Source: Piromyces finnis finn
Lineage: Eukaryota; Fungi; Neocallimastigomycota
Assembly: GCA_002104945.1 (NCBI GenBank)
Contig: MCFH01000007.1
Coordinates: 248,001-312,000 of the forward strand
DNA length: 64,000 bases
Reading direction: 5' to 3'
Part shown: positions 1 through 64,000 of the stretch, piece after piece
Layout of the letters: every line of letters starts with the position of its first letter
Position numbering within the stretch: the first letter of the stretch is position 1
Translations under genes and position numbers: made by a program
Notes under the pieces: generated by a model
What the model saw: the letters and a program-made list of their open reading frames with translations, nothing else
Told to the model about the DNA's origin: nothing
The model's database searches: none

Positions 1-517
1 ATAGTATGTGATATAAATTATAATTTTTTAAAAATTATATCTTCTAATATTATCCAATGTGAACTTTTTAATAATAACATCATTTTTAATAAATTAATAA
101 AAAGGAAAATGAAAAGGTAATTATGAAAAATTCTATACATTCCAAACTATAATATTAAATTAAATGTTCAACCTTTAATTATCTTCTAATAATTATCTCA
201 AACATAATGTCAATTATGAAATTGGAAGGCAATATGGCATATTCTAATTTTTGTATAGAAAAAAATATAAACTAAATGTATTAGAAATATGTATGTAATG
301 ACGAATAATATAAACAAAATAATTAAATGTACACTAATAAATGTATATGTAAATAAAATTTATTTTATTAAGTAAATATAAATAATAATGTGATTTCTTT
401 ATTTACAAAATTAAAAATTTTTTTTTTTTCGAAATCTAAATTATTAATTTAGATAAGATTTAAGAATAGAAAAACGAATATTGTTTTTAATACAATTATA
501 TATATTAAAACAATAAT

Positions 518-2968
518 ATGACTGATTATATACCAGTAGAAAAAAGTGAAAATAATTTAATTGTAGATGTTAATAATGAACCAGATTATCAACCTGATAG
601 TTTTAAAAAAACATACAATAAAAAAGGAAATAGAGAAGGTTATATTACAATTGCTATTTCATTTATATTATGGACATTATTCTATAAACTCAGTTTAGTT
701 GGTGGTGATTTAGGGTGGATAAAGGATCATTTATTCTTGATTGGTTCATTACTTTTTACATCTTTTCTATCATATAGTGTGATGCTTTGGAGAGTAGCAT
801 TTTTGAGAATTTCAAAAAGATTAAAGCTACTTAGTTATTGTTTAATAATTTTTTCCCTTGTAGGATTTTTAATATATGATCATGGTGAACTTTTTGATTA
901 CCATGGTATGTATAATTTTATGGTATTTTGTTTATTTGTTTTCATTGGAGATGGAATTGCTATCATTATATATTTTTGGTACAAATTATTTGGTAGAAAA
1001 AAGTTCATTATTTCGTTTACTTCATTTATTTTAATTATTGTAGTTATCTTAATTATTTCACTAAGACATTATATGAATATTTGGGGTAATGGTTATCTAA
1101 ATAAAAAAATTGAAGAAGGAGGGCAAAATTGTAAAGTTAGAAGACCAATTCCATGGTTTGATTTACTTCCAAGAGGTACACAGAACTTTTGGACTGGATC
1201 TCAAAGCTGTGCTAGAGAAGAAAAATTTGATGCTTTTTTTGATTCCACTGAAGAAAACAAATTAGTAGTATCTGGTTGTCCAAAAAGTGAAAAAATAACT
1301 TTTATGATATTACCTGAAACTCGTAATTTAACTTTCTATCAAAAGCAAGATGATATTTTTCGAGAATCAGTAATGAGCTTAGCGGAAGAAAAGATATATG
1401 ATTATACCGAGCCCATTAATCTTCCAGATATAGAAGCAGTATATATTACCTGTGGTGAACAAAGCAAATTAGTTACTCGTTTAGCTGGAAGAAGAGTTGA
1501 ACCACAGGTAGACAAAGTGCCAAAAGAAAAATTAAATGTTCTATTGATGTATTTTGATGCTGTTTCACGTAGACAGTTTTTCCGTAACCTTCCTAAAACA
1601 GTTAAAAAACTTGAAAGTCTAAATAATTCAGGTATCATGCATTTAAACCAGTTCTTCCGTTATGGTGTTATTGGTTTTAATACTAATAGAAATTCGTTAG
1701 GATTATTTGCCGGTGTACAATTAGAGAGAGGTAAAAAAGGTGTCCCAATTTGGGAAGATTATAGAAATCATGGATATGTAGCTGGTGCAGCTGATGATCA
1801 TTGTGAAGATTGGGGTATGTATATTATTATTATTTATCATTGTTTTATATTGAAATTATTACTAATTAAATATTTATTTATTTTTTTTTTCATATTTAAC
1901 ATTATTGCTCATTATTTTATTAATATCTTTAAAATATTATGCTTTCGAACCATTTATTTCAATCATATATATACGTTCAATTCATGATATAATTATATTA
2001 TATAATATGTCATATAATTTTATGATAATTTTTTTTTTTTAAAAAAAAATACTTGGATTTCTTAAATTTATGAAAATTTAATAAAAATAATACATTATTA
2101 TGAAATTAAAATGTAAATAGATACAAATTATAACAATCGAACAGAAATATCATTGGATCATGAATTAATCGCTCCATTCTGTTTACCTGAATATCATGAA
2201 CGTACTGGTAATCCACACGGTAATTTCAAAGGTGCATATTCTATTCGTAGACGTTGTATCACTGGTCAATATGTTCACAATTATGTATTAAACTATACTC
2301 GTCAATTTATTGATACTTATGACAGTACAAACCCGTGGTTCTTCCGTTCAAGTTTTATTGAAGGTCATGAAGGTACTGCTGAAGTTTTAAGTTTAATGGA
2401 TGATGATCTTGTTAATTTCTTTGATGGTTTTACTGAGGAAGTTTTAAATCATACTGCAATTTTTATTATGAGTGACCACGGATTACATATGGGTCTTTCC
2501 TATTTATTTTCTGATCAAGGTCGTACAGAACATAAATTACCACATCTTACCACTCTTATTCCGGAACAGTTTTTAAATAAATATCCTGAGTTAAGAACCA
2601 ATTTAGATAATAATGAGCAAAAATTAATATCTGCTTTTGATATTTATGCTACTTTACGAGATGTATTAGATTTTGATATTTTACATGAACCAATGGAAAA
2701 AACAGGAGAAGGAATTGATATTTTAAAAGCAAAAATTAATCATAAAAGATCTTATAATAATCTTAATTATCTTAACGACTATTTTGAAGAAATGGATAGA
2801 CTTAATAAAAAATATCAAATACATATTGAAAAAAGAGATAAAATAATTTATGGACCCGCAGTTGAAAATGCTACAATTGTTTGGGGTAATTCACTTCTTC
2901 GTCATGTTAGCGAAAACAGAACTTGTGAACAAATTATGATTTCTTCAGAAGATTGTGTATGCCATTAA
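518..2968 (+). CDS. DUF229-like / alkaline phosphatase-sulfatase superfamily membrane protein, 2 exons (518-1814, 2121-2968), 714 aa
   Basis: ORFs 518-1987 and 2153-2968 join in frame through a phase-1 GTATGT...TAG intron at 1815-2120. Several N-terminal hydrophobic helices, then the motifs FDAVSRRQFFRNLPKT, IMSDHG, EHKLP and a C-terminal C-x8-CxC typical of DUF229. Confidence 0.8.
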
Positions 2969-3579
2969 TTTGTCATATCATAGTAAATAACAATAATAAT
3001 AAAAAATAATAATAATAACAACAATAATAATAATGATAATAATAACAACAACTAGTAATACTAATTAATGATTAAGAAATTATATTTTCATATAATAATT
3101 AGTTAGGTCATTATTAAATCAAAAAATATAATGTTTTATAGTTTAAATTTATTCATTAAATTGTCAAAAATTATGAATATTATAAAATCATTTATTCTTT
3201 ATGAATATCAATTGATAGTGTTTTTTTTTTTTTTTTTTTTTTAATTGTAAAAAACATCTTTAAACCAATTTTATTAATATAAACAAAACAATTTAATAAA
3301 TGTAATAGAGAAAAAATTAAATTTTCTTTTTTTCTTTTTTCTTTTTTTTTTTTTTTTTAAAAAGAAAAGAAGAAATAAAAGAAAATTTAATAGAATATAG
3401 TTAATATAAATATTATACATTTAGTAAAAAAAAAAAAAAGAAATATTATACTTTAATATAATATTTGATTTTCAATAGGACTAAAAATAAAAGCAAAATT
3501 GTTAACATTAGTTATGTTGCTCATATCTGTCTTGATTGCTTCGTAAGTATTGATGCTTTTATTAATAAAATGAATGAAA

Positions 3580-5438
<1,859 letters not shown>

Positions 5439-5529
5439 TGAATGAAATAGTTAAACATGATTTCTTCTATTCAATTATAAATAAATAAATAAATAAATAA
5501 AAAACACAAATTGTTATAAAAAATGTCTA

Positions 5530-5690
5530 ATATTTTATCTTTTTTATTTTATTTTATTATTTTATTTTATTTTATTTTATTTTATTTTATTATTTTATTT
5601 TATTTTATTATTTTATTTTATTTATATTTTATTTTATATTATTTTATTTTATTTTATTTATTTTATTTTTATTTCTATATTTTTCTTTAT
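5530..5690. repeat. Degenerate (TTTTA)n pentanucleotide array
   Basis: Direct reading. Confidence 0.8.
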
Positions 5691-5739
5691 TTTTACTTTT
5701 AAAACTTTCTCTATATATTTAATTTTTTTCATAACATTC

Positions 5740-5781
<42 letters not shown>

Positions 5782-5866
5782 ATAGTAATAAATAAATTTC
5801 ATTATAATTAATAAATTAAATTCTATATTTTCCAAAATTTTTTGTTTTATATTATTAGTATTCTTT

Positions 5867-8134
5867 TTAGTAATACTTGTAAGCTCTCTTTCTTTGTTGA
5901 GTTTCTTCTTCATCAGCACTGTCTTCGACACCAACAGTTTCATCATCGGAAAATTCAATATCAATAATATCTTCATCATCGCTACTAATTTCTTCTTCAT
6001 CAGAAACAGTAACCTTAAGTGGTAAATCTCCAGCGTTAGCACCAGCGAAAATGGTGAATTCACCTGATGGCTTAACAAATTCCATTTCATCAACATCAAA
6101 GTAAGAAAGTTCATGGTTATCAATTAAGACAGTAGTTTCCTTAGTTTCTCCTGGTTGTAAAGTAAACTTATCGAAACCCTTGAATAAACGAACTGGGTAA
6201 TCCTTAACACTTTCTGGGAATGAAACAAAGAACATTGGTACAGCAGCACCAGCAACATCACCAGTGTTAGTAACAGATACAGTGGCATAAATACCATCTT
6301 CCTTCATTTCAGCAGATAAATTAGAGAATTCAAATGAAGTGTAAGATAAACCAAAACCGAATGGGAAGGTTGGCTTAATACCTTGCTTATCGAACCAACG
6401 GTAACCAACGAAAAGACCTTCATCATAGTCATATTGAACTTTTTCTTCACCACCCTTAGTAAGCTTTGGATCGTACTTAACATCGGTTGGGTAATCTTCA
6501 CGTGGAGCCCAAGTGTATGGTAAGTGACCAGATGGGTTGACATCTCCGAATAAGACATCAACAAGAGCGTTACCAGTTTCTTGGCCTGGCATACCAGCAA
6601 AGACAACACCCTTAACCTTGTCTAAGAATGGAACATTGACTGGTCCTGGAGCGTGAATAACAACAATGGTGTTTTCATTAACTGAGGCAACAGCATCAAT
6701 TAATTCGTTACCATGGTGCCATACATCTAAATCAACACGGTCACCTCTACTACCTTCAACGGTGATGTATTCTTCACCAGAAGAAGCTTGAACAAAAACA
6801 ATAGCTAAATCAGCATCCTTGGCGGCTTCAGCACCTCCTTCAGCATCATCTTGACCATAACCAACAATTTCAATGTTTTCTTGTTCAGCTCTCTTTGAAA
6901 TAGCAGAGAGTGGATCAATAACGTATCTGAAATCAGTAGTACCAGAACCCCAACCAAGAGCAACAGTACCGTCAACACATTGGTTATCAGTACAGAAATT
7001 AGTTGGTAAAGCATCCTTACCAATTACAGCAATCTTCTTAGCACCCTTAATTGGAAGGATAGCATCAGCGTTCTTTAATAAAACGTGACTATCAGCTGCA
7101 ACCTTTCTGTTAAGGGCCTTGTTTTCTTCAGTAAGAGTATCAACAGTCAAATTAACTTCTGGATAGCTTTCCATTTGACCTGCCTTAAATAAGGAACGAA
7201 TGATACGTAAAGAAGCATCATCTAATCTTTCTTGAGTAAGAATACCAGCATCAATATTTTCTTGAATGTGTGGACCCCAGAAACTGTCACCAATGTAATC
7301 TGGACCCCAGTACTTACCACCTGGCATGTTCATATCTAAACCAGAGGCAAAACTGTTGTCACCATCAAAAACAGACCACCAATCGGACATAATAAATCCT
7401 TGGAAACCAATTTTTTCCTTTAAGTAATCATTTAAAATTCTCTTATTTTGAACTGAGTAAGTACCATTAATAGCATTGTAGGAAGACATAATAGAATCAG
7501 CGGAAGCATCATTAACAACGCGAATGAATGGGTTGATGTAAACTTCCCAAAGAGCTTGTTCTGGAATGTTAGAAGAAGAAGAACCACGGTTCATTTCTTG
7601 GTCATTACCAACGAAGTGCTTTGGGGTAGCAATAACACCTTGTGATTGAATACCCTTAACAACTTCAACACCACATTGACCAACATAGTATGGATCTTCA
7701 CCAAAACCTTCCCAAATTCTTCCAGCAGCTGGAGCACGTTGAATATTTAAAGCTGGACTTAAAGCAGCATTAATACCTCTTTGGTAGAATTCGTTACCTT
7801 GGGCTTCACCAACCTTACGAAGTAAGGTTCTATCAAAGGTGGCAGCTGTGTTAATAGCAGCTTGCCATGAGGTGGCAGAACCATTACCAAATCTAACACC
7901 AGCTGGTCCATCTTGAAGGCAAATACCCTTGAATCCCTTTCTTTCAATTGGATCAATGGAACCAACACAAACACCTTGCATGTTTTCTCTACCAGTGGTA
8001 AGAGCAATCTTTTCTTCATTAGTTAAATCAGCAACCCATTCTCTGGCTTTAGCGTCGGCTTCTTCCCAAGTCATAGCAAGGGTCTTAGAAGCGCAAAGAA
8101 GAGCAACAGTGGATAAAACAGTATTGAATCTCAT
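5867..8134 (-). CDS. Secreted GH3 beta-glucosidase (copy 1), 755 aa, intronless, Fn3-like C-domain and acidic tail, no dockerin
   Basis: Signal peptide MRFNTVLSTVALLCASKTLA; motifs CLQDGPAGVR, GRIWEGFGEDP, KHF, nucleophile motif MSDW, acid/base region SGEEYITVEG, PFGFGLSYT. Confidence 0.95.
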   Translation of the reverse strand: MRFNTVLSTVALLCASKTLAMTWEEADAKAREWVADLTNEEKIALTTGRENMQGVCVGSIDPIERKGFKGICLQDGPAGVRFGNGSATSWQAAINTAATFDRTLLRKVGEAQGNEFYQRGINAALSPALNIQRAPAAGRIWEGFGEDPYYVGQCGVEVVKGIQSQGVIATPKHFVGNDQEMNRGSSSSNIPEQALWEVYINPFIRVVNDASADSIMSSYNAINGTYSVQNKRILNDYLKEKIGFQGFIMSDWWSVFDGDNSFASGLDMNMPGGKYWGPDYIGDSFWGPHIQENIDAGILTQERLDDASLRIIRSLFKAGQMESYPEVNLTVDTLTEENKALNRKVAADSHVLLKNADAILPIKGAKKIAVIGKDALPTNFCTDNQCVDGTVALGWGSGTTDFRYVIDPLSAISKRAEQENIEIVGYGQDDAEGGAEAAKDADLAIVFVQASSGEEYITVEGSRGDRVDLDVWHHGNELIDAVASVNENTIVVIHAPGPVNVPFLDKVKGVVFAGMPGQETGNALVDVLFGDVNPSGHLPYTWAPREDYPTDVKYDPKLTKGGEEKVQYDYDEGLFVGYRWFDKQGIKPTFPFGFGLSYTSFEFSNLSAEMKEDGIYATVSVTNTGDVAGAAVPMFFVSFPESVKDYPVRLFKGFDKFTLQPGETKETTVLIDNHELSYFDVDEMEFVKPSGEFTIFAGANAGDLPLKVTVSDEEEISSDDEDIIDIEFSDDETVGVEDSADEEETQQRKRAYKYY

Positions 8135-9993
8135 TTTTATTTTTTTATTTTTTTTGTAATTATATTATATGGATATATTAAATGTTAAATTATTTTTTAT
8201 TTATTTAGTAATAATTTCTATTTTACAACTAATAAATAGATCAATTAATTTGTTTTTATTAAACTTTTCTATTTATTTATTTATTATTATTTTTATTTTT
8301 TTTTTTTTTTAACTAATATGTATTCTTTAAGAAGAACAAATATTGTTTACTTTTTTATTATTATTTTTATTTTTTTAATTATTAAAAAATTTGATAAAAA
8401 AAAGATATTTTGTTCTTTATATACTTGGCTAAAATTCTGGAAATTTTAATATATGTAATTTAAAAAAAGTGGAAACAAAAGTAGCTGTTGTTGTTGCACA
8501 GAAAAAGTTTAAGTAACATGTTATTAATATCTTTTGAATATATATATATATATTTTATTAATTTTATAAATTTTCATTAACCTAATATTATAATTAAAAC
8601 TAAGTGTATATTGTTAATATTTATGAATAATATATTATCACCAAATGTTGTATATCCTTCATTAGTGATCTACGGATTCAGGTAGTTTAGATTGATAATA
8701 TTTCAACTTTATTAGTTATAATTTAATAAAAATATAAGATATTTTATAAAATTCTATTGGCTAACAATAACATATATTAATATGTTTTGAATCTTTTCAT
8801 GTAAATATTATTAAATAAGATTTGGAAAATTTTGGAATTATGTATCAAGAAATTCAACTTTTTTTTTTTTAAAAAACTATGGTTCTAGAAAAAAAACGGA
8901 TACAAAAATTAATATATATTTGAATAATTAAATTAAGTTTTATTTTTATAGCAATTCAAATTATTCTTTTTTCTTTTTTCCATTAATTTAATCAAAGTAA
9001 AGAAAAATAAATGAAGTGTTTCAAAAGTAAATGAATATAATAGATAATCATAAATAACACTTTACAAATATTTTTCTTTTTTAAAATTATTTTACTTTAT
9101 AATTTTACTATATATAAAATAAATAATATTATATAAATATGTCTATTTATTTATTTATTTATTCATATCATTATATAGTTATTTTTTTGAAATATTTGAG
9201 TTTTTTTTTTGTTAATTTTATACATATATAATTGTATAAAACAAAAAAAGTACGTACATTATTATTATTTATATTGATAATAATTTATATAGTTTGTATA
9301 TATAAACAAGTTTAATTAAATACTTTTAAAATTAAATAAAATATTTAAATTTAAATTATATATTAAAGACTTGTTAAAACTTAATAATTTATATTACAGA
9401 TGTGAGAATAAGTAGTACTTAATTGTACTACACGATTATCAATATCTCATTCAAATAATCCGCTTCTATTATGAAAAAAATGGATAATGATAATTAGGAC
9501 TATTATAAGAATTTAAAAATGTCAATTTATGCTTTTTTTTTTAAAAAAAATATTAAATAAGTATAATCATTTGGTAAGAAACAAATATTTGAAAGTATAT
9601 GTTATTTAATTTTATTATTTTTTTTAAGAAATATTAATAAAATAAAAATTAAATATTGAAGAAGATATATATACTATATATATAAGACAAATAATTTCAA
9701 TACCCAAAAAATTATATATAATTTATGTTAGGTTTTTTTTTTAAATATGATTTTAATATATATCATATCATAGAAGAAGAAAAAATATTATATTATTTAT
9801 TAATTATCAATTTTAAAACTTTTTTTTTTTTTTTGGTTTTTATAACTTCTTGTATACTATTTATATTATAGTTTTTATATTACTTTTATGACAAATAGCA
9901 TGTTTTTATATATTTTATTTTTGTAAATTTATATTTTTATATTTTTAAAATTATATATAAATTAATATAAATGATTGAGTATTTGTATTTAAT

Positions 9994-10001
9994 TATATAT
10001 A

Positions 10002-10043
<42 letters not shown>
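9994..10043. repeat. (AAT)n microsatellite
   Basis: Direct reading. Confidence 0.9.
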
Positions 10044-10086
10044 TGTTAGAATACAAAGAATTAATTAAAACTAAGGATTAAATAAG

Positions 10087-10600
10087 TTTTTTTTTTTTTT
10101 AACTTCCGAGTGCATTTCTCCCATCGATCAGAGTTAGCTCCAATGGTGGTTCTTAGAGAAACGTTGGCTCATTCCTATTGCTAGGTGGTTGTGACCCTCC
10201 TGGTCTGTCATACTGTTTCTTCAGCTTCGACGCTCACTTAATCCATGTACATTAGATGCATGTCGTTGTACGATATTTCACAACTACAATGCTAAGCCTC
10301 TTATAGTCAATTTGATCACGTGTCAACCGCCCCCTAATGTTTACACTTAAATTGATTAAGGAATATTATGTGTTTTTGGCATAGCCTAAGTCACCACTTA
10401 TTAAGTTCTAATTTGGAATGTACCATGTACACTAGACCCTCTCAGGCCGGCTAGACGAGTGTTATTATCATAGTAGTAAATTAGAAAGTTCATTTATACT
10501 TACCTGAATATCATAACCCAACCCATGGCAAACCCAGTGGGAAAATCCACAGGCACTGACATCTGCGGGGTCGAACCAGAAGCCTTATGTATGCTAAGGA
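10087..10600 (-). mobile_element. 5'-truncated poly(A) retroelement, family B, with 16-17 bp TSD
   Basis: 10101-10600 is the reverse complement of 23590-24089 (3 substitutions seen by eye). T14 at 10087-10100. CTAAGGATTAAATAAG(T) is present at 10071-10086 and 10594-10610. Confidence 0.9.
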
Positions 10601-10823
10601 TTAAATAAGTGTCAACAAAATTAATAATAATTGAAAGATATTTTTAGATTATTTGAGTGACTTAGTTGTATACTTCAAATACGTTTAAACTCATTGTATT
10701 AAATTATTTATTATTAAAGGCAAAAGCCACTTTTAATATAAATAGAAATAAATTTTCAAATACTTTTGTGAATATATAATCATTAATTACTTATTATTAA
10801 TAAACTTTATTATATAACAAAAC

Positions 10824-11033
<210 letters not shown>

Positions 11034-11364
11034 CTATAAGATTTTGTTAAATTGTTAAATACATATAATATCACAATTTTAATTTTTTGGTACCAAATTA
11101 AAGAAATTCATTTATAAAAATATAATAATAATTTATTAAATAAAAATGTAATGAATAAAATTAATGGCAAATACTATTTATATTTATTATAAATAATAAG
11201 TAATGAAAAGTAATTGATATAAATAAATATTTTAATACATTCATTCTTATTCATTTGGTTAGTATTTAAATATTTTTTTGAACTGTTCTTTATTAAAAAT
11301 AATTAAGTAAAAAGTATTTAAAAATATTTCAAAATATTCTTTATTATAAACAAATAAGTAAAAA

Positions 11365-14300
11365 ATGAAATTTTTAAAAGGATGTAGTATACAAAACTTT
11401 TTTAAAGAAAAGGGATATGATTATACTTTTGTATCTTCGGATATTGATAGTATGATCATGGAATGTGTCTCAGAAAATAATATAGAAAAATTTAATTTAG
11501 TAATAGAATATGCATATAAAATCGGTATTCTTCTTGATTTGAGTTTTATAGAAAAAGACGGCACATTTCCACTATTAAAAGCTATTGATAATGATAATAT
11601 TAAAATGGTAAAGAATATTATAAGATCATCTGCAAGAGGATATTATAAATTAAATATTAATAAAAAAGATAAAAATCAAAAATGGTGTCCTGTTTCAAAA
11701 GCTATTGATAATAATAATAGTGATATCTTAAAATTACTATTAGATTATTCAATTGATAAGAATATTAAATTAGATATGCAAGAATGTTATTGGAATGGAA
11801 ATACTCCATTTATAATGGCATTTGAAAAAAATAATATTATAATAGTTAGATTACTTATGGAATATGCTAATAAGAGAAATTATGTTTTTGATATAAATAG
11901 AAAAGGAGAAAGCGGTGATTATCCACTTTTATTAGCTGTAATGAATAATAATTATAGTATGGTTGAATTAATAATGGAATATGCTAATAAAAAAAATATA
12001 GTTTTAAACGTTAATGAAGAAAATTTCATTGGCAATTTTCCTATTCTAAATGCAATCTCAAGAAATAATATTGATATTTTAAAATTACTGATCTATTATT
12101 CCAACAAAAATAATATAATTTTAGAAATTAACAAAAAAGAACATATATTTGGAAATTATCCAATCTTGGAAGCTATTAAAAATTTAAATGAAGATACTCT
12201 TTTAATGTTAACACAATATGCCATTACTAATAATATAATATTAAAAATGTTTGACAAAGATAGGAATGGTAATTATCCATTATTAAAAGCTGTTACTAGT
12301 AATAGTAGTAGTATTATAAAAATATTGGTAGATTATGCTAGCAAAAATAATATTAGATATCAATGAGAAAGATATAAATATACATGATATTCCAAAAATT
12401 AATCCTGAAGTGTATTGTCAATTAGATATGTATAAAAATGATAATAAAATATTAATTGAATTTAATAATGAAAGTGAAATGTTAAAGTATTTTAAAAAAG
12501 CAGAAAAAACCAATGAAAATATAATAAAAGATAAGGTAAATATACAAATTATAATTATATTGTTAATTATTTTTTAATTTTTTAATACTGAAATTAAATT
12601 AAATGTTAATTGTATTAATATAATAATTTTTATTTTATTTTTTAATATTAAAATTAAATGTAAATCATATTAAAAGATTAATAACTATTTCAAAGAAAAA
12701 GACCTTGATTATCAAGTATATTCAAACAATATCAATGAAATTATAATGGATTGTGTTTTAGAGAATGATATAATTAAAATGGAATCTCTAATTAAATGTG
12801 CTATAAAAAATAATATTGTTTTAGATTTTAATAAAAACGATATTAAAAGAGAAAACGATGATTTTCCATTATTAACTACTATTAAAAATAATAATATAGA
12901 AATGGTAAGATTGTTCATGAAATATGCTCACAACAATAATAATATTGTTTTGAATATCAATGATTTTTCATTACTAAGTGCTATTAAAAATGATAATATT
13001 GAAATGGTAAAATTACTCATGAAATATGCTCGCGACAATAATATTATTTTGAATATTAATGATAAAGATAGCTACGGAAACTTTCCACTTCTAATATCAA
13101 CTTTTTATAATAATGTTGAAATTGTAAGATTGTTAGTAGACTATGCTATTGAAAATAATATCATTTTAAATGTCAATGATAGCGATAATAATGGATGGTA
13201 TCCGCTTTTAGAAACTATTAATAGTAATGGTATTGATATATTTAAAATTCTAATAGAATATTCCGTTAAAAATAACATTATATTAGATATAAATAAGAAG
13301 GATACTCTATCTGGATGGTATCCATTTCTTTTAGCTGTTGATAAAGATTATATTGGTTTTGCAGAATCTTTGATAAATTACGCAAATAGAATGAATATTA
13401 TTGTTGATATTAATGAAGGAAGTTTCTATAAAAATTCACCATTAATGAAAGCAATTAATAACAATAATGTTGAAATGGTTAAATTAATAATTGATTATGG
13501 AATAAATAACAATATTGTTATAAAAGTAAATGAAAAAGAAGTACTTTATAAAGATTATCCATTATTAAATGCTATTTCATATAATAATACTGAAATTGTT
13601 AAACTATTAATAGATTACTCCAATAAGCAAAACATTATTTTAAATGTGAATGAAAAAGGACATAAAGGATATTATCCAATATTAGAGGCTGTAACGAAAG
13701 ATAATAATGAATTAGTTAAATTACTCATTGATTACGCTAATAAAAACAATATTAATTTAAATATTAATGAAAAAAGTAATAATAAAAACTATCCACTTTT
13801 AGGTGCTATAGCAAATAACAACATCGGAATCGTTGAACTTTTAATGACATATTCATATGATAAGGAATTTAATTTAGAATTGAATGAAAAAAATGATATT
13901 TTATGGTATCCACTTTCGTTATCCATTTTTGATAATGCTTATGAGATTGTTGAATTATTAATTCATTACGCATATGACACTAATCAAATTTTAAATCTTG
14001 ATGAAAAAGATTTAATAAATATTTTAAATATTAAGGATGAAATTTTTAATATATTAAGTAAATTCAAACGAAAGGGAACAATTAATATTACATTTGCTAG
14101 TGATAATGAAAGTTTATTATTAGAAATACTTAATGATATTGATGAGAGAGAAAGACAAAAGGAAGAAGCTGAAAATTTGAAGCAAAAAGAAAATGATATA
14201 TCTGAAGATCAATTAAATGAAAAAGATATAATTGAAGATGAATTGGATGAAGAGACGGAAATTGAAGAGAAAAAAAGAATTGAAAAACTTAAAAATGAAA

Positions 14301-14930
14301 AACTCGAGAAAGTAAAAAATGAAAGAACTAAAAGAGAAGAAAAGGAAAAAAGCGAAAATAAAAATGAAAAATTAAATATTAATGATGATGAATATGCTAT
14401 TGCTGTATACAATTTTAAAGGTGAAAATAGCAATGAATTAAATATTAATAAAGGTGATTATCTAACCATTCTTAATTGGAATTATAGTGATGGATGGGTT
14501 TATTGTAGTAAATATAATGAAACTTCCAGTAAAGGACTTGTACCTAAAATATTTATTAAAAAATGTGACAATCCACAAAAATGTAAGTATTTTCTCTATA
14601 AAATAAACTTTATATTTTGATAAACTTATATTATTACATTATTATTATTGTTATTCAAATCATTAATTATTCAATAAACATGAAATAAATATATTAGATC
14701 AAGAAGAAGGAGATTTAGCAATTGCTACACATGATTTCGAAGGGTATAGTGAAGATGAATTAAATATTGCAAAAAATGAATATTTAAGAGTTCTTAATTG
14801 GGATTATAAGGATGGTTGGTCTTATGGATATGTAAGTGGTAATACTAAGAAAAAAGGCATCTTTCCAAAACTTTTTATTAGTAAATGTGACAATAATACT
14901 GCTAATAATGGTGCCCAAAAACCTTTATAA
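11365..14930 (+). CDS. Ankyrin-repeat protein: two ankyrin modules, E/K coiled coil and two SH3 domains; about 1100 aa if a frameshift near 12350 is repaired (pseudogene or sequencing error)
   Basis: Repeats of the form YPLLxAIxNNNxEIVKLLIxYA. Introns at 12536-12676 (phase 0) and 14583-14697 (phase 1) give in-frame joins. SH3 motifs AVYNFKGE..ELNI..GW..GLVP and ATHDFEG..EL..GW..GIFP. Stop at 14928-14930. The frame shifts at YASKNNI/ILDINEKD. Confidence 0.8.
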
Positions 14931-14989
14931 ATTATTATATATATATTAAAATATTACTATATTATTTAAAATAGATTTACCATTTCAAT

Positions 14990-15100
14990 GATAATAAATA
15001 ATAAATAATAATAATAAATAAATAATAAATAAATAATAATAAATAATAAATAAATAATAATAAATAATAAATAAATAATAATAAATAATAAATAAATAAT
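14990..15100. repeat. Irregular (AATAAAT/AAT)n array
   Basis: Direct reading. Confidence 0.75.
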
Positions 15101-15339
15101 GTATGAATGATAAATAAATAATTATTAGAAGTCGTCATTAATGTAATTATGGCAACTTTACTACTATAATATATTTTTTATGATAAAGAACGTTATATTT
15201 TATTAGAGAGTTACAACTATTTATGTATTACGAATTTAACTTATGAACATCAATATAATTATTTTTAAATAATATTTTGAAAATTTTAATTGTTAAAACG
15301 TTGAAACTAGTATAAAAATTACTATTGCTATTATTGTTG

Positions 15340-15900
15340 TTATACATATAATTATTATTGGTAATATTATTAGTAGGACTATTTGAATGATTTTACTAAG
15401 ATAATTGAATATTCAGATTAGATGATTGTAATTTTAATACAGATATCATTAAATTATAAATATTCAGTTAATGCTGCATACTTAAATTACCACTTTTGCA
15501 ACATAGACATAGACAATAATTAGGACAAACTAAATCAACTAATTTAGTAGCTTTAATAACCCTAACATCCAGTTTGTATTTTTCAATAACTAGTAGTAAG
15601 CATAGTAAAAAATATCTAGGTGCACGTAACATAATTTAACAAAATCTTTATTACTATATTATATTTTTAGCATAAATATATCTTAATTGAGAATTTCTTA
15701 AATATCATGTAAAAAATTGAATTTAATATTTAAAATCATTATTCAAATATAATAATTATATTTAATTTAGAATGTGGTTTGTAACTGAATTTTAACCATT
15801 TACAATGACTACAAAGAATAAGAATAGGTCTAAATAAGTGTGCATGTTTTAATTTAGTAATTTTTTCTTTCCATTTCAAATATACAAAAAATTCCTATTC
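15340..15900 (-). mobile_element. Highly decayed LINE fragment (zinc-knuckle region)
   Basis: Reverse complement contains ggatgttagggttattaaagctactaaattagttgatttagtttgtcctaattattgtc, similar to 33851-33910. Confidence 0.6.
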
Positions 15901-15946
15901 CCTAGTTAATTGCTGGAGCTTTTTCATGAGTTATTTTCAATTTTGA

Positions 15947-15951
<5 letters not shown>

Positions 15952-15983
<32 letters not shown>

Positions 15984-17000
15984 GGCATCAAATATTTAAA
16001 ACTTTATTATTAATTTAATTAAAATTATAATACATGTAATAAAAAAAATTAAAAATAAAAAATAAAAATAAAAAAAATATGTTTAAATAAACACAAATGA
16101 ATAAAAATTGGGTATAATGTATTCTAGTAATTTTAATTAAAATAAGAAAGCCACTATTATACTAAAGTATAATAATTGTATTTGACTTCCAATGGGACAC
16201 CGAGTCAAAGATCAAAATTTTATCATGGGACAAAATTATGATCTCCATTGGTTGCGCTGGCCCTCCTGGCCTGTCTTACTGTTTCTTCAACATTGACGCT
16301 CTTGGATGTTGCTTCAAACCTTTTGAACATTGACCATTGCTGGCCAATATCAAAAGGCATGATTTTGGTTAGAAGTTCCGCGGTTACCGTCAAGAATGGT
16401 GTTCCTTCATTAGTACCAGATTGAATCTGACACTTGCAAAGTTCTTTCCATTCCCTTGAATTGTAATTGATATTGTTAAAACTTCTTCCCCCAAAAAGGA
16501 ATTTAAATATTTTACTGCACACACTAGAATAATCATACATATTAATATTCACCGGATTATTAGAACTATTACTATTATTAACTAAATTACTATCTAAATT
16601 AGAATTATTATCTTCACTATTGCTATCATTACTAATATCATTACTAATATTATTATTTCTATTACTACTATTGTTATTATTACTATTGTTATCATTACTA
16701 TTGTTACTATTATTATTAATGTTATTACTATCTCTACTGATATTAACATTTTCATTATTATTGATAGGACTGTTGGAATTACGTTGACTGAAAAAATTTA
16801 GTAGCTGGACTATGGAATCATAATGTTTAATACGGATATCTCTAAATGTTGGACAATCTAATAACCAATGTTTAATACTTTGAACACCACACTTGCAACA
16901 TGGACAGTAGTTAGGACAAACTGGATCAACAAATTTAGCAGCTTTGATGTAATTGACAAGGTATGAGATAATACAATTTGAGTTTTTCCATTTGTTAAAA
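15952..17000 (-). mobile_element. 5'-truncated young LINE copy with poly(A) and a 264-bp internal deletion
   Basis: T-tract at 15952-15980. Nearly identical to 33548-34890; the C-terminal peptide differs only by FLFGG vs FLLGG. Lacks 33602-33865 of the full element. Confidence 0.92.
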
Positions 17001-19869
17001 TATTAAATTGTGTTATATTATTTTTCATTTTGAAATTTTTTTCCTTTAAAATTTTTTAATTTTATGGATAATGTATAAAAAACTATTAATTTTAATTCAT
17101 TTTAAATTAATAATATATGATTGTACGTTGAATATTAAATTTTTTATATAAAATACACCATAATCACACCATACATAGAATCTATCTCATAATTAATTTT
17201 GGGAACTATATAATATTTTAAATATTTTTATTTTATTTTTGATTTATTTTAATATTTTTTGATATAAATTATAATATTACAATTTATAATTTTTATATAA
17301 AATTATATTTATTATTTAAATTTATATTTAAATTTTAAATAATACCTTATAATTTTATAATTTTACTCTATAATAAATTAATTTTTTTATTTCTTTGTTT
17401 TTTTTATATAACTTATTAAATTATATATAATTTAATTGCTTAGTAAAGCTTGTAAGCTCTCTTTCTAAGAGCTTCAGTTTCTTCTTCATCAGCACTGTCT
17501 TCGTTGTCATCAGCATCAACTTCAGCATCAACTTCAACTTCTTCATCAGCACTGTCTTCATTGTCACCAGCATCAATATCAGCATCAACTTCATTTTCGG
17601 ATTCACATTCACCGTTAGCTAAAACAGAGGTACTAAGTGGTAAATCTCTAGCGTTAGAACCAGCGTAGATAGTGTATTTACCTTCTTCTGGCTTAACGTA
17701 TTCCATAGCATCAACATCAAAGTATGAAAGATCGTGGTTATCAATGAAGATGGTAACTTCTTGGCTTTCTCCTGGTTGTAACATAACCTTGTCGAATCCC
17801 TTGAAGACACGAGCTGGATGGTCCTTAACAACTTCTGGGAAGGAAAGGAAAATCATTGGAACTGCAGCACCAGCAACATCACCAGTGTTGGTGACTGTTA
17901 AAGTGACGTAGAGACCATCATCTTCCATATCTCCTTCTAAGTTTTCGTATTTGAAGTCGGTGTAGGATAAACCGTAACCGAATGGGAAGGTTGGTTCAAT
18001 ACCTTGCTTGTCGAACCAACGGTAACCAACGAAAAGACCTTCGTTATAGTCGTAGACAGTCATCTTTTCACCACCATCTGGGTATTCTGGTTCGTACTTA
18101 ACATCAGCTGGGTAATCTTCACGTGGAGCCCAAGTGTATGGTAAGTGACCAGATGGGTTGACATCTCCGAATAAAACATCAGCAATAGCATGTCCAGTTT
18201 CTTGACCTGGCATACCGGCAAAGACAACACCCTTAACCTTGTCTAAGAATGGAACATTGACTGGTCCTGGAGCGTGAATAACAACAATGGTGTTTTCATT
18301 AACTGAGGCAACAGCATCAATTAATTCGTTACCACCGTGCCATAAATCTAAGTTAAGACGATCACCAGCGTTACCTTCAACAGTAATGTATTCTTCACCA
18401 GAATCGGCTTGAACAAAGACAATGGCTAAATCAGCGTCCTTGGCAGCTTCAGCACCTCCTTCGGCATCATCTTCACCGTAACTAACTACTTCAATGTTGT
18501 CTTGCTTAGCTCTTTCAGTAAGAGCTGAAAGTGGATCAATAATGTACTTGAAATCAGTAGTACCTGAACCCCAACCAAGAGCAAGAGTACCATCGGAACA
18601 CTTCATATCTTCACAGAACTTGGTTGGCATGGAATCCTTACCAATAACGGCAATCTTGTTGACGCCCTTAATTGGAAGAATGGCTTCGGCGTTCTTTAAT
18701 AAAACGTTACTGTCAGCACCAACCTTTCTGTTGAGAGCAATGTTTTCTTCGGTAAGAGTATCAACGTATAAGTTGACGTCTGGGAAGTTTTCCATTTGAC
18801 CGGCCTTGTATAAGGTACGGATGATACGTAATGCGGCATCATCTAATCTTTCTTGTGGGAAAATTCCGGCATCAATGCATTCTTGAATGTGTTCACCCCA
18901 GAAACTGTCACCAATGTAATCTGGACCCCAGTACTTACCACCTGGCATGTTCATATCCATACCAGCCTTGAAACTCTTTTCAACATCGAAAATTGACCAC
19001 CAGTCGGAAACAACGGCTCCTTGGAATCCAAGCTTGCCCTTTAAGTACTTGGTTAAAAGTCTTTCGTTTTGGACGGAGTAGGTACCGTTAATGGCGTTAT
19101 AGGATGACATAACAGCGTTAGATTCACCGTCAATAACAGCACGGTAGAATGGTTCCATGTAGACTTCCCATAAGGCTTGTTCTGGAATGTTGGAGGTGGA
19201 GGATCCACGATTGTTTTCTTGGTCATTACCAATGAAGTGCTTGGAAGTAGCAACAACACCTTGTGATTGAATACCCTTAACTACTTCAAGACCACATTGT
19301 GCAACATAGAATGGATCTTCACCAAAACTTTCCCAAATTCTACCTGAGGCTGGTGCACGTTGAATACCCATAGCTGGACCAAGTGCAAAGTTAATACCTC
19401 TTTGGTAGAATTCGTTACCTTGGGCTTCACCAACCTTACGAAGTAAGGTTCTATCAAAGGTGGCAGCTGTGTTAATAGAGGCTTGCCATGAGGTGGCTGT
19501 ACCCTTACCAAATCTAACACCAGCTGGTCCATCTTGAAGGCAAATACCCTTGAATCCCTTTCTTTCAATTGGATCAATGGAACCAACACAAACACCTTGC
19601 ATGTTTTCTCTACCAGTGGTAAGTGTGATTTTTTCTTCATTAGTTAAATCAGCAACCCATTCTCTGGCTTTAGCGTCGGCTTCTTCCCAAGTCATAGCAA
19701 GGGTCTTAGAAGCGCAAAGAAGAGCAACAGTGGATAAAACAGTATTGAATTTCATTTTGATTTTTTTTTATTATTTCTATTTTATTTTTATAATTTATTA
19801 ATTTTATTTATTTGATTTTTTTATTGTTTTTTATTTTATTTATTTTATAAGATTTATTGATGTTTTTTA
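16571..19869. repeat. Left arm of large inverted repeat (pairs with 25941-29236)
   Basis: Coordinates of matching positions sum to 45810 through the GH3 gene and its flanks. The proteins and all shadow ORFs are identical in both arms. Confidence 0.95.
17440..19755 (-). CDS. Secreted GH3 beta-glucosidase (copy 2), 771 aa, intronless
   Basis: Same GH3 motifs as copy 1 (VSDW, SGEEYITVEG). Identical protein to 26055-28370. Confidence 0.95.
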   Translation of the reverse strand: MKFNTVLSTVALLCASKTLAMTWEEADAKAREWVADLTNEEKITLTTGRENMQGVCVGSIDPIERKGFKGICLQDGPAGVRFGKGTATSWQASINTAATFDRTLLRKVGEAQGNEFYQRGINFALGPAMGIQRAPASGRIWESFGEDPFYVAQCGLEVVKGIQSQGVVATSKHFIGNDQENNRGSSTSNIPEQALWEVYMEPFYRAVIDGESNAVMSSYNAINGTYSVQNERLLTKYLKGKLGFQGAVVSDWWSIFDVEKSFKAGMDMNMPGGKYWGPDYIGDSFWGEHIQECIDAGIFPQERLDDAALRIIRTLYKAGQMENFPDVNLYVDTLTEENIALNRKVGADSNVLLKNAEAILPIKGVNKIAVIGKDSMPTKFCEDMKCSDGTLALGWGSGTTDFKYIIDPLSALTERAKQDNIEVVSYGEDDAEGGAEAAKDADLAIVFVQADSGEEYITVEGNAGDRLNLDLWHGGNELIDAVASVNENTIVVIHAPGPVNVPFLDKVKGVVFAGMPGQETGHAIADVLFGDVNPSGHLPYTWAPREDYPADVKYEPEYPDGGEKMTVYDYNEGLFVGYRWFDKQGIEPTFPFGYGLSYTDFKYENLEGDMEDDGLYVTLTVTNTGDVAGAAVPMIFLSFPEVVKDHPARVFKGFDKVMLQPGESQEVTIFIDNHDLSYFDVDAMEYVKPEEGKYTIYAGSNARDLPLSTSVLANGECESENEVDADIDAGDNEDSADEEVEVDAEVDADDNEDSADEEETEALRKRAYKLY

Positions 19870-21730
19870 GTTATATCAAATAACAAAAACGTATTTTTTT
19901 ATTAATAGTATATTAAATATTAAATTATTTTGGATAAGAAAAAATTAATATAAATATAAATATATATTTATAATTTTTTTTGAAGAATAATATCAATTAT
20001 ATTTTAATGGATTTATATACTTTTTTTTTTATTATTATATTATATTTTACCGCCGTTTTTTTTTCGGTATATATTATAATGGGAAAAAATATAATAAATA
20101 TTATATAATTGTTATTTTTTCCTATTGTTCTTTATTTAATATATTTATATTTACTTTGGTTTAATAAGATACCTCTTATATATGATATGAAAACTTTATA
20201 TAATAATATATTTGAATAAATGATCAACATTTTTAAATTAAAATATAGATTAAAAAAATTTGTGTACTTCCTATTTAAATTTATTTCATTTGCTTAAAAT
20301 TAAAAGTAAAATAAAATATTATTTTGGATAAATATAGTTGAAAAAAAAAATTATAGAAGTGTTACTGAAAATTCTTCACAAAGATATAAAATTATATCAA
20401 TAATATTAAAATAATTAAGTATATTAGTTATAAGAAAATATTATTAAAAATATAATATAAAAAATGATACTATATTTTTATATTATACTATATATAATAT
20501 CCATTGAAATCATATTAATAAAATCATTTATTCATGACTTTATTGTACTAAATTATTATAGAAAATAGTTATTGAATTATAAATTTTATATAATCGTATA
20601 TTTTTTTTATTTCCAATTTAATAATTATTTTAATATGAAACAAATTTAATCAATTTAATATTAATATTAATATTCTTAAGCCTATTTTTTAAAGAATTTT
20701 CTACACATTAAAATATTAAAAATTAGAAAGTAATAATATTATTAGATAAGTATATTGAACAAAAAAATTAATTTTTTATAATTTAAAAATAGGTAATACA
20801 AAAAAAATATAATATTATTTTAGGATTAAGTAATTAGTAATAATAGTAAAATTAGTATTAAAAAAATTATAAAAATTTTTTTTTTAATATTATGTAAATA
20901 TTCTAATAACTATTTTGATATTATTACAAAAGATAATAATAATAAATATGAATGATAAAGATAGTTATAATAGTAGTATACAAAATAAAATGGGAATTTT
21001 TACTTATAACTCTTTATATAATCTTATCATTATAAAAGAATTAAAACGGTAATATTTATTAAAAATCAATTATTATGAAACAGGTAAAGTACAATTTTAT
21101 GATATTGTGTTTATAATTTTTTTTTAGCTTTTGATATTATAATTTAATAATTAATGATTCCCAAGAAAATATATTAATAATTAATGGTTAAAGATAAACT
21201 TTTATTGATATTTTATAATATTATTTATATCCCATCAAGTATAAAATTTTTTAATAATTATTTCTTTTTTTTTTTAAAGTATAATTAATATTATCATTTC
21301 CTGTAAAGTATGTTGATTAAGAAGTCATTTTTACATTTTCAGTTAATTTAAATTATTATAAATTATAATTAAATAATCCCTTTAATTTTTAATTTTTTAT
21401 ATAGTTAAAATAGAATAGGAGAAGCAAAAAAAAAATTTTTGAAATTTTTGTGAATTTTACACTCAATTTTTAATATATTTAGTAAATTAAATGAGTATAA
21501 TTAATATTAAAAATATATAGTTAATATATCATTTTTTATATTAATATGTATAGAATTTATATTAATGTTTACTTATTTAAAATATACTGTGGTTTTTTAT
21601 TAATATATATATAAATAAACGAAAATTGAATAAGAAATATGGTATACTAATTTTATTTATTAATATTTTACTTTTAAAAAAACAAAAAATTTTATCAAAA
21701 TGTGGATTAAATATTTAAAAAAATTGTTTT

Positions 21731-21926
<196 letters not shown>

Positions 21927-22659
21927 GTAAATTAAATAAAAAAGAAACGAAAAGGAGAAATATTTTAATTAAAAAAAAGTACTGAAATATATTATAATTT
22001 ATTTTCAGTAATATTGTTTATATATTGTATATTATTTATATATATAGTTTTTGAATAATTTAAAAACACAAAAAATAAAAAATTTTTAAGAGTATTTTTT
22101 AAATTATATATATGGAGTTTTAAAAAATATATAATTGTAGATAAATAAAAATAAAAATTTTATTTACAATATTTTCTTTATCCATTTAACTAATAAAAGA
22201 GTGAGTAACAAAGTTAAAAATGATTTATATTATTTTTATATGCTTATTTTTCTATTATGTTTTTATTTCAATTTTTTCATTTTATTTAATTTATTATAAA
22301 ATAATAAAAATTATTTATAATTTTAATGAAATATTTCATATTTCAAGAAATTTTATTAATATATTTTTTTATTTTTTTTTAATTTATTTATCATTTATAT
22401 TAATATAAAAAATAAAATATTTCCACACCATATTTTAATATTGAATATAATAAATAATTATATTAAATGCTTTCAAACTACATTAATAACAATTTAAGTA
22501 ATATTTTGTAATTATAAACTATTTTTTTTTTTTGGAAGGATAAAAATAAAGAAAACTTTCAAAAAAAAATCTTTATTTTTAAACTACCAAGTTCATTTCA
22601 CCTATTTACTAGAGTAACCCTCATTCCTCTCTATAATACTCATAATAAGTAAATGGAAC

Positions 22660-23040
22660 ATTGCAGTAGTTGTTGCTTGATCTATTGGATCATATGCAGC
22701 AAAGTTGTATAATTAAAATGTGTGTAAAGACTGAAAATTCAATATGTACGACCAGGAGGGTCATGATTAACTAATAATAGGATGTTGTCTATATTTCTCT
22801 AAAAATCCCTATTAGGCTTATGTTTTTGACCCATTAATCTATTTCACCATATATTATTAATATTCTAATTTGAAATTTACCATGTATATTTGACCTTCAC
22901 ATATTAGCAATATGAGTATCATTATCATAATAGTAAATTAGAATCATGCTTAATTCTTTTTTGAAATATCATAACTCAACCTCTAGCAAAACACATTGAG
23001 AAACCTATAGATATTGATATCTATAAGATTCAACCAGAAG
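22660..23040. mobile_element. Old decayed family B relic in two opposite-orientation pieces (+ about 22660-22820; - about 22860-23040)
   Basis: gaccaggagggtca...aatagga...tttctctaa matches 23985-24040. ttctaatttgaaatttaccatgta...caaccagaag matches 10407-10582. Confidence 0.7.
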
Positions 23041-23399
23041 TATTATTATTTATTTTAACTAAATAGAACTAACTAATTGTTTTAATATTTATAACTGGAA
23101 TATTATATAAATTACAATGTAAAGAATGAAAAATATTTCGTTTTTTTTTTTTATATTAAATATCAAAACTAAACTTATTATTTAAAGGTAATTTTTATTA
23201 TTCAATTAGCAATCATATTTATTATTCAAACTTATAATAAATGATATTAAAAAAAATCTATTAAAATATTATAGTATAATTATTACAAAAAAAAGGTATT
23301 TAGAATTTCTTAATCCTTTATCAATATTTTTAGGAATTTAAATTTCTTATTTTTTTTTTGAATTAGTTATGTGTATTCATATGATAGTATACATAACAC

Positions 23400-24115
23400 T
23401 ATTAGTGTAACGGTGTCGGCGCTCGTAATACCCCAAGAACGTGTCCTTAACAATCCTTCTTTGGGAGCCGGACTTCATACAATTCAAAGCATCCTCATCT
23501 TCCCTCAGATATTGGAAACGATATTAATCCTTTCATGTGGATAACAAATGGGATGTCGTTCCAGTTTTTATCCTGGTTGTTAAGGCGTTTCCTTAGCATA
23601 AATAAGGCTTCTGGTTCGACCCCGCAGATGTCAGTGCCTGTGGATTTTCCCACTGGGTTTGCCATGGGTTGGGTTATGATATTCAGGTAAGTATAAATGA
23701 ACTTTCTAATTTACTACTATGATAATAACACTCGTCTAGCCGGCCTGAGAGGGTCTAGTGTACATGGTACATTCCAAATTAGAACTTAATAAGTGGTGAC
23801 TTAGGCTATGCCAAAAACACATAATATTCCTTAATCAATTTAAGTGTAAACATTAGGGGGCGGTTGACACGTGATCAAATTGACTATAAAAGGCTTAGCA
23901 TTGTAGTTGTGAAATATCGTACAACGACATGCATCTAATGTACATGGATTAAGTGAGCGTCGAAGCTGAAGAAACAGTATGACAGACCAGGAGGGTTACA
24001 ACCACCTAGCAATAGGAATGAGCCAACGTTTCTCTAAGAACCACCATTGGAGCTAACTCTGATCGATGGGAGAAATGCACTCGGAAGTTAAAAAAAAAAA
24101 AAAAAAAAAAAAAAA
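23400..24115 (+). mobile_element. Family B poly(A) retroelement, longer copy, with the remnant of a LINE-like ORF end
   Basis: GC-richer than the flanks; A26 at 24090-24115. Open frame 23451-23690 (..LLGSRTSYNSK..GSTPQMSV..MGWVMIFR*) loosely resembles the LINE C-terminus (LLGGRSF..EGTPFLTV..GQQWSMFKR). The 5' boundary is approximate. Confidence 0.8.
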
Positions 24116-26054
24116 TGGGATAGTATATGAAATTACAAATTGCCCTATTGGTTGAAACAAACTTTACTTACTTATGTATATATCCTAATCCATAAGGTAT
24201 AATTATTGGACAAAATCCCTGTAGATATGTACGGATATCTGTGTTGAACCAGAAGTTTAAAGTTTTATGTATATTTATTTCTTATATAACTTATTTTTAA
24301 TAAAAAATTTTTAAATTTTTGATGTTTGAAAAAATTTAATAAAATTAAAAAATGGAGAATTAATAACAAATAATTTATGCAATTAAAATACATTGTAGAA
24401 TAATTATATTGTTATTAATAGCTAGTATATGAGGATTACTTAATTATCTTATTTTACTAATTCATATGCTCTTAATTTAACGAATTAAAAAAAATATACA
24501 TACTTGATATATATGAATAGTATCGAGTAAGTATATTTTTTTTAATTAATATTTTTAATGTAAAAAGTATTAAGAAAATATAATTTTATAAATGTCTTTA
24601 AACATTTTAGTGATAAAATTAATTTATAACCCTTTATAAAACAATTATAAAAAGGAAATTTTCTTTCATTAATTATTTAATTTCTTAATTCATCGAGGAT
24701 AATTAAGAAATTAAATTAAAACAAAATTTAATATATTCAGCAATAATATAAAGAAAATATTATTACATAATAATATTATGTAGCCATTAAAAATAATAGG
24801 ATAAAACCCAATTCAATATAACAAATTATAAGTTTTAATAATATCAAGAAAACTTTTTATAAATGTATCCATTATTTATAATATTAATAAAATTTCTATT
24901 TCATTTATTTAATATAATTAAGATTCATTTGCAAATTAATAATATATTCCATATTATATAAAAAAGTTTTTATTTTTTTAAGATTTTTATTTAAATAAAT
25001 GTATCCATAAATATTATTTTTTTTCATTTAAATGAAATAATGAAATTAATATTTTTTTTAATTTAATGTTTCAACATAATTTAAATGTTTATATTTTTTA
25101 GTAAATAAACTCCGTTATATTAAAATTAATTTATATTCGAATTTTGATTTGCAAATCAATTGACAAATAGAATAGATTAAAAATTTATAGTTAATAAAAT
25201 TAGAGTGAAGATCATATATCTAATCATTATAATATAATATTAATAATAGTCAACAGTAAATGTAATTATTATTTAAAATAAATAAATAAAGCAAATAAAT
25301 ATAATAATATGAAAAAAAAAATCATTTGACTTTTTTAAAATTTTTTTATATTAAATATGAATTACCAATAAATTTCTTTTTTTTTAATATATTATATATT
25401 AAAAATAGTGCTATATATAATTATTAAACTTTTTTCCCATAAACATTTTTATTTAAATGTAACTTACCCAAAATATTGTAAGTATTATAACAATACTAAT
25501 TTATTATATATAAATTTATATAGAAAAAGAATAATCCTATATCTGACAAATAAAAATAGTCAAATATTTTATCCAACTAAAACTATTAATTTTAGTGAAT
25601 AAAATTACTGTCTTTACAAATAAGATTAAATTAAAAAAAATATGTAAACCATTTTTATACAAAAATGGTATATATTAAATTAATAAATGAATTAAATCGA
25701 ATAGATTATAATTAATTTAAATTAATAGAAAAAAAAATTAATATATAAAACATAAAATATCGCTATTACCTTTTTTTTTTTTAAAAAAAAATTATAAATA
25801 TATATTTATATTTATATTCATAAAGTTTTTTTTCTAATATAAAATAATTGATATTATTATATATCATTAATTTAATAAGCTTTTTTGTTATTTGATATAA
25901 CAGAAAAATTAAGAAAGAATTAAAGAATTAAAAATTCATATAAAAAACATCAATAAATCTTATAAAATAAATAAAATAAAAAACAATAAAAAAATCAAAT
26001 AAATAAAATTAATAAATTATAAAAATAAAATAGAAATAATAAAAAAAAATCAAA

Positions 26055-28370
26055 ATGAAATTCAATACTGTTTTATCCACTGTTGCTCTTCTTTGCGCTT
26101 CTAAGACCCTTGCTATGACTTGGGAAGAAGCCGACGCTAAAGCCAGAGAATGGGTTGCTGATTTAACTAATGAAGAAAAAATCACACTTACCACTGGTAG
26201 AGAAAACATGCAAGGTGTTTGTGTTGGTTCCATTGATCCAATTGAAAGAAAGGGATTCAAGGGTATTTGCCTTCAAGATGGACCAGCTGGTGTTAGATTT
26301 GGTAAGGGTACAGCCACCTCATGGCAAGCCTCTATTAACACAGCTGCCACCTTTGATAGAACCTTACTTCGTAAGGTTGGTGAAGCCCAAGGTAACGAAT
26401 TCTACCAAAGAGGTATTAACTTTGCACTTGGTCCAGCTATGGGTATTCAACGTGCACCAGCCTCAGGTAGAATTTGGGAAAGTTTTGGTGAAGATCCATT
26501 CTATGTTGCACAATGTGGTCTTGAAGTAGTTAAGGGTATTCAATCACAAGGTGTTGTTGCTACTTCCAAGCACTTCATTGGTAATGACCAAGAAAACAAT
26601 CGTGGATCCTCCACCTCCAACATTCCAGAACAAGCCTTATGGGAAGTCTACATGGAACCATTCTACCGTGCTGTTATTGACGGTGAATCTAACGCTGTTA
26701 TGTCATCCTATAACGCCATTAACGGTACCTACTCCGTCCAAAACGAAAGACTTTTAACCAAGTACTTAAAGGGCAAGCTTGGATTCCAAGGAGCCGTTGT
26801 TTCCGACTGGTGGTCAATTTTCGATGTTGAAAAGAGTTTCAAGGCTGGTATGGATATGAACATGCCAGGTGGTAAGTACTGGGGTCCAGATTACATTGGT
26901 GACAGTTTCTGGGGTGAACACATTCAAGAATGCATTGATGCCGGAATTTTCCCACAAGAAAGATTAGATGATGCCGCATTACGTATCATCCGTACCTTAT
27001 ACAAGGCCGGTCAAATGGAAAACTTCCCAGACGTCAACTTATACGTTGATACTCTTACCGAAGAAAACATTGCTCTCAACAGAAAGGTTGGTGCTGACAG
27101 TAACGTTTTATTAAAGAACGCCGAAGCCATTCTTCCAATTAAGGGCGTCAACAAGATTGCCGTTATTGGTAAGGATTCCATGCCAACCAAGTTCTGTGAA
27201 GATATGAAGTGTTCCGATGGTACTCTTGCTCTTGGTTGGGGTTCAGGTACTACTGATTTCAAGTACATTATTGATCCACTTTCAGCTCTTACTGAAAGAG
27301 CTAAGCAAGACAACATTGAAGTAGTTAGTTACGGTGAAGATGATGCCGAAGGAGGTGCTGAAGCTGCCAAGGACGCTGATTTAGCCATTGTCTTTGTTCA
27401 AGCCGATTCTGGTGAAGAATACATTACTGTTGAAGGTAACGCTGGTGATCGTCTTAACTTAGATTTATGGCACGGTGGTAACGAATTAATTGATGCTGTT
27501 GCCTCAGTTAATGAAAACACCATTGTTGTTATTCACGCTCCAGGACCAGTCAATGTTCCATTCTTAGACAAGGTTAAGGGTGTTGTCTTTGCCGGTATGC
27601 CAGGTCAAGAAACTGGACATGCTATTGCTGATGTTTTATTCGGAGATGTCAACCCATCTGGTCACTTACCATACACTTGGGCTCCACGTGAAGATTACCC
27701 AGCTGATGTTAAGTACGAACCAGAATACCCAGATGGTGGTGAAAAGATGACTGTCTACGACTATAACGAAGGTCTTTTCGTTGGTTACCGTTGGTTCGAC
27801 AAGCAAGGTATTGAACCAACCTTCCCATTCGGTTACGGTTTATCCTACACCGACTTCAAATACGAAAACTTAGAAGGAGATATGGAAGATGATGGTCTCT
27901 ACGTCACTTTAACAGTCACCAACACTGGTGATGTTGCTGGTGCTGCAGTTCCAATGATTTTCCTTTCCTTCCCAGAAGTTGTTAAGGACCATCCAGCTCG
28001 TGTCTTCAAGGGATTCGACAAGGTTATGTTACAACCAGGAGAAAGCCAAGAAGTTACCATCTTCATTGATAACCACGATCTTTCATACTTTGATGTTGAT
28101 GCTATGGAATACGTTAAGCCAGAAGAAGGTAAATACACTATCTACGCTGGTTCTAACGCTAGAGATTTACCACTTAGTACCTCTGTTTTAGCTAACGGTG
28201 AATGTGAATCCGAAAATGAAGTTGATGCTGATATTGATGCTGGTGACAATGAAGACAGTGCTGATGAAGAAGTTGAAGTTGATGCTGAAGTTGATGCTGA
28301 TGACAACGAAGACAGTGCTGATGAAGAAGAAACTGAAGCTCTTAGAAAGAGAGCTTACAAGCTTTACTAA
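26055..28370 (+). CDS. Secreted GH3 beta-glucosidase (copy 3), 771 aa, identical to copy 2
   Basis: ORF translation identical to 17440-19755. Confidence 0.95.
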   Translation: MKFNTVLSTVALLCASKTLAMTWEEADAKAREWVADLTNEEKITLTTGRENMQGVCVGSIDPIERKGFKGICLQDGPAGVRFGKGTATSWQASINTAATFDRTLLRKVGEAQGNEFYQRGINFALGPAMGIQRAPASGRIWESFGEDPFYVAQCGLEVVKGIQSQGVVATSKHFIGNDQENNRGSSTSNIPEQALWEVYMEPFYRAVIDGESNAVMSSYNAINGTYSVQNERLLTKYLKGKLGFQGAVVSDWWSIFDVEKSFKAGMDMNMPGGKYWGPDYIGDSFWGEHIQECIDAGIFPQERLDDAALRIIRTLYKAGQMENFPDVNLYVDTLTEENIALNRKVGADSNVLLKNAEAILPIKGVNKIAVIGKDSMPTKFCEDMKCSDGTLALGWGSGTTDFKYIIDPLSALTERAKQDNIEVVSYGEDDAEGGAEAAKDADLAIVFVQADSGEEYITVEGNAGDRLNLDLWHGGNELIDAVASVNENTIVVIHAPGPVNVPFLDKVKGVVFAGMPGQETGHAIADVLFGDVNPSGHLPYTWAPREDYPADVKYEPEYPDGGEKMTVYDYNEGLFVGYRWFDKQGIEPTFPFGYGLSYTDFKYENLEGDMEDDGLYVTLTVTNTGDVAGAAVPMIFLSFPEVVKDHPARVFKGFDKVMLQPGESQEVTIFIDNHDLSYFDVDAMEYVKPEEGKYTIYAGSNARDLPLSTSVLANGECESENEVDADIDAGDNEDSADEEVEVDAEVDADDNEDSADEEETEALRKRAYKLY

Positions 28371-28809
28371 GCAATTAAATTATATATAATTTAATAAGTT
28401 ATATAAAAAAAACAAAGAAATAAAAAAATTAATTTATTATAGAGTAAAATTATAAAATTATAAGGTATTATTTAAAATTTAAATATAAATTTAAATAATA
28501 AATATAATTTTATATAAAAATTATAAATTGTAATATTATAATTTATATCAAAAAATATTAAAATAAATCAAAAATAAAATAAAAATATTTAAAATATTAT
28601 ATAGTTCCCAAAATTAATTATGAGATAGATTCTATGTATGGTGTGATTATGGTGTATTTTATATAAAAAATTTAATATTCAACGTACAATCATATATTAT
28701 TAATTTAAAATGAATTAAAATTAATAGTTTTTTATACATTATCCATAAAATTAAAAAATTTTAAAGGAAAAAAATTTCAAAATGAAAAATAATATAACAC
28801 AATTTAATA

Positions 28810-29236
28810 TTTTAACAAATGGAAAAACTCAAATTGTATTATCTCATACCTTGTCAATTACATCAAAGCTGCTAAATTTGTTGATCCAGTTTGTCCTAAC
28901 TACTGTCCATGTTGCAAGTGTGGTGTTCAAAGTATTAAACATTGGTTATTAGATTGTCCAACATTTAGAGATATCCGTATTAAACATTATGATTCCATAG
29001 TCCAGCTACTAAATTTTTTCAGTCAACGTAATTCCAACAGTCCTATCAATAATAATGAAAATGTTAATATCAGTAGAGATAGTAATAACATTAATAGTAA
29101 TAGTAACAATAGTAATGATAACAATAGTAATAACAATAGTAGTAATAGAAATAATAATATTAGTAATGATATTAGTAATGATAGCAATAGTGAAGATAAT
29201 AATTCTAATTTAGATAGTAATTTAGTTAATAATAGT
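28810..29236 (+). mobile_element. LINE fragment lacking its 3' end, carried inside the right arm
   Basis: Mirror of 16571-17000, including the same 264-bp deletion junction (caattacat/caaagctg). No 3' UTR or poly(A). Confidence 0.9.
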
Positions 29237-29566
29237 TTGATTACTCTAATGTAGTGATTGTTAATGTGTTATAATTATTATTTTTAGTAAAAAAATAATA
29301 AAATTAGTAATAATATAATAATAATGATCTTATTTCCCCTAGGGAATGTGTCTTCATTTATTTTAATAAAATGAAGTTTCTAAAAGGGCTCTACTCAAGC
29401 TAAAGTTGTTGAACCAGTTTGTCCTAATTACTGTACGTGTTGCAAGAGTGGAGATCAAAGTATTAAGTACTGATTATTAGATTGTCCAACATTTAGAGAT
29501 ATCCGTATTAAACATTACAATTCCATAGTCCAACTATTGAATTTTTTCAGTCAACGTAGTTCTAAT

Positions 29567-32500
29567 TATTTAATTAGAAGAGTAATACATTCTGTTGCTG
29601 TATTTTTTCTTTTATTCATGTATTCATGTAGTACTACTCTTCTCTTGTAAGAATCCAATGTAGTCAACTTTAGCATTTGCATTTTATTTTTATATTCATG
29701 TAGCTATTGTTGTATTATTTCTTGTAAGAGATTGATTCACTCTACTTCATGTAAAAATACTATTCACAAGCTTTCTGGTGTCGACATTCTTGATTTAAAT
29801 TTTTTTTACCAATTTAAATATTTAATGAAAAGTAAAGTCAAATAATTTTAGTGTCAAAAAGCGAATCGAATTTACTAACAACAAACCAAAACTAGAATTT
29901 TTAAAGAAAATTTACAACTAGAATTCAAAAAAAGGAAACTTTAAACAAAGCATCGTAACAATTTTTGTACTATCCAGTACTTTTAAGAAGAGAGAGACAG
30001 ATTTTTTTCCATATACGTTATATTTATAATTTTTATTAGTATTTATTTTATATTCAATATTTTTTAATTAGAATTAATTATCATGTCAGTCCTTTATATT
30101 AAAGATAAGAATTATATCAGACGTGGTACCCGGTCTTATGGTATCCCCTTAGATGATATTCGCTCCTTCTTTATCCGTGGTATTCGATCATGGTCAGTTA
30201 ATATGCTATGGGAAAAACTCGAGGTTATTCTAGAAGATGAATTTAATTCAGTTAATAGTGTTAAATATTTTCAGACTCTCAATGATTACTTTTTCTTAGT
30301 CAAGGTTCATGGTTCATCGAAAGATTGTATTAAAATCTTACACATGTTAAAGAAGAAACTTTCAGTTACCTCAATTTCCTTTTCAGCTCGTAGTAGAAGG
30401 AATCACAAATACACTTTTTCCACACTCAAACGTAAAATTATAGTTTCCAATAAACGTCAACAATCAATTCAACAATCAATTCAACAATCAGTTCAACAAT
30501 CTCATCAACAATCCGATCTTCAACAAGATCTTCAACAAGTTTCCCATCATGAAAATATTCCAGATCTACAGCAAACACAATTTCAATCTCAACACTCAAC
30601 AATTAATTCTAATAATTCTATCAAATCTGATAACAGTTCAATAGTTGATAGTTCTTCAGTTTCACAGCCATCTAGTAATAGTTCTTCTTATTCCTCTGAT
30701 GCATCATCCATTAATAATGATGACTTTAAAAATAGTAATAATAGCAACGATTCTTCCTCATCCAACAAGCCTGATACTTTTCTTTTTGTCTTAGTTGGAA
30801 CACCAATGGGTGGAATTACGAAAAGAGAGATAGTATTAGCTATTTCACAGCTATTTTCAAACCATTATTTTTATGTTTCCAAGAAACTGGTAATGGTTCT
30901 GGTTCGAATACAGATTATCCTTGTCGTGTTACTTTACGAAACTATAGACATTTTTTCAAGAAAGCTGATGAATCAATTCCTGGAATGAGAGGTTTATATT
31001 TAGGTTTTCACAATTCGTGTCAAGCCTCACTTGAAAACTTCTCTGGAAAGTATATTATTTCTATTTATACTTTTAGTCTCTGGAATAGATTCAAATGCTC
31101 GATTGGAAATATTTATATGCCTCATAGTCATCACAACATCTATGTTGATCATGCAAAGTTAGAAGTTCGCTTGTGGTTACAAACTCATTCATCCCATTCA
31201 TCGATTCTCGTTGGTGATTTTAATATGTTTAAAGTAAAATTATCCAACTGGTTATCAACTAATGGATTAGGAGATTGGGAAATTCTTCCTCTTAGAGGGT
31301 CTACTATCTCTTGGACTCGAGGTGATCAATCTTCCGACATTGACCATGCTCTTATCAATTCGAAGATGAAAGATCTTATTCACTCAGGATCATTTATAAA
31401 TAATTTTTATCCTGTATCAGACCATAAGCCACTTCTTATTAATGGTAAAATTATTCCTATGGAAGATTTTTCTAATGACTTTAATGTTCCTAAGAAAATT
31501 CTGAAATGGAATAGATTAAAATGTATTGAGGAAAAGGAATCTATTCTCAGTCATAATAAATTCCAAATTCTTTCAGCAAAATTCAACGATCCTAATGTTT
31601 CTACAGATGAACTTTCCAAAGAATTTACTTCAACTGCTTTTTCAATTGCAGACGAGCTCAGTATTACCTCAGCAAATAATGTTATAAAGTCTTCATTTCA
31701 TATTTCACAACAAATTTTTAATCTTCAAAAAATCGAAATGAAGTTGTATAAGAGATTTAAAAAAGAAAGAATTTATGATATAGATGAATTTATTAAAAGG
31801 GTTAAAATCTACCGTAAGCTCATCGATTACATCCACAAAAGATGTAATGAATTTAGGAAACAAGAATATCTTCGTTGGATTAAAACAGGATGTGAGTATA
31901 TGAAGAGTCATAATCCTAAGAAGGCCTGGAAATGGATCAAGAAAACTGCAAAAATTGGAAAAGATACTTTCTTTATTGCTCAACCAATTAAAAATAAAAA
32001 TGGAGAATTAGTTGTTGCTACGGAAGAACAACTAGAAGTGTGGCATGATCATTTCGAAAAGCTTGCATCAGATCCAAGTGGTGTAAGTCTTGATTTGGAG
32101 CATTGGTATGAAGAACCAACGAATAAACGTTTTTCACTTCCTATGCTTGATGAGTGGGATATCAACCAAGATGTTAGTATTGATGAAGTCAAGTCAGCTA
32201 TCCTCTCTACTCCAAATTATAAAGCATCAGGTCCGGATGGTATTCCAATTGAATTTTACAAAGCATTAATTCCATCAAGTAATGGTTCTAATAATGCTAC
32301 AGATAATAATTCTTCTGGCAATACCACTTCAGATAATGATGCTCATGGTTTAAATTTTATTCTTAAATTATTCAACCGTATTTGGGATGGAGACTTTCCC
32401 AGCTCTTGGAATGAATCCAGTATTGTTTCTATTCCTAAGAAGGGAGATTTGACAGATTGTGATAACTATCGAGGTATATCACTTATCAATAATGGTATTA

Positions 32501-34890
32501 AATTGATTTCCAAAATTGTCACCACTAGAATCTCAGAATATGGTCTTGAGAATAGTTTCATTGTTTCATTAGACCTGAACAATTTGGTTTTCGAAAAAAG
32601 GAAGAAAGTATTAGTCTTTTCATTTCAATCCAAGAAATATGCCGTAGACGTCAATTAGATAATAAAGAGGCATATTTGGCCTTTTTAGATCTCAGGAAAG
32701 CATACGATTCAGTCCCAATTGGTAATATTCTCCATAAATTAGATTGTTTAGGAATCCGAGGTAAGAGTTTACAATTTATCAAAAATTTATATTTAACATC
32801 TAAGGCTAATGTCAAATTAGATGGACAATTCTCGAAATCTTTTGATGTGAAGAAAGGAGTCCGTCAAGGATGCCCACTTTCTCCTATTCTCTTTAATCTC
32901 TTTATTAATGATATATTTAAAGAGTGCGAAGATCTTGGAGTCAGTTTAGGTGACACTCGATGCTGTGGTGGACTTTTTGCAGATGATATAGTTATTTGTG
33001 CTCCAACAAGAGGATGCTTAAAAAAGATGTTTAGAAGAGTTAATGAATGGGCATTGTATAATAAAATGGAATTTGGTATTCAGAAATGTTCAACGATGGT
33101 GATTCGTCCTGAATCAATAGAAAATCAGAACAAGAGAGATCCAACATTTTACTTAGCAGGACAACCCATTCCAACTACTGATTGCTATACTTATCTTGGT
33201 GTTCCATTTGATAAGAATTTGTCCCTTAAACCAGTAATTAAAGCTCTTAATAGCAAGGTTTTGAAAGGACTTTTCTCAGTTAGTAAATTCTTAAGAAATC
33301 CTAATATTCCTATTCCTTTCAAAAAGCTAGTACTTAACTCACAAGTGATTAGCAGAGTTTCATACTTTGCACCATTACTTGGATCCAACAAAGCTAGGTC
33401 TAGGATTGCTCAGAAGCATGTTAACAAAGGAATACGATGGGTTGCGGAAGTTCATAAAGCTGTATCGTTTATATCTTTATATTCTATCTCAAAAGATTTG
33501 AATATTCCTCCATTGTCAGCCAAATGTGCGTTAGCTCAGGTTAGATGTTTTAACAAATGGAAAAACTCGAATTGTATTATCTCACACCTTGTCAATTACA
33601 TTCATAAATTTAGAAAATACACATGGTGCAAATCAAGTAGGACACTTGATAAAAAATTAAAGAAACATGGAGATGTTAAAACAGTTAAAAATTTTTATTG
33701 GAAAGATCTCAAAGGGAATTCAATCAAAGCGCAATATTATGATGATAATAAATTTATTGAAACTAAAGATTTTATCAAATTATGTTATGAATACTCAGAG
33801 TTTGCCTATGGCTTCTACTGGCTATTGAAAGCAAGAAGCGGATACAAGTTGGATGCTAGAGTTGCCAAAGCTGCTAACTTTGTTGATCCAGTTTGTCCTA
33901 ACTACTGTCCATGTTGCAAGAGTGGTGTTCAAAGTATTAAACATTGGTTATTAGATTGTCCAACATTTAGAGATATCCGTATTAAACATTATGATTCCAT
34001 AGTCAAGCTATTAAATTTTTTCAGTCAACGTAATTCCAACAGTCCTATCAATAATAATGAAAATGTTAATATCAGTAGAGATAGCAATAACAGTAATAGT
34101 AATAGTAACAATAGTAGTAATAATAATAACAATAGTAATAGTAACAATAGTAATAATAACAATAATAATAATAACAATAATAGTAGTAGAAATAATAATA
34201 TTAGTAATGATATTAGTAATGATAGCAATAGTGAAGATAATAATTCTAATTTAGATAGTAATTTAGTTAATAATAGTAATAGTTCTAATAATCCGGTGAA
34301 TATTAATATGTATGATTATTCTAGTGTGTGCAGTAAAATATTTAAATTCCTTCTTGGGGGAAGAAGTTTTAACAATATCAATTACAATTCAAGGGAATGG
34401 AAAGAACTTTGCAAGTGTCAGATTCAATCTGGTACTAATGAAGGAACACCATTCTTGACGGTAACCGCGGAACTTCTAACCAAAATCATGCCTTTTGATA
34501 TTGGCCAGCAATGGTCAATGTTCAAAAGGTTTGAAGCAACATCCAAGAGCGTCAATGTTGAAGAAACAGTAAGACAGGCCAGGAGGGCCAGCGCAACCAA
34601 TGGAGATCATAATTTTGTCCCATGATAAAATTTTGATCTTTGACTCGGTGTCCCATTGGAAGTCAAATACAATTATTATACTTTAGTATAATAGTGGCTT
34701 TCTTATTTTAATTAAAATTACTAGAATACATTATACCCAATTTTTATTCATTTGTGTTTATTTAAACATATTTTTTTTATTTTTATTTTTTATTTTTAAT
34801 TTTTTTATTACATGTATTTTAATTTTAATTAAATTAATAATAAAGTTTTAAATATTTGATGCCGTTAAAAAAAAAAAAAAAAAAAAAAAA
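29567..34890 (+). mobile_element. Full-length APE-type non-LTR retrotransposon (LINE), 5324 bp, A24 tail, 12-bp TSD CGTAGTTCTAAT
   Basis: TSD at 29555-29566 and 34891-34902. APE motifs SWNTNG, FQET, LVGDFN, IDH, SDHKP. RT motifs KGD..CDNYRGISL, EQFGFR, FLDLRKAYDSV, GVRQGCPLSP, FADD, YLG. CCHC knuckle CPCC..SIKHWLLDC. Confidence 0.95.
30083..34625 (+). pseudogene. LINE polyprotein (N-terminal domain, APE, RT, CCHC, Asn-rich) interrupted by two frameshifts
   Basis: Track ORFs 30083-30988, 30985-32658 and 32676-34625. Adding 1 T at about 30778-30781 and removing the 8-bp duplication at 32555-32570 gives one 1511-aa frame. Confidence 0.8.
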
Positions 34891-35449
34891 CGTAGTTCTA
34901 ATAGTACTATCAATAATAATGAAAATGTTTATATCAGTAGAGATAGCAATAATATTAATAGTAATAGTAACAATAATAATAGTAAATAATATTAATAATA
35001 AAAATGAAAATATTTTTAAAATTAAAAAATCAATTAATTTAAACATTGAATTAAAAACCGATGATATGTTAATAATGAAAATGATAATAATAATAATGTC
35101 AATATAAATATTCAAACACTGATGGATGAAAATAAATTTAAATCAAGTTCAAAAAGAAAATGTTTAATTATCAATGAAATCAATTTTTTAAAACAATGTG
35201 ATTCAAAATATTATAATATAATTATTAAATTTGTTCTCTTCCTAATATATAAAAAAATAATACAATCATTCCATCCACTAAAAGAAAATACTTAGATTTT
35301 TATAATAATTCATTATTTACTGAAGAAAAAAAAATAAAATAATAATTATGAAATTAACAATATACCATTAAAGAGACATAATTGTACTTTATTAAAAAAT
35401 CTAAAAAAAATTAATTTTAGTAAAAATGATATTGATAATCGTATGTATA

Positions 35450-36500
35450 ATAATATTATTAATACTCCATCTTCTTATACAAGACAAATAATGATAAATG
35501 GATTACGGAAATCACAATTTGGTAAAACTCCAATTACTACAAACTGGATATTTATCATTATTTAAGATATTTATGGAAATATTGATGCATATAAATTAAT
35601 ATTTGTTGTTCGTGGCTTTAATCAAAGTCAAGATACTGGTTATGATCCAACTTTTTCCTTTACCCTAAACTTAGATAGCCTCAAATTAATTAATTTTGGG
35701 TCATATTTTTAAAACTTCAGTATATACACTATCATTTCTCCTGGTAATTCATAACATGGTGATGATTATTGACTTAATAAAACCTTTTATATGTAATGAC
35801 TCAAAACATTTTGGCTTCCTGAAAATCTTTTCTAAAAAATATTAAATTTATATAGTAGCAATTCGCAATTCGAATCTTATATTTTTATGAAAAGAGAGGG
35901 GAGTATATTATATATATTATTGGACTCTATGTAGACGATTTAATAATTTCGAGTTTGAACTATGAAATAAAGTGGATAATAAAAGAATAAAAAAAATATT
36001 GATGAGTCAAAATGTGAATCAATAACTTTTGAAAAGCATAAAACATATTCTATTTCACTATAACAATTTATAAATAATATATTATCAAAATTTAATGTTA
36101 CAAATACTAAAGAGATACTTTTTTCACATGTAAAAATACTATAAATGAAAATAAAACTCATTTTATAAAACAATATACGAAGATGTAATTAACTCATTAA
36201 TTTATTTGGCGAATTTCACATGATTTGCCGTATTACTTTAAGTAAGAAAAAAAAAAACAGAAATTTAGAAAATCCTACAATAAGTAACAAGTAACTGAAT
36301 AAGTATATTCTCTTTATTTAAGTATTTAAAAAAAAGCATTACAAAATCACCTATAAAAAATAGGTATAATTCAAGGACATTTTGATTTCGATTATAATTA
36401 TGGAAGAAATGAAATGATAAAAAATCAATGTCAGGAACAGAAATGTTATTTTTGTAGAACAAGTTATCTAGCAGTTTTTGACCTAAAATTTGTTTTTCAT
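35450..36500 (+). mobile_element. Decayed Ty1/copia RT-RNase H relic
   Basis: Translation from about 35536 gives TTNWIFIII*DIYGNIDAYKLIFVVRGFNQSQDTGYDPTFSFTLNLDSLKLI (copia consensus WVFxxKxDxxGxIxxYKARLVARGFxQxxGxDYxxTFSP). Later: YSISL*QFINNILSKFN, INSLIYLA and KSMSG. Confidence 0.65.
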
Positions 36501-37221
36501 TGTTTACTATAAAACTTAATTTGTAAACTATATAATAATAATAATTTCATTATATATATATTTTAAATGAACTTAAATAATAAAACATGGTTTATTAAAA
36601 CTAATAATTTATTTATTTTATTTTATTTTATTTTTTCTTTTTCTTTTTCTTTTTATTTTGTTTTATATTATTAGATAAAAGATAATTTTCTTGTTAATAC
36701 AGGCTATAATTTAATTAAAACAAATATTCTAATTGGTTAATTGTAATAATTAAATTACATGATACATTTAGTTTAATTAAAATTATGAATTACTGTTAAT
36801 TATAACTATAATAAATAATATTTAGTATTTTATTTTATTTTAATTTTATATAATATAAATTATAAATAATTGAAAAAGTTAGGATCTTTATATTTTTTAT
36901 TAATGAACATTATTTTTATATTATTAATTTAACATAACCTATAATATTATATAATTCTAATTACATATACAATAAAAAATTTTTTTAATTATTTTAATTA
37001 TAATAAAATTTTTTTTATTTGTAAATTTGTAAATGAAAAAAATAAAATAAAATAAAATTTTAAAATATATTATTATTAATATGTTAATAAAATAAATGAA
37101 AGAAATTACATTTTAATATATAATTTATTCTTCAGAAATAATAAATTAATTTTAGAAAATAGAATATTATATAATCTTTCCTTTTCTTTAACCTAATTTT
37201 TTAATAATATCGATAATAAAA

Positions 37222-40680
<3,459 letters not shown>

Positions 40681-41276
40681 ATAAAAATATTTTAATATCT
40701 GACTTAAAATTATTTAAATAGTAAAAAAAAAAAAAACATAGAAATTACCACCAAAATAATATTAAAATAAAAAAAATAAAGGAAGCCAAAAATATATAAA
40801 TAATAAAGTTTTTAGAAATAGATTAGTTAAATTAAAAAATTATAATAATAAATATATATACATATAATAAATTATATTGCTTATTAAAAAAACAAAATAA
40901 AACAAAACAAAATAAAATTATATATAAAATATAATAAATTTTTCTTAAATGAAATTTAGTAAATAAAATTTATCATATGTAAAATAACCAAAGTCTTCAA
41001 TTATAATATGTTTTTAATATTTTATTTTTCAATTAAAAAAGAAAAGGGCAAAGAAATAAAATATTTCTTTTTTTTTTTTTTTATTAAGTTTAAAAAAAAA
41101 AAAAAAGTTATTTTAATTTATTATTGAATTATTATTATTAGGTATAAATAATTATGAATTTTTTTTTATCTTTTATCATCTATATGCAGTATTTAAAATA
41201 ACTTATTCTATAAAATTAAAAAAAAAAATTTTTTTTCTTTATAAAAGAAATTGTCTATATAAATAAATTAGATAAT

Positions 41277-43494
41277 TTAATCATCAAAAGTAACATGAGT
41301 ACTTTTAGCGTTTGGATCAATATCACGGAAGAAAGCACCATAGATTTTATGTTCCTTCTTCTTAACTGTACCACCAAAGTTTCTTAAAGCTTTTTTTTTG
41401 ATAGATAATAAAATTATTAATAATTATATTATAAAAAAATTTTTTTTTTAAAATTATTTATAATTATAAATTTTAAATTATTTATTTTTACCTTCTGGTA
41501 CTTCTTGTTTTGCGTCACGAAGAACGTTTGAAAGTTCACCTGCATGAGCTTTATCATATTGAGTAAATAAAGTATGACTTACACCACTAGAACCAGCTAT
41601 ATATATTTATATATTTTAATTTTTTAATTTTAATTAGTTTTGTTTCTACTTTTTAATTTTTTTAAATGTTATTTATAAATAAGAATTCATAATAATTCAT
41701 TAATACTTTACCTCTACCAGTACGACCAATACGGTGAATGTAATCTTCAATAGTTAATGGGAAAGTGTAGTTTAGAACGTATTCAACATTTGGAATATCT
41801 AATCCACGAGCAGCAACATCAGTAGCAATAAGTAAAGGACAAGAACCACTCTTGAAATTATTTAAAGCTTGAATACGTTGATCTTGTGACTTGTCACCAT
41901 GAATACTAGCAACATTATAACCACGACGTTGTAAGAAGTTTTCAAGACGAACAGCTTCTTTTTTATATAATGCAAAAACAAGAACACGATTATTTCTAGT
42001 TTTATGGTATTTCTTTAATAATTCAATTAATCTAAATTCTTTTTGTTTTGGATCAATAACTTCTACAATTTGCTTAATATTTTCATTAGCATGTAATTCT
42101 GCAGAACCAATTGTTATATGAATTGGATTCTATTTTAAGTTCATATAAATTATTTATAAAAAATATAATTAAAATTATAATTAATATTATAGATTTAAAC
42201 ATTAAAAATTCTTATTTTTTTATATATACCTTTAAAAATTCATGAGCTAATTTTTGAATAACTTGTGGCCATGTAGCAGAGAACATAACAGTTTGACGAT
42301 CACTTCTTGTATTTGAAATAATGTTTCTAATATCCTATTATATTAGATTGTTAAAAAATTATTTTTTAGTATTTCATAACAAAATTTTTAATTTTTCTAA
42401 AATTTAAATTTTATAAAATTTACTTGTTCAAAACCATTATCGAGCATACGATCAGCTTCATCCAAAACTAATAAATTAACATTACTGATATCGCAAGCAC
42501 CTTCATTAATTAAATCTAATAATCTACCTGGAGTAGCAATTAAAATATGAACATTTTTACGAAGAGCATTTTTTTGTTCAATCTTTGGAACACCACCATA
42601 TATACATAAACTTTTGATTCCTAATGGTTCACCAAATTCCTTAGCATTATCATAAGTTTGCATTGCTAATTCACGAGTTGGAGCAACAACTAATACTGAA
42701 ATCTTCTTTGATTTAAATGATTCTGGGTGATTATATTTTAAATGGATAAATGACTAATTCGAATATTAAATAATTAAATATATTAATAATTTAATTCATA
42801 AATATTATTTAAAAAATATAAATAACTTACAGGAACTAAGAAAGTTAATGTCTTTCCTGAACCAGTTTTAGCAATACTATTTATTTTTGTTTTAAAGAAA
42901 CAAATAATTAAATAATTTCATTATTAAAAATTGCTATTTTCAAAATATTAAAAACAATATATATATTTATTAGCTCTAGTTTTATATTTACCCAATACAA
43001 TCCCTTTTCTTCATAACAATTGGCCAACATGAAGATTGAATTGGTGTTGGTTTTTGGAAATTCTTTAAAACGTTTCTAATATCTTCTGGGAAGTTAGAAT
43101 GTTTGAATTCTAAAATTGGACGAATAATTTCATCACCCTTAAATTCAATATTATTCTTTTGCCAGAATTGATTTAATTCAGATTCAGATAAATTTGAAAT
43201 TTCTTCATGTTCTTGATAACTCCAAATACCATTATTTTCATTAGCAATTGTAGAAATTTCACTAGAAGGAATTTCTTTGGATTCTTCCTTTTCTTTCTTT
43301 TCCTTCTTTTCCTTCTTATGCTTCTTTTCTTTTTTTTCCTTTTTTTCTTTTTTGTGCTTTTTTTCTTTCTTTTCTTTCTTTAATTTTTTCTTTAATTGCT
43401 TAATTTCATCTTTTGACTTTTCTGCTTCATTAACTATTTCTAATTTTCTTTTTTTGGTTTCTTCAACAGCTTCTGTTTTTATTATACCTGGCAT
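41277..43494 (-). CDS. DBP3: DEAD-box RNA helicase Dbp3, multi-exon, with Lys/Glu-rich N-terminus
   Basis: [57 protein letters not shown], and the Dbp3-type tail [20 protein letters not shown]. Confidence 0.92.
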
Positions 43495-44202
43495 TTTGAA
43501 ATGATTTTTTAATTTATTTATATGTTTATATTAAAAGATAAATAAATTTTATAATTTATATAATTTAGAAATATAAAAATTAACTTATTGATATATATAT
43601 TTTGATTTATATATATGCAAAAGCAATTAATCAATATTTTAAAATAATTTTGTGCAAAAAAAAAAAAAAAAAAAAAACTCAAATTCTAATTTAAAATATT
43701 AAAAAAATACTTATAACCAATCATCATTATTTAACAATTAAAAATTAAAAAAAAAAAATATGACACCAGTCAAATATAATATAATATAAATCTTTATAAA
43801 TATATAATTTTAATATTACAACTTTAATTTATAATAAATGAAAATTTCATTTACTAAATATCTAGGTTATAATAAAAAAAACGAACTGCTATTTAACAAA
43901 ATTTTTTTAAAATTAAAAATTGAATAATAATAATAATAATAAAAATTATTTATTAATATTTCTTATGAAAAATTTTTAATTATACTTTAATAAAGTTTTG
44001 AATATGTAAAATTTTAATTAAATAAATATTTATATTTTTGGAAAATTATCCTTTTTTTTTTCTTTAAAATAAAATTATTTTAATTATTTTGAATAGTAGT
44101 ATTATAGTTTTTATTATATTTGGCAAAACGTATAATAAAAGTAAAAATATATTCTATTTAGAATAATTATTATAACCTATATAAATAAAAAACAATACCA
44201 TA

Positions 44203-46245
44203 ATGCTTTCCAGTATAATATTGTTGTTTTTCCTAAACATCAGTGTTATATCATGCCTTAATACCTCATTAAGTTTTAAATGTATGTAATTGAAAAAACT
44301 AAAAAAAAAAAAAAAAAAAATAATAAAAATATCTAAATATAATATTATATATAATAATGTAATACTTTACATAATTTAATTTATATCAAATATTATAATA
44401 CTATTATATTTATGTTTTTTATATATTATTTTAAAAAAGATTCTAATATACAATACGAAGAAACAAATGAAGTTCAAATTCTTAGTCTGAGCAACAGAAC
44501 AATTAATTATATTGTAATAAAGAATGAGAATGACGATAACGAAGGTATTTTTCGTCTTGGGATTAAACAAAAGTATAAAAATTATTGTGAAAATGAAAAA
44601 AAATGTAAAATTTTTGCTAAACCATTAAAGAATACTGCTGTTGCAGCAAGAGAAGTAATCCGTTTTATAGAAGTATGCTTTCTTTATTTATAAAGTAAAT
44701 ATTATTATTTTATTAAAAATTAATAATTAATACAATTAATTCTTATCAATAGTTGTTCAATTTTGATGGCAAAAAATCATTAATTAACTATATAATTGGA
44801 AATTATTCTACAACTGGATGTGTTTTTAATAATGCAAAAAGAATTCAGTCTAATGATACTCTCAGCACCGTTCCATTAGATAGTTTATTTTATATTGATT
44901 CATCTCCTTATACTATTATCCAAAATTTTAATGAAGTGTCTATAAAATTTGGAGCTCTTGAAGAAAAAACACCATTAGCTGTATATATATGAAATAGAAT
45001 AAAAATAAAAAATATAGACAAATATTTTAGTGTTTGTTATAATATTTATATATATATCAATTAATTCTTTTATTAACTAAAATAGAGGGCTGAATGGTTA
45101 AAATTTATTTCTGTATTTTATGGTTATGAAAGAGAAGCTTCTCAACTATTCAGTCAAATTGAAGAAAACTATAATTGTAATAAATTCTTAATTAAGAAAC
45201 AAAACCTTCTTGCATCAATGCGTGTTGTATGGCTTAATAGAGTTTCCCAAAATCAAAATCTCTGGGTTATGAATGATTACCTTTATAAAACTGAATTATT
45301 GAAAGATGCAGGTAAATTTTTAGTATAAATAGCCATTATGGATAACATTTCAGAAATATATAAAACTTTATTGAATAAATAAATAACCATATTTAAACAA
45401 AAATTACTCATTTTCAGGTGCAGAAATTTTAACTATAAAAGAAGATAATGTAGAAAGTTTACATAAAGTCTTAAAAAATGTTCATTTTGTTATTGATGAT
45501 ACTGAAATCACAGATGATTCCAATGCTATGGAAGAATTTTATAAAAATTATGAATATAATGATGAAAATTCTAAAAGAGGAGTCAACTTCCTCTCCAATA
45601 AAAATATATTGACTAATGATGGTTCACGTTCATCTACTGGTATTTCATCCTGGAAAGAAGATTATTTAGTATATCCACATCTTGTTTTAGCTGGTAACTA
45701 TTTAATTAACCCAATTTTAAAGATAAAAGATTTATATATCACATATATATTTATTATTATTACAATAATTAATATGTAATAATATAGATTTAATTTACTG
45801 GTTCCACCCAAAATTACCTGTTTCTAAATATTTTAAATTTGAAATTGAACAAAATAATTATGATAATCACTATTGGTTTCGTAATATTGCAAAAAATAGT
45901 CCTATTCATATGACTTCAAACATCAAATGTCCCACTGAAATCCCAGATATTATCACTCAAACAATTTGTATTAATTTAGATGATTATGATGGAGACTATA
46001 GTGACTATTATGCTTTTTATGATATAAAAACATTTTTAAAAAAGTATATACTAATGTACTGGTATTTAATCGCCTTTTTCGGATGTTTTTTGATTGGATT
46101 AATAGCCTCTGTTCACTATATCTATAAAGGAAAAATATTAAGAAAATTAAAAAATAAATTTTCAAATAAAAATATTCACTATGCCAATAATGAAAATGTA
46201 GCTAACCATAATTTTTTTATATTAGAAGATGATGATTTTGAATAA
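44203..46245 (+). CDS. CBA1-like (cobalamin acquisition / Fe-B12 periplasmic-binding fold) type I membrane protein A, 6 exons, 499 aa
   Basis: Exons 44203-44281, 44440-44672, 44753-44980, 45086-45311, 45418-45693 and 45788-46245 sum to 1500 nt in frame. Signal peptide; EEKTPLARAEWLKFISVFYGYE; YNC; WKEDYLVYPHLVLADLIYWFHP; YWFRNIAK; C-terminal TM helix. Confidence 0.78.
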
Positions 46246-48418
46246 ACATATTAAACATTTGGTATATATAAAAGATATCCAGTAAATAATTTCAGGGAGA
46301 AATAATTATAAAACAAGTATTGTACATAAATATATATACAATCTATATTTATAAATTTACATAATAATGTATATTTAAAGATTTTCCAATTCTTATTTAA
46401 TTTTTAATAGATAATGTAATATAATAATATAATAAACATAATTAAATATAAAAGTCTATATCAGAGTTTTAAATCTAATTTATATTATCATTAATTTGCT
46501 ATGCTTATTTTATATTTTTAATCATAATTTGAAGGAATAATAATAACCTTAAGTTTTAATATAAAATATATAATATTCATAATATTGATATTAACAAAAG
46601 ATAATTATTTTATAATAAATGTATATAATCAATAAAAAAGCTTATTATCTAATTATAAATTTTTTAAATTTTATTTATTATATAATTATAAAAGTATAGA
46701 AATAAATCTATATAGGTTTATTTTTTAATTCTGAATTTTTATTATCAAGATTTGTTTATTTATTAAAAATCAAATAAATGAATATATTTGAATTTAATAT
46801 TAATTAAAGTTTAAAAAAAAAATTGAACTCCAAAAAAAGGAAAAATAAAAATTTAAATTAAAAAATTAATATTAAAACTGCGCAATACATACATTTTTTA
46901 AAATGTGTATGGTTAACAATGTAAGTTACAATTAATAAACAAAATTATTTATTATTTATTTTTTTCGAGAAGAGTAAACAATGCTTAATATTAACTATAT
47001 ATAAAAAGAAAAATTATATATTATTTTATATAATGCAATTTATTAATATTAATAATAATAATATTAATAAATATTTCTTATTAATTATCAAAAAGTGTTT
47101 ATTATAAAATTCTATATATTTTTTCATTCCTAATTACTTTATTAATATATAATAAAGCTATTGTTCTATTGTTTTTTTTTTATTTTTACGCTTAATTTAA
47201 TGTCTCATCATGTATTAAATAAACCTACAAATATAACTGAACTGAATTAGAAAACTAATTCATAAACTTTTTTAAATGTTTTTTATTTATTTTAGCATTT
47301 CTATTATAACATACCTATATTAAAAATATTCCTAGTTAAAGTGATATAAAAGTGGCTTTTAAGTCACGTGCAATAAATTCCTAAAAAAGAAGAAAATATG
47401 CGGCTAAATTAAAACAAAAAATAAAGTTTAATTAATAAGATTTTTAACTTTTATTTCAAATTATTTTTCTATAATAGATAAATAAAGAGAATAAATAAAG
47501 AGAAAAGATATATAATATGATGAAAAAGTGTAATAAATATAAAGATATTTGCAAATTAAAAGTATAATTATATACAAATGTGTTTGTATTTGTGATATAT
47601 TTGTATATTAATATTTATTAATAAATGATAAATAAATAATAAAACTAAAAAGTTTAAAATTTTTAGTATATTAAAAAAAAGTTTTTTAATATATTAATTT
47701 ATATTATATAATATATTAAACAAGATTTTTAATTTATTTTTTTAATATAACAAAAATTTTAAACAATTTATTAATAAATGTTTTATAATCATTTTTGCTA
47801 TATATATTTTATTATTAAAAATTATCGAATTATATTACTATTTATTTATTAATTTTTTTTTATTATTTATTAACCCTTTAAAAAAATAAGTTAATATAAA
47901 AGGAAAACTATTTAATGTTTATTGTTAAAAAAAGAAAATTACAAAAGTATTAAATATTTAAATTATAAATTAAAAAAAAAATATTTTTATTACAGATAAC
48001 TATATATATAAAAATTGCTTTTTTTTTTTTTAATAAAAAGACATATATAAAGAATAAAAAAGTAACGTAACAGATTTATTAGATAAACCTATTACAAAAT
48101 TAAATAAGACTATCTTTTAAATATTTATTAATAATATTAAGAATTATTTATTACTCAGTACACTTTAAAATGCTTATTTAATTCTTATTTTTACTATTTA
48201 CATACTATTACATTTAACCTATATATATTTAAATTGTATCTCCTTTGGTTTGTTTTTTTATCAAAAAAGTTATATTTAATATTTTATCGTTATACAAAAG
48301 ACAAAATTTGAATTAAAAAATATTTAAAACCATAAATACATTTACTATATAACTTATATAATAACAAAAATAAAAGAGAAAGTAAAATTAAAAAAAAAAA
48401 GAAAAAGAAAAAAAAAAA

Positions 48419-50473
48419 ATGAAATCTTTATTTTTTACGATCCTCACTTTTACTCAAACTCTGTTAATAAAAGCTTTAAATCCAAATCTTCAATTCAAAT
48501 GTAATTATTAAATATATAAAAAGTACTTAATAAAATAAATATAATTCCTAATTATTATTTTCTTTTTTCACTTTTTCTTCTTCTTCTTTATTTTATTCCT
48601 TTTCTCCAATAAAAAAGATGCAAATACAATTATATATGAACAACCAGTTAAAGAAATCCAGGTTTTAAAATATAAATTGGAAAATGTATATTATATTATA
48701 TATGAAGAAAAATTCGCAGATTCTCCTATTTATCATCGTGGATTAATTGATACATACGAAAAAATTTATTGTTCAGATGGTAATTCTTGTCGTTTCTTCG
48801 CAAAGCCTTTAAAACAAACAGCTGTTGATAGTTCACAAATTATTAGATTCTTTGAAGTAAATAAAAGATACACAATAATAAAAAGTAGAAAATGAATTAA
48901 TGAATTTTTAATTAAATATCATTTTAATAAATTTATTATATCTATTATTTTTTAAGTATTTCGGTACTGATATAATTAAGTACTTAGGTAATGTTGGTCA
49001 TATTACTAGTGGTTGTGCTTATAATAATGCAATGTTTTTAGAAGCCAAGGATAATCCAGAGGTACTCCCAATTGATGGCTTTTTCTACACAGATCCAAAT
49101 TCAAATTTTGTTAAAGCTTACAAGGATCAATCAATTTATTTTAATGGGATTAATGAAAATACACCAATGGCAGTAAGTATAAAATAATAAAAATAATAAA
49201 ACCAGGAAATATAAACAATTAAACATAGTAATATATAAAATATAATTGTAGTTGCTCAAAATAATAATTTTTACATTTGTAAATTTTTTTTTAGAAATTT
49301 GAATGGATTAAATTTATTTCCGTTTTCTATGGATTGGAAAAAGAAGCCACTAATATTTTTGAAAGTGTTTTAGCTCAATATAATTGTAATAAAAACTTAA
49401 TACAAAATAATAAACTCTTTGCAAGTCTTCGTGTTGCATGGCTTACAAGTCAAGCTCCAAATAAAGAAAGATGGTTTACTAATGATTATGAATATGTTAA
49501 AGCATTATTAGCTGATGCTGGTAAATTTAATTCTTTTTAAAAAAATTAATAAAATTGCATAACTGTGATATTATTAAATTATTCATATCAACATTTATAT
49601 TTTTTTTTTTCAATATATTTAATAGGTGCAACATTAAATCACGATAAAGAAATAACTTCATACAAAAATGTTAAAAGTGTTCTTTCCCAATCTCATTTTT
49701 TAATTGATATATCATCTGAATCTTCTGGAGAATATAAAATTACTGACTTTTATGATCAATATCGTTATAATATTAATGATGATTTGTTATTATTAAGAGA
49801 AAAAAACATTATAAGAAATGATGCTGCTCGTTCTGAAGATGGCGTAAGAACTTGGGAGGATGATTACATGGCATTTCCACATCTTGTTTTATTAGACTTA
49901 ATATATTGGTTCCATCCAAGATTATTTGTAGATAACGGATATAATTCAAATATTGTTAAAAAGTTATATGGTGATATTTCTGTACAGAATAGTACACAAG
50001 ATGCAGCTTCTCTTATTCAATCTATTACAAATGGTAATAATACTAATTCTGCAAATAATACTGTAGTTAATGATACAGAAAATACTGAAGCAAATAAATT
50101 AAGAAAAAGAAATCACATTTCTCATAACGTTAGTAGTTATTGGTTTAGAAATATACCAAGAAATACAAACTTTAAAATTATTCCAAAAGAAGGTTGTCCA
50201 TCCGTACTTTCTTCATATGTAACTAACAATATATGTCTTTCTGATGTTTACTTCAAGGGTGATTATGATGAGTATGCTGCTTTTGATGATGTAATGACTC
50301 AAGTAAAGAATTATGCTATTATTTATTATCCAATAATTGGTATCGTTGTTATATTTAGTCTTATTTTAGGTTTTATCTTCCTTAAAATGTTTAGAAAACG
50401 CCAATTAGAAAAGAAGGGTTATAACGACAATCAAAAGATTTTATACGATAATGAAGGTTTTATGGAATTTTAA
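48419..50473 (+). CDS. CBA1-like type I membrane protein B, 5 exons, 536 aa, tandem paralogue of A
   Basis: Exons 48419-48500, 48618-48856, 48957-49172, 49295-49520 and 49626-50473 sum to 1611 nt in frame. Signal peptide; ENTPMAKFEWIKFISVFYGLE; YNC; WEDDYMAFPHLVLLDLIYWFHP; YWFRNI; TM helix YYPIIGIVVIFSLILGFIFL. Confidence 0.78.
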
Positions 50474-50723
50474 ATAAGTAAATAACAAAAATAGTTATCA
50501 TGGAATCTTTTATATAAATGAAATGTTAATAATAGACGTTTTAATATAAATATTTAAGATGAGAAGAAATAAATACTTTTGTATTATATATTATATATAT
50601 CAATTTTTCTTATTTATTTAACGATAACAGTTTTAAAAAAAAAAAAAAAAGAAGTTAAGATATATATAATATTATATTAATATAATAGATTTATAGATTT
50701 ATAGTTATAATTTCTCATTTTTC

Positions 50724-50727
<4 letters not shown>

Positions 50728-50779
<52 letters not shown>

Positions 50780-50782
50780 TTA
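50728..50782. repeat. (TTTA)n array
   Basis: Direct reading. Confidence 0.8.
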
Positions 50783-50855
50783 CATTACATTAAAAATATT
50801 AAAATAATAATAATTATTGAATATTAAGAAATATAAAATCTTTTATATTATTAGC

Positions 50856-50898
<43 letters not shown>

Positions 50899-51646
50899 TA
50901 CATTTAGCACTTATTTACATAAATATTTATATTGTAATATTATAATTAATAATTATAAATAAAATATATATAATCAATTAGAAAAATATATATAAATGTA
51001 GGTGTAATATATGGTAGTTAGTATATCACTAATTCCTTTATTATATTCTTGAACTATTTAGCTCCTCGTTTAACTGAGCTATTTTTCTACTATTTCTACC
51101 ACTATTTATCCTAATATGACTTTCATCTTATACAAAATACTATAAAAAAGTTTCTTAATAATTTTACTATAATTCTTATTATAAATATAACTAATATTAT
51201 AAAATAAAGTTATATTATTTGTTTTGAATTTATTTATTAAATTTTTACCATTCTTATGTTGTACAAATCTAACTATAAAATTATAAAAATGAAAGAATCA
51301 AATGAAAAAATAATAATAATAGATTTTTGATACCTTCTTAAAAGAATATTATTTTTTATAATTTTTATTAATAGCTATTTTTATTTAATTAATAATCATT
51401 ACATTATATATGTAATTATTAGTAATAAAAAATAAAATAATTGTAAGCATTGATTCTTTATTAACTCCTCCCTACACTATCATAATATATATCAATGAGG
51501 AGGTAATATTTCACATATAACACTTTTTTAAATTCTTTGAACAATATCAAGTTTATTTTTTTTAAAATATAATAAATAAATATATTATTTTTTTATTATA
51601 ATAATCATGTTGAAATTAATGAACAATAATTTAATTTATATAAATT

Positions 51647-52957
51647 TGAAAGTATATTATTTCTATTTATATTTTTAGCCTTTGGAATGGATTCAAATGC
51701 TCGATTGAAAATGTTTATATGCCTCATAGTTGTCACAATATCTATGTTGATCACGTATAGTTAGAAGTTCGCTTGTAGTTACAAACTCACTCGTCCCATC
51801 CATCGATTCTTGTTGGTGATTTTAACATGTCTAAAGTAAAAAATTAAGAAGCATGGAGATATTAAAGCAGTTAAAAACTTTCATTGTAAAGATCTTAAAG
51901 GAAATTCAATCAAAGCGAAATACTATGATGATAATAAGTTTATTGAAACTAAAAATTTTATTAAATTATGTTATGAGTACTCAAAGTTTGCCTATGGCTT
52001 CTACTGGCTATTGAAAGCAAGAAGCGGATACAAGTTAGATGCTAAAATTGCAGAAGCTGGCAAACTTGTTGATCCTGTTTGTCCTAACTACTGCCAATGT
52101 TGCAAGAGTTATTAGATTGTCCAACTTATAGAGATATTCGTATTAAACATTACAATTCCATAGTCCAACTATTGAATTTTTTCAGTCAACGTAGTTCCAA
52201 TAGTCCTATCAATAATAATGAAAATGTTTATATCAGTAGAAATAGTAATAATAATAATAATAATTTTAATAATAATTATAATTTTAATAGTAATAGTAAT
52301 AATAATAATAATAATAATTTTAATAATAATTATAATTTTAATAGTAATAGTAATAATAATAATAATAATAATTTTAATAATAATTATAATTTTAATAGTA
52401 ATAGTAATAATAGTAATAATAGCAATAGTGAAGATAATAATTCTAATTTAAATAGCAATATAGTTAGTAATAGTTCTAATAATCCGGCGAATATTAATGT
52501 GTATGATTATTCTAGTGTGTGCAATAAAATATTTAAATTTCTTTTTGGGGGAAGAAGTTTTAATAATATCAACTACAATTTAAGGGAATGGAAAGAATTC
52601 TGCAAATGTCAGATTCATTCTGGCACTGTAACAGCGGAACTTCTAACCAAAATCATGCCTTTTGTTATTGGCCAGCAATAGTCAATATTCAAAAGGTTTG
52701 AAGCAACATCCAAGAGAGATCATAATTTTGTCATGGGACAAAGTTTTGATCTTTGACTCAGTGTCCCATTGGAAGTCAAATACAATTATTATACTTTAGT
52801 GTAATAGTGGCTTTCTTACTTTAATTAAAATTACCAGAATACATTATACCCAATTTTTATTCATGTAAACATATTTTTTTTATTTTTATTTTTAATTTTG
52901 CTTTTTTATAACATCTATTATAATTTTGATTAAATTAATGATGATGTTAAAAAAAAT
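51647..52957 (+). mobile_element. Internally deleted LINE derivative: an APE fragment fused to the 3' end, with RT removed
   Basis: 51647-51840 matches about 31047-31240, then jumps to about 33650. The 3' UTR ends ...gatgatgttaaaaaaaaa. Contains stops. Confidence 0.85.
52246..52410. repeat. Three-copy 51-54 bp minisatellite (encodes N6-7FNNNYNFNSNS) inside the LINE derivative
   Basis: Direct reading and translation of ORF 52097-52681. Confidence 0.85.
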
Positions 52958-54944
52958 TACATAAATTTTATATTTATATAATAAAATAAAATGATATATA
53001 TTACTATATCAAAAAAAAAAAAAAAAAAAAATACAAAATAATTATTCAATTTTTTTTAAATTAATTATATATAATTAGTTATATATCTTATTAAAGTATT
53101 GTTATTAATAGTAATAAATATAATAAAGAAGAATTCATTTATTTTATATTTAAATTAATTATATAATTCATGCATTTTTTTTTTTTTTAAAAAAAAAATA
53201 CTAATCAATTTAACATCACCATAATACAACTATGTACAAGAAAAAAAATATAAAATTTAACATTTAAATAAATATGTAATTGAATATTTTATTAATTTAA
53301 ACATGGAATAATAGAATTTTATTCATTAAAAATAAAATAATTCTATTCTACTTTTATAATTTACTATCCATTTTTGATTTTCTATCAAAATATTTTATTA
53401 CACAATTGCTCAGCAATATAGTTTATCATACTATTTAAATAATATTTTTTGCTCATTTAAATATACGAATTCATTACAAAAGGATTAGTAAAATAAAAAT
53501 ACTACTCATATACATTTCTATTGCTGTATTTTTCATTATTTTATGATATAACTGTAAAATATCTAATTAGATGTGTTGAATAAATATCATTATGGATATA
53601 AATTTTTTTTATTGAATGTATAAGATATATTGTTATATCCTATTAACTTTATTTATATAAACAAGAAAAAAATCTAGAATTATTGATTGTTAAATTAACT
53701 ACAAAATAACATTCTATAATATATTTTAATAATTCACAAAATTATATATATTAAATATTAATAAATATTATGAAATCCATAATTAAGATGAAATAATAAT
53801 AAAATTACTACTATATTTATTTTGTTAGATAACATATATTATATATATAATATATAAAGAAAATATATAGATGAAATAATATTGAATTAGTTTTCCTATA
53901 GTTAAAAATTATCGAGAATTAAATTTGAAATATATTGAATTTTATATATATATTTAAACATAAATAAATGTAACATTTCACAATTAAAAATTAGTATAGT
54001 ATTTTCATTTTAACCTTATTATTTTTATTAACTTTTACTATTAACTAGATTAGAATATGAAAAATTTTTTTGTAAATTGAAAATTTTAATTTAAATCATT
54101 CATTAATAATTGTATAAAATTTAATTAAAATTAAATTAAAAAAAAAAAACATTCTTAAATAAAACTATTTCGATATTAATTTAGGCATTAATAATTCTTA
54201 TTAATATTTACTCCTAAATTGTAATAGCAAAAAATAATAAACATATTAATATTTATATTATTAAAAACAACTTAATAATTATAAGAGAAAATATATATAT
54301 ACGATAAAAAATAATTAATATAACATATGTAAAATGAACTTTTTTTATTATAGCAATATTTTATTAAACTTTAAATTTATTTTAAAGTATACATTGTGAA
54401 TTATTGAATTATTAAATACTGAATTAACTAAGATTACATTAATATTTTTCTTTAAAATTATACCACAATTATTAAATAATATACTTAAAAAAATTATACA
54501 AAGTTTTAATTTTTATTATAAGTATATTCAATTTTTATTTATTTGTTATATACCTTTTAATTAACTATTCCAATATTATTTAAAGATACTATAAAATTAG
54601 GTAAAAATTTAAAAAATTCAGTTATATAATTATATTAATTTTTTTAAAAAAAATTAATTAAATTTTTTATTAAAAACCTCTATAAAAATTTTTATTAAAA
54701 TTTTCTATAAAATTTCTATATTCGATATAGCTTCAATAATAATCAATTTGTATTTTATATATTTCATTATTCAGAGAGAATATAATAAAATATATTTTCG
54801 CAAGTTAAATAAATTTATAGCATTATTTTTCATTTCCAATTTTAACGTTATTACTTTTTAGTTATCATTGAAAAATTCACTTCAATTATTAACAGAAAAA
54901 TATATGTGTATCATTATTACATAAAAAAGTAATAAGACCAGAAT

Positions 54945-57900
54945 ATGGCTTCAATTTCACATTATAAAGGAAATAGAAAGTCTATGGCAGATGAACTTTC
55001 TAAAGAAATGAGTCTTCTTCTTAACACTACTTTTGATAATAAACAAACTAAAAAACATAGACATAATAAAAAAAACAGAGAAACTCATCAACCATCATCA
55101 ACAAGTCATTCTTTAAAACCACATAAATCGAAAAAAAAAAATAATAAATTGTATCCACATGAAAATAATATAAATAATAATAGGAATAATGGAAATATAC
55201 CTAATTTAACAAATAATGAATATTCTTATTATATAAATCAAGAGGACAATTATAATTCATATAATATTGAACCAAATTGTTATACAAATGATATTTATGA
55301 TAATAACGACAACTATTCAATTAATAACGGTGAAAATGGTAATTTATTCATAACATCAAATTATTATCCATATTCGGATATGCCAATTCAAAATGAGGAA
55401 GAACCTTATTACGCAACTTCAAATCATTATCCATATTCTGACACACCAATTCAGAACGAAGATAGTAAGCAAATTTTAATATTATATATTTTGAGAAAAG
55501 TAGTGATATATAAAAAAAAAAAATAAAATAAAAAATAAACATTTTTTGTAAACTAATATAATTGCTTTATATATTTTGTATCCATATAAATATATATTTT
55601 TTAACTAATTTATTAAAACTATATAGATTTTTATTATGATGGTAATAATATTAAAAATTTTGAAAATGAATATGATTATTTAATTGATAAGAAACCTACA
55701 TCAAATACAGAATTTGAAAATGAATATAATAATAAAAATTATTCTAATGTTGATTTATCATATTGTGATCAAGATCATATTTCTTCATCCACGAATTTTC
55801 CATTTAATAATTATATTTCTGAAAATAATGAAAATGGTTATAATTCATCAATTCAAGAATATAATAATAGTAATAATAACAATGATAATATATATTTAAA
55901 TTCTGATAATAGTAATAGTATTTTTATTTATATTAATAATGATTATAATATTAGTTAAAATTATATTTATAAATGTACATATAATATAATGATTAATATT
56001 AATTATTTTTTTTTAATATAATATTTAAAAGATATGAATAGAGGTAATATTCAAGCCTCTGGTTTAACAGTTGATTCTATGTTATCACAAACGACACCTC
56101 TAAATTATGAAGAAATACTAAATAACGAATTAAGAAACAAATATAATACCAAAAATCCTTTGTGTTCATCAGATTTATCAAATCCAAATAATGCTTACTA
56201 TAAAAATAATAGAAAAAGACATAATCATAATAACAATGCTAATTATTCAAATTATAATAGAATGGATGAAGAAGGAAATACTTCCAATAATATAGAAGAA
56301 ATAAAAAGAAAACGTTCTCTTGTTAAACCAGAACGGTCGAGGAGAAGAAATAAATATATAAATTATACTCTAGAAAATCCTAATTACGTCATGTTAGAAC
56401 ATAGTTTTGAAGAGAATAATGAAACATACTCAGTTTATCAACATTCCTTAAATAATGATAATAATAATTATAATCAAAGTACATATGTCAATTATGACTA
56501 TGAAAAAAATAATTCTATAATATTAATGACTGAAGAAGAAAAGCTGAAGCGTCAAAGTAATATTTTTGTAAAAAAAAATGCTATTGATCCTGATTTTGGA
56601 AGATCTGAGGAAGTAGAAGAAACTCAAGATGAAAATACAGAATCTTATAAAAAAATATGGTGGACGATGGTATCCAATGCCTGTACATGTTATATACCTA
56701 ATATACTATTAGAAAGATTTAAGAAAACTGATTCTGATGTACAACAGGCATGGAGAGAAAAAGTTACTCTTTGTACTATTATTTTTATTATCTGTATTAT
56801 TTCAGGATTTTTTACTTTTGGCTTAAATAGTATCATATGTAATAATGAAACCACTAAGATTCATTATACCGATACAACCTTTTCTCTTCATGGAGTTGCT
56901 TATGATATATATATTAAGAATTTTAATGAAACTAAGAGACTTCACAGTATAATCAGTGCATCTAAGAATCAAGACATGGGTCAATACTTTTTAGACATTA
57001 ATTCAAAAAGCGCATGTCAGAAAGTTATCAATTATAATTATAATAAAAATAGTTGTTATTCTAAAACTATTGAAACATCCCTTATAAAAGAACATAAAGA
57101 AGATAAGCATTGCTATGAATCAAATGATCTTCTTAAAAATCCTGATATTGATGTAAGAAAGTTAGGAAATGTATACTATTCTTGGGATGATTTAAAAAAA
57201 TTAAGAGATAATAAGGATAGAAAAATGGTAATATATAATGGGAATGTTTTAGATATAACTGATTATCTTTCAACTGGACTGACGACTTTTGGAAGTAAAT
57301 TTACAGATATTATTCGAAATAAAGCAGCTATGGATATAACATATACAATAACGAAAAATAAAAAGTTCAAAAATTCTGTAAAATGTATGAGTGAGATATA
57401 TAAAGTAGGTACTATAGGTAAAAGTTCGTCTGGATGCATTGTAAGTAATATTTTATTAGTACTGACATTTATATTCGTTATTGGGGTAATTTTTATAAAA
57501 TTCTGTATGGCGTTAGTTTTTAATTGGTTCCTTAAATGGAAAATGGGAGATCGTTCAGGTATTATTAAAAAAATATCTGAAGAAGAAAGAAGAATGATCA
57601 AATTAAGAGAAACCAAAAATTTGAATAGCGAAATTAATAGTAACAACAAAAATAATAGAAATAAATTAAGAGAAAGCATTTCTATATCAACTTTATTAAA
57701 TAATAGTACTAATAAACGCATGAGTATGAATATATTTGATGAAACAAATCGTAGAAATAGTACTGGACAATTATCATTATTGAATCATGATAATAATAAC
57801 TCTGAAGATAAAAAAGTTTCCATCAAACAACAAAATAGAAAAAGTATGACAAGTCGATTTTCAATTCCAATGCCAGGAGAAGGTTCTAGAACAAATATTA

Positions 57901-60146
57901 GTAAAAGTAATAGTAACTTCACTTTACCAAGTTATCCAAACCCATTTAGAGCAGATGGCGTCGGTTCTTCTTCTTCTTTAAATGAACTTGTTAAATCAAA
58001 AAGAAACAGTATAAGTAGTTGGGACCCTGTACAGCCATTAACTAACTCTCAAAGTATAAATATTAATAATAATAAGAGAAAAAGTATATTTTCTACTATT
58101 AATACTCCACCATTAGATGCTATTTTTAAGAATACTCAAGTTCATTCTTCCTCATTAATTACTAATAATACTCAAACTAATGAAATAAATTCAAAATCTT
58201 TACCAGAGCCAACTTTACCAAATGTTGGAATATTAGATGAAGACATAATACCAGCAATAACAAATTCTCCAACTAGTAAAAGAATAAGTACTATTCAAAA
58301 TTCTACCAATGACAATAAAATATCAAATATTGGTTTATTAAACAATAATAATAATATAAATACAACTGAGGGAAATGTTGTTATAGGAAAGCCTATTACA
58401 ACAAATTCTACAATTGAAGATTTACTTCATACCATTCTTTTAGTTACATGTTATTCCGAAGGTCATGATGGTATAGCTAATTCATTAGATTCACTTTCAT
58501 ATACAGACTATCCAGATTCACTTAAATTAATAATCGTTATTTGTGATGGTTTAGTCAAGGGTGAAGGTAATGACAAATTAACCCCTGATGTTGTTGTTGA
58601 TATGATTGATCCAGGAGATGGAAGCAATTATCATTGTAATGAACCTGAACCAAAAAGTTATGTAGCAATTGCAGAAGGTAAGAAACGTCATAATATGGCA
58701 AAAGTTTATGCTGGTTGGTATAGATATGCTATAAATGCCTATGATCGTAAAATTCCAATGATTGGTATTGTAAAGTGTGGAACTGAAAGTGAGCGAAATG
58801 GCCCAAAAAAGGAAAAAAAACCAGGAAATCGTGGTAAAAGAGATTCACAAATTATGTTATTAGGATTCCTAAGTAAAGTAATGTTTAATGATCGTATGAC
58901 GGAATTTGATTTTGATCTTTTTACAAAAATTCATGAAATTACAGGTGTTTATGCCGATATTTATGAAAGCATTATGATGGTTGATGCTGATACCATTGTC
59001 GATAAGGACTCTCTTGCTCATTTGGTTGCATGTCTAGTTGAGGATCCAAAGATTATGGGATTATGTGGTGAAACTCAGATTGCTAATAAAACTGAAAGCT
59101 GGGTTACAATGATTCAAGTCTTTGAATATTATATTTCTCATCATATGTCTAAAGCATTCGAATCTGTATTTGGTGGTGTCACCTGCCTACCGGGTTGCTT
59201 CTGTATGTATAGAATTAAATCCAGGAAGGGTGTGCATGGTTACTGGGTTCCAATTCTTGCTAACCCAGCAATTGTTGAACAGTACTCTGAAAATAAAGTA
59301 AATACATTACACAAGAAGAATTTATTACTTTTAGGTGAAGATCGTTATTTATCAACATTAATGTTAAGAGAATATCCAAAAAGAAAAATGGTATTTGTAC
59401 CTCAAGCAACATGTAAAACTATTGTTCCAAGTGAATTCAAGGTTCTTCTTTCACAAAGACGGAGATGGATTAATAGTACTGTTCATAATCTTCTAGAGTT
59501 AGTTCTTGTTAATGATTTATGTGGTACATTTTGTATTTCAATGCAGTTTGTAGTTTTAATGGAATTAATTGGAACAGTCGTATTGCCAGCAGCAATTTTC
59601 TTTACTTATTATTTAATAGGAACTTTCTTTTTTTCTGGATCTAAAAATATAATTTCACTTTTACTTATGGTTCTAATTATGGGATTACCAGCTATCCTTA
59701 TTAGTTTAACTTCTCGTGAAATGAAATATATATTATGGATGATGGTATATCTTTTAGCTCTTCCTATATGGAATTTTGTTTTACCAGTTTATTCTTTCTG
59801 GCATTTTGACGATTTTAGTTGGGGTCAAACACGTATGGTTGAGGGTGAGACAAAAAACAAAAATGATGATAATAAAATGGACAAAGATGAGGTAGAAAAT
59901 AAATTTAATAGTTCGGAAATTATTATGAAAAAATGGGAAGAATGGGAAAAGATTCGAAGAGCAGAATTATTGGCTAATGAATTCTATCTTCATTCTACAG
60001 AAAAGAGTGAAGGTGATATGGGAAATTATACTACTTTTTATAATGAAACTCAACCATCACAAATAAATAGCACAAACAAAAGATATACTGGATCCTTTAA
60101 TAATATTATATTAGATAATCATAATATATATAATTATCATAACTGA
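54945..60146 (+). CDS. Class IV (Chs3-like, division II, no myosin motor) chitin synthase, 3 exons (54945-55464, 55627-55911, 56032-60146), 1639 aa
   Basis: AWREKVTLC; cytochrome b5-like segment VIYNGNVLDITDY; TCYSEG; NRGKRDSQ; VDADT; QVFEYYISH; CLPGCF; LLLGEDRYL; SQRRRWINST; WHFDDFSWG. Two phase-1 introns keep the frame. Confidence 0.92.
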
Positions 60147-60742
60147 AATATTAATATATATATTTATTTACTAATATATTTATAAGAAATGTAAATATTA
60201 TACCATTAATATTAAATAATTATTACTTATCATTATTTATCAATTATTGTAAATTTTTTTAATTTATTAATTAAATAATATTTCGTTTATTTTATGTGAT
60301 ATATTATGATATATAATCAAACAATGATGTTTAAATATTATTAACTATAACATTATTAAATTTGTAAACTATCTCACATGTTTTTTTTAATATTATTATT
60401 ATTATTATTATTATTATATTCGTTTTTCAGTTAATAAATTTCGTCATAATAATTATTATTTATTATTATGATTATTATTATTAAATAAATATAATTAAAA
60501 AAATATATATATATAAATTTTTGAGTTGGTATCATTTGTTGTTATCAATAAATTGAAATAGTAGTAGAATTAAAATAATTTTTAATATTTATCTATATAT
60601 ATCTATACATCTTAAAAAATATTGGTAAATTATTATTGTAATATAGTATAATATGAATAGTTTCATAAATATTGTGAATTTTTAAATATAATATTCTTAA
60701 TTTAATATATCTTATTTTCTTTTTGTATTATGGCTAACTACG

Positions 60743-63700
60743 TTATACACTATAATCATCATCTGGGACATTTAATTCACCATATATTCTTCTCATTCTT
60801 TCTTCTTCATCATTATAATTGTCATCATCACTAGAATCAAACATAGAATTTTCATCATATTCATCATCATATTCTCTTCCTTTCCAACCTCTAGTATTAT
60901 ATTCAAGTACTTCTTCGTTCATCATACCATCACCTGGATCTTCTTCCATTCCAAGAGTATTTGCCATTAATCTTAACCATTCAGAATTATGCCACTGGAA
61001 TCTTTGCTGACGAATTTTTATAACCCATTCATCATTTGTTTCCTAATTTTTATAAATAATTTATATAGTTCATATCAGTTAATAAATAAAATATAATATA
61101 ATATAATATAATATATATTATTATTATTATTACAGCTATAATGTCAAGGCATGTATCACACATTTCTCTTATTTTTACATTTCTATCATATAACAAATCT
61201 ATTAAATAGGATACAATATCTATAAAATTATCATAGTAATTTAATCAATCAATAATATTAATATTTTGGCATAATAAAATAATGATATTTATTGTTTATA
61301 AGATTAATTATTATTTGAAATACACACGTGTCTGAATTAAGAGGACAGTTCTAGTACTCTCATGTAATAAAAACTGATATATAGCGTATATAATTTGTAA
61401 AATTATTTCATCATCTTCTTCCTTACCTAAAAATATTGTTTATATAAGTTATTTTAAAATATGTAAATATAATATAATAATTAAATTAATATTTATTACT
61501 AAAAATTTATAAATATTTAAAAATAAAATAAAATTAATAACATACATATCATTAATGTAATTAATAAAGGTATAATGTCCATTTCAATTACTTTTGGTGC
61601 AATTCCTTCGTCATTTGACATTGTACCTAATAGTACTACATATTGTAATGTTACATCATCATCTTCGCTTAATTGGTTTTCTGATGAAGAATTCTTTTCT
61701 TCATAATAAGAATAATCAGAATCACCCAATGATTTTAATTCTTTATTATCTTGTGCACTAGCTAATGTCTTGGAATTTACACATACCTCTTGAAGTTGAC
61801 TTGCAATTAATTCTAAAAGGTGATATGTATCTGTTAATTTCGCCCAATCAAACTCTTCTATGGTAAGATTAGAAAGAATACCTAATAATTCTACTAATAA
61901 ATCTGGAGTTTTAAGTGATTTTTCTAATAATAACATAATATCATCAATATAATCAAGAAATAACATTTTTGTTGGTCCTTCATGCATTGAAATATTACGT
62001 ATCATTTTAAGTAGAAGTGGATCATGTGTTTTTAATGCACGTTTCATTAAAAATTTAATTCCATGATCTTCACACATACATTCTGCACATTTAATATTAC
62101 ATGCTAAATTAATACCTAATGCAATTAAATCCACATCGACTCTATCACCTTTGGTTTCTAATATCATTTTCATTATCTTTGATTTTATAATTGAAAATAA
62201 ATTTTAAATTAACAATTTGAATATATAAAATATTGAATTCTTCAAATATATATTATTTATTATAAAACAAAAACTATATTACCGTTGGAATAATATCTGT
62301 ATATGAAAAAGCAAATTTATTTTTATCATCAATACTTAATTGATATAATAATTGTATTATATAAGTATAATTTTGTTTTACTTGAATTAATTCACATATT
62401 TTTGGAATAAATCCATATTTTACCATAAGTGTTCTTATTTCTTGATCATGTGAAAGATTAATTAAAAGTCTTAAAATTATATTGAATAAACTTGAATTTT
62501 CTGGTTGTAATAATTTCAATATTTTTGGAAGGAATTCATTTGATAATTCTAAAAATTCTTGTTTATTATCTTTAAAAACACTAAGTTTTTTCAAAAAAGT
62601 AATTATTACTACTAAAAGTTGTGGTAATTTCCGATCTAATAAAAATACTAAATATTTTATTACATCTCGTTTTAACATTTTAACTTCAATAGTTAGATCT
62701 TCTGCAAGATTTAATAATAGATGAAATAATATAAATAAAAGTTGATCTTGTTTCTGTAAAAGAGATTGAAATTTTTTATTTTCATGTTCTAAGTTTTTAG
62801 CTAATTGAGTATTTTCAGTATTTTGCTGATATTTTATTTTTAGATTTTCTAAATCTTCTTTCCATATTTTTTCACGGCTAATTTCTTGATCTGCAATTTT
62901 TAAACACATATCTCCTATCTTTTGGGAAGTAATTATTGGATGATATATTGAATAATTTGAGAAACAGAAAAATATATATATAATGTTTGTAACTAATTCT
63001 AATGATTTTTTTCCATCCTCTCTTAATACACGGGCCAAAGCACTAACAAATAATTCTATTTTTTAATAAAAAGAAATTATAATTTTTGCATATTATTATA
63101 GAAAAAGAAATATATTTTCATTAATAAATGTATTATTAATCCCATAATTAAAATTCATTATTTATAAATTATTAAATTATAAATTATAATTTAATGACAT
63201 TTTTTAATAACATATTTTTATATTATATTTTAAAGTAATTAATTACCATCTCCTAATAAAATTTCCATATTTTCTGGTACTTTAACTAATTGCAACAATA
63301 ATCTTGTACTCCTAATTTTATCATCCATGTCTTCATATAATAAAGATATATAATCATCTAATTTTTCAATATATGCTTCTTCCTATTTATTATAATTATG
63401 AATAATATCTAATTAATATTTCTTTAAATAAAAGTTATAAATATATCAACTTTACCTCAAATTTATTTTCCTGTATTTGTATCATTTGTTTTTTCAAAGT
63501 ATGCTTATCAGGATCACCTCCACACATTGACATTTTTCTTTTTTGTAAATAGTAAAGCTGTTGCTCAACATCATTTATTCGTGAAGGATGAATTAATTTA
63601 CATTTATCTACTAATTCTTTAGCTAATTCTGAAATATCACTATTTGCTGATAAAGATTTGATTTTGATACTGATATTATAATAGTAATATTTATATATTG

Positions 63701-64000
63701 AAATATTGCAATATATTATCATTACTAATTAATAAATCAATTTTATTAATATTATATTTTTTATTATATATAGCAAATATTTTACATCTTCTGCATTTGT
63801 TTTTTTTCACCAAGTATTGGGTATTCATTATCATTCATAATCCATGCTTGCACTGTATAATTAACAATAACAGCACATTCATTAGGATGGACGTCTATAT
63901 CACCTGTCGTAACTTTTCTTTATATAATAAATATCGAAATAGGAATAAATATAAAATAGAACCTCCTTTCATTCAAATAGTTATACAAATTTATAAATAC
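60743..64000 (-). CDS. KIFAP3: Kinesin-associated protein 3 (kinesin-II accessory subunit for IFT), multi-exon, 5' end outside the window
   Basis: KVTTGDIDVHPNE, KIIKIKSL..CKLIHPSR..VEQQLYYLQ, KSLELVTNIIYIFFCFS, LIALGINLA..KFLMKRALK.HDPLLLKMIRNISMHEGPTK, and an acidic C-terminus. A donor GT falls at the window edge. Confidence 0.92.

Follow-up and report, generated by a model that had tools for sequence, protein, structure and literature searches.

A tandem pair of CBA1-like membrane proteins with a predicted BtuF-type fold in Piromyces finnis, a fungus from a group in which no B12 enzymes are reported

Two neighbouring genes of Piromyces finnis, a zoosporic and very AT-rich fungus, raise the question of what can be bound by proteins resembling CBA1, which is required for cobalamin and pseudocobalamin uptake in Chlamydomonas and Phaeodactylum, in a host reported to be devoid of B12 enzymes. 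A sequence-only reading of the window (the whole stretch of 64,000 nucleotides that was analysed) had proposed that both are surface-anchored receptors which scavenge B12 made by rumen prokaryotes. Here, we suggest that nutritional B12 is probably not what these proteins handle; one possibility is haem, which the fungus cannot make.

Both genes are spliced and transcribed

The following features were assigned to the locus:

44203..46245, + strand: gene 1, g1-type CBA1-like protein of 499 aa, start to stop codon, six exons, GT..AG splice model
44203..44281, + strand: gene 1 exon 1, hydrophobic leader, likely signal peptide (residues ~1-19); phase 1 end before GTATGT
44440..44672, + strand: gene 1 exon 2, N-terminal strands of the binding domain; KPL motif, equivalent of CrCBA1 P118; joint 44672/44753
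44753..44980, + strand: gene 1 exon 3, remainder of the N-lobe, ending ...TPLA; joint 44980/45086 in contigs
45086..45311, + strand: gene 1 exon 4, RAEWLKF..FYG.E, long backbone helix, YNC, RVVWL, DAG
45418..45693, + strand: gene 1 exon 5, C-lobe, W-K-E-D-Y..PHLVLA (pocket loop); joint 45692/45787 (cut +1)
45788..46245, + strand: gene 1 exon 6, DLIYWFHP, 20-residue linker, YWFRN (45871-45885), Cys-containing stalk
46045-46113, + strand: gene 1 exon 6, C-terminal part, membrane helix, followed by cytosolic tail (46114-46242) and stop
46246..48418, no strand: AT-rich 2.2-kb spacer separating the paralogues
48419..50473, + strand: gene 2, g2-type CBA1-like protein of 536 aa, start to stop codon, five exons
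48419..48500, + strand: gene 2 exon 1, moderately hydrophobic leader, phase-1 donor; joint 48500/48618 in contigs
48618..48856, + strand: gene 2 exon 2; joint 48856/48957 in contigs
48957..49172, + strand: gene 2 exon 3; joint 49172/49295 in contigs
49295..49520, + strand: gene 2 exon 4, KFEWIKF..FYG.E, YNC, RVAWL, DAG; joint 49519/49625 (cut +1)
49626..50473, + strand: gene 2 exon 5, C-lobe with W-E-D-D-Y..PHLVLLDLIYWFHP (from 49853), 73-residue N/T/S-rich insert, YWFRN (50138-50152)
50312-50386, + strand: gene 2 exon 5, C-terminal part, membrane helix, preceded by a Cys stalk and followed by tail (50387-50470) and stop

Two spliced genes had been proposed, and both are confirmed as real, spliced and transcribed. 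They could be rebuilt from GT..AG introns, and eight of the nine introns are present in joined form, at the coordinates modelled, in contigs assembled from four runs of three studies, the runs being listed as probable RNA ('RNA?'). Contigs of four runs join exons 2-6 of gene 1, and joints for all four introns of gene 2 were likewise seen in four runs. Intron 1 of gene 1 (44282-44439) adjoins a poly-A run and no joint for it was found among the contigs; we infer its position from the matching intron of gene 2 and from the orthologue P0003. Four introns are common to both genes in position and phase, while gene 1 has one further intron. No third copy was found in the window by tblastn, and the spacer contains neither an ORF of at least 40 aa nor an Rfam family. 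Patchy high-depth contigs were observed within it, at 46403-46602 and 47803-48002.

Both products are type I membrane proteins

Identity between the two proteins is 34% (blastp E 3e-84). Each starts with a hydrophobic stretch, pronounced in gene 1 (Kyte-Doolittle 2.3-2.8) and only moderate in gene 2, and hydropathy places one membrane helix near the C-terminus. In gene 1 this helix spans residues 434-456 and leaves a tail of 43 residues; in gene 2 it spans residues 484-508, with 28 residues after it. The predicted layout of a likely signal peptide, a large ectodomain, a single C-terminal helix and a short tail was thus borne out. Every motif quoted earlier could also be located in the spliced products, namely RAEWLKF or KFEWIKF, FY, YNC, W-x-(E/D)...PHLVL-x-DLI...FHP and YWFRN. 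Both are type I membrane proteins with a short conserved cytosolic tail, which in g2-type proteins reads NEGF-V/M-E-F/I. Their ligand-binding domain, of class III (BtuF/FhuD-type), is exposed either to the outside or to the lumen of the secretory/endocytic system. Since algal CBA1 is localised largely in the ER, surface exposure of the fungal pair is only putative.

The pair very probably belongs to the CBA1-like family and has a predicted BtuF/FhuD-type fold

A profile built from 32 bacterial PF01497 proteins matched both products (83 bits for g1, over model positions 9-376 of 385, and 64 bits for g2), whereas with Pfam's own PF01497 model neither the exons nor the orthologues gave a match even at E 10. 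CrCBA1 likewise has no Pfam match. When P0003 was compared with 5.8 billion sequences, bacterial PF01497 proteins were found at E 1e-7 to 6e-10, and the likeness to Bacteroidota-type binding proteins seen earlier in the motifs was upheld. In the ESM Atlas the nearest clusters are 'periplasmic binding protein' of Zoopagomycota and Mucoromycota (feature score 0.95), followed, by shape, by streptophyte F12P19-7 and Bacteroidota binding proteins. 

AlphaFold models of the orthologues P0005 (g2-type) and P0003 (g1-type) both reached pTM 0.74, and the two-lobed BtuF/FhuD-type fold that had been anticipated was indeed predicted. Foldseek on an orthologue model gave E 5e-8, and VIA-align placed the orthologue models at Z 16-17 against solved class III binding proteins over ~260-280 residues. 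The insert matching the N/T/S-rich one of gene 2 has low pLDDT in the P0005 model. Together with the motif match to published CBA1s, established by manual alignment to sequence text in a paper's supplement, these results make the assignment of both family and fold highly probable. The pair is a further member of a family whose fungal genes have been known since 2023, when CBA1-like sequences were reported from Allomyces, Spizellomyces and Gonapodya (in the supplement) and from Rhizophagus, Rhizopus and Phycomyces (Sayer et al. 2023); no name from the Neocallimastigomycota stands in the published CBA1 tables.

The two genes are old paralogues

P0003 is the g1 orthologue (44% identity). For g2 the orthologues are P0005, from Anaeromyces robustus, the closest named one (65%), and P0006 (64%), together with two metagenome loci, L090 (67%) and L091 (61-72% over two segments). 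The Anaeromyces protein already carries the label "periplasmic binding protein". Since orthologues of each type form separate clades, g1 with P0003 and g2 with P0005, P0006 and P0002 (SH-aLRT 90 and 92), the duplication is old: within the eukaryotic CBA1-like family the genes are two paralogues, each of a type that is found in more than one genus of anaerobic fungi.

Anaerobic fungi carry many bacterial genes and, among the matches listed, the non-fungal ones are only bacterial, as would be expected if a rumen bacterial binding protein had recently been acquired by horizontal transfer instead of a eukaryotic CBA1 being inherited vertically. That these matches include no eukaryotic CBA1s is explained by the word prefilter of the search, which passed 53 to 533 candidates in the two region searches and was capped at 8000 in the full-length one. 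However, in a tree of six fungal proteins and 82 bacterial sequences, without eukaryotic CBA1s, all six fungal proteins form one long-branch clade outside the bacterial sequences and nested in none. The genes have four or five spliceosomal introns and encode a eukaryote-style leader, stalk, membrane helix and tail, and the nearest ESM Atlas clusters are fungal. In addition, W255 is shared with eukaryotic CBA1, as is the spacing from W to P: each of the six fungal proteins has a spacing of 7, as do published CBA1s when counted by eye, compared with 6 in 73 of 112 bacterial relatives. Recent transfer is thus very improbable.

Evidence for and against a cobamide ligand

The ancestry of the family points to cobamides. 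A cobalamin riboswitch lies upstream of the binding-protein gene at 18 of the 80 genome loci sampled for the nearest bacterial relatives, and at 16 of these its distance from the ORF is 23-262 nt; such a riboswitch also precedes P0030, the best bacterial match of the region search, and P0032. The rumen is rich in cobamides. These observations, the role of CBA1 in algal uptake and the retention of most conserved CBA1 positions, among them W255, W394 and D408, all speak for receptors importing B12 from rumen prokaryotes for the fungus's own B12-dependent enzymes. However, published surveys of Neocallimastigomycetes list no enzyme that depends on B12. In the paper behind the earlier premise of B12-dependent enzymes in early-diverging fungi, no cobalamin-related protein was found in any of four Neocallimastigomycete proteomes, and P. 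finnis is named as having MetE and no B12 enzymes (Orlowska 2021, PMC8085122), which counts against B12 scavenging; this absence refers to literature on related species and to eight protein families, bacterial-type B12 enzymes gained by transfer lying outside the survey. Moreover, Neocallimastix lanati kept growing over four passages when cyanocobalamin was left out (Wilken 2021), and land plants keep CBA1-like genes without any use of B12. Two of the four residues surrounding the B12 modelled into CrCBA1 are altered as well: the equivalent of F395 is K, E or D in each of the six fungal proteins, whereas 78 of 82 bacterial relatives have an aromatic residue there, while that of E396 is E, D or N as compared with E in 80 of 82. 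The earlier proposal of B12 uptake for own use is therefore quite doubtful.

The same family evidence would also suit cobamide binding for non-nutritional ends, such as detecting neighbouring bacteria or methanogens or denying B12 to competitors, and the conserved tails of g2-type proteins suggest coupling to cytosolic machinery. We consider this improbable, since it has no precedent in the CBA1 family and the pocket changes at F395 and E396 apply to it equally.

Structure comparison has no power to tell the ligand class: Z was 14.0 for BtuF, 14.3-15.1 for the haem binders ShuT, PhuT, IsdE, HmuT, BhuT and RhuT, and 15-17 for siderophore binders, and differences of ~1-3 units are not diagnostic. 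The top PDB structure and profile matches, CeuE, YiuA, YfmC and HtsA, bind siderophores or iron-citrate; most solved class III binding proteins take an iron chelate (ferric siderophore or citrate) or another non-tetrapyrrole ligand, and the annotation 'iron complex transport system substrate-binding protein' is attached to some bacterial relatives. Nevertheless, such names are generic (K02016-type labels), and the closest sequence relatives are linked to B12 on both sides, through CBA1 and through riboswitch-controlled binding proteins. An iron chelate or another non-tetrapyrrole is thus a rather unlikely ligand.

A possible role in capture of a tetrapyrrole

Haem is essential for N. lanati, whose haem pathway is incomplete (Wilken 2021), and the lineage, which needs external haem, responds to soluble haems and porphyrins. 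Because no B12 enzymes or need for B12 are reported, external haem is required and two of four B12 residues are changed, we suggest that the proteins may have outlived B12 metabolism by taking another job. The cleft between the two lobes would capture a tetrapyrrole-type molecule released in the gut by plants or prokaryotes, and the anchored protein would hand it on by tail-steered endocytosis or to a putative partner transporter, as already proposed for algal CBA1. We give this explanation as a whole, with its leaning towards haem, a probability of about 0.4. As for the ligand alone, haem or a porphyrin is a tentative candidate, ranked slightly ahead of a cobamide of any use, which seems unlikely; some other molecule is quite conceivable, at somewhat less than even odds.

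Comparison with known systems

Algal CBA1 (Phaeodactylum Phatr3_J48322, Chlamydomonas Cre02.g081050) and the CBA1-like proteins reported from other fungi have the same signal peptide, two BtuF-like lobes and single C-terminal membrane helix. Shared motifs are (R/F)(A/E)EW(I/V)KF..F(F/Y)..E, YNC/FDC, V-x-W, DAG, W-x-E...VL-x-D and WFRN followed by Cys. Of 16 highly conserved CrCBA1 positions, manual alignment shows nine to be unchanged in all six fungal proteins and three more to be conservative or variable; K78, N216, P251 and F395 are replaced and E396 varies. The anaerobic-fungal proteins differ in a low-complexity insert of 20 to 73 residues before WFRN, in being two ancient paralogues, in tandem in the Piromyces window, and in belonging to a lineage reported without METH or any other surveyed B12 protein.

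The closest relatives by sequence search are the bacterial BtuF-like 'LARAEWIK' proteins of the PF01497 family (Bacteroidota, Ignavibacteriota, Chloroflexota; E down to 6e-10, 21-32% identity), which share ETPLARAEWIKF, DAG and VL-x-DLI..HP. They are soluble or lipoproteins of 375-445 aa, and their operons also encode a FecCD permease and an ABC ATPase. The fungal genes, in contrast, are interrupted by introns, encode a membrane anchor and lack a known permease partner, and the aromatic residue following the pocket Y/W is lost in the fungi. BtuF of E. coli (1N2Z) and Vibrio (5YSC) has the same fold (Foldseek TM by target 0.64) at ~9-12% identity, a match no better than that of haem or siderophore binders. 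The haem-binding class III proteins also share the fold, without specific sequence similarity to the fungal pair, and the ligand of the ShuT/PhuT/IsdE type is one that this fungus must import.

The best ESM Atlas structural neighbours are the streptophyte CBA1-like proteins ('Plant/F12P19-7 protein'; TM 0.75-0.81 by target), which at ~395-400 aa are shorter than the fungal pair. Plants live without environmental B12 while the rumen, in contrast, is cobamide-rich, and the plant proteins are said to retain the pocket residues that are partly changed in the fungal pair. The paradox is the same, namely a gene retained without B12 enzymes in the lineage, and for the plant proteins a new tetrapyrrole ligand has been suggested (Sayer et al.). 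The pair kept by Piromyces thus stands as a fungal parallel to the land plants.

Two complete, spliced genes lie behind the ORF fragments

The region is very AT-rich (G+C of about 15-25%), and its ORF track gives fragments only. Gene models were built from all three forward frames by splicing at GT..AG sites, which gave two complete genes in the following setting:

Genes in the region (window positions, strand, description)
42988-43494, minus strand: first exon of a DEAD-box-type helicase, with a Q-motif-like PTPIQ and a Lys/Glu-rich tract; no Pfam match on this piece
44203-46245, plus strand: gene 1, 6 exons, 499 aa, complete
48419-50473, plus strand: gene 2, 5 exons, 536 aa, complete
56034-60146, plus strand: class IV-type chitin synthase, one 1370-aa ORF
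61517-63038, minus strand: kinesin-associated protein (KAP), a flagellar-transport gene, split over at least two ORFs

GH3 enzymes are also encoded in the window; the helicase, chitin synthase and KAP neighbours are not transport-related. The products of genes 1 and 2 are 34% identical in an end-to-end alignment (E 3e-84), and four introns are common to both genes, with identical codon and phase. Gene 1 has an extra intron (45694-45787), which interrupts the coding sequence between PHLVLA and DLIYW. No third copy was found in the window by tblastn.

The sequence-only reading had proposed two spliced genes behind the ORF fragments, and this is borne out by contigs from four public sequencing runs of three studies, listed as 'RNA?', that is, probable RNA with the library not on record. 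Assembled contigs of 1.4-1.8 kb carry joined exons with 0-1 mismatch, and GT..AG joints occur at exactly the modelled coordinates for eight of the nine introns. The remaining one, gene 1 intron 1, adjoins a poly-A tract and was passed over in the joint search; its support consists of the counterpart intron of gene 2 and of the g1-type orthologue P0003, whose sequence spans the junction. In these contigs gene 2 had a word depth 4-7x that of gene 1, which is a poor gauge of expression. That the genes, their splicing and their expression are real is well supported.

High word depth, up to 188, was also seen in the probable-RNA contigs over two patches of the AT-rich spacer between the genes (46403-46602 and 47803-48002), where there is no ORF of at least 40 aa and no Rfam match; one contig links 47983 back to 46794. 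The signal may stem from repeats or from a non-coding transcript that is missing from the annotation.

Both proteins are membrane-anchored and have conserved tails

A leader, a large ectodomain, a single C-terminal TM helix and a short tail had been read from the sequence, together with a series of motifs. All these motifs are present in both proteins, and the layout agrees with hydropathy, the signal peptide being putative: the N-terminal stretch is strongly hydrophobic in gene 1 and moderately so in gene 2, and one clear membrane helix lies near each C-terminus, followed by a tail of 43 (gene 1) or 28 (gene 2) residues. Terminal helices appear also in the AlphaFold models of two orthologues, P0005 (g2-type, Anaeromyces robustus) and P0003. 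Between the leader and the membrane helix, a domain of about 335 residues is followed by a linker, YWFRN and a short Cys-containing stalk.

Linkers from FHP to YWFRN (window positions, strand, description)
45811-45870, plus strand: gene 1, 20 residues
49926-50137, plus strand: gene 2, 73 residues, N/T/S-rich, with several N-x-S/T sites

The segment matching the gene 2 insert has a pLDDT below 50 in the P0005 model. In the printed diatom CBA1 (cobalamin acquisition protein 1) sequence only about 10 residues lie between the corresponding FHP and WFRN positions, in contrast to 20 and 73 here.

The cytosolic tails (window 46114-46242 for gene 1 and 50387-50470 for gene 2) are conserved across genera, as seen with P0001, P0002, P0005, P0006 and P0003. 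The g2-type C-termini read N-E-G-F-(V/M)-E-(F/I), with a few additional residues in P0002, and the g1-type ones are an acidic stretch with Phe (FFILEDDDFE or EFIKLEEDIF). The tails lack any evident YxxPhi or dilysine motif of the classical kind; their conserved sequence suggests a putative sorting or adaptor-binding signal.

The ectodomains have a predicted class III binding fold

Membership of the PF01497 (Peripla_BP_2) family had been expected, and this held for homology but not for a direct match. With a threshold as loose as E 10, the Pfam model matched neither the nine exon translations nor the orthologues P0002 and P0003; Chlamydomonas CBA1 (CrCBA1) is likewise without a Pfam domain. A profile built from 32 bacterial PF01497 proteins, however, scored 83 bits against spliced gene 1 (model positions 9-376 of 385) and 64 bits against spliced gene 2. 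In a 5.8-billion-sequence database P0003 matched bacterial PF01497 proteins at E 8e-8 to 6e-10, and a mixed profile matched solved class III binding proteins at E 6e-8. With the last exon of gene 2, phmmer found nothing among PDB sequences, and exhaustive phmmer over 1.84 billion representatives returned four clusters and no others, each of them anaerobic-fungus-like; taken by itself, the C-terminal half has diverged too far for a homologue search.

The periplasmic-binding-protein fold, a further expectation of the sequence-only reading, was found in the AlphaFold models of P0005 and P0003 (pTM 0.74 each), which represent orthologues 65% and 44% identical to the window proteins and not the window proteins themselves. 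Both models have two alpha/beta lobes and one long connecting helix (residues 196-219 in P0005, 193-216 in P0003). Alignment to class III binding proteins gave VIA-align Z of 16-17 over about 260-280 residues for both, and a Foldseek E of 5e-8 for an orthologue model. A class III binding fold is well supported as a prediction. Ligand class cannot be read from structural rank, since the Z-scores of B12, haem and siderophore binders overlap, and this route was rejected.

Bacterial BtuF proper is soluble in the periplasm, works with a BtuCD-type permease and is often under a cobalamin riboswitch, whereas the two proteins here carry a membrane anchor. Neither a FecCD nor an ABC gene adjoins the two genes, and no cobalamin riboswitch or any other Rfam family was found anywhere in the window.

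The proteins are assigned to a CBA1-like family

Kinship with CBA1, likewise proposed from motifs, was supported by eye against the sequences printed in the supplement of Sayer et al. 2023, where the same motif series recurs. Matching motifs are FEWVKFFSVFFNKE, FDC, V-L-W, W-F-E...NVLAD and SWFRNV followed by Cys in Phaeodactylum, RAEWIKFVSVFF...YNC in Syssomonas and RAEYIKYVATFFNRE in Chlamydomonas. CrCBA1 also shares the layout of signal peptide and C-terminal helix. The spacing from W to P in the pocket loop is 7 in the printed CBA1s and in all six fungal proteins (the two window proteins, g1-type P0003 and g2-type P0005, P0006 and P0002), and 6 in most bacterial relatives.

In the ESM Atlas, the nearest entries to the A. 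robustus protein were Zoopagomycota and Mucoromycota clusters labelled "periplasmic binding protein" (feature score 0.95); by shape, streptophyte F12P19-7 proteins were nearest, followed by Bacteroidota binding proteins including CobD/CbiB fusions. Word-indexed searches with P0003 (full length, residues 170-400 and residues 172-262) yielded fungal orthologues and PF01497 proteins from bacteria, with no eukaryotic CBA1 among the matches, which we read as a limit of the word prefilter and not as absence. One apparent spliced eukaryotic match (L152) was rejected, as it consists of two tandem bacterial genes.

The CBA1-like assignment is well supported. Genes of this kind were already on record: other fungi have published CBA1-like genes (Sayer et al. 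2023), although no Neocallimastigomycota name occurs in the published CBA1 tables, and the closest named orthologue, A. robustus BCR32DRAFT_265621 (65% identical to gene 2), already carries the UniRef label "Periplasmic binding protein".

The duplication is old and the bacterial relatives point to a cobamide ancestry

Descent was assessed in a tree of 82 bacterial relatives and the six fungal proteins. The fungal proteins form a single long-branch clade outside every bacterial clade. A recent transfer from bacteria is therefore unlikely, as the introns and the protein architecture also indicate. The g1-type proteins (with P0003) and the g2-type proteins (with P0005, P0006 and P0002) fall into two distinct clades, both of which also contain proteins from other sources, and the duplication is therefore old. 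A conserved tandem arrangement was considered and rejected: in A. robustus (MCFG01000035.1) the g2-type gene has no g1-type copy within 10 kb, so the tandem layout of the window is not shared with that fungus. A Serinc gene lies downstream of the A. robustus gene.

Further g2-type orthologues are present on two metagenome contigs of 22% G+C. One (L091) still has the intron that corresponds to gene 2 intron 4; the other (L090) has an uninterrupted gene body (residues 39-536) and is therefore either a contig derived from a transcript or a gene with few introns.

The operons of the bacterial relatives comprise a binding protein, a FecCD permease and an ABC ATPase. A cobalamin riboswitch lies directly upstream of P0030, the best bacterial match of the region search, and of P0032. 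Among 80 genome loci collected by the shared LARAEWIK pattern, a cobalamin riboswitch on the coding strand was found in 18, including 8 of the 20 top loci, and 16 of these 18 lie 23-262 nt before the ORF. Other Rfam families were absent from the 80 loci, save two upstream Flavo-1 sRNA matches (L054, L061). One locus (L044) has two cobalamin riboswitches facing apart, at 673-877 (minus) and 966-1173 (plus). Proteins of the LARAEWIK subfamily of PF01497 occur widely among Bacteroidota, Ignavibacteriota and Chloroflexota; in a large Bacteroidota group the gene follows mfd and a histidine-kinase gene and has no riboswitch. Algal CBA1 is needed for uptake of cobalamin and pseudocobalamin.

Residues of the putative pocket are partly changed

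Sixteen highly conserved CrCBA1 residues (K78, P118, L136, E206, F214, F215, N216, E218, P251, V253, W255, G289, W394, F395, E396 and D408) were compared by manual alignment to the printed sequence and by column counts. In this alignment P118, E206, F214, E218, V253, W255, G289, W394 and D408 are kept in the fungal proteins, L136 (F/L) and F215 (Y) are changed conservatively, and K78 (Y), N216 (G) and P251 (L/M/I) are replaced. The F395 position is K, E or D in all six fungal proteins, whereas 78 of the 82 bacterial relatives have an aromatic residue there; at E396 the fungal proteins have E, D or N, and 80 of the 82 have E. In CrCBA1, W255, W394, F395 and E396 ring the modelled B12 (Sayer et al.), and of these W255 and W394 are kept here. 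The pocket loop itself reads as follows:

Pocket loop, W-(K/E)-(E/D)-D-Y-(L/M)-x-(Y/F)-P-H in all six fungal proteins (window positions, strand, gene)
45651-45693, plus strand: gene 1
49853-49895, plus strand: gene 2

At this position the bacterial relatives have, in contrast, (Y/F)-W-E-S-G-x-x-H-P-D. In the fungal loop Tyr and His are invariant, and Met is present in five of the six proteins. Residues of these three types can serve as haem-iron ligands, as they do in other class III proteins.

Haem or porphyrin as candidate ligand

A surface receptor scavenging B12 made by rumen prokaryotes had been proposed. Eight cobalamin-related proteins, METH among them, have no homologue in four Neocallimastigomycete proteomes, and Piromyces finnis is named as a fungus without B12 enzymes and with MetE (Orlowska et al. 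2021, PMC8085122). N. lanati grew through four passages without cyanocobalamin; it did not grow without haem, and its haem pathway is incomplete (Wilken et al. 2021). With the F395 and E396 positions changed as well, it is doubtful that the fungus scavenges B12 for itself.

On the simplest account, the lineage would have lost B12 metabolism and retained an ancestral cobamide receptor, which was then duplicated and in part remodelled. Haem or a porphyrin is the most attractive new ligand, as a candidate only. Water-soluble haems and porphyrins have been known since 1986 to trigger zoospore release, and no receptor is named in the literature surveyed. We give roughly one chance in five to the reading that, after loss of B12 metabolism and of haem synthesis, members of the CBA1 family took over as the missing haem/porphyrin receptors, so that one paralogue, or both, would import essential haem and/or sense the haems and porphyrins of zoospore release.

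If the ligand is haem, these genes would be the first haem-acquisition candidate in a biotechnologically important fungal group; if it is still a cobamide, the claimed B12-independence of anaerobic fungi would need revisiting. CBA1 is the sole known component of B12 uptake in eukaryotic microbes. The present host is culturable, reportedly needs external haem and responds developmentally to porphyrins, and therefore the question of what else the CBA1 fold can bind is directly testable in it. CBA1-like genes persist in land plants, which do not use B12, and another tetrapyrrole has been proposed as the new ligand there (Sayer et al.); the anaerobic gut fungi look like a second, independent case.
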